A DNA stretch of 64,000 bases from Antarctobacter sp. (GTDB lineage Bacteria > Pseudomonadota > Alphaproteobacteria > Rhodobacterales > Rhodobacteraceae). This document shows positions 1-64,000 of this stretch, piece after piece; position 1 is the stretch's first letter, and every line of letters begins with the position of its first letter. The stretch lies in NCBI RefSeq assembly GCF_034670325.1, contig NZ_JAXMNR010000012.1, positions 16,350-80,349 of the forward strand. Direction: 5' to 3'. A program made the position numbers and the translations under genes. The notes beneath the pieces are model-generated. The model had not been told where the DNA came from and made no database searches. It saw nothing but the letters and a program-made list of their open reading frames with translations.

Positions 1-28
1 CCGGCTGCCAGAACAAGACGCCGCTGAG

Positions 29-343
29 GTGCAACCCCAGTTTACTTGGCGCAAACACGCCAAGCTGCAGGAATTTATGGAGCAGCTGTTTGTGACCCGA
101 ACTGGAACCGATGCCGCCGAGTTGAATTGCGCCGAACTGGAGCTGCAGTCCGAAGACATCGCCACGCTTCAAGCTATGGTCGAACACGGCGAATTACCGG
201 CCAGTCCCGGTGGCTTTTTCTATGGCCATCAGTTTCAGGACGAATCTGCCTCGGAATACCGCACCCGCGATCTGGAATTCTGCCAATGGGCGCGGGCTAT
301 TTTGCAAACTCGCGCCAAGGTCTTCTATTCCTGCTGGTGGTAG
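29..343 (+). CDS. hypothetical protein (island cargo)
   Basis: 104-aa ORF with no recognisable motif. Co-directional with, and 27 nt upstream of, the next ORF. Lies inside the integrase-bounded element left of tRNA-Phe. Confidence 0.4.
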   Translation: MQPQFTWRKHAKLQEFMEQLFVTRTGTDAAELNCAELELQSEDIATLQAMVEHGELPASPGGFFYGHQFQDESASEYRTRDLEFCQWARAILQTRAKVFYSCWW

Positions 344-370
344 CGCGTTCTTCTCTTTTCACCGCTTAAA

Positions 371-1120
371 ATGTCTACTCGCGCCACGATTACAGTCGCT
401 GATGATCGCGACAACTTCGATCTCTATCAGCATCATGACGGTTACCCCGAAGGACCCCACGGTCTGGTTCGGCACATCGCCATGGCCCGTCGCCTCGCCT
501 GGGATCTCCCTCGTTTTGAGGCGGCGGATTTTGCGGCGGCGGTAATCGCGGTCCTGAAGGATCGCGGGGGGTCGACCTATCTGACCCAGGACGCTGAAGC
601 CCATGCCGATCGGTCCTTCCATTACCGTATCGAACCAGTGCGGGAAAACTACGCGACGCGGGTGATGCTTACGATCAGTCGTCCCAGTTGGGACCGAAGC
701 CAGCCCGATGTTGAGGTTTTTCATGGTGAGCTGCAGTCGGCAGTTTCGAAATTTAATGCCATCGGTGAGACCGCTATCCAACCGCGCGAATACCAAACCC
801 TTATGACCGCCGAGGGGGCGCTGTGGCGGGCGCACGAAGAGATCCGCGCGCTGTGCGGGGAACGGCCCGACCCAGATACCGAAAAGGTCTTCGAAGATAT
901 CGAGGACGCCAGCCGAGACTTAGCCTCACTGCGTTATCATCTAGAACACAACGATCCATGGCGCACGCTTGCCCACACAGAAAAAGCTTTGGCGCGCGTT
1001 CGCGAATCCAGTGACACTCCGATTGCCGGGTTGCCAACCGTTAAGGTCAAATTGACTATGGATGCGCACCGAAGATTTCAACGTGAACTGACAGCGGATT
1101 TCGAGATTTCAGAAGAGTGA
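371..1120 (+). CDS. hypothetical protein (island cargo)
   Basis: 249-aa ORF with GC-rich codon usage typical of the host. No recognisable domain from sequence. Confidence 0.5.
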   Translation: MSTRATITVADDRDNFDLYQHHDGYPEGPHGLVRHIAMARRLAWDLPRFEAADFAAAVIAVLKDRGGSTYLTQDAEAHADRSFHYRIEPVRENYATRVMLTISRPSWDRSQPDVEVFHGELQSAVSKFNAIGETAIQPREYQTLMTAEGALWRAHEEIRALCGERPDPDTEKVFEDIEDASRDLASLRYHLEHNDPWRTLAHTEKALARVRESSDTPIAGLPTVKVKLTMDAHRRFQRELTADFEISEE

Positions 1121-1477
1121 GCCTTGCCGATCGTCCTCTTCCATTCGCGTCCAGCTCGGATCTTTAGCGGCCTCGTCCAGCCACCAGAACACAAAGGCGA
1201 CAGGATCGTGGTCAAACTCGGCCAAAGCGTCTGCACCGTTCAGAAAATGCGACCGGTAGCCTGTTTCCGTGATCGGTAGCAGGCGTTTTTCGGCACTGCG
1301 AATCTCGATGTGTTGGGTGACAAAACCATCCTCCGGAACCGAGAACCAACTTGGGCAGTGCCGGATTTCTACAGCGATATCCCGCCATGTCATTTGATAG
1401 ATTTCATACTCGGCTCGTTCACACCTTTCCGGGATTTCCATTTTTCTCAGCGTATGCGCGAAGGCGAAAACCGCCAA
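1109..1477 (-). CDS. hypothetical protein (island cargo)
   Basis: 122-aa ORF convergent with the 371..1120 ORF. No recognisable motif. Confidence 0.4.
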   Translation of the reverse strand: MAVFAFAHTLRKMEIPERCERAEYEIYQMTWRDIAVEIRHCPSWFSVPEDGFVTQHIEIRSAEKRLLPITETGYRSHFLNGADALAEFDHDPVAFVFWWLDEAAKDPSWTRMEEDDRQGSLF

Positions 1478-1695
1478 TTTTGCACAGTTTCGGGATCGTT
1501 GGGCGACTGGGCGTATCGACGACGCAGATCGCCGAAGCTCTCTCCCTCGAGATGATCAGAGCGGACTCCGTTGATCTTCCAAGGCCTGCAAAGCTTGCAA
1601 CCGGCTCTTCGGTTACGGGGGCGTTTTTTCTTGTGATGCATACGCATTCTCCTTGGGTTGGCTTTGACCTGTCCAACTCCTAACAGACTGAATGT

Positions 1696-1953
1696 TTGGA
1701 AAAACGGGACGAAACTCCGTCTCTGACTTTGGCGCGCATGGCCCTGCATGATCCGAGCATGAGCATTCTGACACCCCAAGAATTCGCGCAAATGGAGCAA
1801 CTGCTCGCCAACCTCCTGCCGCACATGCGGCCCGACGAAGAGGCTACGCTGCTTCACTTGCATGCACGCCTGCAGATGATTTACGAGGCGCAGTCCGGTT
1901 TAAATGCATCGCGTAATCGCCTTATGGCGTTGGGATCGAAAACGCCGCGATGA
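1696..1953 (+). CDS. hypothetical small protein
   Basis: 85-aa ORF whose 3' end overlaps the integrase 3' end convergently. Possibly an excisionase-like accessory gene. Weak evidence. Confidence 0.25.
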   Translation: MEKRDETPSLTLARMALHDPSMSILTPQEFAQMEQLLANLLPHMRPDEEATLLHLHARLQMIYEAQSGLNASRNRLMALGSKTPR

Positions 1954-3214
1954 TGTCGCGCAACTCAGTTAGGTCTTTCCCATACCCATATTTCGGACGC
2001 TGGAATTTGTGCCCCATAAGCTGCGCCTGCGCTCGGTCCACAACGTCACGCTTGGTCAGTTGATCCTGAAACCAATGGCGCAGACTATACAAACTTTGAC
2101 GCTTGTCAGTGACGATGCCGCTATCGCGCAGATTACGATTGATGATGCTGGTGGCGTACATATTTTTGCCCAGCCGTTTCCCCCAGCCGCCTGCCACCAC
2201 CAATTCCTCGGCGGCAGCCAATGACACCCCGAGAAGCGGCAGCAGCCTTTCAGAATGATCGGTCTTTAGCCCGCGCACCGCGTTCTTGCGCACGTGGACA
2301 TGCGGAACCTCGTGCTCCAGGATCACGTCATCTAATTCCAACCCGATCGCTTCGACCGGGCGCATACCGGTGTTCACCAACAGGTGTACGAGCCGCATAA
2401 AATCAGAAGCAAGATTTGGTAAAGCTGCGGGCTTGATGAGGGCGCGAATTTGTTCGGTTTCCAAAGGAATGCGGGACACCTCAGCTGTTTCTTTCAGGCG
2501 CACCCCTGAAAAGGGATTGGACTTAGACAGTCCGTCAATGTCGTAGTTCACCCCAAACAGACGCCGGAGAGAATTGATCTCACGGTTGCCTGTGTAGGGC
2601 TTGAGGCCCTTAGCCTCGACCCGTTCCACCCACCAACTACGGAACTGAACGGCGTGACGGCGTTCCACTTGAGAAAATGGAATGTTGCCCACGGCTTCTT
2701 CAAAGCTGCGTATGGCCTTGAGGTAAATGTTGCGTTTGACGCGTTGCTGGTCGTGACTGAGCCGGCTCCACTCGTCTTTGATGTAGTCCCAGAAGCGATC
2801 AAAGGCGTCTCCCAACGAGAACTCAGGTTCGGGCATCATGCCCAAGATCGCTTTTTGTTCCGGAGCGCTATGCTGTCCGAGGATTAGCAAGCGCAGCCTA
2901 TCCAGCAGATCCCCATCGGTTAGATCAGAGGCTGCTTTGGGCACTAACCCGTGCAGGTGTTGCAGGGCAGCGGCAGCGCGGTAGCGATCGGCGGCATCTT
3001 GTGCGCACAGTGACACGCCCCGCTCCTTGGCATCGTACCAATCCTGATCGAGGTCGCGTGAGATTTGAGCGGCAAGCAACCTAGCGTCGGCGAAGTCACG
3101 GGTATGGAGCGAGAAGCGGATGAGTTCTCTGGACTCAACGTCACGATAGCGGACGGGACGCCGTCGCTGGTAATGCCAGATGTCTCGGATCTGCTTGAGA
3201 TGTAGCCCTCTCAT
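1922..3214 (-). CDS. int: tyrosine-type phage integrase
   Basis: 430-aa product. Its C-terminal region contains the conserved R, H-x-x-R and Y residues (LRHWFQDQL ... YGYG) of the tyrosine recombinase catalytic domain. It lies directly downstream of the 3' end of tRNA-Phe. Confidence 0.85.
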   Translation of the reverse strand: MRGLHLKQIRDIWHYQRRRPVRYRDVESRELIRFSLHTRDFADARLLAAQISRDLDQDWYDAKERGVSLCAQDAADRYRAAAALQHLHGLVPKAASDLTDGDLLDRLRLLILGQHSAPEQKAILGMMPEPEFSLGDAFDRFWDYIKDEWSRLSHDQQRVKRNIYLKAIRSFEEAVGNIPFSQVERRHAVQFRSWWVERVEAKGLKPYTGNREINSLRRLFGVNYDIDGLSKSNPFSGVRLKETAEVSRIPLETEQIRALIKPAALPNLASDFMRLVHLLVNTGMRPVEAIGLELDDVILEHEVPHVHVRKNAVRGLKTDHSERLLPLLGVSLAAAEELVVAGGWGKRLGKNMYATSIINRNLRDSGIVTDKRQSLYSLRHWFQDQLTKRDVVDRAQAQLMGHKFQRPKYGYGKDLTELRDIIAAFSIPTP

Positions 3215-3334
3215 GATTTTCCTCGCTTGCTACAAATCGAGCTACAAGCGCGATTTGCGGGGTGGCGAAGACGAAAATAGAAACCAATGGTCCCAACTAC
3301 TTAGGGACGGAGTGCCGTTTGCTCTTGAAGCTAA

Positions 3335-3411
3335 TGGTGCCCGGGGGCGGAATCGAACCACCGACACGAGGATTTTCAATCCACTGCTCTACCCCTGAGC
3401 TACCCGGGCAC
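3335..3411 (-). tRNA. tRNA-Phe (anticodon GAA)
   Basis: The reverse complement reads GTGCCCGGGTAGCTCAGGGGTAGAGCAGTGGATTGAAAATCC...GGTTCGATTCCGCCCCCGGGCACCA. D-arm, T-arm and a 7-bp acceptor stem are canonical. The anticodon loop is TTGAAAA. Confidence 0.85.
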
Positions 3412-3544
3412 GGGAGAAGGTTTTCCTTCGGGTGGAGGCGGTTTAGCCGAGGTCCGACCCGGTGTCCAGCAGGTTTTCCAACTGTTTTTTCATCCGGTGA
3501 AACCACCTCTTTCAAAGCGTATCGGGGCAGGCTACATCCTTCGA

Positions 3545-4603
3545 ATGGCTCTCGTCGCGGAAACCCTCAACACATTTTTCACACATGATTTCGACTGTGT
3601 GATCGACGTCCGTAGTCCGGCGGAATTTGCAGAAGACCGGGTTCCCGGGGCCATCAACCTTCCGGTTCTAGACAACGAAGAGCGCGCGCGGGTTGGGACG
3701 ATTTACAAGCAGGAAAGCCCCTTCAAAGCGCGGAAAATCGGCGCGGCTCTGGTGTTTCGCAATGCGGCGGCTCATATGGCAGGGCCACTGGCTCACCATC
3801 CCGGCGGCTGGCGGCCACTCGTATACTGTTGGCGGGGCGGGCAGCGGTCCGGGGCTTTCACCTGGATGCTGCGTGAGATCGGTTGGCGCGCCGAAGTGGT
3901 GCAGGGGGGCTACAAGACTTATCGCCGCCTCGTGACACGCGCGCTGTATGATAACGCGTTGCCGCACCGCCTTGTTCAACTGGGTGGATACACTGGAACG
4001 GCCAAGACAGCGCTCTTGCCGCGATTGGGCGCGCGCGGGATTCAGGTGCTGGATCTTGAAGGTCTGGCGCGGCACCGCGGATCGCTTCTGGGGGAGATGC
4101 CCGGAGGCCAGCCCGCGCAAAAGGGTTTCGAATCCGATCTTGTCCGGGCGTTGCACGCGCTTGACCCGGCATTGCCGGTAGTGGTTGAGGCGGAAAGCAG
4201 CAAGATTGGTCAGATCAACCTACCGCCCGCGCTTTGGGATGCGATGAAATCCGCGCCGTGGATCGAGATTGCCGCCCCGATTGAGGCGCGCGCGCGGTAC
4301 TTGGCGGAGGCATACGAGGATATTCTTGCCGATGGGCCACGTCTGACCCAAAAGCTTGCACCTCTCCGCTTTTTTCGGGGTCATGGGATTGTGGACCGAT
4401 GGGATACGATGATCGCCGACGGGGCGCGGCTGGCATTGTGCCAGTCCTTGGCCGAGGATCATTACGATCCGGCCTACCGCACCTCGATGCGCGCGCACGC
4501 GCCCCGCATCCTTCACCGCGAAGAGACGTCCTCACTGACGCCTAAAGCACTGGATAAACTCGCCGACCGGCTGGCCGGGCACCTTCAGAAAATCCGGATC
4601 TGA
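3545..4603 (+). CDS. selU: tRNA 2-selenouridine synthase (rhodanese + P-loop)
   Basis: Rhodanese active-site Cys motif CWRGGQRSG. A rhodanese (DVRSPAEF) N-terminus and a C-terminal P-loop-like region resemble E. coli SelU (MnmH/YbbB). The start is placed at MALVAETL; the ORF extends further upstream to 3497. Confidence 0.8.
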   Translation: MALVAETLNTFFTHDFDCVIDVRSPAEFAEDRVPGAINLPVLDNEERARVGTIYKQESPFKARKIGAALVFRNAAAHMAGPLAHHPGGWRPLVYCWRGGQRSGAFTWMLREIGWRAEVVQGGYKTYRRLVTRALYDNALPHRLVQLGGYTGTAKTALLPRLGARGIQVLDLEGLARHRGSLLGEMPGGQPAQKGFESDLVRALHALDPALPVVVEAESSKIGQINLPPALWDAMKSAPWIEIAAPIEARARYLAEAYEDILADGPRLTQKLAPLRFFRGHGIVDRWDTMIADGARLALCQSLAEDHYDPAYRTSMRAHAPRILHREETSSLTPKALDKLADRLAGHLQKIRI

Positions 4604-6711
4604 CCTGTCTCTGCCGTGATCCGCCCGATATCGCAGGCACTATATCCCGCAGCGCGCAAGTCGGCGACCAATTGTCCCGCGTCCCCCTGCACCGCCGCCA
4701 ACAAGCCGCCGGATGTTTGCGGGTCTATCAACAAATCATGCCGCGGCGTGTCTGGGAGATCGGGGAAGGGGGCGCGGTTGTCGGGGTAAAGGCTCGACCG
4801 GACGCCGCTGGCGGACAGGGCCAGCGCGCCGGACATCAGCGGCACCGCGTCCAGGGTCACATCCGCGCCGACCGATGAATTCAGACATATATTGCGTAGA
4901 TGGCCCAGCAATCCAAAGCCGGTAACATCCGTCATCGCATGAGCTTCTTTGAGGATTGTGGCTGCTTGCGCCTGTGATTGCACCATCAGACCAAGCGCGG
5001 CGCGCACGTCCTCGCCGCGCGCCTTACCGCCCATTTCGGCGGCCATAATAATCCCTGACCCCAAAGGTTTTGTCAGGATCAGCCTGTCGCCCGCACGCGC
5101 ACCACCCAGCCCGATGGGCTTGTGATCACATACGCCGGTCACGGTAAAGCCTATCGTCAGTTCCGACCCTTGCGAGCTGTGTCCGCCGATAATGTCTGCC
5201 CCGGCTTCGCCCATCACCTCGCGGGCAACGGTCATGATCTCGCGTAGTGTCCGCGCCGCGAGCGCGGGGGACACACGCGGCAGGATGAGGTTGGTCAGCA
5301 CCGCCTTCGGTTGCGCGCCCATGGCCCATATGTCGCCCAAGGCATGTTGCGCGGTGATACGGGTCATGATCGCGGGGTCCGGAACGATCTCGCGCAGGTG
5401 GTCCGTGCTGATCACTGTATGGACCCCGCCAATGTCGATCACCGCCGCGTCATCTCCGGGCAAGCCCCCCGGTTCAAGCGCCTGCTGCAACGCGCCCTGA
5501 CCCAGTTTGGCACCACATCCCCCACACAGCACCTTGTCGCCAAGCGCCTCTGCCCCTGCGGCCCGAACAATGGGGAGCGGCGTGGGGGCCATTTGAGGCA
5601 GGTCTTGGAATTTCAACATGAATTTACGGTCAATACGATCTTTCCAACGCCAGACCCAAGGTCCAGAGAATGACAGTCCAAATCGATCGCCAAGGGCCGA
5701 TTTACCGCCCAGAGACAGCAGTTTCAGATAGTCGCTCTGGGGGTGATAGCTGCGAATTTGCCCCGTTTCGCGCAATGCAGCCCGCAGGTTCCGCGTAAGG
5801 ATCGGTGCCTGTCGCACCGCGTAAACCCCAGCCTTGGGGCGCGGCGCAAATGCCATATCGGCGCAATCGCCAACGGCAAAGACATGTCGATCTGAACTCT
5901 GCAAACCCGCGTCTACGGTAACAAAGCCGTCTCGATGGGCCAGTCCGGTCTCTGCAAGCCAGGCATGCGGACGGGCACCAGCGGCGCCACAGACGAAATC
6001 GGCCTCGATCAATCGGTTCGCAAGCCGGACGCCATTGGCGGTGACCTCTATGACGTCGGCGGCTTCGTGGACCTCAATCCCGGCCTCACTCAACGCGCGC
6101 CGCATCCGCCGGGCCGAACGCGCCGGGAGAGCGGCCAACGCCTTGTCCCGTTCGATCAGATACAGACGGGCAAGGCGCCCGGCCTTGGCCAAGGCATAGC
6201 TCATCGCAAGGATCAGTTCGGCGCCCGCCACGCCGCCGCCGATTACGGCGACAGACGCGGGTTCCTCTGTAGATAGATAGCTCTGCCAGGCGACAGCGAA
6301 CCCCTCCAACGGTTTTGCCGGAACCGCATGTTCGGCAAAACCGGGTAACTCCGGCATGGCGGTGGTGATCCCCACGTCGATGCTAGCCAGATCGAATACA
6401 ATTGGTGGACGATCCGCCACGCGGATTTCTCTGTGGTGCAGGTCAATTTCTGTTGCTGCCCCAAGGACCAATCGGGCACCGGCAAAATGCGCCAGTTTTA
6501 CAAGGTCAATTTCAAGCGTCTCGCGCGGATAATGTCCCGCGATATGCCCCGGCAGCATTCCGGAATAGGCCGCCGTCGGGTTTGGGCTGATCAACGTGAG
6601 GCGGGCACCGGGCAGCGGGTTCATTCCCCAGGATCGAAGGACCAGCGCGTGGGTGTGGCCGCCGCCGATCAGCACCAGATCGCGGGTCAAAGGATGGGGC
6701 GTTGACTGCAT
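4585..6711 (-). CDS. selD: selenide, water dikinase SelD fused to an N-terminal pyridine nucleotide-disulfide oxidoreductase domain
   Basis: The N-terminal half has a GGGHTH FAD/NAD Rossmann motif. The C-terminal half carries the SelD signature VLCGGCGAK (a Cys, not Sec, form) and AIR-synthase-like domains. The start is set at MQSTP, which has a GAAGGAGG Shine-Dalgarno 5 nt upstream; the ORF continues to 6729. Its 3' end overlaps selU convergently. Confidence 0.8.
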   Translation of the reverse strand: MQSTPHPLTRDLVLIGGGHTHALVLRSWGMNPLPGARLTLISPNPTAAYSGMLPGHIAGHYPRETLEIDLVKLAHFAGARLVLGAATEIDLHHREIRVADRPPIVFDLASIDVGITTAMPELPGFAEHAVPAKPLEGFAVAWQSYLSTEEPASVAVIGGGVAGAELILAMSYALAKAGRLARLYLIERDKALAALPARSARRMRRALSEAGIEVHEAADVIEVTANGVRLANRLIEADFVCGAAGARPHAWLAETGLAHRDGFVTVDAGLQSSDRHVFAVGDCADMAFAPRPKAGVYAVRQAPILTRNLRAALRETGQIRSYHPQSDYLKLLSLGGKSALGDRFGLSFSGPWVWRWKDRIDRKFMLKFQDLPQMAPTPLPIVRAAGAEALGDKVLCGGCGAKLGQGALQQALEPGGLPGDDAAVIDIGGVHTVISTDHLREIVPDPAIMTRITAQHALGDIWAMGAQPKAVLTNLILPRVSPALAARTLREIMTVAREVMGEAGADIIGGHSSQGSELTIGFTVTGVCDHKPIGLGGARAGDRLILTKPLGSGIIMAAEMGGKARGEDVRAALGLMVQSQAQAATILKEAHAMTDVTGFGLLGHLRNICLNSSVGADVTLDAVPLMSGALALSASGVRSSLYPDNRAPFPDLPDTPRHDLLIDPQTSGGLLAAVQGDAGQLVADLRAAGYSACDIGRITAETGQIRIF

Positions 6712-6777
6712 CTCTGCCTCCTTCGGCACACCGGGCCGCTTTCTGCGACAGCCCCCGGCATAGCGCCGAAGTGCGCG

Positions 6778-7311
6778 TCAGAAAAGTGTGATCTCGTCGG
6801 CAACGGGGCGTGGGATCGGTGTCGGTTTTTCTGGCGGCAGTGCAACAGATTCGGCCGAGACCAGCAGCTGACGCACCCGCCCGTCCGTCGGCCAAAAACG
6901 GATCCGCCGCGCTGCGGTACCAGCCACGCTTTCCGCGATACAGGGTATGCCTTCATCAGACAGGAATTTCCGGGCAAAGGCCGCGTTTGACGCGCCGATG
7001 TCGCGCAGGTTGCCCATCATGCTGGCGCCGCCGAAAATTTTGGCCTGCAGCCGGGCGCGCTCTGCCCCTTGGCGCAGCAAGCCGTTGATCAACAGTTCCA
7101 TGGCATAGGCACCATAGCGGACGTTTGCCCCGTCGCCGCCCTCGCGATTGGGCAAGAGGAAGTGATTGAGGCCTCCGATCCGGCGCGTTACGTCAAACAT
7201 GCAGACCGCGATGCAAGACCCCAGAACGGTGGTCAAAACAACCTCCGGGTCTTCGGAAATCTGGTATTCGCCCTGGATGACATTGACTACCTTTTCGGTC
7301 GACCCTCTCAT
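6778..7311 (-). CDS. cheD: chemoreceptor glutamine deamidase CheD
   Basis: 177-aa product containing the conserved CheD core LGSCIAVCMFD...GGLNHFLLP. Confidence 0.8.
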   Translation of the reverse strand: MRGSTEKVVNVIQGEYQISEDPEVVLTTVLGSCIAVCMFDVTRRIGGLNHFLLPNREGGDGANVRYGAYAMELLINGLLRQGAERARLQAKIFGGASMMGNLRDIGASNAAFARKFLSDEGIPCIAESVAGTAARRIRFWPTDGRVRQLLVSAESVALPPEKPTPIPRPVADEITLF

Positions 7312-8552
7312 TGTTGTATCTCCCTGGATACGCGCTTGGTCTCACCGTGTTCGCTGAGAAGTGCCTCCGCAATACGGTCGAGGGGTAGGATCCTGCGGAC
7401 ACTGCCGTTTTGAACAGCGGCGCGCGGCATTCCGTAAACAACACAGCTTGCCTCGTTCTGGGCGATGGTAAACGCCCCGGCCTCAAAGAGGGCTTTCATC
7501 CCGTCAGCACCGTCCCTTCCCATTCCGGTCAGGAGCGCAGCCGATACCCGCGTTGCAAGCGGGACTGCGGAGGCAAAGAGCATGTCGACCGACGGTATGT
7601 GCCCGGCGACGGGGGCTTCCTTGACACAAATCGCGCGTGTACCGGCACGGCCATCGATGACCAGATGGCTGCGCGTGCCCGCACCTATCAGGATTTGGCC
7701 CCGCCGAATGGGTAAGGGGCCGGTGGCAAGCAGCACGTTGGGCAGGCATTGTCGGTTCAAAAGCCCTGCAAGGCTCTCACCAAAGCCGAACCCGGTATGC
7801 TGCACGACCATTGTCGGCGGACAATCCTCGGGGAATTGCGTCAATACGCCAAGCAAGGCGTCAACGCCTCCTGTACTCGCCCCGATCAAAATCATGCGCC
7901 CGGCGCTGCTCGCGGTTTTTGCGATTGGGGGCGTCCTTGTGGGAGCCAGCGGGGAAGCGGGGCGCCGCGTTAGCGGAGCCTTTATTGCCGAACCCGGAGC
8001 GCGGATTACGCTCACATGGGGGGTTGCGGCGTGCTTCCTGCCTTGCGCCCCTGTCGAGGGTGCCGCCATCGGACGACTGTGTCCCGTTGTAGCGATACCT
8101 CTTGGAGTGGCCGATTTTTCAGCAGAGACCGTTGATGAAAGCGGTTTCTTGGTGTGGCAATGCTTGCGATCGGTGCGGGTCAACGCGCAAAGCTGCTGGA
8201 CATATAACTCTTCCGGCGCATCAGCCGGTATCGAGAAAATATCCGAACCGGGCTGATCAAAACCCACTGGGGCCGAAGGCAGCCGCGCTGACCGATTGGG
8301 CATCGTTACCACCAGCCAACGAATGTCGAGCGTTGCAAACAGGGCGCGCATGACTTCGAATTCTGGCAGGTTGGCCAAAACGTCGGCGATCAATACGGCG
8401 CTCGGCAGGCGCTCTTCGACAACGTTGTAGGTGTTCATCAGGTCGCCAGTTGTAGATACCACCTGGAAATCGACCATTTGGTCAACCAACCGTTCGAGCC
8501 GGGCCTGTTGCGCGCGATCCGGTGTTGCGATGACAACGGTCTTCCTAGGCAT
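7308..8552 (-). CDS. cheB: protein-glutamate methylesterase CheB (receiver + methylesterase)
   Basis: N-terminal receiver-like domain (VVIATPD ... LIAD). The C-terminal methylesterase domain carries ILIGASTGG, the HTGFGF motif and GMGRDGA. A Pro/Ala-rich linker joins the two. Confidence 0.8.
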   Translation of the reverse strand: MPRKTVVIATPDRAQQARLERLVDQMVDFQVVSTTGDLMNTYNVVEERLPSAVLIADVLANLPEFEVMRALFATLDIRWLVVTMPNRSARLPSAPVGFDQPGSDIFSIPADAPEELYVQQLCALTRTDRKHCHTKKPLSSTVSAEKSATPRGIATTGHSRPMAAPSTGAQGRKHAATPHVSVIRAPGSAIKAPLTRRPASPLAPTRTPPIAKTASSAGRMILIGASTGGVDALLGVLTQFPEDCPPTMVVQHTGFGFGESLAGLLNRQCLPNVLLATGPLPIRRGQILIGAGTRSHLVIDGRAGTRAICVKEAPVAGHIPSVDMLFASAVPLATRVSAALLTGMGRDGADGMKALFEAGAFTIAQNEASCVVYGMPRAAVQNGSVRRILPLDRIAEALLSEHGETKRVSREIQQ

Positions 8553-8608
8553 TTTTTACCTCCTGCGACGGTGTGTTCACACCTGAACCGGGCTAGGCGG
8601 CTGGCGCA

Positions 8609-8968
8609 TCAAAACAGTTCCGCGTGCCCGCCGGTGGCAGCGGAATTGACTGTTCCGCTTAGTCTGGTCGCCATGTCGCGAAGCGGCACGGCTGACAGTG
8701 CCTGCACCACATCCACCATTCCCGTTTCATCAGTCTCGGCAGAGATCTGTTCGAGGTAGTCCGCCAGAGCGCCAATCGACTGCCGTAGCATGTCCAGTTC
8801 CTGCAACATTCCGATGGACTTTGTATCGAACGCATGGGTTGCGTGGACGATGACGGTGTCTAGCCCATGCTCCAATCGCTCCAGCCGAACATACAGTCCC
8901 TCAAGTTCAGCCGAGGCCCGCCGGGTGGCCACTTTCAGGGGTAACGTGTTGTCTGCCACCGACGTCAT
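8609..8968 (-). CDS. hypothetical chemotaxis-operon protein (119 aa)
   Basis: ATGA start/stop overlap with the upstream cheY implies translational coupling. It occupies the slot between cheY and cheB. No recognisable motif. The ORF extends to 8995. Confidence 0.45.
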   Translation of the reverse strand: MTSVADNTLPLKVATRRASAELEGLYVRLERLEHGLDTVIVHATHAFDTKSIGMLQELDMLRQSIGALADYLEQISAETDETGMVDVVQALSAVPLRDMATRLSGTVNSAATGGHAELF

Positions 8969-9351
8969 AGGCGACCAACCACGCTTTCGATGCACTGTTT
9001 CATTGAGGCCGATGTAAACGGTTTCTTGATCATGTTATTGAGACCAAGCTGTTTTGCCTCCGCAACGATCTCTGGCGTAGGGCGCCCCGTGACAAGGATA
9101 AAGCCCATCTTCTTGAGGGCTTGGTGGCTGCGTACGGCCTTTAACAAGCCAAGCCCGTCCAGACCGGGCATGTTGTAGTCCGACAGGACCAGATGCACCG
9201 GGCTTGCGGCCATCCGACCAAACGCGGCACGACCGTCATTTTCGGTGACGTAGTTCTTGATCCCGATATCATCGAGGGCCTGGGTGATCAGGCCGCGGCT
9301 TGTTGCCATGTCATCGACGACCATGATCCTCAGAGAGTCCTTCAATCCCAT
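8965..9351 (-). CDS. cheY: chemotaxis response regulator CheY
   Basis: Single receiver domain with the expected DD...D...K residues (MVVDDMATSR ... LSDYNMPGLDG ... KKPF). Confidence 0.85.
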   Translation of the reverse strand: MGLKDSLRIMVVDDMATSRGLITQALDDIGIKNYVTENDGRAAFGRMAASPVHLVLSDYNMPGLDGLGLLKAVRSHQALKKMGFILVTGRPTPEIVAEAKQLGLNNMIKKPFTSASMKQCIESVVGRL

Positions 9352-9360
9352 AATGCTCTC

Positions 9361-10242
9361 CTATTGCAGCGTGGGCTGCGCGTTGGTGCGCGATTTGCAG
9401 TAACTGGTGATGCCGACGCCTTCGAGATTTTCAAGGGCCGGTCCTGTGACGCGCTCTGAGTGTCCGATAAACAACAGTCCGCCGGGGGTCAGCATGGCGC
9501 TCATGCGCTGCCAAAGACGCCGTTGGGTTTCAGGGGCGAAATAAATCGCTACGTTTCGGCAGAATATGGCGTCAAACGGTCCCTTGAATGGCCAGTCGTT
9601 CATCAGGTTCAACTCATTGAACGTCACCAGAGATTTCAGTGTTTCGGCCACACCATACGTTTTTTCGCCCGGGTCATTGGTTGCCATCCACTCCTTGCGC
9701 AGGGCAGAGGGGACGCCCGCGGCTTCTTCGGCGGAATAGATCCCGGCCCGCGCCTTGGCAACGATCTTGGGGTCGATGTCCGTAGCAAGGATACGAACAT
9801 CCTTGGCATGTGCCTCCGGTATTGCCGTGAGTACAGTCATGGCAATTGAAAAGGGCTCCTGACCGGACGAGCAGCCCGCAGACCAGATACGCAAGCGCCC
9901 GCCAGCGCGGACCTTGTCGCTGAGCCCATGGGCCAAACTCTTCTGCAAAATTTCGAAATGATGGTTTTCCCGAAAGAAACTGGTAACGTTTGTGGTCAGC
10001 GCCGAGATCAATTCCAGCCTTTCGTCCTCTTCCTCGGTACGTTTGAGCAACGCTAGGTAGTCTGCAAAACTCTGCACTTGCCGTGACTTGAGCCGCCGAG
10101 CCAGCCGCGAGTAAACCAATGGTTTCTTGCTTTCGGCAAGGCTGAGCCCAAAACGTTCCTGCGCAAGGTCGGCAATCGAACGAAAGTCGTCGTCGCTGAA
10201 AGGAATGTCGCGCGTGTAGGCGCTTGGCGCCGGGCTGTTCAT
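9361..10242 (-). CDS. cheR: chemotaxis protein methyltransferase CheR
   Basis: CheR N-terminal domain followed by a SAM-dependent methyltransferase fold (RIWSAGCSSGQEPFSIAM). Confidence 0.85.
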   Translation of the reverse strand: MNSPAPSAYTRDIPFSDDDFRSIADLAQERFGLSLAESKKPLVYSRLARRLKSRQVQSFADYLALLKRTEEEDERLELISALTTNVTSFFRENHHFEILQKSLAHGLSDKVRAGGRLRIWSAGCSSGQEPFSIAMTVLTAIPEAHAKDVRILATDIDPKIVAKARAGIYSAEEAAGVPSALRKEWMATNDPGEKTYGVAETLKSLVTFNELNLMNDWPFKGPFDAIFCRNVAIYFAPETQRRLWQRMSAMLTPGGLLFIGHSERVTGPALENLEGVGITSYCKSRTNAQPTLQ

Positions 10243-10706
10243 GCAGGCAGCCCTTTTTCGCTATCGACCACGGCTCCAAGATTAACGACCCGAACCATGG
10301 AGTCGTCGACCGAGATCATGCCGAGGATGCTGTTTCGGGTGGCCTCGGACTTGATGTCCGGGGTCTCTTGGATTGCACTTTTTTCGACCGACAGGATTTC
10401 GGATACCGACTCGACCAAAAGTCCGATGGTTGCACCATCGACGGCAGCCACGATCACAACGTTGCGTTCGTTTGCGGGCGTCGCGCCCAGACCAAAGCGC
10501 GCGGAAAGGTCAAAGATTGGGATCACCGCACCGCGGAGATTCATGACCCCCAGCACGTCCTGAGGCGTGTGAGGTAGGGCCGTCACCGGGGTCCATCGCC
10601 TGATCTCGCGGATTTGCGTTATCTCAAGGCAATAACTCTGGCCGCCTGCCGAGAAGGTGATGAATTCGAACTGCGTGTCCGAAAGTGCTTCTGCTGTCTC
10701 AGCCAT
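10239..10706 (-). CDS. cheW: chemotaxis coupling protein CheW
   Basis: CheW-like domain (FITFSAGGQSYCLEITQIREI ... VMNLRGAVIPIFDL). The start is chosen at MAETAE, which has an RBS. The ORF extends to 10736, which would overlap cheA. Confidence 0.75.
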   Translation of the reverse strand: MAETAEALSDTQFEFITFSAGGQSYCLEITQIREIRRWTPVTALPHTPQDVLGVMNLRGAVIPIFDLSARFGLGATPANERNVVIVAAVDGATIGLLVESVSEILSVEKSAIQETPDIKSEATRNSILGMISVDDSMVRVVNLGAVVDSEKGLPA

Positions 10707-12870
10707 GACGAAGCTCCATTCTGCTGTGCTGTGCAAAGGGATCGTGCCCCGAAGTATGGGCCAGTTTGATCAGTTCTTCGGGATCGAGGATCAGTGCGAT
10801 TTTGCCATCCCCCAGGATGGTCGCCGCAGAGACCCCGGCGATTGCTGCATAGTTGCTTTCAAGGCTCTTGATCACCACCTGCCGCTGGTCGTGGATTGCA
10901 GTAACGCGCAGTGCGGTCAGACCTTGCATCTCAGTGCTGACCAGAAGCAAAATACCGTTTCTGTTCTTGTCATCTGGTTTGCCCAGCCCAAGACTGTCGG
11001 CCACATCGATGATCGGCACGTAGGACCCGCGTACGCTGACCACTTCGCTGTCGGTGCCGACTACATGGATGTCGCGGGGGTTGGGTCGAATAGTCTCAAG
11101 GATCGAAGAAATCGGAATGACCATGGTCTGGTCGGCCACGGAAATTACAAAGCCATCCATCACGGCCAGCGTCAGTGGCAATACGATAGCAAATGTCGTG
11201 CCCTTTCCGGGGGTCGAGGTGATCGATACCCGACCGCCAAGTGCGTGCACTGCATTCTTGACCACATCCATCCCCACGCCTCGGCCAGACAAGGCCGAAA
11301 CCTGACCTGCGGTGGAAAAACCTGGCAGGAACAGTAAGTTGTCGATCTCAGGATCGGACAATTCGACATCCGGCGGAACCAGTCCCTTTTCCATCGCCTT
11401 GGCGAGGATGACTTCGCGGTTCAATCCGGCACCGTCGTCCGAAATCTCGATAAAAACGCTACCGGATCGGTGTGCCGCTGAAAGCCGGATCGTACCCGTC
11501 TGGTCTTTGCCCGCCGCGGTGCGGGCAGCGGGCAGCTCCAGCCCATGATCAACCGCGTTGCGCACCATATGGGTCAGCGGGTCGGCCAGCCGTTCGATGA
11601 CTGTCTTGTCCACCTCGGTGGAGTCGCCGACGGTAACCATCTTGGCTTTCTTACCCGTTGCGTCCGACGCCTCTCGCACAATTCGGGACATGCGCTGGAA
11701 AAGCGGTTTGACCGGCTGCGCGCGGATCGCCATGACACCTTCTTGGATGTCGCGCGCCAGGAGTTTGTAAGCCTCCAGCTCATTTGTCAGATGCGCGACG
11801 GTGGGCAGATCAAGTTCTTCGATCCGTTGGGAAATCATCGCTTGGTTGATGATCAACTCGCCGACCGTGTTGATCAGTCTGTCGACCCGGTCCAGATCGA
11901 CCCGCAGTGTGGGTTTGGGTCCGCGAGATTCCTTACTTGCCGCCGCAGGAGCAGCTTTTTCCGGACCGGCTTCCGCTTTTTTGTTGGGCTCTTTTGTAAC
12001 CTGTTCCGTGCTGGCGGGTTCGTTGATTGGATCCTGAGGAAGCGCCGTCTCTTCGAGTGTCGACAAGGTTGCCTCGTCCGGACGTTCGAGCGGCTCTGGA
12101 ATGTCGATTGCCGGGGGAACCGCCGCCTGATCTACCGTGATCTCCAGCGTACATAGCCCTTCTACGAATTCGAAAACTTCGTGCAGAGTGGTTTCGGGTT
12201 CGCTGGTCGACAGCGACAGCTGCCAGGACAGGATTGCATCCGCCGGATCGAAGGCGTCGAATTCCGGCAACCGGCTGAGATCCGCTTCGACCGAAAGGTC
12301 CCCCAACTCGGCCAGCGCGTCGAAGATCAGCAGCGGTTCATGCCCGTTTTCGTAAAGCGCCCGCGACGGGGCAAAGCGGATGTCGAAAACGCGGATACTG
12401 TCTGCGCTATCCTCGATGGAAAGGTCGATTTGGGGTCCATCGAAGTCCAATGTCACCGCATCAAAACTGAAATCCTCAGCCGCGGTGTCGCCGTCCAGAT
12501 AGCTTTCAAGTTCATTGACAAGACCGGCCTCAATCTCATCGTCAAGCTCCGTGTCGTCACGCGCCGCGGCGACAAGGTCGGACAGGTGGTCCCCAGAGCG
12601 ATGGAACAGACCCATCAGTTTTTCGTCGACGGCCAGCGCGCGGTCACGCACCTTGTCCATCACGGTTTCAAAGCTGTGAGCAAAAGCCACCAGCCGGTCG
12701 AGGGCGAACGCACCAGCACCGCCCTTGATGGAATGCACGGAGCGGAAGACCGCGTTCACGACCTCCATGTCGTCGGCGGCGTCCTCCATCTGGGACAGCC
12801 CCTCAACGAGCGCTTCGAGGAGCTCTTCACATTCCTCGAAGAAGGTATCTCTGATCGAATTTCCCGACAT
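10699..12870 (-). CDS. cheA: chemotaxis histidine kinase CheA
   Basis: Histidine phosphotransfer (HPt) domain (HSIKGGAGAF), an acidic linker, an HATPase domain (GVGMDVV ... GKGTTF) and a C-terminal CheW-like domain. 723 aa. Confidence 0.9.
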   Translation of the reverse strand: MSGNSIRDTFFEECEELLEALVEGLSQMEDAADDMEVVNAVFRSVHSIKGGAGAFALDRLVAFAHSFETVMDKVRDRALAVDEKLMGLFHRSGDHLSDLVAAARDDTELDDEIEAGLVNELESYLDGDTAAEDFSFDAVTLDFDGPQIDLSIEDSADSIRVFDIRFAPSRALYENGHEPLLIFDALAELGDLSVEADLSRLPEFDAFDPADAILSWQLSLSTSEPETTLHEVFEFVEGLCTLEITVDQAAVPPAIDIPEPLERPDEATLSTLEETALPQDPINEPASTEQVTKEPNKKAEAGPEKAAPAAASKESRGPKPTLRVDLDRVDRLINTVGELIINQAMISQRIEELDLPTVAHLTNELEAYKLLARDIQEGVMAIRAQPVKPLFQRMSRIVREASDATGKKAKMVTVGDSTEVDKTVIERLADPLTHMVRNAVDHGLELPAARTAAGKDQTGTIRLSAAHRSGSVFIEISDDGAGLNREVILAKAMEKGLVPPDVELSDPEIDNLLFLPGFSTAGQVSALSGRGVGMDVVKNAVHALGGRVSITSTPGKGTTFAIVLPLTLAVMDGFVISVADQTMVIPISSILETIRPNPRDIHVVGTDSEVVSVRGSYVPIIDVADSLGLGKPDDKNRNGILLLVSTEMQGLTALRVTAIHDQRQVVIKSLESNYAAIAGVSAATILGDGKIALILDPEELIKLAHTSGHDPFAQHSRMELRHG

Positions 12871-12871
12871 C

Positions 12872-13246
12872 TCAGCTCACATGCCCCGTCAGACGCCTCA
12901 GGACGGACACCAACGAGGCGTCGTCGAAGGGTTTTACAATCCAACCCGTGGCGCCTGCGGTGCGCGCCCGCGACTTCAGGTCATCGGAACTTTCAGTGGT
13001 CAGAACGAGGATCGGCACATTGGTGCGGTTGGGACCACTGCGCAGCGTATCGATCACGCCAAACCCGTCCATCTTGGGCATGTTGATGTCGGTGATCACC
13101 ACGTCTGGGTCGACATCTGGAAAGATGTCCACGCCCTCTTGGCCGTCGCAGGCAGAGTGAAATTCGAACCCCGCACCTTCGAGGGAGACCCGCAACAGGT
13201 TGCGGATCGTTCGCGAGTCGTCAATTGCCAGGACTTTTGTCGTCAT
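12872..13246 (-). CDS. cheY: chemotaxis response regulator CheY
   Basis: Receiver domain (LAIDDSRTIR ... ITDINMPKMDG ... VKPF). Its stop codon abuts the cheA start codon. Confidence 0.85.
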   Translation of the reverse strand: MTTKVLAIDDSRTIRNLLRVSLEGAGFEFHSACDGQEGVDIFPDVDPDVVITDINMPKMDGFGVIDTLRSGPNRTNVPILVLTTESSDDLKSRARTAGATGWIVKPFDDASLVSVLRRLTGHVS

Positions 13247-13527
13247 TGCAGCGGTTCCTTGTCGAAATGATCGGAAGAGAGACCAAGCCTTTTCAGTCCC
13301 TCACGAAATCCGGGCGCCATATCGGCAACGTCGAAATCAACGCCGTCCTCGGCCCATTGCCTCTGCGCCACGAGCAACAATTGCAGCCTGTGCGAATCCA
13401 GACGCGCAACATCGCGCGCCGAGACCGTGACCGGCATTCGTCGGGCATTCAAAAGAAAGGCGACCAGCGGATCTTCACCGGATCGGGCCCGCGCGGGTCC
13501 GAGAGCGTGGAAACTGATGTCTGACAT
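13243..13527 (-). CDS. STAS-domain small protein at the head of the che operon
   Basis: 94-aa product starting at MSDISFHAL. The pattern resembles an anti-sigma-factor-antagonist/STAS fold and sits in the cheX/cheS-like position of alphaproteobacterial che operons. The ORF extends to 13656. Confidence 0.5.
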   Translation of the reverse strand: MSDISFHALGPARARSGEDPLVAFLLNARRMPVTVSARDVARLDSHRLQLLLVAQRQWAEDGVDFDVADMAPGFREGLKRLGLSSDHFDKEPLQ

Positions 13528-13924
13528 CGCGGTACTGCATCCTTCGTGGCACTGTGCGCGTCTTGGCATGACACATCTGACGACCCGAAGAGATAGGGAT
13601 GCGACCTTAACAAAGGGTTCCGATGTCTTCGTCGGGCGGTCGCTGACACGTGGCATTGCAGACGAGCTGATCCCGAATTCGGCGCAGCGTCTCGAAACTA
13701 TCTGAATCCAATAGGGAAAATCACGCCATCATAGTGCGCGGCCAAGTTTTAGCTGCATCGTTCGAAAAGTGAAAATTCGAGGCATCGGCATCCAGCGTGG
13801 GGTCGGCCGCTGCTTCTGTCAGGCCAGCGGCCCTGCACATGGATCGACACAAGAGGCACCTGGCGCATCGAACAGGTCACTCCTCCAAGGCCGTGTCCTC
13901 CTGACACTCTCTATGAGCCCAATG

Positions 13925-13952
13925 CAAAGCGGGGCCAGTCTGTCCAGACCAG
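13925..13952 (-). terminator. hairpin downstream of fadB (weak T-tract)
   Basis: Imperfect inverted repeat GGGGCCAGTCTG..CAGACCAGCCCC lies immediately 3' of the fadB stop. The T-run is poor. Confidence 0.3.
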
Positions 13953-14002
13953 CCCCGCCGACTGACACCGCGCAGTGCGCGACGCCTCAATTCCAATGCA
14001 GA

Positions 14003-16204
14003 TCAGGCTGCCTTTGCGCTGTCCGGCCCGAACCGACCGTAAAAGCTTTGGGTTTTGTCGGCCATCTCACGCAGCAGGGGCGGGCAGCTAAAGCGCGGAC
14101 CATAGGCTTCGGTCAGCTGATCACAGCGTTCCGCCGCATAGGGCGCGCCGATCATGTCCAGCCAGCTGAGCGGTCCACCGGACCACGGCGCAAAGCCCCA
14201 GCCAAGGATCGCGCCGACGTCGCCTTCGCGGATGTCCATCAACACGCCTTCCTCCAGCGCGCGGACCGCCTCGAGCGATTGCACGAACAGCAGGCGATGC
14301 TGGACCTCGGTCACAGTGGGCTGGTCCTCGGCCTGCGGGTACTTGTCCTGCACCAACTGGCTCAGGCCCTGACGCTTGCCCTTTTCGTCGTAGTCGTAAA
14401 AGCCCGCCTTGGTCTTGCGACCCAACCGGCCCTCACCTTCCATCCAGAAGATGACCTCGTCGACCTCGCCGTCGGGATAGGCATCGCCCATCGCCGCGCG
14501 GGTCGCAAGGGCGATCTTGGCTCCCAGATCAATCGAGGTTTCATCGACCAGTTGCAGCGGCCCCAGCGGCATCCCTGCCATTTTGGCAGCGTTTTCGATC
14601 AGGGCGGGCGCTACGCCTTCCTTCACCATGCGGATGCCTTCGTTGATGTAGGGTATGATGCAACGGTTGGCGTAAAAGAACCGTGCGTCATTGACCACGA
14701 TGGGCGTCTTGCGGATCTGGCGCACGAAATCCAGCGCCTTGGCCACGGCGCGGTCGCCGGTCTCCTTGCCCTTGATGATCTCGACCAACATCATCTTCTC
14801 GACGGGCGAGAAGAAGTGGATGCCGATATACTGCTCAGCATTTTTGGACGCCTTCGCCAGTTCCGAAATCGGCAGGGTCGAGGTATTGGTGGCAAAGATA
14901 CAGTCGTCGCCGGTCACGGCGTCCACGGCTTTGGTCACTTCAGCCTTGATCTTGGGGTCCTCAAACACCGCCTCGACGATCAGGTCACAGCCTTTCAGAT
15001 CGTCGTAGGACGTGGTCGCCGTGATCCGCGCCAGCATCGCGTCGGCCTTGTCCTGCGTGATCTTTTTCCGACTCACGCCTTTGGCGGCGTAATCCGCGCT
15101 ATAGGCCTTGCCCTTGTCAGCGGCGGCCTGATCGCGGTCCAGCAGCACCACCTCGATGCCCGCCTGCGCCGATACCAGCGCGATGCCCGCGCCCATCATG
15201 CCCGCACCCAGTACGCCAACCTTGGTGACCTTCTGGTCAGCCACATCTGCCGGACGCACAGCACCCTTTTCCAGCGCTTCCTTGTTGATGAACAGCGACC
15301 GGATCATGTTCGCCGATGAGGGGTTCATCAACACGTTGGTGAACCAGCGCGCCTCGATCTTCAGCGCGGTGTCAAAGGGCACCAGTGCCCCCTCATAGAC
15401 CGCCGACAGCAGCGCCTTGGCGGCGGGGTAGACGCCCTTGGTCTTGCCGTTGACCATCGCGCTCGCCCCGACAAAGGTCATGAAGCCGGCGGGGTGATAG
15501 GGCGCACCGCCGGGCATCTTATAGCCTTTGGCATCCCACGGCTTTAGAATATCGGCATCCTTGGCGTTCAAAACCCACTCTTTCGCGGCGGCCAGCGGGT
15601 CCTCGACCACCTCGTCGATCACCCCGGCGGCCTTGGCCTTTTTCGGATCGTTCAGCTTTCCCTCCAGCAGCAGCGGAGAAGCGGCCATCGCGCCCATCTT
15701 GCGCACAAGGCGCGTGGTGCCACCTGCGCCCGGAAAGATGCCGACCATGATCTCGGGCAGGCCGATCTTGGCCTTGGGGTTGTCGGCGGCAAAGATCCGG
15801 TGCGTCGACAACGGGATCTCCAGACCGATGCCAAGTGCTGTGCCGGGCAGGGCGGTGGCGATCGGCTTGCCACCCTTGTTGGTCTTGGGGTCCATGCCCG
15901 CGCGCTCGATCTTGCGCATGATGCGGTGGGCGTTCATGATCCCGTCAAACAGACCCTTGGCCGGGTCGTCTCCGGCCATTTCTTTCATCTTGGCGATGAC
16001 CTTCAGGTCCATGCCGCCGGCAAAGCTGTCCTTGCCAGAGGTGATCACGATCCCCTTGACCGCATCATCTGCCAAGGCGTCGTCGATCAACCCGTCCAGT
16101 TCGTCCCAGGCCTCCAGCGTCATCACGTTCATGGACTTGCCGGGCACATCCCAGGTGATTACCGCGACGCCGTCTGCGTCCGTTTTCATCGTGAAATCAG
16201 TCAT
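14003..16204 (-). CDS. fadB: fatty acid oxidation complex alpha subunit (enoyl-CoA hydratase / 3-hydroxyacyl-CoA dehydrogenase)
   Basis: N-terminal crotonase fold and a C-terminal NAD-binding 3-hydroxyacyl-CoA dehydrogenase domain (VGVLGAGMMGAGIA). The start is set at MTDFTMKTD with a GGAGAG Shine-Dalgarno; the ORF extends to 16285. Confidence 0.9.
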   Translation of the reverse strand: MTDFTMKTDADGVAVITWDVPGKSMNVMTLEAWDELDGLIDDALADDAVKGIVITSGKDSFAGGMDLKVIAKMKEMAGDDPAKGLFDGIMNAHRIMRKIERAGMDPKTNKGGKPIATALPGTALGIGLEIPLSTHRIFAADNPKAKIGLPEIMVGIFPGAGGTTRLVRKMGAMAASPLLLEGKLNDPKKAKAAGVIDEVVEDPLAAAKEWVLNAKDADILKPWDAKGYKMPGGAPYHPAGFMTFVGASAMVNGKTKGVYPAAKALLSAVYEGALVPFDTALKIEARWFTNVLMNPSSANMIRSLFINKEALEKGAVRPADVADQKVTKVGVLGAGMMGAGIALVSAQAGIEVVLLDRDQAAADKGKAYSADYAAKGVSRKKITQDKADAMLARITATTSYDDLKGCDLIVEAVFEDPKIKAEVTKAVDAVTGDDCIFATNTSTLPISELAKASKNAEQYIGIHFFSPVEKMMLVEIIKGKETGDRAVAKALDFVRQIRKTPIVVNDARFFYANRCIIPYINEGIRMVKEGVAPALIENAAKMAGMPLGPLQLVDETSIDLGAKIALATRAAMGDAYPDGEVDEVIFWMEGEGRLGRKTKAGFYDYDEKGKRQGLSQLVQDKYPQAEDQPTVTEVQHRLLFVQSLEAVRALEEGVLMDIREGDVGAILGWGFAPWSGGPLSWLDMIGAPYAAERCDQLTEAYGPRFSCPPLLREMADKTQSFYGRFGPDSAKAA

Positions 16205-16206
16205 GC

Positions 16207-16641
16207 TCACTCTCCAGTATTTTTCGGGTGGCGCCCTGTCCACGCATGGTGGCCGCGGGCGTTGAGGATTGCCGACATCTTCCATCCGTCGTCAGTGGGA
16301 TGCAGAAGTGCCGTTGATGTATAGGGATCGGCGATCCGTTTGCCCTGCCGCATCAGGTTGGTGCGGTAAGAGGCCAGAACGGTCCCGTCTTCGCAGTGTT
16401 CGACGCCCATCCGTTCCCGGTGGACAATATCCAGAGCCATGGCATCGCAGGCTTCAAGGTACAGTTCAAAATTCTTCCGCACGTCGTCATCGGTGGACAG
16501 GGTGACAGGCCCGGAACCCGTAACCATGCTGAAAGGCAGCTGCATCCGTGCGCGCCATTTGGTGATGTCGCGCGTCAAGAAAGGCTCGGAGATATCTTTT
16601 AGAAACTCTTCGAATGCGGCATGTGTGAAAGCAGATGTCAT
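16207..16641 (-). CDS. hypothetical NTF2-like/SnoaL-like protein
   Basis: 144 aa. Its stop lies 2 nt from the fadB start. The composition is that of an NTF2-like (ketosteroid-isomerase-like) protein (DGWKMSAIL). No database confirmation. Confidence 0.55.
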   Translation of the reverse strand: MTSAFTHAAFEEFLKDISEPFLTRDITKWRARMQLPFSMVTGSGPVTLSTDDDVRKNFELYLEACDAMALDIVHRERMGVEHCEDGTVLASYRTNLMRQGKRIADPYTSTALLHPTDDGWKMSAILNARGHHAWTGRHPKNTGE

Positions 16642-17105
16642 GGCCTTTCCAACTCCCCACCATCGCGGCGCACAAAGCGCATCTTGCCGTCTTCAACCTC
16701 GACCTTCAGATCCAGGTCCGAATACCAGCCGGTCTCTCGGTCCGTCCGTGTGCCAACCACAACAAAAGCAGCCTCCGTATCCGACCTGTTCAGGATATGA
16801 TGACCGTTCGGGTCGCCCGCCGGAAACGCGCAGCAATCACCGGGGGCAAGCGGCGTCTCGCCGGTGTCGTCGACCAGTGTAAGCGCCCCTTCGGTCACCA
16901 CCAGAAATTCATCCTGACGTTCATGCCAGTGCCGAAGTGAGGACATCGCGCCGGGGGCCAACCTCACGAGGTTTGCACCGAATTGGGTCAGCCCGGCGGC
17001 GTCGCCCAGGCGCTGCTGACGACGCCCGATCATGGCCTCATCATGCGGGGCAGGGTAGGAGGACCCGGTGCGCAGGGGTATCTTGTCCAGATCAATCTTC
17101 GGCAT
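16638..17105 (-). CDS. cupin domain protein
   Basis: 155 aa with the two-motif cupin pattern (G...H.H at PNGHHILNR). Start and stop overlap its neighbours. Confidence 0.6.
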   Translation of the reverse strand: MPKIDLDKIPLRTGSSYPAPHDEAMIGRRQQRLGDAAGLTQFGANLVRLAPGAMSSLRHWHERQDEFLVVTEGALTLVDDTGETPLAPGDCCAFPAGDPNGHHILNRSDTEAAFVVVGTRTDRETGWYSDLDLKVEVEDGKMRFVRRDGGELERP

Positions 17106-17566
17106 CAGGTCGCCTGCCTTTCCAGAAGATGTTCGAACGCTCTTGGCGCGATTGTCGTGGATTCACGGGCCTTCATGCCGCAACGAATGTGGCTTGCCCG
17201 CCAGTGTGGCCCTTCTTTCACCAGAGCGTGTTCACAGAAATATGGATCGACAAGATAGGTTCCGCCGCGCATGACACGTGTCTTGTGACGGCCACTGATC
17301 TGCGTTCCCACCGGATTGATGAATTTCGCATCGATGCAGATGCGGCGATATTCGGTTGTGCCAAGGTCCAAAGGGGTGCTGCGCTGTTCCTCCAGCATGA
17401 CCTCAAGAGCCTCGAGCCGTTCGACCCGAAGTGCGGTTCCCATCGTCCGGACCTTTGACGGAATCGCAAGCGCGTTGTCGATCCGCGACAGGTCACCGTC
17501 GATGAACTGCCGCGTCACCGTGTCCAGATTGGTCTGACAATACTCTTTCGCCATGTCTTCGGTCAT
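17105..17566 (-). CDS. hypothetical NTF2-like protein
   Basis: 153 aa, overlapping the adjacent genes by 1-4 nt. The N-terminus (AKEYCQTNLDTVTRQFIDGDLSRI) looks like a SnoaL/KSI fold. Confidence 0.5.
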   Translation of the reverse strand: MTEDMAKEYCQTNLDTVTRQFIDGDLSRIDNALAIPSKVRTMGTALRVERLEALEVMLEEQRSTPLDLGTTEYRRICIDAKFINPVGTQISGRHKTRVMRGGTYLVDPYFCEHALVKEGPHWRASHIRCGMKARESTTIAPRAFEHLLERQAT

Positions 17567-18477
17567 GTGAGGCCGCCATGTCCGGGGGCGGCCTGCGCGT
17601 CAATTTGCGCCTGCATTGTCAAATGGCCCATTGGGTGAATGACAGAGGTCATGCGCCAGTTCAGGTCCGCGCCTTGTTCGATGGTCATAGCGCTCTTGTA
17701 GGCCGGGATAACCAAACGAGCGCCGCTCAGAATATGGGTGCGATACGCTCCGTGGATTCTGCGGTCGCCAACCATCTCGGCGATATGGACGCGCCGGACG
17801 ATGTCGCTCACGCCATGAACGCGCAATTGCGTGACGGTCCGGTTAAAGTCTTCCTCAAGGCCGTCTGTTCTCATCACGACCATCGTTCCCTTGCTCGTCT
17901 GAACAAAAAGCGGCAGTTGAACAGCTTCGCTCAAGGTGGCGAAATGGCCATCCAGATAGGCACGAGTAACACGGTCCAGATAGCTCTGGAAAACGGCTTC
18001 GGCGGCATATTTTTGCACCTGATCGGTTTTTGGCGGCGTCCCGCCGCTCAGCAGTGCCTGACCATGGTCGCTGTCCGACGGCACGGAATACAGCATTCCG
18101 GAAATCAGCCACTGATCGTTCTCGCACACCAGTTGTGACAGCGTCACCACGGGGTCTTTCAGAAGCGTGCCATCCTCCGACCGAACATGCGTCATATGGC
18201 AGGATCGTATCACATCCGGCCCGTCAAAGAGCGCCAACTCGATCCATCGGTCCAGTTTCGCCAGACCAATGTCCGCGTAATGCGCGCGCACCCGGACAAA
18301 TGCGCGTTCCAGATCCGCCTTATTGTTTAGAAGGCGGACACCGTCGATCGTCACGATGGACTGTGGCAGTTTGAAACAGTTTGCGAAGGCATCGAAATCG
18401 CCAGCCATAAGCGCGCGTCCAGTGGCATCCAGAAGGCTGGATGCCACTTTTTTCGCGGTTTCTGGCGACATCGGCAC
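17563..18477 (-). CDS. hypothetical protein with two tandem NTF2-like repeats
   Basis: 304 aa whose two halves share the pattern (G)DFDAF..CF / LDGHF. It lies 5 nt downstream of fadA. Confidence 0.5.
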   Translation of the reverse strand: MPMSPETAKKVASSLLDATGRALMAGDFDAFANCFKLPQSIVTIDGVRLLNNKADLERAFVRVRAHYADIGLAKLDRWIELALFDGPDVIRSCHMTHVRSEDGTLLKDPVVTLSQLVCENDQWLISGMLYSVPSDSDHGQALLSGGTPPKTDQVQKYAAEAVFQSYLDRVTRAYLDGHFATLSEAVQLPLFVQTSKGTMVVMRTDGLEEDFNRTVTQLRVHGVSDIVRRVHIAEMVGDRRIHGAYRTHILSGARLVIPAYKSAMTIEQGADLNWRMTSVIHPMGHLTMQAQIDAQAAPGHGGLT

Positions 18478-18482
18478 CGGAG

Positions 18483-19694
18483 TTACACCCTCTCGATGAT
18501 CGTCGCGGCACCCATGCCCGACGCGATGCAGAGCGTGGCCAGGCCGGTGCCTTTACCGGTCCGCTCCAACTCATCCAGCATGGTGCCAAGGATGATCGCG
18601 CCTGTCGCGCCCAAAGGGTGGCCCATGGCGATGGAACCGCCGTTCACGTTGACCTTGCTGTCGTCCACGTCAAAGGCCTGCATGAAGCGCAGCACAACCG
18701 AGGCAAAGGCCTCATTGACCTCAAACAGGTCGATGTCGCTGATCGACATGCCGCTGTCCTTGAGGATTTTCTGTGTCGCGGGGACCGGGCCGGTCAACAT
18801 GATGGTTGGATCGGTGCCGATTTTGCAGGTCGCCCGGATACGCGCACGCGGCTTCAGTCCGTATTTCTCGCCGAACTCCTTGTTGCCGATCAGCATGGCG
18901 GCCGATCCGTCCACGATGCCAGAGCTGTTGCCGGCATGGTGAATGTGGTTGATCCGCTCCAGATGCGGGTACTTCATCAGCGCGATGGCATCAAAACCCG
19001 GCATGACCTCGCCCATATCCTTGAACGACGGCTTGAGCGCGCCCAGCGTCTGCATGTCGGTGCCCGGCCGCATGTATTCGTCATGGTCGAGGATCGGAAG
19101 GCCGTTCACGTCGCGCACGGTGATGAGCGACTTTTCGAACCGCTTGTCCGCCCAAGCCGCGGCGGCCCGCTTTTGGCTTTCGACAGCCAGACCGTCAGCA
19201 TCATCACGCGAAAAGCCGTATTCGGTTGCGATGATATCGGCCGAGATGCCCTGCGGGACGAAATAGCTGTCCATGGCGATCGACGGATCGACCGCGATGG
19301 CCGCGCCGTCGCTGCCCATGGCCACGCGGCCCATCATTTCGACCCCGCCGGCGATATAGGCCTGACCGGCACCGCCCTTGACCTGGTTCGCGGCCAGGTT
19401 CACCGCCTCCAGACCCGAGGCGCAGAAACGGTTGATCGCAAGGCCGGGGATGCTCTCGTCAAGGTCGCTCGCCAATACGGCAGACCGCGCAAGGCAACCG
19501 CCCTGTTCGCCGACTTGGGTGACGTTTCCCCAGATCACGTCCTCGACGGCGTGACCATCAAGGCCGTTGCGGTCCTTCACGGCGTTCAAGACCTGTGCCG
19601 AAAGGCGCAGCGAGGTGACTTCGTGCAGGCTGCCATCCTTGCGGCCCTTGCCGCGCGGGGTGCGGACGGCGTCGTAGATATAGGCTTCGGTCAT
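18483..19694 (-). CDS. fadA: acetyl-CoA C-acyltransferase (3-ketoacyl-CoA thiolase)
   Basis: Thiolase signatures present: NRFCASGLEAV with the active-site Cys, and a C-terminal GLATLCIASGMG motif. Confidence 0.9.
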   Translation of the reverse strand: MTEAYIYDAVRTPRGKGRKDGSLHEVTSLRLSAQVLNAVKDRNGLDGHAVEDVIWGNVTQVGEQGGCLARSAVLASDLDESIPGLAINRFCASGLEAVNLAANQVKGGAGQAYIAGGVEMMGRVAMGSDGAAIAVDPSIAMDSYFVPQGISADIIATEYGFSRDDADGLAVESQKRAAAAWADKRFEKSLITVRDVNGLPILDHDEYMRPGTDMQTLGALKPSFKDMGEVMPGFDAIALMKYPHLERINHIHHAGNSSGIVDGSAAMLIGNKEFGEKYGLKPRARIRATCKIGTDPTIMLTGPVPATQKILKDSGMSISDIDLFEVNEAFASVVLRFMQAFDVDDSKVNVNGGSIAMGHPLGATGAIILGTMLDELERTGKGTGLATLCIASGMGAATIIERV

Positions 19695-19709
19695 GTGATA
19701 TCCTTTTCT

Positions 19710-20348
19710 TCAGGCCCGATCCGCAGGGGATCCGGGCATCAGCTCATAGGGTGCTTTCCAACGGGGCAGCCCCTCGATATTTTTCAGCCACCGGTCGATC
19801 GCGGGCCAATCGCTGCGGTCAAAACCAAAGGGTTCGGGGTAAAAGAGATAGCCGCAGCAGGTCAGGTCCGCATTTGTAGGCGCATCCCCAACGATCCACG
19901 TCCGGTTCGATAGGTGTGCGTCGAGAATGCCATAGGCGCTTTTGAGCCGCCCCTGCATGAAACCGATCACCTCTGCGGGTTGTTTCTCCTTGGGCAGGAA
20001 GTTCATCAGGAACCGCGTCATGCCTGCCATTGATGACAGCTTATGATTGTCCCAGAGTATCCAGCGCAGAACCTCGCGCTCTTCGGCGTTGGTCGCTCCG
20101 CCGAAATGTCCGTAGGTCTGGGACAGGTACTGCTGGATCACGCCGGACTGGCTGAGCCGGATGTCGCCATCCTCCAGCACCGGGCATTCACCCATCTCGT
20201 TGACGTCCTGCCGATATGGATCGGACCGGGTCTCACCGTTAAAGAAATCGACCTTCACCGGCTCCCAGTCCAGCCCGGCCAGTTCCAGCGCCAGTGCCGC
20301 CTTGTAAGAATGTCCCGACTCGCCAAAGCAATAGAGTTTCATGGTCAT
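19710..20348 (-). CDS. glutathione S-transferase family protein
   Basis: N-terminal thioredoxin-like GST domain (KLYCFGESGHSYK) followed by a C-terminal alpha-helical domain. Confidence 0.7.
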   Translation of the reverse strand: MTMKLYCFGESGHSYKAALALELAGLDWEPVKVDFFNGETRSDPYRQDVNEMGECPVLEDGDIRLSQSGVIQQYLSQTYGHFGGATNAEEREVLRWILWDNHKLSSMAGMTRFLMNFLPKEKQPAEVIGFMQGRLKSAYGILDAHLSNRTWIVGDAPTNADLTCCGYLFYPEPFGFDRSDWPAIDRWLKNIEGLPRWKAPYELMPGSPADRA

Positions 20349-20416
20349 CGCGCAGCGCCTCCCGTCGCGCCTGTTTTTCCCGACAGAGCGGGGGTTTCAC
20401 ACCCCCGCGCCCCCGT

Positions 20417-20441
20417 GGAGGTATTTTCACCAAGAAGAAGC
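20417..20441 (+). repeat. copy A of the GGAGG-TATTTTNNCCAAGAAGAAGC motif (left arm of an inverted pair)
   Basis: GGAGGTATTTTCACCAAGAAGAAGC; the inverted partner lies at 20620..20651 and a third copy at 35464..35488. Confidence 0.6.
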
Positions 20442-20485
20442 TGAAAGACGCTTCCGCCAGTAACCGAGCGTTAAGGTTAACGCGC

Positions 20486-20644
20486 CTAGTCTTGTTGTGC
20501 GGTACAGGCTGGAGAGCCGATGACCGCCCAAGGAGAAGTCCCGCTTCTAGCCAAAGGATCGGGCACCGCGGGGAGGCCGATTGCAGCCCGGATGTATGGG
20601 TCCGATACGCGGCCTTCCTGCTTCTTCTTGGTCAAAATACTCAT
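20486..20644 (-). CDS. small ORF (52 aa) starting inside motif copy B
   Basis: AAGGAGG Shine-Dalgarno directly upstream of ATG; product MSILTKKKQEGRV.... No homology is recognisable, and the ORF may simply be a by-product of the repeat motif. Confidence 0.25.
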   Translation of the reverse strand: MSILTKKKQEGRVSDPYIRAAIGLPAVPDPLARSGTSPWAVIGSPACTAQQD

Positions 20645-20651
20645 ATCCTCC
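20620..20651 (-). repeat. copy B of the SD-TATTTTNNCCAAGAAGAAGC motif (right arm, inverted)
   Basis: Minus-strand reading: GGAGGATATGAGTATTTTGACCAAGAAGAAGC. The core matches copy A at 20 of 21 positions. Confidence 0.6.
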
Positions 20652-20670
20652 TTCACCACGCCGCGCTGAC

Positions 20671-21810
20671 CTAGAGCGCGCGCGCGATCAGTTCTTTCAT
20701 GATCTCGTTCGTGCCGCCGTAGATGCGTTGAACCCGGGCATCGGCCCACATTTCGGCCACGGCGTATTCCTGCATAAAGCCATAACCGCCATGCAGCTGG
20801 ACGCATTCATCCAGAACCTCGCCTTGCGTGTCGCTCAGCCAGTATTTCGCCATAGCCGCCTTTTCGACGCTCAGTTTGCCTTCCAGATGCTCGGCCATGC
20901 AGGCATCGAGGAAGGCGCGCGAGACCGTCGTCTTGGTCTGACATTCCGCCAGCTTGAAACGGGTGTTCTGGAACTGGGTAAGCGGGCCACCAAAGGCTTC
21001 GCGTTCCTTGCAATAGCGAACCGTGCGGTCCACCGCGCCTTCCATCGCGCCCACCGCGCCGCAGGCGATGATCAATCGCTCCTGCGGGAGTTGCTGCATC
21101 ATCTGGTAGAACCCTTGCCCCTCGGCACCGCCCAGCAGGTTTTCCGGCGGTATTTCAACATTGTCGAAGAACAGCTCGGATGTGTCGGCCGCGTGGCAGC
21201 CGATCTTGTCGAGGTTGCGACCTCGGCTGAACCCTGCCGCGCCTTCGGTTTCGACCACCATCAGCGACATGCCTTTGGAGCCTTCCTTGGGATCGGTCTT
21301 GGCCGCCACGATGATCAAGTTCGCGTGTTGCCCATTGGTGATAAAGGTCTTTTGCCCGCTCAGCCGGTAGGCGTTGCCCTCTTTCACAGCCTTGGTCTTT
21401 AGCCGCTGCACATCCGACCCGCCCGAGGGTTCTGTCATCGCCAATGCGCCCACCAGCTCACCAGTCACCATCTTGGGCAGCCAGCGCGCTTTTTGCTCCT
21501 CGGTGCCGTAGGACAGGATGTAGTGCGCGACGATGCCAGAGTGAATGCCGTGACCCCAGCTGGCCAGATTGGCGCGCCCGGCCTCTATCAGGATTACCGC
21601 CTCATGGCCGAAATCGCCGCCCGCGCCGCCGTATTCCTCTGGAATCGAGGGACAGAGCAGGCCCAGTTCACCTGCCTGTGCCCATGTTTCGCGGTCCATC
21701 TGGCCCTGCTTGCGCCATTTGTCATAGAGCGGCTGCCATTCGGTTTCGATGAACTTCGCCGTCATCTCGGCCAGCATGGCGTGTTCGTCGGTCATCCAGT
21801 TTTGCGGCAT
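20671..21810 (-). CDS. acyl-CoA dehydrogenase
   Basis: ACAD N-terminal, middle and C-terminal domains, including [31 protein letters not shown]. The start is chosen at MPQNWMTDE; the ORF extends to 21879. Confidence 0.85.
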
Positions 21811-21820
21811 GGGGTCCCCG

Positions 21821-22033
21821 TTATGTCTTGCGTTCGTCCAGATCGGCATTGAACAGCCGCAACCGGTGCGCCAGCGCATCGGTGTCGGTCACGCTGTCGA
21901 AGTGTTCAAAGAGGAAAGACAAAGCCTCACCTTCGTCCAGCCCCGCCTCGTGGGCAAAACGTTTGAGCTTGCGATAGCCGTCTTCGGTCATCGCGACCGG
22001 AAAGCGGCGAGTCAGGCGAAATCGTTTTGGCAT
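21821..22033 (-). CDS. small ribbon-helix-helix-like protein (70 aa)
   Basis: GGAGGAG Shine-Dalgarno before ATG. Product [32 protein letters not shown]... shows a beta-strand then helix pattern like CopG/RHH. It sits 8 nt upstream of the acyl-CoA dehydrogenase start. Confidence 0.45.
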
Positions 22034-22114
22034 GGGCTCCTCCGAGGCTGGGTGTGCCGGGCGGGTCGCCCGGCGATGGGGCGGCGGGGACATCCCACCG
22101 CGCATACCTTTGCC

Positions 22115-23896
22115 TCAGAACGCGTCCGCCTCAAGCGCCATGACCGTCTCTGCGCCACTCTCGATCCGCTTGAGGTGGGTGCCGGTCATCGGCAACTGGC
22201 GCGCCATGTAGTAACGCCCGGTCGCGATCTTGGTGGCGTAGAAGTCCGCATCGCCCCCACCTGCGGCCAGCTTGGCCTTTGCGGTCCATGCCATTTTCGA
22301 CCACATCAGCCCAAGGCACACATGCCCGAAGAGGTGCATGAAGTCGTAAGAGCCGGACAGCGCGTTGTTCGGGTTCTTCATGCCGTTCTGCATGAAATAC
22401 ATGCCCGCCGCCTGCAGATCCTTGGAGGCCGCCTTGAGCGGGTCGAGGAAGTGTTTATCGAAATCCTCGTCCTGACCTTTGTGTTCAGAGGCAAAGCTTT
22501 TGACCATGTCAAAGAAGGCCATGACGTGTTTGCCGCCATCCTGCGCCAGCTTGCGGCCCACGAGGTCCAGCGCCTGCACGCCATTTGCACCTTCGTAGAT
22601 CATGGCAATGCGGGCGTCGCGGGCGAACTGCGACATGCCCCATTCCTCGATGTAGCCGTGGCCGCCATAGACCTGCTGCGCGGCAGTGGCCATCTCGAAG
22701 CCCTTGTCGGTCAGAAAGCCTTTGACGATCGGGGTCAGCAGGGAAATCAGGCCGTCGGCGGCGGCATCGTCTGTCTTGTGCGCGCGGTCGATCATCGACG
22801 CGCCCCAAAAAACAAAAGCGCGGGCCGCTTCGACAAAGCTTTTCTGATCCATCAGGTTGCGGCGGATATCGGGGTGCACGATCAGCGGATCGGCGGGGCC
22901 ATCCGGGTTCTTTACACCGGTCACGTCGCGCCCCTGCAGACGGTCCTTGGCGTATTCAACGGCGTTCTGATAGGCGACTTCGGCCTGAGCATAGCCTTGA
23001 AGACCGACACCGACGCGGGCCTCGTTCATCATGGTGAACATGGCGCGCATGCCCTTGTGCTCGTCGCCCAACAAATAGCCCGTCGCCTCGTCGTAATCCA
23101 TGACGCAGGTCGAATTGCCGTGGATGCCCATCTTTTCCTCGATCTTGCCGACCGAGACGCCATTGCGCGCGCCAGGATTGCCATCGGCATCGACGATGAA
23201 CTTGGGCACGATGAACAGGGAGACGCCCTTGATACCCTCGGGGCCGCCGGGGATCTTGGCCAGAACCAGATGGATCACGTTCTGGCTCATGTCGTGGTCA
23301 CCGGCAGAGATAAAGATCTTCTGTCCGGTGACTTTGTAGCTGCCATCGTCCTGCGGGACGGCCTTGGTGCGCATCAGGCCCAGATCGGTGCCGCAGTGCG
23401 GCTCGGTCAGGTTCATGGTGCCGGTCCATTCACAGGTCACCATCTTGGGCAGGTACATCGCCTTCTGCTCATCGGACCCATGCGCGTGGATCGCCGAATA
23501 GGCGCCGTGGGTCAGGCCGGGATACATGTTGAAGGCCATGTTGGCGGCGGAGAATTGTTCGCCCACCGCAGTGGCCAACACATAGGGGAGACCCTGGCCA
23601 CCATACTCCGGGTCGCAGTCCAGTGCCGTCCAACCGCCTTCGCGCATCTGGTCGAAGGCCTCAAGGAACCCTTTCGGCGTGCGCACCACACCGTTTTCAA
23701 GGACACAGCCCTCGGTGTCGCCAACCTGATTCAACGGGGCCAGCACGTTCTCGGCCAATTTGGCCGCCTCGCCGAGGATCGCGTCGAGTGTTTCGCGGTC
23801 CAAGTCTTCGTATCCGGGGATATCCTGCGTGCTGATCTTCAGAACATCGTCGAGGATGAACATCTGGTCTTGGGTTGGCGCCGTGTAGCTGGGCAT
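22115..23896 (-). CDS. fadE: large acyl-CoA dehydrogenase (FadE-like, ~590 aa class)
   Basis: ACAD core ([21 protein letters not shown]) plus N- and C-terminal extensions typical of the long FadE/AidB-like family. Confidence 0.8.
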
Positions 23897-23932
23897 GTCT
23901 CTCTCCCTAAAGTCCTGCCCGCGACCCCCTGT

Positions 23933-24343
23933 TTACCGGGCCGCGCGCTTCTGCTCAATTGAGGCCAGCATCCGCTCGCCCCATTTCATCTGGTCCTGCA
24001 ACTCACCGATCGCGGTGTTCAGATCGTCCCGCTGCCGGATCAGGTCCGCCAACCGGTTTTTCGCCACCCCGTAGGCCGCTTCCAGCTGCGTCTGCTGCCG
24101 GTCGCCCACATGGTAGAGGTCAAGCAGTTGCCTGATTTCCTCAAGGCTGAAACCAAACCGCTTGCCGCGCAAGATCAGCTTTAGCCGGGCCCGGTCGCGC
24201 CGGGTAAACAGCCGTTTCTGGCCTTCGCGTATCGGGAAGAGCAGCTCCTTCTGCTCATAAAAGCGCAAGGTTCGAGGGGTCACCTCGAACGTGTCGCACA
24301 TTTCCCGGATCGTCATCAGTTGCCCATCTGTCATGTCTCGCAT
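23933..24343 (-). CDS. MerR family transcriptional regulator (LiuR-like)
   Basis: N-terminal HTH (MTIREMCDTFEVTPRTLRFYEQKELL) followed by a coiled-coil. The true start is probably an internal Met. Confidence 0.75.
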   Translation of the reverse strand: MRDMTDGQLMTIREMCDTFEVTPRTLRFYEQKELLFPIREGQKRLFTRRDRARLKLILRGKRFGFSLEEIRQLLDLYHVGDRQQTQLEAAYGVAKNRLADLIRQRDDLNTAIGELQDQMKWGERMLASIEQKRAAR

Positions 24344-24424
24344 CCCCGGTTCTCCATGTCCGTCACATCAGTGTCACGGAGAGGAGGTGCAGGTTGCGCT
24401 CCCTTCTTACAATGGGAATTCGCG

Positions 24425-24482
24425 TTGACGTAACTCATACGCTGCGTCACTCACGGCTTGACGTAAGATAAGGCAAGGTCAA
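24425..24482. promoter_or_regulatory. two TTGACGTAA direct repeats, each part of a palindrome (TGACG-N14-CGTCA; TTGAC-N15-GTCAA); candidate MerR/LiuR operators
   Basis: Located in the intergenic region between the two MerR genes. MerR regulators bind dyads inside long-spacer promoters. Confidence 0.35.
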
Positions 24483-24581
24483 GTGCTGCTTTGCGCAATA
24501 TTTTTACCAACGGGTAAAATTTCTGCGCAGCGAATGGCTTAGGCGGTTTGGCGTGACTGCGACCAAAGCGTCAATCAGGTG

Positions 24582-24974
24582 TCAACCGGCACCGTTCAAC
24601 GTTTGGTCAGTCTCGTCACGCAGTGCTTTTAATTCGTTCATTGCTTCGTCAAGTTGGCGCCGCTCGTCTTCGAGATGGGCAAGTTGCCGGTCTGCCATGG
24701 CGATCCATGCCCGCATTTGCGCCTCGGTGCCTTCGTGTTCGTAGATCAGCAGCCACTGGCGAATATCTTCGAGTTGGAAACCAAATTTTCGGCCGCGCAG
24801 AATCAGCGTCATCCGCGCAATCTCGCGCGGGCCGTAGTGGCGCGACCGGCCATCCCGCTCGGGGGTCAGAAGCTCAATATATTCGTAATAGCGCAAGGTT
24901 CGCGGCGTGACGTCGAACTTTGCGCACATTTCCTTGAACGTCAGACGCGTGTCGCTCATCACCTGTCTCCCCAT
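24582..24974 (-). CDS. MerR family transcriptional regulator (second paralog)
   Basis: HTH MSDTRLTFKEMCAKFDVTPRTLRYYEYIELL. Same architecture as its neighbour. Confidence 0.75.
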   Translation of the reverse strand: MGRQVMSDTRLTFKEMCAKFDVTPRTLRYYEYIELLTPERDGRSRHYGPREIARMTLILRGRKFGFQLEDIRQWLLIYEHEGTEAQMRAWIAMADRQLAHLEDERRQLDEAMNELKALRDETDQTLNGAG

Positions 24975-25098
24975 CGTCCACGGTGAAACCTAGGCCGCAG
25001 CTGCCCCCGAGACAACCCGACGTCAGTGCGCACCCCGATCCCGGATCGCTTGCAGCCCTCCACCCGCGCGCCCATAAAGATCCCAAGGAGAACCCCCA

Positions 25099-25521
25099 AT
25101 GACCGCAGACAAGGCCCGCATTGCCCGTCAGTTCATCGATTCCATACCGCATTGCCGTGCGCTGGGCATGGAAATCACCGAAATCGGCGACGGGCTGGCA
25201 GAGATTCGCCTGCCCTACGACGCCCGCTTTATCGGTGACCCCGAAACCGGCGTGATCCATGGCGGCGCGGTTTCGGCCCTGATGGACACGTGCAGCGGTG
25301 CGGCGGTCATGAGCCACCCGCAATCGCCCGCCGGCACGGCGACCATCGACCTGCGGCTGGACTACATGCGGCCCGCCACGCCGGGGCAGACCATCACGGC
25401 GCGTGCCGAATGCTATCACATCACCCGCTCGGTCGCCTTTGTCCGCGCGACCGCCATGGACGAAGACCCAGAACGCCCGGTGGCGACGGCAGCCGGCACA
25501 TTCACCGTGGAGGGCAAATGA
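25099..25521 (+). CDS. PaaI/hotdog-fold acyl-CoA thioesterase
   Basis: 140 aa with a hotdog thioesterase motif ([17 protein letters not shown]). Confidence 0.7.
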
Positions 25522-26030
25522 TGGCGCACACCCCTCCTGAACCCGTCCAGATCATCAAGCAGCGTCGTGACGCCGCGTTGTCGGCGCTGGTGTCGGGCGT
25601 GCCTTACATGCAGTATCTCGGGGTGAGCTTTGACCGCCGTGGCGATGAGCTCACCGCAATTCTGTCCTATGACGAAAAGCTGATCGGCAACCCATTCCTG
25701 CCCGCGATCCACGGTGGGGTGACCGCCGCCTTTCTTGAGATGACGGCCATGGTCACGCTAAGCTGGAGCTATCTTTGGCAGGATATCGAGTCCGGAACGC
25801 TTGATCCCGACGAAATGGCGCGCGGCGCGCTGCCCCGCCTGCCGAAGACCATCGACTTTACCGTCGACTATCTGCGCACGGGGCTGCCGCGTGACGCCTA
25901 TGCCCGCGCCCGTGTGACTCGGTCAGGGCGGCGCTATGCCAGCGTGCAGGCCGAGGCATGGCAAGACAATCGTGACCGCCCCATCGCCGAGGCGACGGCG
26001 CATTTCCTGATGCCGCGCCGAGACGACTGA
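25518..26030 (+). CDS. hotdog-fold thioesterase (second copy)
   Basis: ATGATGG overlap with the upstream stop codon. Motif [17 protein letters not shown]. The ORF extends upstream to 25290 in this frame. Confidence 0.65.
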
Positions 26031-26139
26031 ACGGACCGGTTGCGGCTCTTGCCGATCCGGAAAGCCTGACATACCCGGTACATATCCTTTCTGGCGATGC
26101 AGCTTTGTCTACATCGCGTTTTTCGACAATTGAATTGCC

Positions 26140-27456
26140 ATGACCACAGCAGAGCCCATCACCCACGCCCGTGTCCTGCGGATCGCCGTTCCCATCGTGC
26201 TGGCGAACATGACGGTGCCGTTGCAGGGCGTGGCCGACACCGCTGTGATCGGCCAGATCCCCGACGCGACACCCATTGCCGCCGTCGCGATAGGTGCCGC
26301 GCTGTTGTCGACCCTTCTCTGGGTCTTCGGGTTCCTGCGGATGGGTACGGCGGGCATGACCGCGCAGGCGCATGGTGCCGGCGACCGGGCAGAGGTCGCG
26401 GCACTGCTGACCCGCGCGCTGATGATCGGCGGGGCAGGGGGGCTGTTACTGATCCCGCTCATGGGGCCGATTGCCGATCTGGGGTTTGCCTATTCCCCGG
26501 CCGCCGATGAGGTAAAAACCCTTGCCCGCGACTACATGGACATCCGCATCCTGTCGGCCCCGGCGGCCGTGGCGATCTTTGGCATCAATGGCTGGCTCGG
26601 CGCGCAAGAGCGCACGCGCTCGATGCTGGCGCTACAGATCTGGATCGTCAGCCTGAACATCGCGCTTAACCTGCTGTTCGTGGTGGGCTGGGACCTTGGA
26701 GTGCCGGGCCTTGCATGGGCGACGGTCTGCGCCGACTGGACCGGCTTGGCCCTTGGCCTCTGGCTCTGCCGGGGGGCTTTTGCCAACCCGGCATGGCGCG
26801 ACTGGCCGCGGGTTTTTGACCGCGCCCGCCTGCGCGTCATGGCGGTGGTCAACAGCGATATCCTCCTGCGCTCGCTCATGCTCGAGGCGGTGCTGCTGTC
26901 GTTCATCTTCTACTACAGCGCCGGATTCGGGGTGGTGGTTTTGGCGGCAAGCCATGTTCTTCTGCACTTCATCGAAATCATGGCCTATGCGTTGGACGGT
27001 TTCGCCTTTGCCGCCGAGGCGATGGTGGGGCAGGCGTTCGGAGCCCGCGCGCTGGACCGGATGCGCCGCGCTGTCTGGCTGACCAGCCTCTGGGGATTCC
27101 TGTCGAACTTTGCCTTCGCGCTGACTTTCGCCTTGCTGGGCGGGGGGATCATCGACGCGATTACCAAAGACCCGGAAGTGCAGCAGGCTGCGCGGCAGTT
27201 CTTGCCGTGGATCGTGCTGGCACCGGTCCTTGGCCTGCCGGCCTGGATGCTGGACGGTATCTTTATCGGGGCAACGCGGACTCGCGACATGCGCAACATG
27301 ATGGCGGTCTCGGTCTTAATCTACTTCGCTGCGGCCACGGTGCTGATCCCGCTCTGGGGGCCGCACGGCATGTGGGCCGCGCTGATGATCGCCTTTATCG
27401 CGCGTGGCGTGACGCTGGGTCTGCGGTATCCGTCTCTGGAACGGGCAATGCAGTAA
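26140..27456 (+). CDS. MATE family efflux transporter
   Basis: 438 aa and polytopic. N-terminus as in MATE NorM/DinF (RIAVPIVLANMTVPLQGVADTAVIGQ). Confidence 0.8.
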   Translation: MTTAEPITHARVLRIAVPIVLANMTVPLQGVADTAVIGQIPDATPIAAVAIGAALLSTLLWVFGFLRMGTAGMTAQAHGAGDRAEVAALLTRALMIGGAGGLLLIPLMGPIADLGFAYSPAADEVKTLARDYMDIRILSAPAAVAIFGINGWLGAQERTRSMLALQIWIVSLNIALNLLFVVGWDLGVPGLAWATVCADWTGLALGLWLCRGAFANPAWRDWPRVFDRARLRVMAVVNSDILLRSLMLEAVLLSFIFYYSAGFGVVVLAASHVLLHFIEIMAYALDGFAFAAEAMVGQAFGARALDRMRRAVWLTSLWGFLSNFAFALTFALLGGGIIDAITKDPEVQQAARQFLPWIVLAPVLGLPAWMLDGIFIGATRTRDMRNMMAVSVLIYFAAATVLIPLWGPHGMWAALMIAFIARGVTLGLRYPSLERAMQ

Positions 27457-27530
27457 CAAAGACGCGAGGCGCAGGGTAAGTCTATGAAAGAGAACTAGAC
27501 GACCGGTCTAATCATTCCTAACTGCTCCTC

Positions 27531-28112
27531 ATGACAGAGACGCCAAATACCCGCCAGACGATCCTTGATGCCGGTCAGGCACTGATGTTGACGTCTGGCT
27601 TTGCAGGATTGGGCCTCTCGACCCTGCTTAAGGCGGCAGGGGTGCCCAAGGGGTCGTTCTATCATTGGTTCGAGTCCAAGGAAGATTTCGGCCGCGCTGC
27701 GATTGAGGTCTATGCCGAAGGGTACATCACCCGGCTTGACGCACTGATTGAAGGGGCGGGAACGGGGGCGGACAAACTCGACCGCTTCTTTGGCGCTTGG
27801 AGGTCGGACGCTGCGACCGCTGGGCTGGCCGAACGCTGCCTTGTGGTCAAACTGGGGGCTGAAGTGTCCGACCTGTCCGAGGCCATGCGCGCGGCGATGG
27901 ACCGGGGCGTGCAGCAATTCATTGGCCGTCTTGCCGACCTCTTGGGGCAGGGGGCCGAGGATGGCAGCTTGCGCACCCTTGCTGATCCACTATCCGAGGC
28001 CCGCCGCATCTACGCGTCCCTACTGGGCGCGGCAATCCTGACCCGGATTTCGCGCAATGATGCCGCTCTGTGCGATGCAACGAACGACGCCCGCGCGCGT
28101 TTGAAATCCTGA
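27531..28112 (+). CDS. TetR/AcrR family transcriptional regulator
   Basis: TetR HTH (TRQTILDAGQALMLTSGFAGLGLSTLLKAAGVPKGSFYHWFESKED). Confidence 0.85.
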   Translation: MTETPNTRQTILDAGQALMLTSGFAGLGLSTLLKAAGVPKGSFYHWFESKEDFGRAAIEVYAEGYITRLDALIEGAGTGADKLDRFFGAWRSDAATAGLAERCLVVKLGAEVSDLSEAMRAAMDRGVQQFIGRLADLLGQGAEDGSLRTLADPLSEARRIYASLLGAAILTRISRNDAALCDATNDARARLKS

Positions 28113-28144
28113 ACATCCATACACTCTAGATAAGGAACACCACG

Positions 28145-29122
28145 ATGAAAGCCGTGATCCACGAGACATTCGGCGACCCCGCCGAGGTTGTGAAAACCGC
28201 CGAGATCGACACACCCAAACCCGGCAAGGGGCAGGTGTTGATCCGCACCATCCTGTCGACCATACACAACCATGACCTTTGGACAGTGCAAGGCAATTAC
28301 GGCGTGAAACCCGATCTGCCTGCCACCGGCGGAACCGAGGCCGTCGGCGTGATCGAGGCGTTGGGCGATGGCGTGCCAGAAGACCTGAAGGGCAAGCGCG
28401 TCACCTCTGCCGGGGCAATGGGCACTTGGGCCGAATACTTCACCGCCCCCGCAGCGGGCATCATTCCACTGCCTGACGCGATTTCGGATGAGGCGGGCGC
28501 ACAACTGGTGGCCATGCCCTTTTCGGCCATAGCCCTGCTGGAATTCCTGCACGTCGAACCGGGCGACTGGATCGTACAGACCGCCGCCAACGGTGCCGTG
28601 GGCAAGATCCTAGCTAAGCTAGCAGAGGCGCGGGGCGTCAAGGTTCTCAGCCTCGTCCGTCGTGCAGCAGCCAAGGCCGAACTGACAGACCTGGGCATCG
28701 ACAACGTGCTGTCGACCGAAGACGACGGTTGGATCGAGGCGGCAAAGGCGATCCTTGGCCCGGACGGGGCACGCGCCGCCGTGGATTCTGTCGGGGGTGA
28801 GATGGGCGCAAATCTGGTCGAGCTGCTGGGACAAGAGGGCCTGTTGGTCACCTTTGGCACCGCCACAGGCGCGCCTCTGGAACTCGAAACCGGGCCGATC
28901 ATCTTCAAGCACATCACGCTCAAGGGGTTCTGGGGCAAGAAAGTCATCGAGGAAATGCCCGCTGATGACCGCACTCGCCTGATGACGGAACTGGTGACAC
29001 TCGCCGTCCAAGGCAAATTGCCATTGACCGTGGACCAGACCTTTACCCTTGATCAGGGGCAAGAGGCCGCCGCCGCCGCCCGCACTCCGGGCCGCAAGGG
29101 CAAGGTCATGTTCCGGGCCTGA
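28145..29122 (+). CDS. zinc-binding/MDR-family NAD(P)H oxidoreductase (quinone oxidoreductase-like)
   Basis: GroES-like N-terminus, then a Rossmann motif ([14 protein letters not shown]). 325 aa. Confidence 0.75.
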
Positions 29123-29142
29123 CCTGACCAATTTCACACCTT

Positions 29143-29175
29143 GCGCCCCCAGAGCCAATCTGGGGGCGCTTTTCA
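29143..29175 (+). terminator. rho-independent terminator
   Basis: GCGCCCCCAGA-gccaa-TCTGGGGGCGC followed by TTTTC. Confidence 0.75.
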
Positions 29176-29243
29176 TTGGGTTTGCCTCTGGTCACGGGGG
29201 CACCAAATGCCCTATTCAGACGGCCAGACAGAGGAGTGGCGAA

Positions 29244-30488
29244 ATGGACGATCTCGTAAACAGCTTCATGAATGGTCCCGATGAGAAGGGCCGCTTTGGC
29301 ATCTTCGGTGGCCGCTTCGTCTCGGAAACGCTGATGCCGCTGATCCTCTCGTTGGAAGAGGAATACGAGAAGGCCAAGACCGACGATAGTTTCTGGGCGG
29401 AAATGGATTTCCTCTGGAAACACTACGTTGGCCGCCCCTCGCCTTTGTACTTTGCCGAACGCCTGACCGAACGGCTTGGCGGCGCCAAGGTCTATATGAA
29501 GCGGGATGAACTGAACCACACCGGCGCGCACAAGATCAACAACGTCCTGGGCCAGATCATCCTGGCCCGCCGCATGGGCAAGACCCGCATCATCGCAGAA
29601 ACCGGCGCGGGTCAGCATGGCGTCGCCACCGCGACCGTCTGCGCCAAGTTCGGCCTGAAATGCGTGGTCTACATGGGCGCGCATGACGTCGAACGCCAAG
29701 CCCCGAACGTCTTCCGGATGAAACTGTTGGGCGCAGAGGTTGTCCCGGTAACCTCTGGCCGTGGTACGCTCAAAGACGCAATGAACGACGCGCTGCGCGA
29801 CTGGGTGACCAACGTGCGCGACACGTTCTACTGCATCGGCACCGTCGCAGGGCCGCACCCCTATCCGGCCATGGTCCGCGATTTCCAGTCGATCATCGGC
29901 AAGGAAGCCAAGGAGCAGATGCTGGAGGCCGAAGGCCGCAACCCCGATACGCTGGTAGCCGCCATTGGTGGCGGGTCCAACGCGATGGGCCTGTTCTTTC
30001 CTTTCCTCGACGACAAAGATGTTTCGATCATCGGGGTTGAGGCGGGCGGCAAGGGCGTCAACGACAAGATGGAGCATTGCGCCTCTTTGACTGGTGGGCG
30101 TCCCGGCGTGCTGCACGGCAACCGCACCTATCTGTTGCAGGACGACGACGGTCAGATCCTCGAAGGCTTTTCAATCTCCGCTGGCCTCGACTATCCCGGC
30201 ATCGGACCCGAACACAGTTGGCTGCATGATGTCGGTCGCGCGCAATACGTCTCGATCACGGACAAAGAGGCGCTTGCCGCCTTCCAGCTGTGCTGTGAGA
30301 CCGAAGGGATCATTCCCGCGCTGGAACCCAGCCACGCGCTGGCTCATGTCGCCAAGATCGCGCCGGACCTGCCCAAGGACCACATCATCTGCATGAACAT
30401 GTGTGGCCGGGGCGACAAGGACATCTTTACCGTGGCCAAACACCTTGGCGTTGATATGTCCGCCACCGAAGGGCGCAACGCGGGCTGA
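29244..30488 (+). CDS. trpB: tryptophan synthase beta chain
   Basis: PLP-enzyme motifs ([21 protein letters not shown]). GAGGAG Shine-Dalgarno before ATG at 29244. The ORF extends to 29049. Confidence 0.9.
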
Positions 30489-30615
30489 CGCCGCGTTTGG
30501 TCCGCTGACGATTGGTACGGCCCGGACACCCGACACGTCGGGGCCGTTTACCATGTGAGGGATGAGTGGGCACAGGGCAACCCGGCCCCAACACCCACCC
30601 AAGCCTGCGAAAAAA

Positions 30616-30723
30616 TCCGCAATATCCGCAATTTCGCAATCGCTTTGCCCCTCAGGAAAAGCCGCAACCACTGGCCTGCGCTTTCCATTAATTGCGCGTT
30701 GGCGCAATATTGTTGCGCTTGCG
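30616..30723. repeat. cluster of CGCAAT / TTGCGC motifs, including two perfect palindromes TTGCGC-N4-GCGCAA and GCGCAA-N5-TTGCGC
   Basis: CGCAAT appears three times at 9-bp spacing (30618-30641), followed by TTGCGCGTTGGCGCAATATTGTTGCGC at 30692-30719. Confidence 0.5.
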
Positions 30724-30893
30724 TCACGGCACGCACAGGCCCGGAATTCCATACTGGAGCGAGTCAGGCCTTCGCGGCTATCCAGCACTCCCGGCTCCAA
30801 TGGACCGGACCCTTGCGGGTGGAGGTGATCACTCCCCCGGTGCAGTCGGCGCTGCCGTTTCTGTATGTCAGGGCCTGTTCGGGCGGTCGGGAC

Positions 30894-30967
30894 GACATTG
30901 TAGCTCAGCGGTAGAGCGGCAGGCCTTTGCCTGTGTGTCGGGGGTTCAATTCCCTCCTGTGTCTCCA
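30894..30967 (+). tRNA. tRNA-like gene with a canonical D-arm and T-arm but an atypical anticodon arm (apparent 6-nt loop CCTTTG); possible pseudo-tRNA
   Basis: GACATTG-TA-GCTCAGCGGTAGAGC-...-GGGGGTTCAATTCCCTC-CTGTGTC-T-CCA. The acceptor stem pairs at 6 of 7 positions. The anticodon region folds only as GCAGG/CCTGT with a 6-nt loop. Confidence 0.4.
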
Positions 30968-31040
30968 AATGTAGCTCAACAGGTAGAGCATTCGACTGCT
31001 AATCGAAGTGTCGCAGGTTCGATTCCTGCCATTTGACCCA
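30965..31040 (+). tRNA. class-I tRNA-like gene with anticodon loop CTGCTAA (GCU, Ser-type) and a C1:A72 mismatch; identity uncertain
   Basis: CCAAATG-TA-GCTC-AACAGGTA-GAGC-A-TTCGA-CTGCTAA-TCGAA-GTGTC-GCAGG-TTCGATT-CCTGC-CATTTGA-C-CCA. Its first three nucleotides are the CCA of the preceding tRNA-like gene. Confidence 0.45.
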
Positions 31041-31426
31041 AAGCCCTTCATGGAGGGCACCGGCCTCAAACGCCGGTCCGCGCAAGCGGTCCAAATCATA
31101 GGGTCCGGGGTGTCCTTTGCAGGGATCACCCACGCCAATCTCTGCGCGGAAACGCAACGAGGGCGGCACCGGTCTTGCCTGCTCCGGCTGCTGGCCGGAG
31201 CGTCGGATGACGGTTCCGCCGGGTTCCGGTCTGCTGTTCGATGCTTGCATCGAGGGCACGCCGGGGCTCCGCGCCCCTCTCACCGGCCTCCCGTCCGCAG
31301 GTGTGGCACGGGGGCATTCCGGGCCCGCCACTTTAACACCTGTGGGGCAATTCTGCCTCCAACCCGATCAAAACAAAGGAACATCGCTTTGCTACGACGA
31401 TAGGCACGCGGAAGAGGAGACTTGAG

Positions 31427-32575
31427 ATGACAAACGTGCTGACTTTTTTCATGGATGCATTCACGGGACGTGAACGCATCACGCTGTCCGAAAACGAACG
31501 GATGCTGGTTCTGGTTCAGGGGCGCTTTGACGCGCTGCTTGGCCCCGGTGAGCACCGGGTTCGGCGTGCCAAAAGCACGCGTGAGACCCACAACATCGAT
31601 CGTCTCCGCTTTACCTCGGGTTTTGACCGGGCGTTGTTCCGCAGCCGTCCTGACCTGACCGAAGGGCATCTGACAGAGGTGCGCACGGACACCGGCGAGA
31701 TTGCCGTGGTCTCGCGCGACGGACGTCCGATAGAGGTGCTCTTTCCCGAGGACCGGGCGGTCTGGTGGACTGACGCGGGGCCGTTCACAGTCGAACGGTT
31801 TGACCTTGCGGCCAATCCTCGGGTCGATGCCGGTTTTGCGCGGCGTCTGGACCGGGCGGGCCTCAGCCGTGCGATGACCACTCTGCACGTTGCAGAGGGG
31901 CATGTCGGGATGCTCTTTCTCGACGGGGTTCTTGCCGGTCGGCTGGAACCCGGGGTCCACACGTTTTGGTCTGCCGGTCCTCGTGCCACTGTCAAGCTGG
32001 TGGATACCCGTCAGCGTGCGCATGAGGTTTCGGGGCAGGAGATCCTGACCAAGGACCGCGTGACGATCCGGGTCAACCTGACGGCAGTTTTCCGCGTGAC
32101 GGACCCGGAACGGGCCGTGACCGTGGTGACCGACTTCGAAGAGGCGCTGCACCGCGCGGTGCAACTGGTCTTTCGCCGCCGCCTTGGCGCGCTGACGCTG
32201 GACCAGCTTCTTGCCGAAAAGGGGGCCATCGACGTGGAAGCAGGTCAGACCCTGCGGACCGAGATGGCGTCGATCGGGATCGATGTGCAGGAGATCGCCC
32301 TCAAGGACGTGATCCTGCCGGGTGAGATCCGCGAGATCCTCAACCGCGTGGTCGAGGCCGAGAAAAAGGCCGAGGCCAACGTGATCCAACGGCGCGAGGA
32401 AACGAACGCAATGCGGTCGCTTCTGAACACCGCAAAGGTCATGGAGGACAATCCCGTGATGCTCCGGCTCAAAGAGCTTGAGGCGCTGGAGGCGATTGCC
32501 GGCAAGGTCGATCACCTCACCGTCCACAACGGGACGCAGGGTCTTATGCAGGACATCGCGCGCCTGCGCGACTGA
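31427..32575 (+). CDS. SPFH/band-7 domain protein with an N-terminal ~180-aa extension
   Basis: SPFH core (QEILTKDRVTIRVNLTAVFRVTDPERAV ... IQRREETNAMRSLLNTAK). No obvious N-terminal TM helix. Confidence 0.7.
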   Translation: MTNVLTFFMDAFTGRERITLSENERMLVLVQGRFDALLGPGEHRVRRAKSTRETHNIDRLRFTSGFDRALFRSRPDLTEGHLTEVRTDTGEIAVVSRDGRPIEVLFPEDRAVWWTDAGPFTVERFDLAANPRVDAGFARRLDRAGLSRAMTTLHVAEGHVGMLFLDGVLAGRLEPGVHTFWSAGPRATVKLVDTRQRAHEVSGQEILTKDRVTIRVNLTAVFRVTDPERAVTVVTDFEEALHRAVQLVFRRRLGALTLDQLLAEKGAIDVEAGQTLRTEMASIGIDVQEIALKDVILPGEIREILNRVVEAEKKAEANVIQRREETNAMRSLLNTAKVMEDNPVMLRLKELEALEAIAGKVDHLTVHNGTQGLMQDIARLRD

Positions 32576-32588
32576 TCCGCGTGACAGA

Positions 32589-32620
32589 GGCCGCTCCGGG
32601 ACACCGGGGCGGCCATTTTC
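32589..32620 (+). terminator. rho-independent terminator
   Basis: GGCCGCTCCGG-gaca-CCGGGGCGGCC followed by ATTTTC. Confidence 0.75.
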
Positions 32621-32772
32621 GTGGCTTGATCATCATTCTGGGTAAAGCTGTGACTTGATTGTGTATGTGAAATAATACCAAGTCTAAAAGCTGGGATTTT
32701 GGGTTTATGATCGGGATTTGAAAGAAAATCGCGGGCGATCAACTGCTCCTCATCACTCACACAGAGACGAAA

Positions 32773-32805
32773 GTGGACGCAAAAGCACGTCCACGCCCCG
32801 TTTCT
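32773..32805. terminator. hairpin terminator (bidirectional candidate)
   Basis: GTGGACG-caaaagca-CGTCCAC followed by GCCCCGTTTCTC. It lies 3' of the DUF2237 gene on the minus strand. Confidence 0.5.
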
Positions 32806-32823
32806 CGACCATCAGCCAGATTT

Positions 32824-33207
32824 TCAGCCTTCTGAGGCGTCCGCATGGCCTTCAAGAACGGCCAATGGCACAATCTCCAGCGCGGCGTGATGGGTGGCCG
32901 CCAGATTGACCTTGGGGGCACAGCCCTCGTCATGCGCTTGCAGGAAGCGGGACGCGCAAAGACACCAGTGATCCCCCGGCTTCAGCCCGGAAAAGCCAAA
33001 CTCGGGCCGTGGCGTCGACAGGTCGTTGCCAACATATTTCGAATAGGCCAAAAATTCGGCTGTCATGACGGCGCAGACCGTGTGACTGCCCTGATCCTCG
33101 GCGCATGTGTTACAGTGACCGTCGCGAAAGAACCCGGTCAGCGGGACTTGTGAGCATGGCTCAAGAGAGCTGCCCAATACGTTGAAAGACGGATCTTTTT
33201 TCAACAT
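32824..33207 (-). CDS. DUF2237-like small Cys-containing protein
   Basis: ~127 aa starting MLKKDPSFNVLGS. The conserved Cys pattern is consistent with the DUF2237 family. The ORF extends to 33264. Confidence 0.5.
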   Translation of the reverse strand: MLKKDPSFNVLGSSLEPCSQVPLTGFFRDGHCNTCAEDQGSHTVCAVMTAEFLAYSKYVGNDLSTPRPEFGFSGLKPGDHWCLCASRFLQAHDEGCAPKVNLAATHHAALEIVPLAVLEGHADASEG

Positions 33208-33220
33208 CTCTGATCGCCCC

Positions 33221-34372
33221 TTACTGGCCCGCCAGACGGCGCAGCATCTGCAGTGCATCGTCAAACGCCCCGGCCTTGCGAAAGCTCCGGTCCGCCGCAG
33301 TCATTGCGACCACCGTACCGCTCTGCCGATCAACATAGACGTATTGGCCGTAAATGCCACGCGCCATGAACTCGCCCTCGCGCGCATCCGAAGGCATCCA
33401 CCACTGGTAGCCGTATTTCAATTTGCCCGGTGCGGTCTTGGCCGATGGGGCTGTGCTCTCCATGACCCATGTTTCGGGCACGATCTGTCTGCCGTTCAGG
33501 CGCCCGCCGTCGCGAAATACTTCGCCCAGCCGCGCGTAATCGCGCAGCACCATGTTAAGACCTCCCAGGGCGAAGGCCACGCCGTAACCATCTGAGAGGT
33601 AATAGGGTTCACCTTCGACGCCCATGGGGTCCAGCAAGTATTCGGTCAGCAGATCCGGCAGGTCGCGCCCTGTTGCTCCGCGCGCCACCATCGACAGCAC
33701 ATGTGTGTCGATGGAAACGTAGCGCCAGACGCCACCCGGCGGCTGATCACGCGCATCCAACCCTGCAGCAAAGCCGTCCATCGACCCGCCAAGCGCAAGG
33801 ATGCGGCCCATCTTGTTGATGTCGCTCCAGAAATCCAGATAGTCCTCATCGAAAACAACGCCGGTGGACATCTGCAGGACGTTGCGGATGGTTGCGCCGT
33901 CATAGGCGCTTCCCATCAGACCGGGCGCGTATTTCGTCACCGGATCGTCCAGACTGCCCACATGACCTTGCGCCAGCAAGATACCGAAAAGCGACGATAA
34001 ATAGGACTTCGCGATTGACCATGAGACGCGCAGGTCGTCCGGGCCGGTCCCCAGATGATAGCTCTCATGACGCACCGCACCGTCCTTCAGGACAATCACG
34101 CTGGTCACGGCCCGTCGGGTCAGCCAGTCTTGCCACTCCGGCGGCATTGTCATGTCAGGCCTCCGGGGCAAGGGGGTGGCGCGAGTCTGGACCGGGATCG
34201 GAACCGTTTCGAACAGACGGTTCATATGGCTGAAATTCTCCACGATTTCGCCTTCGTCAAACAGCGTCATCGTCGCGCGCAGGCGTTGCACCTCATCGCG
34301 ATAGCCATAGCCCGTACCCGCCACACCGATCAGCAGGATCAGACCCATCGCGGCGGCGCGCCGCCGGATCAT
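33221..34372 (-). CDS. serine hydrolase, beta-lactamase/esterase family
   Basis: S-x-x-K motif SWSIAKS. ~380 aa with a signal-peptide-like N-terminus ([15 protein letters not shown]). Confidence 0.75.
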
Positions 34373-35061
34373 CGGAACTTGTCCGCCAGCCGTTGCAGCG
34401 GATTGCGGGTGTCAGCGACGCTGGCGCTATCCTCTGGGACCGGTTTGGGGGCGGTCTCGACCGCTGGTTTCGCGGCGGCCTTGGAGGACCGCGGCGGCGC
34501 GGTGCGCAGCGCAACGGCATTCATGAACTTGCCCGGATCACCCTCGGCCAGATGCGCGGCGCCGTCCGACATGCCGCGCAGCAGATCGTCCAGCCAATCC
34601 TGATCCGCCTTGTGGAAATCGTGCAGCACATAGGCCGCCACCAGTTCCTTGCGCCCCGGATGGCCGATCCCCAACCGCACCCGCCGGTAGGCCTCGCCGA
34701 TATGGGCATGGATCGAACGCAGCCCGTTGTGGCCCGCGTGCCCGCCCCCCGTTTTCACCTTGCACTTGCCGGGCGCCAGATCCAGTTCGTCGTGAAAGAC
34801 GGTCACATCACCCGGCTCCAGCTTGTAGAACCGCATCGCCTCACCCACTGATTGCCCGGAGAGGTTCATGAAGGTTTCCGGCTTCAGCAGCAGCACCTTT
34901 TCGCGGCCCAGCCGCCCCTCGGTTAACTGCCCCTGAAACTTCGCCTTCCATGGTCCGAACCCGTGATCTTCGGCGATCCGGTCCAGCGCCATAAAGCCGA
35001 TGTTGTGCCGGTTTCCGGCGTATTTCGCACCGGGATTGCCGAGACCCACGAATATCTGCAC
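34369..35061 (-). CDS. pth: peptidyl-tRNA hydrolase with a C-terminal Ala/Pro-rich extension
   Basis: Pth signature [23 protein letters not shown]. The start is assigned to GTG, 4 nt after a GGAGGG Shine-Dalgarno; the ORF's ATG at 35073 lies within that SD. Confidence 0.8.
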
Positions 35062-35131
35062 TCTGCCCTCCAAAACCGTAGCTGCGCCCTATGTAGGCCA
35101 GAGCGGACGGATATCACAACGGGAGAGCAGG

Positions 35132-35446
35132 ATGTACCTGACTATGAATCGCTTCAAGGTCGTCACGTCAGAGGCGCAGGCGTTCGAAGACCTCTGGACC
35201 CGCCGCGACAGTCACCTCAAATCCGTCCCCGGCTTTGTCAGCTTTGCGTTGATGAAGGGGCCAGAGTGCGAGGACCATGTGCTTTATGTCTCGCACACTG
35301 TTTGGCAGGATAAAGACAGCTTTGCGGGCTGGACCCGGTCAGAGGCATTTCGGGCCGCGCATGGCGGGGCCAAAAGCTCTGGCCACATGTATCTGGAATC
35401 GCCGGAACTCGAATGCTTTGAGGCTGTTCAGGTTCTGACCGCCTGA
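35132..35446 (+). CDS. antibiotic biosynthesis monooxygenase (ABM) family protein
   Basis: ~105 aa. ABM-like pattern (MNRFKV ... HVLYVSHTVWQDKDSFAGWTRSEAF). GGGAGAG RBS. Confidence 0.6.
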   Translation: MYLTMNRFKVVTSEAQAFEDLWTRRDSHLKSVPGFVSFALMKGPECEDHVLYVSHTVWQDKDSFAGWTRSEAFRAAHGGAKSSGHMYLESPELECFEAVQVLTA

Positions 35447-35463
35447 ACAGGTCGCCGGTAGTC

Positions 35464-35488
35464 GCTTCTTCTTGGGTAAAATACCTCC
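35464..35488 (-). repeat. copy C of the GGAGG-TATTTTNNCCAAGAAGAAGC motif (solo)
   Basis: Minus-strand reading GGAGGTATTTTACCCAAGAAGAAGC, lying in the 3'UTR of the ABM gene. Confidence 0.55.
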
Positions 35489-35532
35489 GGGGGTGAGGCC
35501 GCAGGCCGAGGGGGCAGCGCCCCCTGTGCGCA

Positions 35533-35564
35533 ACAAAAACCCCCGCACACAGGCGGGGGTTTCC
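35533..35564. terminator. bidirectional rho-independent terminator between the ABM gene and rplY
   Basis: AAAAA-CCCCCGC-acacag-GCGGGGG-TTT. Confidence 0.75.
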
Positions 35565-35585
35565 AAAATCACGTTGCAAAAGACC

Positions 35586-36224
35586 TCAGTCTTCTGCGGC
35601 CTCGGTCTCGACCTGTTCCGCGTCGGCGTCATCGTCATCGCCCGCAGCCGTCAGACCCGACGGAGCAGAGATGTTGCAGATCACAAAGTCGCGGTCGATC
35701 GTCGGCTTTGCACCCTCGGGCAGGGTCACATCCGAGATGTGCACGATGTCGCCAATTTCCATGCCGGTCAGGTCAACGGTGACCTTCTCGGGGATGTCGC
35801 CGGCGGTCACGATCAGTTCCACCTCGGGGCGCACAACGGTCAGCATGCCGCCGCGCTTGATGCCGGGGGCAGCTTCTTCACCGATGAACTCGACCGGGAT
35901 GAAGAGGTTGATCTTCGAGGTGCGGCGCAGGCGCATGAAATCGACATGCGTCGGCAGGTCCTTGACCACGTCGCGCTGTACGTCGCGGCAGATGACGCGC
36001 ACGTCCTCATGACCTTCGACCTGCAGGTTGAACAACGTCGACTTGAACCGGCCCGCCTTCAGGCGGTGGAACAGCTTGTTGAACGGGAGGTTGATCGGCA
36101 GCGGGTCTTTCTCACCACCGAAAACGATCCCCGGAACCATGCCGTCGCGACGTGCCTGACGAGCGGCGCCCTTGCCTGTCCCCGTCCGTTCCAGAGCTTT
36201 GAGATCAGGAATCTCACCAGCCAT
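35586..36224 (-). CDS. rplY: 50S ribosomal protein L25 (general stress protein Ctc form)
   Basis: L25/Ctc domains followed by an acidic C-terminal tail. Adjacent to pth, the conserved arrangement. GGAGA Shine-Dalgarno before ATG at 36224. Confidence 0.85.
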
Positions 36225-36322
36225 TTGAATTCTCCATCTATCTGTGCAGGGTGCCTCCAAGGCTGTCACCCCGCGTGAAGACGTGCCGGTAAACCGGATC
36301 GTCCTTCAAGGCAAGCGGTTTC

Positions 36323-37546
36323 GTGCCTTTCGGGGTCGGTTTCGCGCTGGACGGGGCCGCCGCGCCGTGGCACCCGCAGGACATGTTTCGTGACCTTTAC
36401 ATCAGCCGTGGCCCGGCGTCGGGCTTTGTTGCCGTGGGCCTTTACTGGGGGGCCTTCGCGGCACTGGTGCCCGATCTGAAACCGCAGGTCGGGCTGTCGG
36501 ACGGTGGATTCGGTCTGGCGATGCTGGTTTCGGCCTCCGGCGCGGTTCTTGCGATGTGGCTGGCCCCTTGGGTGCAACGGCGGCTGGGGGCGGTGGATCT
36601 GCCGGTCTTGGGCGTCATTATGGCGGCAGCGTTTCTCTTGCCGGGGCTGGCGGGCAGCGGCACGGGCTTTGCGCTGGCGATGATGGCGGGGGCGATGGCA
36701 TCCGGCACGCTGGACGTGTCCATGAACGCGCGGCTGTCGCTGTTGGAGGGGCAGAAACGGCGCTCCCTGATGAACCTCAACCACGGGCTGTACTCGCTGT
36801 CTTATGCGGCGGCTGCGCTGGGGACGGGGTTTGCGCGTGAGGCGGGCTGGTCCCCGTTGGCGGTGTTTGCCGCGCTGGCGGTGCCGGTTCTGGCGCTCTG
36901 CGTCCAGATGGCCCGCGCCCCGGTGCGAGAGACACCGCGCGCCGAGGATGCACCCGAATCCGCGCCTCTGTCATGGGCGCTGCTCGCGCCGTTGGGGTTG
37001 ATTGTCTTGTTGGGCTTCATGGCCGAACAGGGGACAGAAGGCTGGTCGGCGCTGCATCTGGAACGCGGGCTGGGCGCAGGTGCGGCGATGGGTGCGCTGG
37101 GGCCTGCGATCCTTGGGCTGACGATGGCGGTGGGGCGGTTTGGCGGGCAGGTGGTGGCGCAGCGCGTGTCAGAGGCGGCGGTCATCCGGCTTGCCGCTGT
37201 GCTGACGGCGGTCGGGGCGGTCTGCGCGGCCTGGGCACCAGCTTTGCCGGTGGCTTATCTGGGTTTTGCGGTTCTGGGGTTCGGGGTTTCGGTGGTGGCG
37301 CCGATGGCTTTTTCGTGGTGCGGCAGGCAGGTCGCGACCGAGTATAAGGCACTTGCGATCAGCCGCGTGGCGGTGATGGGCTATGCCGGGTTCTTCATCG
37401 GCCCGCCGCTGATGGGCGGCCTCTCCGAAGCCTTCGGCCTTGCCGCCTCCTTTACCGTGGTGGGGGCACTGATGCTGGTGATCCCGCTGGTTCTGGTGCC
37501 GATGGCGGCCCGTGCGGCCCTCAAGGAAGCAAGCCCCGTCAGGTGA
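36323..37546 (+). CDS. MFS transporter
   Basis: Twelve-TM-like hydrophobic profile with Gly-rich MFS loops. The start is uncertain (GTG at 36323, or ATG at 36383). Confidence 0.65.
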   Translation: MPFGVGFALDGAAAPWHPQDMFRDLYISRGPASGFVAVGLYWGAFAALVPDLKPQVGLSDGGFGLAMLVSASGAVLAMWLAPWVQRRLGAVDLPVLGVIMAAAFLLPGLAGSGTGFALAMMAGAMASGTLDVSMNARLSLLEGQKRRSLMNLNHGLYSLSYAAAALGTGFAREAGWSPLAVFAALAVPVLALCVQMARAPVRETPRAEDAPESAPLSWALLAPLGLIVLLGFMAEQGTEGWSALHLERGLGAGAAMGALGPAILGLTMAVGRFGGQVVAQRVSEAAVIRLAAVLTAVGAVCAAWAPALPVAYLGFAVLGFGVSVVAPMAFSWCGRQVATEYKALAISRVAVMGYAGFFIGPPLMGGLSEAFGLAASFTVVGALMLVIPLVLVPMAARAALKEASPVR

Positions 37547-37606
37547 CCCCGGCGGGGTGTTTCGCGCGCGAAACATTGTCTTTTTTAACAGGGAGTTAAC
37601 GGGGAT

Positions 37607-38479
37607 TTACCCGGTCTGACCCACGGCCATCTCGACAATCCGGGCGTGCAGGGCAACCATGTCGGCGGGAAAGCGGGGCAGGGGCTGACCGGCGGCAGCG
37701 GCAAGTTTTTGATGCAAGACCAGGAACTCCCCCGACACGACCGAGCCGACAGCAGTCTGCGCGGGCCCGGTCAGCGCCTCTTCAAGAGGCACGAACTCCA
37801 CGCCCTCGGACTTTAGGCGCGCGAAGTAGGCTGAGGCGATGTCGGCGAAGAAGGGCACGTTGTGGCCCAGCGTGATGCCGATTTGGGGCGCGCCGAACCA
37901 GGCCTCCGCCGCCGCCATATCGTGCCGAAGCTGCGCGACGGAAAAGTCGAGGAAACTTTCCCTGACAAAGGTCTGCGCCTCGGTGTCCCGCGCGTCCAGC
38001 GCATTGCGATAAGCCCTGTTCCAGGTCCATTCAAAGGCCCATGAATGCACGTCCACCGGCGTCAGGCCTCGCTTCTTTAGGTGCGCGTTCACGCGGGCCA
38101 GCTTGTCCGCGGTCTCGCCCCAGTGGCAGAGGGGATGGCGGAACAGCTGTCGCGGTGCTTTGGACAACCACGGGGCCAGGCGTGCCTCGGCCAAGTCGAT
38201 ATCGGCAATGAACGCCTCGGCTGTCACATCGGGAAGCTCGATATGACCGTGGGTATGGTTGGCGACATGGTGTCCGTCGGCCACCCAATCGTCGAGGATG
38301 GCGGCAAATTCGGGGTGTTTGTCCAGCGGCCAGGAGTTGCAGAAGGCATAGACGCCCGTGATGCGGTGGTCTGCCAGCGCGGCGCGGATCGCATCGACGA
38401 TCCCGGCAGCGGTGTAGCCGACCGGTGGATAGGACTGCGGCCACAAGGGCAGATCGTCCATGGTAAAGGCGATCATCAT
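37607..38479 (-). CDS. polysaccharide deacetylase family protein
   Basis: NodB-homology motifs (FTMDD, HTHGHIEL). Confidence 0.7.
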   Translation of the reverse strand: MMIAFTMDDLPLWPQSYPPVGYTAAGIVDAIRAALADHRITGVYAFCNSWPLDKHPEFAAILDDWVADGHHVANHTHGHIELPDVTAEAFIADIDLAEARLAPWLSKAPRQLFRHPLCHWGETADKLARVNAHLKKRGLTPVDVHSWAFEWTWNRAYRNALDARDTEAQTFVRESFLDFSVAQLRHDMAAAEAWFGAPQIGITLGHNVPFFADIASAYFARLKSEGVEFVPLEEALTGPAQTAVGSVVSGEFLVLHQKLAAAAGQPLPRFPADMVALHARIVEMAVGQTG

Positions 38480-38669
38480 GGCCGTCCTCCGCGCGCTGCC
38501 GTTCGGTCCCGCCCGGCAGGGCGCCGGGCTTTACCCCTTGGCTATCTGGTGAGGGCGGCTGTGTCGAGCGCGGCGACGTGCAGAGGTTTCTCAGCCAAAG
38601 TCCCGGCGCGCGGGTCAATCCGCGCGCCATGTTTTGCAGGGCCGGTCCCGCGCCAGCCGGAGGTTGGTC

Positions 38670-39833
38670 TCAGCTCCAGTCGCCGGAGAACCCCTTTGGC
38701 ACCATCAGGATGTCGCGGTTCACGGTGTTGATGTCCGTATGCCCACAGAGCGCCATGGAATGATCCAGTTCCTTGTGAATGACCTGCAAGGCCTCTGTCA
38801 CGCCCTGCTCTCCGCGTGCGCCCAACCCGTAGACATAGGCCCGGCCGATCCAAGCCGCCTTGGCCCCAAGCGCCCGCGCCTTGAGCACGTCCTGACCGGA
38901 CCGCACGCCGCTGTCCATATGCACCTCGATCTTGTCCCCCACCGCGTCCATGATCGGCTCCAGCGCGCGGATCGAGGACAGCGCCCCATCCAGTTGCCGT
39001 CCGCCGTGGTTGGACACGACGATCGCATCGGCGCCGACATTGCAGGCCTCCAGCGCATCGCGCGGGTCGATGATTCCCTTGATGATCAGCGGCCCGTCCC
39101 ACATCTTGCGGAACTCGCGGATACGGTCCCAGTTCAGTGACTGGTCAAAGCTTTCTGCGGTCCAAGTCGCCAGCGAGGATGGATCGGTGACCCCGCTTGC
39201 ATGACCCACGATATTGCCAAAGAACCGCCGCTTGGTCTGCAACATTCCCAGACCCCAGCCGACCTTGGTCATCATGTTGGCAACCGACTTCGGCGTCAGC
39301 TTGGGCGGGGCGGACAGGCCGTTCTTGAGATCCTTGTGCCGTTGTCCCAGCAGTTGCAGATCGACGGTGATCACCGCTGCGGAACAGTTGGCCGCTTTTG
39401 CGCGGTCAAAGAGGTTCTGCATGAACGCATTGTCCTTGAGCGTGTAGACCTGCATCCAGAACGGCTTGTCCGTGTTTTCGGCCACGTCCTCGATCGAACA
39501 GATCGACATGGTGGACAGGCAGTAGGGCACGCCGAATTTCGCCGCCGCACGGGCGGCGAGGATCTCGCCGTCGGCGTGCTGCATTCCGGTCAGGCCGACC
39601 GGGGCCAGCGCCACCGGCATTGCCGCGTCATTGCCGATGATTTGCGTTTTTGTGGACCGGCCCGCCATGTCGACCGCCACACGCTGCCGAAGGTAGATGT
39701 CGTCGAAATCCGAAGAGTTCTCACGGAAGGTCTGTTCTGTCCAACTGCCGGATTCGCAGTAGTCGTAAAACATTTTGGGGACACGGCGGCGGTAGAGGCG
39801 TTTGAGATCCTCGATTTCGGTAATGACGGGCAT
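38670..39833 (-). CDS. lldD: FMN-dependent L-lactate dehydrogenase / alpha-hydroxy-acid dehydrogenase
   Basis: The N-terminus (ITEIEDLKRLYRRRVPKMFYDYCESGSWTEQTF) and the TIM-barrel FMN-dehydrogenase core (SNHGGRQLD) are diagnostic. Confidence 0.85.
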   Translation of the reverse strand: MPVITEIEDLKRLYRRRVPKMFYDYCESGSWTEQTFRENSSDFDDIYLRQRVAVDMAGRSTKTQIIGNDAAMPVALAPVGLTGMQHADGEILAARAAAKFGVPYCLSTMSICSIEDVAENTDKPFWMQVYTLKDNAFMQNLFDRAKAANCSAAVITVDLQLLGQRHKDLKNGLSAPPKLTPKSVANMMTKVGWGLGMLQTKRRFFGNIVGHASGVTDPSSLATWTAESFDQSLNWDRIREFRKMWDGPLIIKGIIDPRDALEACNVGADAIVVSNHGGRQLDGALSSIRALEPIMDAVGDKIEVHMDSGVRSGQDVLKARALGAKAAWIGRAYVYGLGARGEQGVTEALQVIHKELDHSMALCGHTDINTVNRDILMVPKGFSGDWS

Positions 39834-39852
39834 GCACGGCGCTTTCTAAGGA

Positions 39853-39875
39853 ATTGGTAAGTTTCGATTACCAAT
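39853..39875. promoter_or_regulatory. palindrome AATTGGTAA-N7-TTACCAATT, a PdhR/LldR-type (FadR-subfamily GntR) operator-like dyad in the divergent lldD/hnoX promoter region
   Basis: Perfect inverted repeat TTGGTAA / TTACCAA. Confidence 0.4.
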
Positions 39876-39962
39876 AATGTAGGTTTTTTGCAATGCGACT
39901 CTTAAGACAGCGTTCACCGCAGTGCGCTATCGCATCAGCATTAAGGTCAAGGAGTTGCTGCT

Positions 39963-40499
39963 ATGAAAGGTGTTGTTTTCACCGAATTCCTGGAGATGAC
40001 GGAACAGGCCATCGGTGAAGACGCGGTTGATGACCTTTTGGACCAGTTGGATCTGGAATCTGGCGCGGCTTATACATCTGTGGGGCATTACCCCTGCGCC
40101 GAATTGATGCGGATCGTCGGTGCGGTCAGCGATCTGACCGGCGTTTCCCGCGATGATCTGCAACGCAAGCTGGGCGGTTGGATGCATACCCGTTTCGTCC
40201 AGATCTACCCGCAGTTTTTCAGGGACAAGACCACCGCGCTGGACATGCTGGACGCGATCGAGACGGAGGTTCACGCCGAGGTGCGCAAGCTGTATCCGGA
40301 TGCAGAGCTTCCGCGGTTTGAAACCGTCAGGACCGGTGCCGATAGCCTGCGGATGACCTATCGGTCCGACCGTCCTCTTGTTGCTTTTTGTCACGGGTTG
40401 GTCGAGGCGTGCATCGACCATTTCGGGGGGCGCGCAACGCTCGTTGTAGACCGGGTGTCGGCCCGCGAGGCGGTGTTCGACGTGCGGCTGGAGCGATGA
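39963..40499 (+). CDS. hnoX: H-NOX (heme nitric oxide/oxygen-binding) domain protein
   Basis: Starts MKGVVFTEFLEMTE. Conserved proximal His (EVHAEVRKLYP) and the Y-x-S-x-R motif (YRSDR). The overall pattern matches the Shewanella and Vibrio H-NOX proteins. Confidence 0.8.
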   Translation: MKGVVFTEFLEMTEQAIGEDAVDDLLDQLDLESGAAYTSVGHYPCAELMRIVGAVSDLTGVSRDDLQRKLGGWMHTRFVQIYPQFFRDKTTALDMLDAIETEVHAEVRKLYPDAELPRFETVRTGADSLRMTYRSDRPLVAFCHGLVEACIDHFGGRATLVVDRVSAREAVFDVRLER

Positions 40500-40502
40500 G
40501 GC

Positions 40503-41852
40503 ATGGGCCATATCGCGCAGAACAACGCAGATGGTCGGGTTTCGCGCCGGCGCTATGAACGAGAGCGGGCGGCGCGCAAAGAGGCGGAAATGCTGCTTGA
40601 GGCCAAGAGCCGCGCCCTGTTCGAGGCGAATGCCGCGCTGAAAACGCAGGCTTCCGCGTTGGAACAGGCCGTGCGGGATCGCACGCGGGAATACGAATCC
40701 GCCAAGATCGCTGCCGAATCCGCCAGCACCGCCAAGAGCGGTTTTCTGGCCATGATCAGCCATGAAATACGCACGCCGCTGAACGGTGTGCTGGGTATGG
40801 CGACGGCGCTTGTGGAAAGCGATTTGGAAAGGGACCAAAAGGAGATGGCCGAAGTCATCCAGTCGTGCGGATTGTCGCTGCTGGAGCTTTTGAACGACCT
40901 TTTGGACCTGTCCAAGATCGAAGCCCACAAAATGGAGCTTGAAGAGCGTGATTTCGACCTCGATGCGCTGTGCCACGAAATCCGTCAGGTCTATAAACCA
41001 AGGGCCGAGGCGAAAGGCCTTGAACTGGTACTTAGGCAGGACAGCCGCGCGCAGGGCTGGCTGTGCAGCGATCCGACGCGACTGAGGCAGGTAATCACCA
41101 ATCTGGTGTCGAATGCCCTGAAGTTCACCGGGACCGGCGGTGTGTATCTGGATTTCACCCGTGTGGGTGACGTGCTGGAATTGCAGGTGCGCGACACGGG
41201 GCCCGGCGTGCCCTTGGAAAAACGCGAGCGGTTGTTCGAGGCTTTTACGCAGGCGGATGCCTCGATCACGCGCAAGTTCGGCGGCACCGGGCTGGGGTTG
41301 GCGATCGCGCGCAGGATTTGTCGGTTGATGGGTGGCGATCTGTTTTATCAATCCGTACCAGAGGGCGGGTCCCGCTTTGTCGCCCGCATCAGGGTCCGCG
41401 ATGCCCGCCCAAGGTCTCTGACGGACGGCGACGCCGCCAAACGGACAGAGGCGGTGCTGCGCGCGCGTCCTTGGCGCGTTCTGGTGGCGGAGGACAGTGA
41501 GACGAACCAGCGGGTGCTGCGGCTGCTCTTGCGGCGTTACGCATTGAGAATCGACATGGTCAACGACGGGTCCGCAGCGGTCGAGGCGCATTTCATGGCC
41601 CCATACGATCTGATCCTGATGGATGTAAACATGCCGGTCATGAACGGGTTGGAGGCCGCGGCCATGATCCGACAGGTCGAGGCGGCGCGCGAGTTAGTGC
41701 GCGTTCCTATCATCGCGCTGACCGCCAATGCCATGACGCATCAGGTCAGCAGTTATCTGCGGCAGGGGATCGACGCCCATGTCGCCAAACCCGTCAAACG
41801 CGAAGAGCTGACTGCAAGCATGGGCCGATTGTTGCGACCTCAGGCCGAGTGA
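40503..41852 (+). CDS. H-NOX-associated hybrid histidine kinase (HisKA-HATPase-REC)
   Basis: H-box [17 protein letters not shown]-boxes (GTGLGLAI) and a C-terminal receiver domain ([12 protein letters not shown] ... [11 protein letters not shown]). It starts 4 nt after the hnoX stop. Confidence 0.85.
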
Positions 41853-42631
41853 GCGCCCTCTGCCAGCCCAGCCACAAAGGACAGGATCTCACCCACGGAT
41901 TTGCCCGCAGCGATTTCTGACACGATGGCAGAGCCAACCACGCAACCATCCGCAACCGAGGCGATCTCACGGCTGGTATCCGGCGTGCGGATGCCGAACC
42001 CGACAATCACCGGAAGGTCGGTCTTGGCCTTGATCCGGGCCACTTCGGGGGCGACGTCCGCCGCCTGCGCCGCAGCCGCGCCGGTGATTCCGGTGATCGA
42101 GACATAGTAGACAAAACCAGATGTGTTCTGCAGCACCTTTGGCAGGCGCTTGTCGTCGGTGGTCGGCGTGGCGAGGCGGATAAAGTTGAGGCCAGCGGCC
42201 TGCGCGGGAATGCACAGTTCCTCATCCTCTTCGGGCGGAAGATCGACGATGATCAGCCCGTCGATGCCAGCCTCGTTCGCCTGTTCCAGAAACTTCTCCA
42301 CGCCGCGCGAGTAAATCGGGTTGTAATAGCCCATCAGCACGATCGGCGTGGTGTCATCCCCGGCGCGGAAATCGCGCACCATCTGCAGGGTGCGGTCCAG
42401 CGTCATGCCACCCTCAAGCGCGCGCTGGCCGGCCAACTGGATCGTCGGCCCGTCTGCCATGGGATCGGTAAAGGGCAGGCCCAGTTCGATCACGTCCACG
42501 CCTGCACCGGGAAGGCCCTTCATAACTGCCAGCGAGGTGTCCACGTCGGGATCACCGGCCATGATATAGGAGACAAAGGCTTTCCGTCCCTCGGCTTGCA
42601 GCCGGGCGAAGGTGGATTCGATGCGTGTCAT
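41840..42631 (-). CDS. trpA: tryptophan synthase alpha chain
   Basis: The TrpA N-terminus ([10 protein letters not shown]) and the alpha-subunit fold are recognisable. It is separated from trpB by about 11 kb. Confidence 0.85.
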
Positions 42632-42798
42632 GGCTCACTCCCTGCAAGGCTTTCGCGTCTTGCCGGATGCGCGCGGGAAAAGCAATGGCGGGCAGAACCT
42701 GAGCAATGCAGAACGATTTGTTCCGCGTTCTTGACGTGCCGCAAAGTGCGCGCGGCGATTTTCTGCGAAAATAGCATGGAGAGACAGAAGGAGACCCC

Positions 42799-43806
42799 AT
42801 GCCGCCAGAGAATTCCGCCCCCGTCGCCCTTGATCCTGTAAATGACGCCGAGACTGCCATGCCCGCAGTTGAGGTGTCGGCGTCCGAAAGCGCGCCTGAA
42901 AGCGTGGAGGTCGTTGCACCGACGGTGTCCCGGTCGCCAGTTGACCGGCGACACCCGTCAACGGATGAGATTCGCCGCGCCTTTGAGACCGGCGAATACC
43001 CCTATGACACCAAGGTGTCGCGCCGCGCCTATGAGCGCGACAAGGCCCGGTTGCAGGCAGAGTTGCTGAAGGTCCAGATATGGGCGCAGGAGACCGGGCA
43101 GAAATTTGTGCTTTTGTTCGAGGGGCGTGATGCCGCGGGCAAGGGTGGCACGATCAAACGTTTTACCGAACACCTCAACCCCCGAACCGCCCGTGTGGTC
43201 GCGTTGAACAAACCCACCGATGATGAGCGCGGCCAGTGGTATTTCCAGCGCTACATTGATCACCTGCCGACCAGCGGCGAAATCGTCCTGTATGACAGGT
43301 CGTGGTACAACCGCGCGGGTGTCGAGCGGGTGATGGGCTTCTGTGAACCCAGCGATTATCTGGAATTCATGCGCCAGACCCCTGATCTGGAACGCATGTT
43401 GGTGCGGTCTGGCATCCATCTTTACAAATACTGGTTCTCGGTCACGCAACAGGAACAGCGCGCGCGTTTTTCCAGCCGTGAGACCGACCCCCTGAAACAG
43501 TGGAAGCTGTCGCCGATTGATCTGGCCAGCCTGAACAAGTGGGACGATTACACAGAGGCCAAGGAGGCGATGTTCTTTTACACCGATACCGCCGATGCGC
43601 CTTGGACGGTGATCAAGTCCGACGACAAGAAACGCGCGCGGCTGAACTGTATGCGGCATTTCCTGTCATCGCTGGACTATCCGGGCAAGGACCCCAAGAT
43701 TGCCCGCGCGCCCGATCCGCTGATCGTGGGCGGGGCAGGGCATGTGATCCACCGGTCGGATCACATCCTTGGCAAGGCTCTGCACCCCGACACGCGGCGT
43801 AGCTGA
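42799..43806 (+). CDS. ppk2: polyphosphate kinase 2 family (PPK2)
   Basis: Walker A FEGRDAAGKGGTIKR and the PPK2 lid (WYFQRY ... YDRSWYNRAGVERV). Confidence 0.85.
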   Translation: MPPENSAPVALDPVNDAETAMPAVEVSASESAPESVEVVAPTVSRSPVDRRHPSTDEIRRAFETGEYPYDTKVSRRAYERDKARLQAELLKVQIWAQETGQKFVLLFEGRDAAGKGGTIKRFTEHLNPRTARVVALNKPTDDERGQWYFQRYIDHLPTSGEIVLYDRSWYNRAGVERVMGFCEPSDYLEFMRQTPDLERMLVRSGIHLYKYWFSVTQQEQRARFSSRETDPLKQWKLSPIDLASLNKWDDYTEAKEAMFFYTDTADAPWTVIKSDDKKRARLNCMRHFLSSLDYPGKDPKIARAPDPLIVGGAGHVIHRSDHILGKALHPDTRRS

Positions 43807-43809
43807 GGG

Positions 43810-44454
43810 TCAGGCGACTTCGTCGCCCAGCCAGTCCATGAGCGGCGCAAGATGGGTAATGGCCTGCTTGATCGTATCCTCGGGGTCTAGGGCAAGGCCC
43901 TCGTCCAGATTGTCCCGCCATGCGACAAACCCCTTGTGCCGCAACAATTCCTCGCGGGGGTGGTCGGCGGGGTAGGGGGATGGCACACGTTGAAGCGCGG
44001 GCGCGTCCACCCGCCATCCCACCTTGGCGATCATATCCGCCAGCGCAGCGCCGTGGTCCGAGGCCACGGCCTCGCGCCAGCGGTCAAGTTGCGCCGGTTC
44101 AAAGCCCATCATGCCTGCGCCAAGGGTCGCATATTCGGGGGAAACGCCCAACATCCACGCCCGACCATCAGGAAGAGACCACATCATGTGAAGATGGATG
44201 TGATAGGGGGTCTTGTCCTCAGCGAACCGCACATCGCGGTGCGGGCGGAACAGTTTGGTGCGCGGAGTCACGCCCAGCGTGTCACCCATCCAGTTGGCGA
44301 TTTGCGCCAACAGCTTTTCCGACGGGCGTTTGAGGTCGCTGTCGTAGCGCGACTTGTTGGCTTTGAACCAGTCGCGATCATTGTTTGCAGCCAACTCGGC
44401 AAGGAACGCCCGAGCGTCCGGCAAGAGCCGGTTGAGATCGACAGGTTCGGCCAT
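43810..44454 (-). CDS. DUF2461 (TIGR02453) family conserved hypothetical protein
   Basis: Start at MAEPVDLNRL. The typical DUF2461 pattern is present (FKANKSRYDSDLKRP ... FRPHRDVRF). The ORF extends to 44616. Confidence 0.6.
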   Translation of the reverse strand: MAEPVDLNRLLPDARAFLAELAANNDRDWFKANKSRYDSDLKRPSEKLLAQIANWMGDTLGVTPRTKLFRPHRDVRFAEDKTPYHIHLHMMWSLPDGRAWMLGVSPEYATLGAGMMGFEPAQLDRWREAVASDHGAALADMIAKVGWRVDAPALQRVPSPYPADHPREELLRHKGFVAWRDNLDEGLALDPEDTIKQAITHLAPLMDWLGDEVA

Positions 44455-44555
44455 GAAGCGGCTCCATGCAGGAGGGTGCACCCAGCTTACCACAGGATTG
44501 CCTGCGGCGCACCTGCGCCCTTGCCACGACATGGTCCGATGCGTAAGGGCAGGCC

Positions 44556-45926
44556 ATGACCCGCCCAGACAGCCATATAATGCACACGCGGTCCATTCTG
44601 CGTCTTGGCCTGCCATTGATTGGCGGGCATCTGGCGCAATTTGCCATCGGTCTGACCGATACGATCATGATGGGGTGGTACGGGGTGCCGGAACTTGCCG
44701 CGCTGACGCTGGCGGGGTCGTTCTTTTTCACGCTGTTCCTGTTCGGGTCGGGCTTTGCATGGGCGATCATGCCGATGGTCGCGCGCTTTGCCGCGATGGG
44801 CGATGAGGTGCAGGTGCGGCGGGCCACGCGCATGGCGCTGTGGCTGTCGATCATCTACGCCCTGCTGATCCTGCCACTGCTCTGGTATTCCGGTACGATC
44901 CTGACGGCGATCGGTCAGAAAGAGGCCATCGCGCAGATGGCGCAGGTCTATTTGCGGACCCTATCCATTGGCATGTTGCCTGCGCTGGGCGTGATGGTGT
45001 TGAAAAGCTATCTTGCCGGGCTGGAACACACCCGCGTTGTGTTGTGGATCACCATTGCGGCCGCAGGGGCCAATGCGCTGGTCAACTATATGCTGATCTT
45101 TGGCAATTGGGGCGCGCCCGAGATGGGGATCGCGGGCGCGGCTGTGGCCTCTGTCACGGTGCAGCTTGTGTCTTTGGGGCTGATCGTCGTCTACGCGCTG
45201 CGCATCCTGCCCGAACACGAGCTGTTCGTGCGGTTCTGGAAACCCGACTGGGAGATGTTCGCCCGGGTCTTTCAGTTGGGCTGGCCCATCGGGCTGACCA
45301 CATTGGCCGAGGTGGCGCTTTTCGCGGCTTCTGCGGTTCTTATGGGCTGGCTGGGCACAATCCCGCTGGCGGCGCATGGTGTTGCAATCCAGATCGCGAC
45401 GGCGGCCTTTATGGTGCAGGTCGGCCTGTCCAATGCCGCCACGGTGCGCGCGGGCGCGGCCCTTGGGCGTGGGGACATCGCCAACCTGCTGCGCGGGGCC
45501 GAGGTGGTCGCCCTGCTGGGCGCGGTCGCGGTTGCGGTGACGGTGGCCGTTTTCCTTGTCTTCCCAGAGGCGCTGATGGGGCTGTTCATCGACCCGACGG
45601 ACCCGGACCGCGACGCGATCATCGCAACGGGACGCGGACTGTTGATCATGGCGGCGCTGTTTCAGGCCGTGGACGCCGCGCAGGTGATCCACATCGGTCT
45701 GCTGCGCGGATTGCAGGACACCCGCGTGCCGATGATCATGGCGGGGGTCGCCTATTGGGGGGTCGGAATGCCCTGCGCCTGGTTGTTCGGAATCTACTTT
45801 GACTGGGGCGGCGAGGGGATCTGGATGGGCCTTGTGTTCGGCCTTGCGGTGGCCGCCGTGTTGTTGATGCAGCGGTTCTGGCGGCAGAGTCCCACGATTG
45901 TGGCGCGTCATCTGGCACACGGGTAA
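44556..45926 (+). CDS. MATE family efflux transporter (second copy)
   Basis: 456 aa and polytopic. MATE N-terminus (ILRLGLPLIGGHLAQFAIGLTDTIMMG). Confidence 0.8.
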   Translation: MTRPDSHIMHTRSILRLGLPLIGGHLAQFAIGLTDTIMMGWYGVPELAALTLAGSFFFTLFLFGSGFAWAIMPMVARFAAMGDEVQVRRATRMALWLSIIYALLILPLLWYSGTILTAIGQKEAIAQMAQVYLRTLSIGMLPALGVMVLKSYLAGLEHTRVVLWITIAAAGANALVNYMLIFGNWGAPEMGIAGAAVASVTVQLVSLGLIVVYALRILPEHELFVRFWKPDWEMFARVFQLGWPIGLTTLAEVALFAASAVLMGWLGTIPLAAHGVAIQIATAAFMVQVGLSNAATVRAGAALGRGDIANLLRGAEVVALLGAVAVAVTVAVFLVFPEALMGLFIDPTDPDRDAIIATGRGLLIMAALFQAVDAAQVIHIGLLRGLQDTRVPMIMAGVAYWGVGMPCAWLFGIYFDWGGEGIWMGLVFGLAVAAVLLMQRFWRQSPTIVARHLAHG

Positions 45927-46064
45927 CGGTTTTGACGTCCGATGGCGACTGGAGGTATTCCGCCATTGAGCGAATGCAGCACCAGTGATTAAGTGCGTCT
46001 ATCGGGCTGGAAACGCGGCCTGCAACACTCATGGACCTCAGGACAGTTTTCAGGAGACATCATT

Positions 46065-46445
46065 ATGGCAAACACCATGGACGCGGCCGCCGGCGGGTAT
46101 ACCCGCGAAGTCGGCATGGTTGAAGCACTCAAGCTTTTCTTCAGCAACTACATCAATTTCGAGGGCCGGTCGAACCGCGGCGAGTTGTGGTGGGCCGCGC
46201 TGGCCTTGTTCCTTATCTCGCTGGCGCTCGGCCTGGTCGATGCCATGCTGGGGATGCAGCTTTTCGGCGCGATCTTCTCTCTGGCGACATTGGTGCCGGG
46301 CATCGCCATCGGCGTCCGCCGCCTGCATGACATCGACAAATCGGGCTGGTGGTACCTGATCATACTTGTGCCGATCGTCGGCGCACTGGTGCTGATCTAC
46401 TTCTTTGTCCAGAAACCGACACCGGGTCCGAACCGTTTCGGCTGA
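46065..46445 (+). CDS. DUF805 family inner-membrane protein
   Basis: Contains the DUF805 hallmark FEGRSNRGELWW. AGGAGA Shine-Dalgarno. The ORF extends to 45993. Confidence 0.7.
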   Translation: MANTMDAAAGGYTREVGMVEALKLFFSNYINFEGRSNRGELWWAALALFLISLALGLVDAMLGMQLFGAIFSLATLVPGIAIGVRRLHDIDKSGWWYLIILVPIVGALVLIYFFVQKPTPGPNRFG

Positions 46446-46473
46446 AACGGCTTTCGACATTGACCGACATGAC

Positions 46474-46503
46474 CCCTCTTCCTGCTTGGAAGAGGGGTTT
46501 TGC
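46474..46503 (+). terminator. rho-independent terminator
   Basis: CCCCTCTTCC-tgctt-GGAAGAGGGG followed by TTTTG. Confidence 0.8.
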
Positions 46504-46584
46504 GTTCCGCCGGACGTGTCGCGCCTTGCGCCGCTGCCCGCCCCCGACTAGAAGCGGCGCGTCACGCAAGATGGAGGGTGTCGC

Positions 46585-47682
46585 ATGGGCTTTCGGATGG
46601 GAATCGTGGGGCTGCCCAACGTGGGCAAGTCGACGCTGTTCAACGCGCTGACCAGAACCGCTGCGGCGCAAGCGGCAAACTTTCCCTTTTGCACGATCGA
46701 GCCGAACGTGGGGGATGTGGCAGTGCCCGACCCGCGGTTGGACCGGCTGGCCGGGATCGCACAATCCAAGCAGATCATCCCGACGCGGATCACCTTTGTC
46801 GACATCGCCGGTCTGGTCAAAGGGGCCTCCAAGGGTGAAGGGCTGGGCAACCAGTTTCTGGCCAACATCCGCGAGGTCGATGCCATCGCTCACGTGCTGC
46901 GCTGCTTCGAGGATGAGGACGTGACCCATGTGGACGGGCGCGTCGATCCGGTCTCTGACGCGGAGACCATCGAGACGGAATTGATCATTGCCGACATGGA
47001 ATCGCTGGAAAAGCGGTTGCAGAACATCGTGCGCAAGGTGCGCGGTGGCGACAAGGAAGCGATCCAACAGGAGCGTTTGATGAAACTGGCGCTTACCGCG
47101 CTGGAAGAGGGCAAGCCCGCCCGCGTGGTCGATGTGGATGAGGACGACCTCAAGGCATGGCGGATGATGCAACTGCTGACCGCCAAGCCGGTGCTGTATG
47201 TCTGCAACGTGGATGAGGCCGACGCCTCTGAGGGCAACGACCTGTCACGCAAGGTGGGTGAGATGGCCGCCGCGCAGGGCAATGCGCATGTGGTCATCAG
47301 CGCCAAGATCGAAGAAGAGATCAGCCAACTTGACGCCGAAGAGGCGACCGAGTTCCTGTCGGAACTTGGGCTTGCGGAGGCCGGGCTCGACCGTTTGATC
47401 AAGGCGGGCTACGAATTGCTGGGCTTGCAGACCTATTTCACTGTCGGGCCGAAAGAGGCGCGCGCCTGGACGATCCGCGAAGGCACGCTGGCACCGCAGG
47501 CGGCGGGTGTGATCCACGGCGATTTCGAGCGCGGCTTTATCCGCGCCGAAACGATTGCCTTTGACGACTACATCACCTGCAACGGCGAGATCGGCGCAAA
47601 GGACGCGGGCAAGATGCGCGCCGAGGGCAAGGGATATGAGGTCAAGGATGGCGACGTCCTGCACTTCCTCTTCAACACCTGA
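46585..47682 (+). CDS. ychF: ribosome-binding ATPase YchF (Obg-family GTPase)
   Basis: G1 motif [18 protein letters not shown], a TGS domain at the C-terminus. 365 aa. Confidence 0.9.
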
Positions 47683-47791
47683 TCCCCGTCGCAACTTGTT
47701 GGTGGACGATCGCGCATGAAATCCCCTGGGTAAATTTGCCATTCGGGGATTTTCGGCTGCTTCTTGACGGGTCGTTCTCCGCCACCTCGGC

Positions 47792-48094
47792 CTAAGTCAT
47801 TGATTTTGCATTGACCCGGAAAACGCTGCTCCGATCGGGGCGGCGTTTGTCAGTGCGTTTTGCATGCTCAGGTCCGAATTTCTGAACCCAACGATAGATT
47901 GTTGATCGGTCGACACCGACGCCACGTTCCTCAAGCAGACCTGCGGCATCTTGGTGGGAAAGCGGGTAGCGCAGATACATACGTACGGCACATAGGATCA
48001 TGACCGCCGGAAATCTGTGGCGTTTGAAAGGCTGACATGGCGACATCGTGCACTTTGTTTTTGCCACGGTCCCAGTACCAAGCTTTTTATGCAA
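47792..48094 (-). pseudogene. IS6-family transposase N-terminal fragment (truncated)
   Basis: FKRHRFPAVMILCAVRMYLRYPLSHQDAAGLLEERGVGVDRSTIYRWVQKFGPE matches the IS6 (IS26-like) Tnp N-terminus. The ORF ends after ~100 aa and no DDE domain is present. Confidence 0.65.
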
Positions 48095-48104
48095 CAGTCC
48101 CCAT

Positions 48105-49271
48105 TCAGAAGAATCGAGGGTCCAATGACAGCCCGCTTTTGCGGAAGGCAGCCATTGGATAATCGCGATCCTTCACAAGGCGTTCAAAGCAGAAATTTGG
48201 TTCCTGGACTCTGAGCTTGTCATAGAACCGCTCGCCTTCCCTCTGGTCGCCCTCGTGCGCGGCGAGCGCCAGCAGGTAACGCAGGGGCGGGCGGAAGTCC
48301 GGGCACAGGATATGCGAAGACCGGGCGTATTCCTTGGCCAGAGGGTAATTGTGTGTGACCACGCTGGTCAGGCAGCAGGCCATATCCAGCCATGGCTTCG
48401 TCACGCCGGCACCGCCGATGCGCTGAGCGCGGGTCGCGTAGCTGTGCGCCTTGTCCGGTTGACCATTGTAGATCGCGGCGGTGCTGAGAGCATCCCATGC
48501 CAGCGGATTGGCCGGGTTTATCGCAACCGCGTCCTGCGCGATCTGGGCACTGCAGTGCGGCGAATCTTCGAGGATCAGCAAAACCGACGCGGCCAGCGCA
48601 CAGACGTAGGAATTCTGCGCCTCGTCCTCCATTGCGTGGCGGGCAAAATCGGTGGCTTCGTCGGCGGTCTGTTGAAAGTCGACCGGGTGCATTTCGACGA
48701 CCTGCATCATGCGCAGGAATCCACGCCAGGCGGCATAGAGCCCGCGCGGCGCGATTTCATAGGCCCGCGCCAAAAGTCTGTCCGCCTCCAACATGCTGCC
48801 GGGAGTCATACGAAAGACGCGTTCCGCTGCTTGCAGGCACAGGAAATCCGCTGCGCACTGCGGGTCGGGGCGAGCCCAGATCTTGCGCGCCTGACTGCGC
48901 AATGCTTCGACGGAATCAAAGGCCAGCTTCTGAAACCCTGCGCCCTGAAAGACCGGGCCGCAGTCCACCTCAAGCGAACGGGTATTGGACCAGAGCCGGT
49001 GCTGCCCCAGCTTGCGTTTCCACATCACCCGAAGGGTCGAACTGTTGCCCGCGATCAGGTTTTCGACTTCGAGTTCGATGTCTTCGGGGAGAGCGCGGTC
49101 CGCCTGTGTGTCGGGGTCGCAGATTTCGACCGACATCAACTCTTGTAGCGACTGGAGGATCTGCGCTTCGAGCGTGCGGCGCACGAATTCACCAGAGGGA
49201 TCAGTGTCAGGCCGGGCCTGCGTGCTGATGCGCATTCGGCATCGCGGGCCCGGTGAATTGTCCGGCGGCAC
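48105..49271 (-). CDS. hypothetical protein, helical-repeat (TPR-like) C-terminal region
   Basis: 388 aa with Ala/Leu-rich repeats. No catalytic motif is recognised. It lies immediately downstream of the tyrosine recombinase. Confidence 0.45.
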   Translation of the reverse strand: MPPDNSPGPRCRMRISTQARPDTDPSGEFVRRTLEAQILQSLQELMSVEICDPDTQADRALPEDIELEVENLIAGNSSTLRVMWKRKLGQHRLWSNTRSLEVDCGPVFQGAGFQKLAFDSVEALRSQARKIWARPDPQCAADFLCLQAAERVFRMTPGSMLEADRLLARAYEIAPRGLYAAWRGFLRMMQVVEMHPVDFQQTADEATDFARHAMEDEAQNSYVCALAASVLLILEDSPHCSAQIAQDAVAINPANPLAWDALSTAAIYNGQPDKAHSYATRAQRIGGAGVTKPWLDMACCLTSVVTHNYPLAKEYARSSHILCPDFRPPLRYLLALAAHEGDQREGERFYDKLRVQEPNFCFERLVKDRDYPMAAFRKSGLSLDPRFF

Positions 49272-49375
49272 CGGGTGTCGCGTTTAGTTCCTGATTTCAA
49301 TTGAAGCAGTAAGCTGAAACTGAACCACTCGAATTTTACCTTAGCGTTTCACCAAAGCGTCAAGATTCCCGAACA

Positions 49376-50527
49376 TCACAGCCCTGCGGCTTTGGTCAGG
49401 TTCACCCGGAACCTGTCGCGCCTGCGCTGGTAGCGCCGGGTCATCTCGGCCGACGCATGTCCGAGTTGCTTTTGAACATAGCGCTCATCAACCTCTGCCG
49501 ACGAGGCGAGCCCTGCGCGTAAGGAATGGCCAGAGAACATTGCCAGCCGTTTGGCTTCCGGAAGATCGGATCTGACGCCACTCTTCAGAACGGTTGCCTT
49601 GATCAGTCGGGCTACGTGCTTGTCGGAGAGGCGAGTCTCGAGGGCACGTTTGCCGTCCCGCGAGGTGCGCACGAAGACCGGCCCAAAGTCGATCTTTGCA
49701 AAGTGTAGCCATTTCTCAAGTGCGTTGACGGGACAGGTCTGGTCGCTTGAGCCGCGCCCGACCTCGACCTCGCGCCACCCGGTTTTGGCATTTAGCGTTA
49801 GCAGGGCACCCTGTTCCATGATCTCGACCCAGCCACCGGAGTCCGGTGTGTCATCCTTGTGCACATCGAGACTGACGATTTCCGACCGCCGAAGACCGCC
49901 AGCATATCCAATGAGAAGGATCGCCCGGTCCCGGAGACCACGCAGATCGTAGGGCAGGGTGGCCACCATCGCCTGGATATCCTCCGGCAAGATCGCTTCC
50001 TTCTGGACCGGCGGGCGGGCGTGCTTGCGCTTGATCCCGGCCAGGAAAGTCGCGATGTGCCGATCCTTGCGATCGAGCGTGAACCCACGCTGTGAGTAGT
50101 TCCAGGACAGCCCAGAGAGACGGCGCTCGATGGTTGAGACCGAGAGAGCAGGGGTCTTCCCCGTCGATGCGGCAAGGTCGGCCATGTAAAGCCCCACCAT
50201 CTCGGGCGAGGGGGGCAGGGGATCCGTTCCTTTCAGCCGGCACCAGCGGGTGAAGTGTTTCCAGTCGGCGGCGTAGGCTTTGTTGGTGTTTTCGGCCGTT
50301 GAAGCTTCGGCGTATCCGCGCGCCGTATCGATCAGCCGGTCGAGGGTGCCGGAGCCGGCGACATGAGCAGGCAGGGCGATTGATGCACTTTCCACCTGTT
50401 CTCTCTCGTTGTGCTCGTCACCGTTCAGCGTGTCATCGGACGCTGAACGCGAAATCTCGTCCTCTGGGGCGTCGGAGCCCTCGATTCTGGTACTGTTATT
50501 TGTGAGACTGCCCATTTTTTCGAGCAT
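49376..50527 (-). CDS. tyrosine-type site-specific recombinase/integrase
   Basis: N-terminal SAM-like domain (NTNKAYAADWKHFTRWC) and C-terminal catalytic residues (R, HSLRAG, LGHAS, RRY). A ~70-aa low-complexity N-terminal extension precedes these. Confidence 0.8.
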   Translation of the reverse strand: MLEKMGSLTNNSTRIEGSDAPEDEISRSASDDTLNGDEHNEREQVESASIALPAHVAGSGTLDRLIDTARGYAEASTAENTNKAYAADWKHFTRWCRLKGTDPLPPSPEMVGLYMADLAASTGKTPALSVSTIERRLSGLSWNYSQRGFTLDRKDRHIATFLAGIKRKHARPPVQKEAILPEDIQAMVATLPYDLRGLRDRAILLIGYAGGLRRSEIVSLDVHKDDTPDSGGWVEIMEQGALLTLNAKTGWREVEVGRGSSDQTCPVNALEKWLHFAKIDFGPVFVRTSRDGKRALETRLSDKHVARLIKATVLKSGVRSDLPEAKRLAMFSGHSLRAGLASSAEVDERYVQKQLGHASAEMTRRYQRRRDRFRVNLTKAAGL

Positions 50528-50641
50528 ATCATTTTTAGGTCCGATAACGCAAGGTTATTGGGCGTATAAATGCTCGGCAAAGAGGGGCGGTTTTTACACT
50601 ATGTGGTAGTCAAAAGCGCCGCCGCAAGATAGTGTTGTGGC

Positions 50642-51397
50642 ATGACATATGCCCGGCCAACCTTCGACAGCGACCCTCTTAGCTTACCCCAGATGCCGCC
50701 CTGGGTCACCTCGGCACGCGCCGAAACCCTTGAAGACGTGGCGTTTTTGTCGGGCGCAGCACTGAACCACCTGCATCTTGTGTTAAGATACGATCCAGTC
50801 CCCCAGGCCTTGCTGCGGGACAAGCTCGCGCTGCGTGCGACGGAGGCTTGTGTCGCGTTTTCCGGGCGACCGGAGCGGGCAGGGGAGCTGCGTGACGTGG
50901 TCCATCTGCTGCGCCCCGGCGACCTGCCCGGCCCGGCAGGCGAAACCTGTCTGGCGTGGCGTCGCGCCACGGAAAGGCCGGTGACCGTGAAAGCTCTGGT
51001 CCGGGCGCTGCCTGAACTTCAGGGTGATCAGATCGCGAGTTGGCTCGATGCCGGGCAGGGGGCACCGGTCAGTCGCGCGGCAATGGTGCTGGAGACGGTA
51101 CTAGACGATGCCCCCCGTGCCGAGGTACCCGCGCTCGTCCTTGCTGACGCGACCCTCGCTCAGGGGCTTGGTTGGGATCATGTCGTGCCGCTTCTGGCCG
51201 CAGGCCTGAAACGCGCCGACATGCGCAAGCGAGGCGAAGACCTACGCTCGGCTTGTCATCGTGCGCTCGTCTCATCGGCGGTCGATGCCGTGCGTCTCTC
51301 AACTCACCTCGCGCGGCGGGCAGCGCATCTCAAAGCGGTCGCACCGAACTGGAAGCAAAAGGCAGCGGCCGCCTGCGCCGCGTCTTGGTCGACTTGA
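50642..51397 (+). CDS. hypothetical Ala/Leu-rich protein, divergent from the recombinase (possibly DUF1403-like)
   Basis: 251 aa. No motif is recognised. The family assignment is a recollection only. Confidence 0.4.
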   Translation: MTYARPTFDSDPLSLPQMPPWVTSARAETLEDVAFLSGAALNHLHLVLRYDPVPQALLRDKLALRATEACVAFSGRPERAGELRDVVHLLRPGDLPGPAGETCLAWRRATERPVTVKALVRALPELQGDQIASWLDAGQGAPVSRAAMVLETVLDDAPRAEVPALVLADATLAQGLGWDHVVPLLAAGLKRADMRKRGEDLRSACHRALVSSAVDAVRLSTHLARRAAHLKAVAPNWKQKAAAACAASWST

Positions 51398-51683
51398 CAT
51401 GATCTCAACCGCCATCGGATGGGTGGAGGTCGGGCGCTAGATCGCCGGAAATTCCGCGAGCGACGATCAGATTTGAACCTTGTGACCATTCCGCGCCGGT
51501 TTCCGAGACACACATTTACCCACAGAGTTGGCACGAGGTAGTCATCGTCGCCCGGAAAGCCGGACCACAAGAACATATGACCGGACAACGCGCCGCGATC
51601 GTTGAATCTGATGTTCCATTGGAGAACGGCAGATCGCCACCCGCATGCAAATTTTCGCCGATCCCCGCCCTTGCGGATCAAAG

Positions 51684-51698
51684 TTAACCTTACGTTAA
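51684..51698 (+). promoter_or_regulatory. perfect CtrA-box TTAA-N7-TTAA (TTAACCTTACGTTAA)
   Basis: Lies 44 bp upstream of the ATG at 51742 (AAAGGAGG RBS). ctrA itself lies 1 kb downstream. Confidence 0.5.
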
Positions 51699-51741
51699 TC
51701 GCTGCAACTCAAATTATTCGGAAATCCTAAAGGAGGCCGAA

Positions 51742-51954
51742 ATGACGATGGACCCACACGAACTCATCGCGCGGGCCGAGCACTCCGCCGACCGTTGCGA
51801 CGCCTATGGATTTTGCGGCACGGCCCAATCTCTGCGCGCTCTGGCAGAGGCAATCCAAGACAGCACTCGGCTATTGGAAAAACGCTATGATGCCAGGGCG
51901 CAACACCTCCAACTCCTGCAACTCATGCAACCACAGACACACCCCCAAGATTAA
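51742..51954 (+). CDS. small hypothetical protein (70 aa)
   Basis: Strong AAAGGAGG Shine-Dalgarno; a CtrA box lies upstream. No homology is recognisable. Confidence 0.45.
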   Translation: MTMDPHELIARAEHSADRCDAYGFCGTAQSLRALAEAIQDSTRLLEKRYDARAQHLQLLQLMQPQTHPQD

Positions 51955-52022
51955 CCCCACGTTTACCCACAGCCTTTAGCGCTGGTTGTACCTGCAACGA
52001 TGGATCAACCACGGAGGCCGCT

Positions 52023-52244
52023 ATGTCCACGCTGTATGACGATATCATGTCTCTACTTCATGAAGCCGGTGCCTTCGCGGAAAATGGCAAAGAGAAGGGC
52101 GTCGCTCGTTCGGTTCGAAACGCACGCCAGATTGCTGAAACCGAGTTTCTTTGGGACCCGGCGAAGCGTCTTCCGGTCAAGCGCAGCGCCAACTTGGCGG
52201 CAAGACACGGCAATTCATCACAGTGGCTTGAAGCGTCGCGCTGA
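52023..52244 (+). CDS. small hypothetical protein (73 aa)
   Basis: GGAGG Shine-Dalgarno 7 nt before ATG. No homology is recognisable. Confidence 0.4.
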   Translation: MSTLYDDIMSLLHEAGAFAENGKEKGVARSVRNARQIAETEFLWDPAKRLPVKRSANLAARHGNSSQWLEASR

Positions 52245-52740
52245 ACGACTGAACTGTATTTCAATCGAGAAGGCGAGTGGCCGACACTTACACCCGTTCC
52301 GCCTACGGCACGCCCGCCAGAGGTGTTCGCGCCATAGCTGAGTGGACGATTCAGAGTTCACTGCACCTGGTAGCTGCGCAAAGAGTTTCCGCGAGCAACA
52401 AACGCAAAATCGCTCCCAGGTCGGAACGACGAACGGTCGCCTAACATTTGGCGAGATACCGAACCGATCGGGCTGGAACACACCGCGCCACCAAACCCAA
52501 CTCCTGTAGGCAGTCCGCACAAAGTACGAAGTTTTTATGCCCTCGCGGGGTCATACACACCAACTACCAAAAGACCGAAGTGAACAACAGCAAAGCACCA
52601 CCAAGCCCAGCCCAAACATCACAGCAAGAACCGGACGACGCCACCAAGGCGGCGCTCGATTTTCGTTGGCAGGCATAAGATCAAACGATTGGCGCGTCGG
52701 GCCAGAACCCTTCACACTTGGTTGACCCAGCACTGACGGT

Positions 52741-53457
52741 TCAGGCGGCTGACTGTTCGGACTTGCATTCGATCATCAGCGGCTCAGGATCGTTCAGCCT
52801 GTAGCCTCGCCCCCAAACCGTTTCGATGGATTTCTCGCCGCCAGTCGCATCTGACAGCTTCTTGCGGAGTTTGCAGATAAACACGTCGATGATCTTGAGT
52901 TCAGGTTCATCCATGCCGTTGTAGAGGTGATTCAAGAACATCTCCTTCGTCAGGGTCGTGCCCTTCCGAAGCGAAAGCAGCTCGAATATCTGATACTCTT
53001 TGCCGGTCAGGTTGAGCGGTTTCCCAGCGACTTCGACAGTCTTGGCGTCGAGATTGATATCGACTTGCCCAGTTTTGATGATCGACTGGGCATGTCCCTG
53101 AGACCGCCGGACAATGGCAGTGATGCGGGCGATCAGCTCGTCGCGATGGAACGGCTTGGTCATGTAGTCGTCAGCGCCTGTGCCGAACCCCTTCAACTTG
53201 CTTGTGGTGTCGTCATCCCCGGAGAGGATCAAAATGGGCGTGTTGACCTTCGCGAGCCTCAGTTTCCGCAGCACCTCATGACCGCTCATATCCGGAAGCC
53301 CCAAGTCCAAAAGGATGAGGTCATAGTCATACAGCTTCGCCAGATCGATGCCGTCCTCACCAAGATCCGTCGCCTCGACGTTCATGTTTGCTGTCTGTAG
53401 CAACAGTTCGATGCTGCGGGCAGTCGTCAGATCGTCTTCGATAAGAAGCAAGCGCAT
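52741..53457 (-). CDS. ctrA: cell-cycle response regulator CtrA (OmpR family)
   Basis: High identity by eye to canonical CtrA (IELLLQ ... [51 protein letters not shown] ... [50 protein letters not shown]). Start at MRLLLIEDD with an AGGAAC RBS. The ORF extends to 53481. Confidence 0.9.
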
Positions 53458-54158
53458 GTTCTGGGTTCCTGTTGTTAGCATCTTGACAAAATTAATACTT
53501 TGTCACAAAAAATGGTTAACGATCCGTGAATCTTGGGATCTCCAATCAATCAAGAGGCATCGCGAAGGTTAGATCCCGAACATCACTCCAAGGGCGACGA
53601 TCCAGGTCCAAGCCGCCCATGACGTTGGCTCCGACGCCAGCGTCACATGGAGCGTGACGCAAAGAGGACGGAGAGCCGACAATCGCTGCGGATGCGATCA
53701 TTCAAACCAATTGCGCAAAAGCGGACCTTCACCTTGTGCATTGCTATCCGAAGCCATTTGCCAAAGTCCGCGGCGCGAAGCGCACCAAGCTACGGTGACA
53801 CTCATTGATCACGATGAAGTTGAAGAAGTCGAGCAGGTAACCTTGGAAGATGATAATCTCGTCGCCGGTCGTGACGTGCCAGGACATCTTAAAGGGGATC
53901 CAGGCACCCGATAGCGCCTAAAGGCCATCTGTGCCAATCTTTCGTTCTGCTCGCAATTCTTCTCTTAACGATCATCAAGTTGCCGAAGCAGCCTAGCGAC
54001 CAATGCCAAAAAAGTGCATACTAAATGTGCAATAAACGCAGGTTCGAAACCATGGATTGTGATCTCAATGGAATTTGATGCCGCAACACCGGTGCTGACC
54101 TGCCACGGGATTTTTCCTCCACCATCGATTAGAGTCCGATCCAACTTGAGGACGGACA

Positions 54159-54425
54159 ATGAAGCGAACGAGATTTACGGACGAGCAGATCATCGGCATC
54201 TTGGCCGAGCATGAGGCCGGCGCGAAGTGCGCGGACCTGTGCCGCAAGCACGGCATGTCGGAAGGGACTTTCTACAACTGGAAGGCCAAGTTTGGCGGCA
54301 TGACAGTGCCGGAGGCAAAGCGGTTGAAGGCGCTTGAAGACGAGAATGCCAAGCTGAAGAAGCTGCTGGCCGAGCAGATGTTGGACTTGGCGGCGATGAA
54401 GGAACTGGTTTCAAAAAAGTGGTAG
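54159..54425 (+). CDS. IS3-family transposase OrfA (HTH)
   Basis: [48 protein letters not shown], with a leucine zipper. Typical IS3 OrfA. Confidence 0.85.
54413..54419 (+). other. programmed -1 ribosomal frameshift site (AAAAAAG) joining orfA to orfB
   Basis: A6G heptamer located in the orfA/orfB overlap, as in IS3/IS407-group elements. Confidence 0.6.
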
Positions 54426-55348
54426 CGCCTGCCGTGAAGCGCGAGGCAGTCGCGCATCTGAGGTCCTTGCTCGGGCTCTCGGAACGGCGGGCGTGCCGGA
54501 TTGCCGGGGCGGATCGTAAGATGGTCCGTTACCAGGCGCAGCGTGCTCCGGATACGGAGCTGCGTGGCCGTCTGCGCGAACTGGCCAACGACCGTCGACG
54601 GTTCGGCTATCGGCGGCTCTTCGTGCTGCTGCGCCGCGAGGGCGAGCCGTCCGGGATTAACCGGATCTATCGGCTCTACCGCGAGGAAGGCCTGACGGTG
54701 CGCAAACGGAAGGCCCGGCGTAAGGCGGTCGGAACACGGGCCCCTATCTTGGTCGAAGCCCGTGCCAATGCGCGCTGGTCGCTGGATTTCGTCCATGACC
54801 AATTCGCCAGTGGCCAGCGTTTTCGGGTGCTCAACGTGGTCGACGACGTCACCCGGGAATGCCTCGCGGCGATCCCGGACACCTCAATCTCAGGACAGCG
54901 TGTTGCCCGTGAGCTTTCGACCCTGATCGAGCGGCGCGGGAAGCCCGGCATGATTGTTTCGGACAATGGGACGGAGCTGACCTCGAACGCCATCCTGCGG
55001 TGGTGCTCCGAGAACAGGGTCGAATGGCATTACATCGCGCCTGGAAAACCAATGCAGAATGGCTTCGTGGAGAGCTTCAACGGGCGGATGCGCGATGAAC
55101 TGCTCAATGAAACCATGTTTCGCAACTTGGCCCACGCCCGGGTTGTGATCTCGGCCTGGGCCACCGACTACAACACCGAACGCCCGCATTCGGCTTTGGG
55201 TTACGAAACCCCGGCCGACTACGCGCGGACTCTGACCACCGCAATCGCCCGCCCCGCTGCGCGAGATGAAAGCTCCGCGCGTCGGGCGATTGCTCAACCT
55301 GCGCCAATCGGCGTAAACAACCCTTGGACTCCGGTCGCGGCTGGATGA
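54419..55348 (+). CDS. IS3-family transposase OrfB (DDE integrase core)
   Basis: DDE rve domain (WSLDFVHD ... [10 protein letters not shown] ... [12 protein letters not shown]). Confidence 0.85.
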
Positions 55349-55420
55349 AAGACCCGTGGCAGGTCAGGATTTGCTCGACATCATTAAAATTATGAAAATC
55401 AAGGCGTTAACCAAGGCTTG

Positions 55421-55510
55421 TGGCGGAGACGAAGGGATTCGAACCCTCGAGACCCTTCCGGGCCTACTCCCTTAGCAGGGGAGCGCCTTCGACCACTCGG
55501 CCACGTCTCC
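55421..55510 (-). tRNA. tRNA-Ser (anticodon GCU), class II with a long variable arm
   Basis: The reverse complement reads GGAGACGTGGCCGAGTGGTCGAAGGCGCTCCCCTGCTAAGGGAGTAGGCCCGGAAGGGTCTCGAGGGTTCGAATCCCTTCGTCTCCGCCA. Confidence 0.85.
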
Positions 55511-56055
55511 ACCGACGCGTATAGCCAAGTGAATAATGGGATTACAAGGCGAAACTGCCTTTAACCGCAAAAATCTCCCTACCGGTAAAAAATCGCTCAA
55601 AGTGCACCCAGAGGCCCTTAAAGGCACCAAATGTGGGCAAGATCTGGTCAATTTTTCCTACCCAAAAAAGTGGCTTCAGCACCCTCACGCACCTCGGAAA
55701 CAACCCGTTCGAGGCGGCCTTAAGCAGGAGATACCCGCAGCGGCAGAGACAAGCGCGGAGGCGTGTTTGCCGACCGTTTTCCGATAGTCACAGAACAAGC
55801 CGAGGCCCTCGTAATGACAAACACACTTGCCGTCACCCGGCTCTGACAAAGCCACGATGCCTGAAATTGAAACCTATCTGAGGGTGAAGGCTGCCAAACG
55901 CTGCGCTCTGCAGATGGACCTGTCGCGCTTTCGTGCCGCCCCAAGTGCTCGTTTAAGTCACCGTGCGTTCGAATACGACAGGGCTGTTCCAGCCCAGTGC
56001 TGAGTGGCGATGTCGCGGGAAAAAGAACCCATTGATGAATCCGAAGATCAAAATC

Positions 56056-56800
56056 TCAGCATGTCTGCACGCTGGCTTGCAGCCGGTTCCGCGGACATGG
56101 GGTGAATTCCCGCGTCCTTCCGAGATCACACACCGTCACTGACGACGGTATTGCCGCTGCCGTCGATGAAGAAGGTGGCGGAGCCGGAGAGCGAGTTCCC
56201 GACAAACCCGTCTTTGCCGAGATAAACCTTTTTGCGAAAGCCCGGGACTTCGATTGTCCCGGTGCAGCCGTTTCCGTCCGTGTAGATCGTTCCAAGGATG
56301 GAGGCGTGCGTACTGTCGCCGGTGACGGCAGCGCTTGGCTGGACGTGACCACAAGGGACGCCCGAGGAAGCAACAGGAATTCGTCACCAGTGTCGAGGGT
56401 GACACCTGTAGTGCTGCTGTTAGCAATCGAGGTAAGGGGTCTTTGAGATTCTTTCGAATTGGAATTTTTGCGGCCATCGCTGTCGCCAAGTGAGACCCAC
56501 GGGATGGACAAGGAAAACGGAAAGAGTGGGCAATCCCCGGCGGCCGTGGGCACACATCGGTATTGCACGCCGTTACGTCGCCGAATTGCGTCAGGCCAGA
56601 GAAACAGGACAACTCGCCCGATAGCACGAGGCAAAAGGGCGAGCGTTCACCTGAAGTCGAACGTTCTTGGGGGCCTCTACAGCACGAAATCATCCGTTGT
56701 CAGGCCGGTGACATTGGCGATGCGGATTTCGGCGTCCATGGTGCCGTTGCCGTCCACGATCTGTTGACGCCGCAAGCTGGAACTGTCTGCAAATACTGGC
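56056..56800 (-). pseudogene. decayed fragments of a secreted repeat (RTX/calcium-binding-like) protein
   Basis: Minus-strand translation gives ...QIVDGNGTMDAEIRIANVTGLTTDDFVL* ending near 56690, and GTIYTDGNGCTGTIEVPGF... around 56150-56400 interrupted by stop codons. No intact ORF. Confidence 0.4.
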
Positions 56801-56809
56801 AGCCAACGG

Positions 56810-57271
56810 TCAGGATATCAGCCGGCGACGCAATCGCTCGTCCGGAATGGCGCACATGTCGGTGCGCCCCAGACGATAGCGGTTGCGCGCAACCCGGCGG
56901 TACAGCCACTCTCGAAGCGGCCTTGGGAAGATGCGCATGACCGAGGCTATCCGCGCCGGGCCGCCCAATGCCTCACCAATCCGTATGATCGCCTCCATGC
57001 CGGACCACGCTTGGCCGTCCTGCAACAAAAGCCAGGTTTCCGGGTCTTCAGGATCAAGTCCGTAGTGCGCCACAAGCGCTGTTCCCGTGGCGGATTGCAC
57101 CGGACAGATCCGAAACTTCTCATCGCGATCGAGCCGCGCAATGGTCCGCGCGCCCCACGAACATAGGGCGCAGTCGCCGTCCATCACCGCCACGGGGCCG
57201 GCGTCGTCGAAGACAGGCACCTCAGGGTCTTGACGGTAGGAATAATCTTGCCGTTCGATAGGTCTGGCCAT
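56810..57271 (-). CDS. DCC1-like thiol-disulfide oxidoreductase family protein (DUF393)
   Basis: CxxC motif in VMDGDCALCS. ~150 aa. Confidence 0.6.
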   Translation of the reverse strand: MARPIERQDYSYRQDPEVPVFDDAGPVAVMDGDCALCSWGARTIARLDRDEKFRICPVQSATGTALVAHYGLDPEDPETWLLLQDGQAWSGMEAIIRIGEALGGPARIASVMRIFPRPLREWLYRRVARNRYRLGRTDMCAIPDERLRRRLIS

Positions 57272-57711
57272 CGCTTATTTCCTGTCGTTGTTGAGACTAG
57301 CCTAACGCGACCCATCCAGAAGGGAAACGATGCGCCTTCCTCCGAAGGGAATGAGGGATCGTGCCCATTGAACCTTGGGCACCGCAACCCGCAGTGCCCG
57401 CCCGCATGTCTGGTATGGCGCTCATTTTCGGAAAGGGGCAAGGATAGCAATGGATTGCCGGGTGATTTAAACTGCAAAGGCTCTCCGGGTAGGGCCCAAA
57501 TGTAGTGATCTGGACGGATGGCACCGGACTGCGTCTGCCGCCAAGGCGCGGCTGGTCGGGGTGGGTGTCCGCGCGCTGAGCCAGACCGGCTGAAATGCGG
57601 GTCAGGGGCTTTCGGACCGATCGCCCCCATGGGGGTACGCCCCTTTCCGTCCCGGCAAACCGTCGCTAAATGGCCCTTGGAATACAACAGAACGGTCCGG
57701 TCGCTGCAACA

Positions 57712-59067
57712 ATGCCAAAAACTCCCACAGTTTCCGTCATCATCTCGGCGTACAACCGGCCCAAGGTCATCCCCTATGCCATACAGAGCGTTCTGGACTC
57801 GGATTTCGACGATTGGGAAATGATCGTCGTCGGCGACGGCTGCAACGCCGAGACAGAGGCCGCGATCCGGGCTTTCCCGGACAACCGCATCCGGTTCCAC
57901 AATCTCCCGGAAAACACGGGTCATCAATCGGCGCCGCACAACGCCGGTGTCGAAATGGCGCGCGGCAAATACGTCTTCTTTCTGAATCAGGACGACATGT
58001 ATTTCCCCGACCACATCGGGGCGCGCGTCGCGTTCATGGAGGAAGCAGGGACGGATATTTCGTGGTCGCCGATCCTGTTGCTGCAACAGTCGGGCACCGA
58101 CAGCGGTCCCGTGGACCCGGCAAAGGACAAACTGATTTTGGATGGGGCTGTTGCTGACGGTAAATTTGACCCCAGAGCCTTTGTCATTTCGTCCTGTTGG
58201 GCGGTGCGCCGGGACATGTGCCACAAGGTCGGGCCGTGGCTGCCAGTTGACCAGACACGGCTTTCGCCCTCGCAAGAATGGTTAAGCAGGGCACAAAAGC
58301 AAGGACGGACCATGGCCTTTCACCGCCATGTTTCGGTGTTGTGTATTCATTCCGGGGTCCGGCGCTATTCCTATGTAACGCCTGAGAGCCCGGAACATGC
58401 ACGGGCGTGGTCGTGGATCTGCGACGGTCCGCTGACGCGTCTGCAATTGCTGAACTGCGCCGCTATCCACATGGCGGGCGATTTGTTTGTGACCCAGAAC
58501 CTGCTGAAGGAATACCGGCGCCCCTTGTTGGCGATTGCACAGAGGGTCGGGCGGACATTCAGCCTGCATCCGGACGCGGTGCAACGTTTCTTCGATGGTA
58601 TGAAAAAAGGCGGGTGGGTCGACAACCATACCAAGTTCACCAAAAACACGCCCCCGGAGCTCGCTCCGGGGCAGTCAGTGCAGTTTGGAACCAGCGACGC
58701 GGACGATCTGGTCGGTCCCGGCTGGCACAACGGCGAGCCAAGCGGTCGTTGGTCTGCGCAGGCAAGAGCGGATGTCATCTTTTATACGACTAACGAGAAC
58801 CTGTCGCTTGAACTGACCGGTCACAGCTTGCGACGGGACGATCAGGTCGATTTCTTGATCAACGGCAAGCCGGTACTGACCGCCTCTTTCGAGGACGAGC
58901 AGCCGCTGCCTATCCCTGTCCCGGACGCTGGCCTTTGCGTTCTCACGATTGTCGTAAAGAACCCGACCAGCCCGCATGCGCTTGGTCTGGCAGAGGACAG
59001 CCGCGTTCTGGGTGTCCACCTGTCCTCTGTCAAGTTGGTGGTTCCGCCTCCCGTCGCGTTGGACTAG
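57712..59067 (+). CDS. family 2 glycosyltransferase with a ~200-aa C-terminal domain of unknown function
   Basis: GT-A fold motifs (VSVIISAYN, DxD-like DDWE, QDDMYFPDH). The start is at MPKTPTVSV; the ORF extends to 57670. Confidence 0.7.
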   Translation: MPKTPTVSVIISAYNRPKVIPYAIQSVLDSDFDDWEMIVVGDGCNAETEAAIRAFPDNRIRFHNLPENTGHQSAPHNAGVEMARGKYVFFLNQDDMYFPDHIGARVAFMEEAGTDISWSPILLLQQSGTDSGPVDPAKDKLILDGAVADGKFDPRAFVISSCWAVRRDMCHKVGPWLPVDQTRLSPSQEWLSRAQKQGRTMAFHRHVSVLCIHSGVRRYSYVTPESPEHARAWSWICDGPLTRLQLLNCAAIHMAGDLFVTQNLLKEYRRPLLAIAQRVGRTFSLHPDAVQRFFDGMKKGGWVDNHTKFTKNTPPELAPGQSVQFGTSDADDLVGPGWHNGEPSGRWSAQARADVIFYTTNENLSLELTGHSLRRDDQVDFLINGKPVLTASFEDEQPLPIPVPDAGLCVLTIVVKNPTSPHALGLAEDSRVLGVHLSSVKLVVPPPVALD

Positions 59068-59126
59068 TTTCCGGCGGCGTGCGCAAGACCGCGGGTTTAC
59101 CGCACTGAAATGAAAAGGGGAACCGA

Positions 59127-60344
59127 ATGGAAATTGCGGTCTTGGGTGGTGGTTTGCAGGGCTGCTGTCTGGCGTTGGCACTGGCCGAACGCGGGCAGCG
59201 CGTGGCCCTGTTTGACAAGAACGCAAGCCTCATCAGCCGCGCAGGCGCGGCCAATGAGGGCAAGATCCATCTCGGCTACATGTACGCCAATGACGCAAGC
59301 TTGCGGACGGCTGCGGTGATGGCGCGCGGCGCACTTGCCTTTGATCCTTTCATGCGCAAGTTCCTCGGCAGCGGGTCACCGGCCTTTGAAACCTCGTCCC
59401 CGGCCGCCTATGTCGTTCACCGCGATTCTCAGCGACCGGCGGATGAGGTTGCCCATTATCTGCAAGCCGCGCACGGCAAGATCGTCGAAACGGTCAATGG
59501 CGGAACCGCGCAATACTTTGGCCAAGATGTCATGCCGGGACCGCGCCGCTGGACCCGCGCGGAACGAGAGAACGAATTCGATGGCGCAGTGGCGGTGGAC
59601 GCCTTCGAGACGTGCGAAGTGGCCGTGAACCCGACGGCACTGGCCAGCGAGTTGGGTGACTGTGTCCACAATCACCCGAATATCGACGTACACCTGAACT
59701 GCGAAATCCAGTCGGCGGAAGCCGAAAGCGCCTCCATCGCGGTCGCGGGGCAATGCATGGGCGAAAAGTTTCGCCGCAACTTTGATCATGCGGTGAATGC
59801 CTTGTGGGATGGCCGATTGGCCCTGGACCGGAGCTTTGGCGTAACGACAGAGCGACCTTGGCTGCACAGGCTGAAGTATGGCGTGAGCGTTAAGCTCCCG
59901 ACGGGTGCCCCGGTGCCCCAAAGTGCAACATTCATATCGGGGCCTTTCGGCGAAGTCGTCACCTACCCGGACGGCCAGATCTACCTGACATGGTATCCAA
60001 CCTGCCTGCGCGCAATCACTTCGGACGTGACACCACCCGACTGGCCCAATCGATGCGAAGGTCCGTTAAGGGACGAAATCCTGTCCGGAACCATTTCCCA
60101 GATGTCAGAGTTCATCCCGGCGTTGCGGGGCCTCGACCCCAAGGCAATGCCTGAGGCGATCGTGAAGGGGGGTGCGATCGTGGCCGTCGGCGAAACCGAC
60201 ATTTATGACCCGCAAAGCGAACTTCACAACCGTTATGAAATCGGCATCACGAGTTCCGGCCGCTACCATTCCATTGACCCCGGCAAGCTGACCATGGCCC
60301 CTTATTTTGCTGACGAGTTTACAGGAGCATTGCTGGGCATTTGA
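59127..60344 (+). CDS. FAD-dependent oxidoreductase
   Basis: N-terminal dinucleotide-binding motif IAVLGGGLQGCCLALALAERG. 405 aa. Confidence 0.7.
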   Translation: MEIAVLGGGLQGCCLALALAERGQRVALFDKNASLISRAGAANEGKIHLGYMYANDASLRTAAVMARGALAFDPFMRKFLGSGSPAFETSSPAAYVVHRDSQRPADEVAHYLQAAHGKIVETVNGGTAQYFGQDVMPGPRRWTRAERENEFDGAVAVDAFETCEVAVNPTALASELGDCVHNHPNIDVHLNCEIQSAEAESASIAVAGQCMGEKFRRNFDHAVNALWDGRLALDRSFGVTTERPWLHRLKYGVSVKLPTGAPVPQSATFISGPFGEVVTYPDGQIYLTWYPTCLRAITSDVTPPDWPNRCEGPLRDEILSGTISQMSEFIPALRGLDPKAMPEAIVKGGAIVAVGETDIYDPQSELHNRYEIGITSSGRYHSIDPGKLTMAPYFADEFTGALLGI

Positions 60345-60561
60345 ATTAACACGCTCTTAAGGACAAGCCGCGAAAGGGACTCATGTACACCGTAGCACGC
60401 AGAAAAGTCCTGAAAGCCGATGCCGCCTGCCGCATCGAGGCGGCACTCGACAGGCACTCGACAGGCAGACCCAACTCAACCTGAGCTCGCGCTTGGTGGG
60501 GCATTAAAAGACGACCATAAACCGTCGCAGCGAGCGAGACGGAAGATTACCCAGTATTCGA

Positions 60562-61494
60562 TCAAACAGGTGAACGGGGGGTCATCTTCCATAGCGGGCT
60601 CTCAGTTGTGACTTTCCTTACGATTGCTGCAAAATCACGCGCTTTTCGGCTAACTTTTCGGTCTGGCTGAACCATAATGACCCTCGCCATGACATCAGGA
60701 ACAGAGATCGGCAGAAAGACGACATCGGGGCTCGCAGATGTACGCGAGGATTCGGGTAACACAGCGATCCCAAGCCCAGAGGCCACAAGGCAAATACCGC
60801 CGGCGGTGTCCGAGAAGACCCCGACAATACGCGGGGACACGTCATGGCGGGCGATGGCCATCCGCAGTGAGGTACTATAATCGGTGCCTACCTTGTCTGT
60901 GAAAAGGACGATTGGCTGCTGATCAAGGTCATCAATAGTCAGTTCTGTTCGCTGCGCGAGAGGATGATCTTTGTGAACGCCCGCGCAGAGACCTTCTTCG
61001 CAGACCTGTTCCGCGAGGAAAGAACCCGGGATGCTGGCGGGGCGAACCAACGCGATGTCCAAATCTGCCGCTTCCAGAGCTTTGAGCTGTGCGCTTGTCG
61101 TCATGCCAAAGACGTCGACAATAACAGCGGGATAGAGTTCGCGAAACTCCTTCAGAACCATCGGAAGGATATACACGCACGCAGGACGAATTGCGCCGAT
61201 ACGCAGGCGTCCGCCCTCTGCGCTGCTGGCGGCGCGCGCATGGCTGACGCCTTCGTCAAGGGTGTCGATGATGGTCTCGCAATACTCCAGAAACTTCATG
61301 CCGCCTTCTGTCAGGGACACCCGGCGCGTCGTTCGGTCAAACAACTTCGTGCCCACGCGATCTTCGAGTTGCCTGATCTGTTGACTGTAGGGGGCCTGCG
61401 ATATGCCGACAGTGTCTGCCGCACGGCCAAAATGAAGCTCCCGCGCGAGAACCATAAAATAGCGAATATGACGCAGTTCGATCTGGTTTTGCAT
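60562..61494 (-). CDS. LysR family transcriptional regulator
   Basis: LysR HTH (LRHIRYFMVLARELHFGRAADTVGISQAPYSQQIRQLE) plus a C-terminal substrate-binding domain. The ORF extends to 61539. Confidence 0.85.
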   Translation of the reverse strand: MQNQIELRHIRYFMVLARELHFGRAADTVGISQAPYSQQIRQLEDRVGTKLFDRTTRRVSLTEGGMKFLEYCETIIDTLDEGVSHARAASSAEGGRLRIGAIRPACVYILPMVLKEFRELYPAVIVDVFGMTTSAQLKALEAADLDIALVRPASIPGSFLAEQVCEEGLCAGVHKDHPLAQRTELTIDDLDQQPIVLFTDKVGTDYSTSLRMAIARHDVSPRIVGVFSDTAGGICLVASGLGIAVLPESSRTSASPDVVFLPISVPDVMARVIMVQPDRKVSRKARDFAAIVRKVTTESPLWKMTPRSPV

Positions 61495-61653
61495 GTCTGT
61501 CGCTTTTCGGTCCATCAGGTTGATCAGACGATCATGCATCCCTCAATTAAGACTTCAATCAAAATAATCATATATCCACTACTCCCTTTCTACGTCTAAC
61601 TGGTCGTGCCTAGGATGGGTCATCCTGCACACACACGCTCTCTTGGGGGATTG

Positions 61654-62571
61654 ATGGAATTCTGGCTCACACGAACGTTCAGGCTCGCTCTGACGCTCTT
61701 TGTTGTGGTGACACTAACCTTTATCTTGCTTCGCACATCTTATGATCCGGTCGTGGCGATGCTGGGCCCTGACGCGACCAACCGTGAGATCGAGATGTTT
61801 CGCAGCCGGTGGAACCTGGATAAGCCGATGTTCGATCAGTACATCGCTTACCTCACCAACGCGATGCGCGGTGACTTTGGCGACTCTTTCCGCGACGGAA
61901 GACCGGTGTTCGAGGTGATCGCCGAGCGGTTCCCAAAAACCCTTTGGCTGGGCGGCGTGTCGTACCTTTTCGCCATCCTTGTGGGCGTTCCTGCCGGAAT
62001 TCTGGCTGCGCTGTACCGGGGGTCGATTTTTGATCGCTCCATCATGGTCGTGTCGGTTGTCGGCTTTGCTCTGCCCAACTTCTTTCTTGGGATCCTGATG
62101 ATCCTGCTCTTCTCGCTTGTGTTGCAGGTCCTGCCCAGTTCCGGGGCAAGTTCGTGGGCGCATATCATAATGCCCGCATTTGCATTGGGTCTGACCTTGG
62201 CCGGCATTCTGGCGCGCTTTACCCGCTCTGCCATGCTGGAGGTCTTGTCGAAGACCTACATGCTTGCCGCCGAAGCCAAGGGCATCCGCCCGGTCCGTCG
62301 CGCTGTCTTTCATGCGCTTCCCAATGCTGCACTATCGGTCATCACGATCATGGGTCTGATCCTGGGTAATCTGGTCGCGGGCACGGTTGTCGTGGAAACG
62401 GTTTTCGCATGGCCTGGCATCGGGCGGCTTCTGGTGTCGGCCATTTCATCGAAAGATCTGGCCGTGGTTCAGGCGCTGGTCTTTGTCATCGCCGCCGCAA
62501 TGGTCCTTATCAATCTGTTGGTTGATCTGTCGTATCGACTGCTTGATCCACGCACGAGGCGTTCAACATGA
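61654..62571 (+). CDS. ABC transporter permease (DppB/OppB type)
   Basis: BPD-transporter domain with an EAA-like loop (YMLAAEAKGIRP). Start at MEFWLTRTF with a GGGGGA RBS. Confidence 0.8.
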   Translation: MEFWLTRTFRLALTLFVVVTLTFILLRTSYDPVVAMLGPDATNREIEMFRSRWNLDKPMFDQYIAYLTNAMRGDFGDSFRDGRPVFEVIAERFPKTLWLGGVSYLFAILVGVPAGILAALYRGSIFDRSIMVVSVVGFALPNFFLGILMILLFSLVLQVLPSSGASSWAHIIMPAFALGLTLAGILARFTRSAMLEVLSKTYMLAAEAKGIRPVRRAVFHALPNAALSVITIMGLILGNLVAGTVVVETVFAWPGIGRLLVSAISSKDLAVVQALVFVIAAAMVLINLLVDLSYRLLDPRTRRST

Positions 62572-63410
62572 TGGGTCGCATCAACCCTGTCACCGCTGCC
62601 GCTGCGGCGTTCCTTGTTGTGGTCGCATTGCTTGCCATCCTGGGTGAGTATGCCGCGCCACATGATCCCTACAAACAAAACCTGTTGTCGCGTTTGACTG
62701 GGCCCGCATGGACCGAAGAGGGATCGAGAGAGTTTCTTTTGGGGACGGACAAGCTTGGCCGTGATCTGTTGTCCCGCCTGATCGTCGGGCTGCAAATGTC
62801 TGTCGGCGTCGCGCTTTTGGGGACCTTCATCGGTGCCTTGGTCGGAACAATCGTAGGGTTCATTTCCGGTCACTTTGAAGGTTGGGTCGACAACGTCCTG
62901 ATGATGGTTGTGGATATTCAGCTGTCGCTGCCGTTCATCCTGATCGCGCTGACACTGCTGGCGTTCTTTGGAAACTCCATGCCTCTCTTCATTCTGCTGA
63001 TGGGAATGTACGGCTGGGAAACCTATGCGCGTCTGGCGCGTGGCCTTGTGTTGTCAGCCAAACGGCAAACCTACTCGGCGGCTATCGTGTCACTTGGGGC
63101 GACATCCGGGCGGCTCTATCTCCGCCACATCCTGCCCAATATCGCCAGTGCGCTGATCGTGCAGCTGACGTTGACCATTCCAGCGATCATCCTTCTTGAA
63201 ACGGCGCTGAGCTTTCTTGGGCTTGGCATTCAGCCGCCCGATACCAGCCTTGGCCAGATCCTTGGGGAGGGCCGCGATTATCTGGCCTCAGCTTGGTGGA
63301 TTGCCGTGTTCCCGGGACTGATCATTTTCTGCATCACCCTGTCCGTTGGCGTTGTGGGCGACGCCTTGCGCGACAAATTCGATCCGACGCTAAAGGCCCG
63401 TCAATCTTAA
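62568..63410 (+). CDS. ABC transporter permease (DppC/OppC type)
   Basis: N-terminal OppC-like region (EYAAPHDPY) and a permease core. Overlaps the upstream gene by 4 nt. Confidence 0.8.
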   Translation: MMGRINPVTAAAAAFLVVVALLAILGEYAAPHDPYKQNLLSRLTGPAWTEEGSREFLLGTDKLGRDLLSRLIVGLQMSVGVALLGTFIGALVGTIVGFISGHFEGWVDNVLMMVVDIQLSLPFILIALTLLAFFGNSMPLFILLMGMYGWETYARLARGLVLSAKRQTYSAAIVSLGATSGRLYLRHILPNIASALIVQLTLTIPAIILLETALSFLGLGIQPPDTSLGQILGEGRDYLASAWWIAVFPGLIIFCITLSVGVVGDALRDKFDPTLKARQS

Positions 63411-63440
63411 AGAAAAACGCTGACAAAAGGGAGACTACAA

Positions 63441-64000
63441 CATGATCACACGTCGTAATCTGAACAAATCCTTACTGGGCGCGAGCGCGTTGGCGCTTGG
63501 CACGCTTCCCAGTATCGGCATGGCCCAAGATCGCCCCGCCATTCGTATCGCGGTCGATAACCTCTGGCGCACGATGTCCCCCCTGAACGGCCTGTCCACG
63601 ACCGGCAACCGCATCAACATCAACTTCTACGAAGCCCTGACAGAAGTTGACTGGCTCAATGACCCTACCGGCGCGACCGTTATACCGAAACTCGCAACCA
63701 GCTGGGAACGTGATGGCGTGGTCTGGCGCATCACGTTGCGCGAAGGTGTGATGTTCCACCACGGTGTCGAAATGACAGCCGAAGACGTGGCGTTCACCCT
63801 GTCGCATGAACGCTTGCGGGCCGACGATGCCTATGAATCACGCGGAGCGATCTTCAGCTCGAATATGGTGCGGGTCGATGCCGTCGAAAGATATGTCGTT
63901 GAAATCGAGACAGATTCACCCGACCCGAACATGCCGCAAAAGCTGTCCAACCACCACGCCAAGGTCGTCCCGAAAGATCATTACCTTGAGGTTGGTGTTG
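63441..64000 (+). CDS. ABC transporter substrate-binding protein, family 5 (partial, continues past the window end)
   Basis: Signal peptide MITRRNLNKSLLGASALALGTLPSIGMAQ followed by an SBP5-like N-terminus. Confidence 0.7.

Follow-up and report, generated by a model that had tools for sequence, protein, structure and literature searches.

A candidate small-RNA gene bracketed by inverted copies of a dispersed repeat unit in the Rhodobacteraceae

Introduction

What is held in a short gap between two genes when that gap is bounded by two copies of one motif that face each other? The question arises for positions 20349 to 20670 of a 64-kb stretch of Antarctobacter sp. DNA, which was analysed as a whole and is called the window here. 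The flanking genes are all on the - strand (acyl-CoA dehydrogenase, 20671-21879; glutathione S-transferase, GST, 19710-20348; thiolase, 18483-19694). An earlier note on this DNA had pointed out the facing copies, A and B, together with a third copy, C, elsewhere in the window, and had offered three readings: a MITE-like mobile element, a recurring site for a regulatory RNA or protein, or a family of start sites for short leader peptides. On balance, we think that the gap probably contains a candidate small-RNA gene that is read from the + strand, in antisense to the transcript of acyl-CoA dehydrogenase and GST. The regulatory-RNA option came nearest to this, although the candidate gene lies between the motif copies and not in them.

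Results

The motif is the inner end of a dispersed repeat unit

A pattern search for TATTTTNNCCAAGAAGAAGC, with up to three mismatches allowed, found exactly three sites in the 64-kb window, each of them an exact match (20422-20441 +, 20620-20639 - and 35464-35483 -). The chance expectation was 0.02 matches per shuffled sequence and 0 of 100 shuffles attained three; the three copies, with the sequences and coordinates first given for them, were borne out on re-inspection and are far above chance. In a repeat search, copies A and B were recovered as inverted arms of 27 nt that are 89% complementary and spaced by 166 nt, and copies A and C as arms of 30 nt (87% complementary). The features of the two loci are as follows.

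20388-20421, + strand: outer part of the left repeat unit, with the hairpin GCGGGGGTTTCACACCCCCGC and then GCCCCCGTGGAGG; together with the subsequent TATTTT it resembles a terminator
20417-20441, + strand: copy A; its last 11-14 nt, CACCAAGAAGAAGC (X2'), are the 5' strand of helix P1 and pair with 20619-20640
20442-20498, + strand: linker of the long-linker class, with GTAACCGAGCGTTAAGGTTAAC at 20460-20481 and a -10-like hexamer, TAGTCT, at 20487-20492
20500-20526, + strand: conserved 5' hairpin CGGUACAGGCUGGAGAGCCGAUGACCG, closed by the pair 20499:20527; the putative start is the G at 20499
20527-20538, + strand: X1', CCCAAGGAGAAG, nearly identical to X2' but with G replacing A; predicted G.U pair with the 3' tail
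20540-20563 and 20571-20618, + strand: two GC-rich hairpins (RNAalifold and single-sequence fold), where most relatives have one terminator hairpin
20619-20651, - strand: copy B, both the 3' strand of helix P1 and the pairing partner of X1'; its + strand reading, UGCUUCUUCUUGGUCAAAAUAC, would be the pyrimidine-rich tail of the RNA (motif and repeat searches, covariation, fold)
35464-35527, - strand: lone unit with copy C, made up of the hairpins GGGGGCGCTGCCCCC and GGCCTGCGGCC, then TCACCCCCGGAGG, then TATTTTACCCAAGAAGAAGC

The motif proved to be the inner end of a dispersed unit of about 55 nt, in which a GC hairpin and CCCCGGAG are followed by TATTT and by a stretch of about 11 nt, named X' here. 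The hairpin is often GGGGGTTTCACACCCCC or GGGGGCGCTGCCCCC; it is followed by CCCCCGGAG or CCTCCGGCGGGAG, then by TATTT, 2-4 variable nt and X'. The GGAGG before copies A and C had been taken for a Shine-Dalgarno sequence, but belongs instead to this conserved unit, as part of CCCCCG(T)GGAGG. The outer part of the left unit (20388-20421) showed no variation among orthologues, and its hairpin was found again in unrelated metagenome contigs. A pattern scan placed a terminator-like site with the tail AGGTATTTTC at 20405-20418.

An exact-pattern scan for TATTTTNNCCAAGAAGAAGC with one genome per species returned at least 118 matching stretches. About 105 of those listed came from many genera of Rhodobacteraceae, including Roseovarius, Mameliella, Phaeovulum, Rhodovulum, Sagittula, Roseivivax and Salipiger, and about a dozen of the listed exact matches were chance occurrences in low-GC genomes. 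With up to three mismatches, 942 kb of motif loci contained 144 matches, compared to 0 in a reversed-sequence control. The matches across species representatives (at least 118) bear out the proposals that the motif is conserved at the nucleotide level and that it belongs to a dispersed repeat family. In this respect the MITE reading, which does not hold for the A/B element, was a pointer in the right direction.

The copies show a clear preference for the ends of genes: 66 of 68 intergenic copies adjoined a gene 3' end, and only 2 lay between divergent genes. The paired inverted arrangement proposed from A and B is seen elsewhere too, with 21 of 22 close pairs being convergent. For spacers of less than 60 nt there were 16 convergent pairs vs 1 divergent pair, and a long hairpin is possible in this arrangement. 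Five pairs were spaced by 126-178 nt, and each encloses the 27-nt hairpin described in the next section. Across the Rhodobacteraceae, the repeat unit looks like part of the termination zones at gene 3' ends. A literature search found no published description of such a REP-like repeat family for the Rhodobacteraceae, and searches by sequence string (the motif, and the hairpin as DNA and as RNA) returned unrelated papers only. HRC-8-4 (ccoP-ccoG) and uORFC-8-2 (cysS), two motifs of the Rhodobacterales, are distinct from the elements described here (PMC8632094).

The lone unit that carries copy C lies between the terminator of the ribosomal protein L25 (ctc) gene (35586-36269 -) and the stop codon of the convergent ABM gene. 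It had been assigned to the 3' UTR of the ABM gene, beside a terminator. The unit is indeed 18 nt past the ABM stop, but on the strand opposite to ABM; the terminator is also present, but belongs to the L25 gene. The L25 protein encoded in the window is 100% identical to one of an Antarctobacter sp. In the window, the covariance model of the small-RNA hairpin gave no match near copy C. Antarctobacter heliothermus has the same unit, with identical hairpins and a 20-mer that differs at 4 positions, and the unit is absent from the corresponding locus of A. jejuensis, which has an additional methyltransferase gene at this position. Gain or loss of lone units thus takes place over the time that separates species of one genus. 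Judging from the loci compared here, the A/B pair with its putative RNA is, unlike the lone units, not gained or lost on this timescale.

A conserved 27-nt hairpin lies between copies A and B

The most conserved stretch between the arms is a 27-nt hairpin at 20500-20526, whose loop is GNRA-like and whose internal loop is ACA/GAUGA. A covariance model matched the window only at 20484-20540 on the + strand (67.3 bits, E = 1e-21; the next best match scored 12 bits). The hairpin model found 5 copies in 786 kb of motif-bearing loci, and repeat units exceed the candidate RNA gene in number by about 20 to 1. Full-length relatives were identified at other loci, for example downstream of purK, when the search was made with the orthologue alignment.

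Metagenome contigs from soil, peat, sludge and marine sources, at least 120 in number and with GC contents of 35 to 73%, also carry the hairpin. The search pattern fixed the outer stem and internal loop and left the inner stem free, so that the invariance of the former two in this set is partly built in, although the syntenic orthologues support both independently. By BLAST, the hairpin was located on chromids of Paracoccus, in Azospirillum, and on plasmids of Thiothrix (Gammaproteobacteria) and, in one case, of Thalassococcus, where it usually separates convergent genes; the downstream gene was convergent in 65 of 79 family cases. The 164 flanking proteins formed 117 clusters, with no recurring partner except the orthologous beta-oxidation genes. 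An inverted copy of X plus AAATAYYCC was present in 34 of 100 family members. Among viral contigs the hairpin was found in only 1, and a phage origin was rejected on the basis of this single match.

Pairing in the hairpin is almost complete. Among 113 distinct sequences, 99.6% of cells were paired, and this fell to 17-51% when the 3' partner was slid by 1-3 columns. The inner stem covaried (GC 89/CG 22; CG 106/GC 7; UA 51/GC 50/AU 10), as did the closing pair, -1:+28 (AU 56/GC 47/GU 9). The covariation of this last pair is independent because both positions are outside the pattern by which the sequences were collected. Its 9 G.U pairs are possible only on the window's + strand, and would be A.C mismatches on the - strand.

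Known families did not account for the hairpin in the searches made. At the gathering threshold, Rfam 15 identified only 4 tRNAs in the window; for 20300-20720 at E<=10 it gave only a chance match to anti-hemB (E = 1.6), and for twenty metagenome loci at E<=0.1 it gave no match. The supplementary tables of a P. denitrificans sRNA survey do not include the sequence.

Promoter- and terminator-like signals flank the hairpin

When 123 non-redundant family members were aligned by their hairpins and read as on the + strand of the window, the upstream profile showed the TAnnnT signature of a -10 element (T -13 in 67%, A -12 in 75% and T -8 in 79%), with G -15 in 60%. Position -1 was a purine in 98% of members. 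Conservation at T -13, A -12 and T -8 was 59-79% of members overall, and 89-93% in a class with a short linker. In the 28 short-linker members, TTGAnn is exactly 17 bp upstream of TAGGAT and the key positions are 82-93% conserved, with T -36 in 89% and T -35 in 86% for the -35 region. The long-linker class is enriched in TTAACC at -29 to -24. The window copy itself has a weak -10 hexamer (TAGTCT) and no evident -35 element, and a generic sigma-70 scan of 20250-20750 called no promoter.

Downstream, a hairpin with a T-rich tail was found within 110 nt in 84 of 119 members (71%), compared to 36 of 119 for the opposite strand and 40 for the upstream stretch. The median distance from the first base of the conserved hairpin to the end of the terminator stem was 71 nt. 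The window copy has a long stem with the tail CUUCUUCUU rather than a U run. The predicted RNA 20499-20634 has a folding energy of -68.4 kcal/mol (z = -4.3). In its fold, the 5' hairpin is followed by a stem in which X1' pairs with the pyrimidine-rich tail and which encloses two inner hairpins. The second GC hairpin has G.U pairs that are possible only on the + strand.

In the mechanism that we propose, transcription would start at about 20499, with the purine before CGGUACAGG. The 5' end of the RNA would be the highly conserved 27-nt hairpin, followed by the purine-rich X1', CCCAAGGAGAAG, and by the two GC hairpins. The RNA would end in the pyrimidine-rich tail GCUUCUUCUUGG, which could fold back onto X1' to give a long terminator-like stem. 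The candidate gene is bracketed by two inverted units of about 55 nt (hairpin, CCCCGGAG, TATTT, X'), of which copies A and B are the inner ends. In a transcript that spans both copies, for example a - strand mRNA, the region would be closed into one compact structure. That the RNA is produced, with these ends and with a role, is what we infer from the sequence; as a guess, this role could be cis-antisense control, or seed-based control via X1' and the GGA-containing loop.

Helix P1 covaries in an ancient, syntenic element

The A/B element was found, always at one site, acyl-CoA dehydrogenase/GST (or thiolase), in 11 of 11 genomes of Rhodobacteraceae, which represent about 9 genera (the window, Antarctobacter jejuensis, Mameliella alba, Sagittula salina, Salipiger, Roseobacter cerasinus, Shimia, Thalassococcus and 3 further assemblies, one of them labelled Roseovarius). 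It lies upstream of GST or of thiolase, at the same beta-oxidation locus, and column identity among the first five orthologues was 83%. The earlier note had suggested a comparison of this intergenic site in relatives, and had itself taken a shared site to argue against a mobile element; the element was present in every one of the 11. With the orthologous site filled throughout and a single copy in the window, a recent MITE-like insertion of the A/B element is therefore ruled out. The comparison indicates that the A/B segment is ancient, and not a recently inserted mobile element.

The pairs of helix P1, which is formed by copies A and B, varied across the 11 orthologues (CG 5/AU 3/GC 2; CG 6/AU 5; AU 5/GC 4; GC 6/AU 3). 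For example, CCAA/TTGG is replaced by AGAG/CTCT in A. jejuensis, with pairing kept. Thus, the arms at this locus change by compensation rather than holding to the consensus. The acyl-CoA dehydrogenase locus of Sagittula salina has a copy that departs from the consensus, with local compensation, while another locus of this genome still matches it. These compensatory changes indicate that the two bracketing copies are held complementary to each other by selection. Counts of G.U vs A.C inside P1 favoured neither strand. As P1 takes in sequence upstream of the putative start, its covariation requires a longer transcript, from either strand, or a constraint at the DNA level. The - strand operon mRNA is the obvious candidate for such a transcript, and the element may function on both strands.

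An alternative, which we regard as rather unlikely, is that the structure acts within the - strand mRNA. Copies B (5') and A (3') would then close an intercistronic fold of about 230 nt between the acyl-CoA dehydrogenase and GST-thiolase cistrons, which, in the manner of REP/BIME elements, could be a stabiliser or an RNase III processing site, or could be a regulator in the GST 5'-UTR. The strong compensatory covariation of P1 is as expected for such a fold, both strands of P1 being inside the presumed operon transcript. In addition, the - strand copy B matches X2 perfectly and X1 only with an A.C mismatch, which would favour one defined fold, and a predicted helix of CTTCTCC with GGAGAAG has G.U pairs on the - strand only. 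The sequence CCUCC just past the element could also mask the GST Shine-Dalgarno sequence, GGGAGG. However, the 9 G.U pairs that close the conserved hairpin would become A.C on this strand, and it is the + strand that carries the promoter-like and terminator-like signals. Moreover, two thirds of the family have no inverted copy, and are found in unrelated contexts where they are usually convergent with their neighbour.

An 11-nt sequence is repeated around the hairpin

X1', the 11 nt just 3' of the hairpin, recurs upstream as X2' with up to three mismatches in 102 of 123 members. X2' is always joined to TATTT of the repeat unit, and in short-linker members it overlaps both the -35 hexamer and the beginning of the promoter spacer. 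One third of members have an inverted third copy of X' after the terminator, which in the window is copy B. The X' sequence (about 11 nt) is thus found in the candidate RNA, in its own promoter region, in the terminator tail of about a third of members, and at the inner ends of tens of dispersed units in the 3' regions of other genes. X' varies widely by lineage (for example CAAGGAAAT, GCCCGGTGATG and CCAAGAAGAAG), and is matched within each element. There is one systematic difference, in that X1' has G and X2' has A (C in X1, T in X2); in the RNA, this G is predicted to form a G.U pair with the tail.

Several explanations of this arrangement were tried. A plain target-site duplication was rejected for X1/X2 because the two copies differ systematically (C vs T). 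Nor does pairing account for the duplication of X' in the members that have no inverted copy. Lone units might be the deletion products of recombination between X2' and X1', but they keep the linker start and not the terminator side. Furthermore, lone units in the Rhodobacteraceae have no consistent hairpin and T-run after them, and no copy flanked by an outer unit carries the G variant; this origin was also rejected. Trans-pairing of X1' with the dispersed copies, as the main constraint, is weakened by the drift of the Sagittula salina locus. This drift, with its local compensation, argues for a constraint within the element, at least for the inverted-end class.

The small-RNA model leaves unexplained why X' is duplicated upstream of and within the RNA. 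One could imagine a widespread family of small RNAs in which the single-stranded stretch evolves together with a dispersed repeat specific to the lineage, a proposal that we think unlikely to be correct as it stands. If it were, the RNA would pair with the complement of X' wherever the units are transcribed, giving a repeat-defined regulon, or, alternatively, the RNA gene would spread by insertion into the units and duplicate X' as it did so. The triple occurrence of one 11-mer presents a concrete puzzle on the joint evolution of repeats and small-RNA genes.

Mobile-element, protein-binding and leader-peptide readings

Could A/B instead be a non-autonomous transposon (MITE), with the lone copies and short pairs as its deletion products? 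We consider this improbable. Some properties of the family would suit such an element: about a third of members have inverted ends of 22-35 nt, every pair spaced by 126-178 nt has the hairpin inside, and the family occupies several unrelated loci and extends to plasmids and to a gammaproteobacterium. The copy C unit is present or absent between Antarctobacter species, and an 11-nt direct repeat flanks the segment made up of hairpin plus linker. This repeat, X1/X2, is nevertheless internal to the element and is the only direct repeat; its systematic difference (C vs T) is unlike a decaying target-site duplication. Directly outside the arms there was no target-site duplication, as the outer flanks (left GTGGAG, right TCATATC) share no direct repeat. 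Fixation of A/B at one site across about 9 genera also argues against mobility, as does the scarcity of the hairpin (one in the 64-kb window and 5 in 786 kb of motif loci). No transposase recurred among the 164 flanking proteins, and the arms evolve by compensated drift, which a transposase binding site would not tolerate. Finally, simple recombination does not account for the lone copies, which keep the linker start and not the terminator side.

It is less probable still that the motif and linker are binding sites on DNA for a protein (CtrA or a nucleoid protein), with the RNA features being secondary. On the - strand, GTAACCGAGCGTTAAGGTTAAC reads TTAA-N7-TTAC and is CtrA-box-like, and sequences resembling TTAA-N7-TTAC and TTAACC(A/T)T are fixed at -29 to -24 in the marine long-linker class. 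X' is lineage-specific and common to the dispersed copies, and its presence twice around the putative start is operator-like. However, the match to the CtrA box is only partial, and covariation that includes G.U pairs is not explicable by a protein on duplex DNA. The Sagittula salina copy at the acyl-CoA dehydrogenase locus has, moreover, drifted, whereas that at the other locus in this genome is at consensus.

The reading of the motif as the start site of short leader peptides (M-S-I-F/L-x-K-K-K) is almost certainly wrong: although copy B has GGAGG, an ATG and an open frame of 52 codons, and a similar peptide is readable in A. jejuensis, an ATG, GTG or TTG is rightly placed in only 38 of 110 copies and an SD-like sequence accompanies only 5 of these, the ORFs vary in length from 9 to >75 codons, the frame in Sagittula is broken by indels of 1, 4 and 1 nt, and changes that look synonymous are accounted for by stem covariation.

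Discussion

Conservation, covariation, strand, promoter- and terminator-like signals, and the dispersal and pairing geometry of the repeat are observed across the family as a whole. If the candidate small RNA is expressed, it would represent a new and broadly distributed family, found in marine Rhodobacteraceae, Paracoccus, Azospirillum and Thiothrix plasmids, and in soil, peat and sludge metagenomes. The near-invariant 27-nt hairpin at its 5' end suggests a conserved protein or RNA partner, and in roseobacters the setting of the candidate RNA is a fatty-acid beta-oxidation operon. A REP-like family of the Rhodobacteraceae would be useful for genome annotation, terminator prediction and strain typing.

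How do the repeat and the candidate RNA compare with known systems? The repeat resembles the REP, BIME and REPIN elements of gamma-proteobacteria, which are short extragenic hairpin units present in tens or more per genome at gene 3' ends and in convergent gaps, often as inverted doublets that form long hairpins, and co-transcribed with neighbouring genes. In contrast to these, the unit described here has no GTAG and has the conserved left end GGAGTATTT; its conserved 20-mer is not palindromic, and one pair encloses a conserved candidate RNA gene. The short convergent pairs, which consist of an A-rich arm, a GC hairpin and a pyrimidine-rich arm between convergent genes, also resemble bidirectional intrinsic terminators. 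The arm here is, however, a specific 20-mer that is conserved across genera, and an ordinary terminator needs none.

In the small RNAs borne by MITEs and other repeats (Neisseria Correia elements, Coxiella QMITEs and E. coli Sib/QUAD), as here, a repeat with inverted ends and with promoter or terminator signals yields or frames a small RNA. They differ from the A/B element in that the copy bearing the putative RNA is ancient and syntenic, not recently amplified, and in that the hairpin is kept across classes of Proteobacteria while the repeat that frames it is lineage-specific. There is no toxin ORF of the Sib/Ibs type here.

The layout proposed for the candidate RNA also parallels that of the chromosomally encoded base-pairing small RNAs of alpha-proteobacteria (for example StsR, the CcsR 'cuckoo' RNAs and AbcR), which have their own promoter, a 5' stem-loop, a single-stranded stretch and a Rho-independent terminator, with synteny in the Rhodobacteraceae. 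The seed of StsR is ACUU (PMC8266604). This seed is absent from the first 28 nt of the candidate RNA, and, on a comparison by seed alone, the two are unlikely to be identical. The candidate RNA matches no Rfam model, and differs from StsR, CcsR and AbcR in that its single-stranded stretch is duplicated in the promoter region.

Hairpin copies in other genomes

The conserved 27-nt small-RNA hairpin occurs twice, in opposite orientations, on one 3-kb metagenome contig (L175), and also on a plasmid of Thiothrix fructosivorans (local coordinates).

L175:1268-1294 and 2331-2357, opposite orientations, two small-RNA hairpins
L248:76166-76206 (plasmid pTfr153), small-RNA hairpin between dinD and a metallopeptidase gene

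Both L175 copies carry an identical X' (CATCACTTGG), and their presence on so short a contig indicates that some genomes hold several copies near each other. The Thiothrix hairpin is flanked by promoter-like and terminator-like sequences, and a second Thiothrix plasmid likewise bears the hairpin with such flanks. Its occurrence on gammaproteobacterial plasmids suggests horizontal spread outside the Alphaproteobacteria.

Variation at orthologous loci

Two orthologous loci differ in the hairpin or the element, and a small ORF accompanies the locus.

L243:2100-2480, element region of Salipiger bermudensis
L246:2336-2362, orthologous hairpin of Thalassococcus sp. CAU 1522, changed to CGCGGCAGACTGGAGAGTTGAGCCGCG
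Window 21821-22105 (-), L119:817-1029 and orthologues, ORF of ~70 aa between both acyl-CoA dehydrogenase genes

The Salipiger element has a full hairpin unit, GGGGGTTTC(A/G)CACCCCC, at each end, which results in an inverted repeat of ~45 nt; the small dehydrogenase gene upstream is absent from this locus. In Thalassococcus the stem changes are compensatory and the internal loop is altered, so the otherwise invariant ACA/GAUGA internal loop is not strictly necessary. The ~70-aa ORF, for which there was no Pfam match, is conserved at all orthologous loci.

The ctc-pth site

The genes for L25 (ctc) and peptidyl-tRNA hydrolase (pth) are normally neighbours. Here a small gene lies between them, in opposite orientation to both.

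Window 34369-35073 (-), pth
Window 35135-35446 (+), small ABM-domain gene
Window 35586-36269 (-), ctc

An extra methyltransferase gene at this site in A. jejuensis (L252) marks it as a small rearrangement hotspot. Elsewhere, the window holds four tRNA genes, at 30894-30964 (+), 30965-31037 (+), 3338-3409 (-) and 55424-55510 (-), the first two abutting directly.

A CtrA-like sequence in the linker

Upstream of the window's hairpin, which belongs to the long-linker class, lies a sequence that reads TTAA-N7-TTAC on the minus strand.

Window 20460-20481, GTAACCGAGCGTTAAGGTTAAC

Most marine long-linker members have TTAACC(A/T/C)(T/A) at a constant place, positions -29 to -24 counted from the hairpin. 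The CtrA-like sequence is too near the -10 hexamer to act as a normal -35. CtrA full and half sites take the forms TTAA-N7-TTAAC and TTAACCAT, and the linker sequence and its TTAACC-type counterparts appear similar to these.
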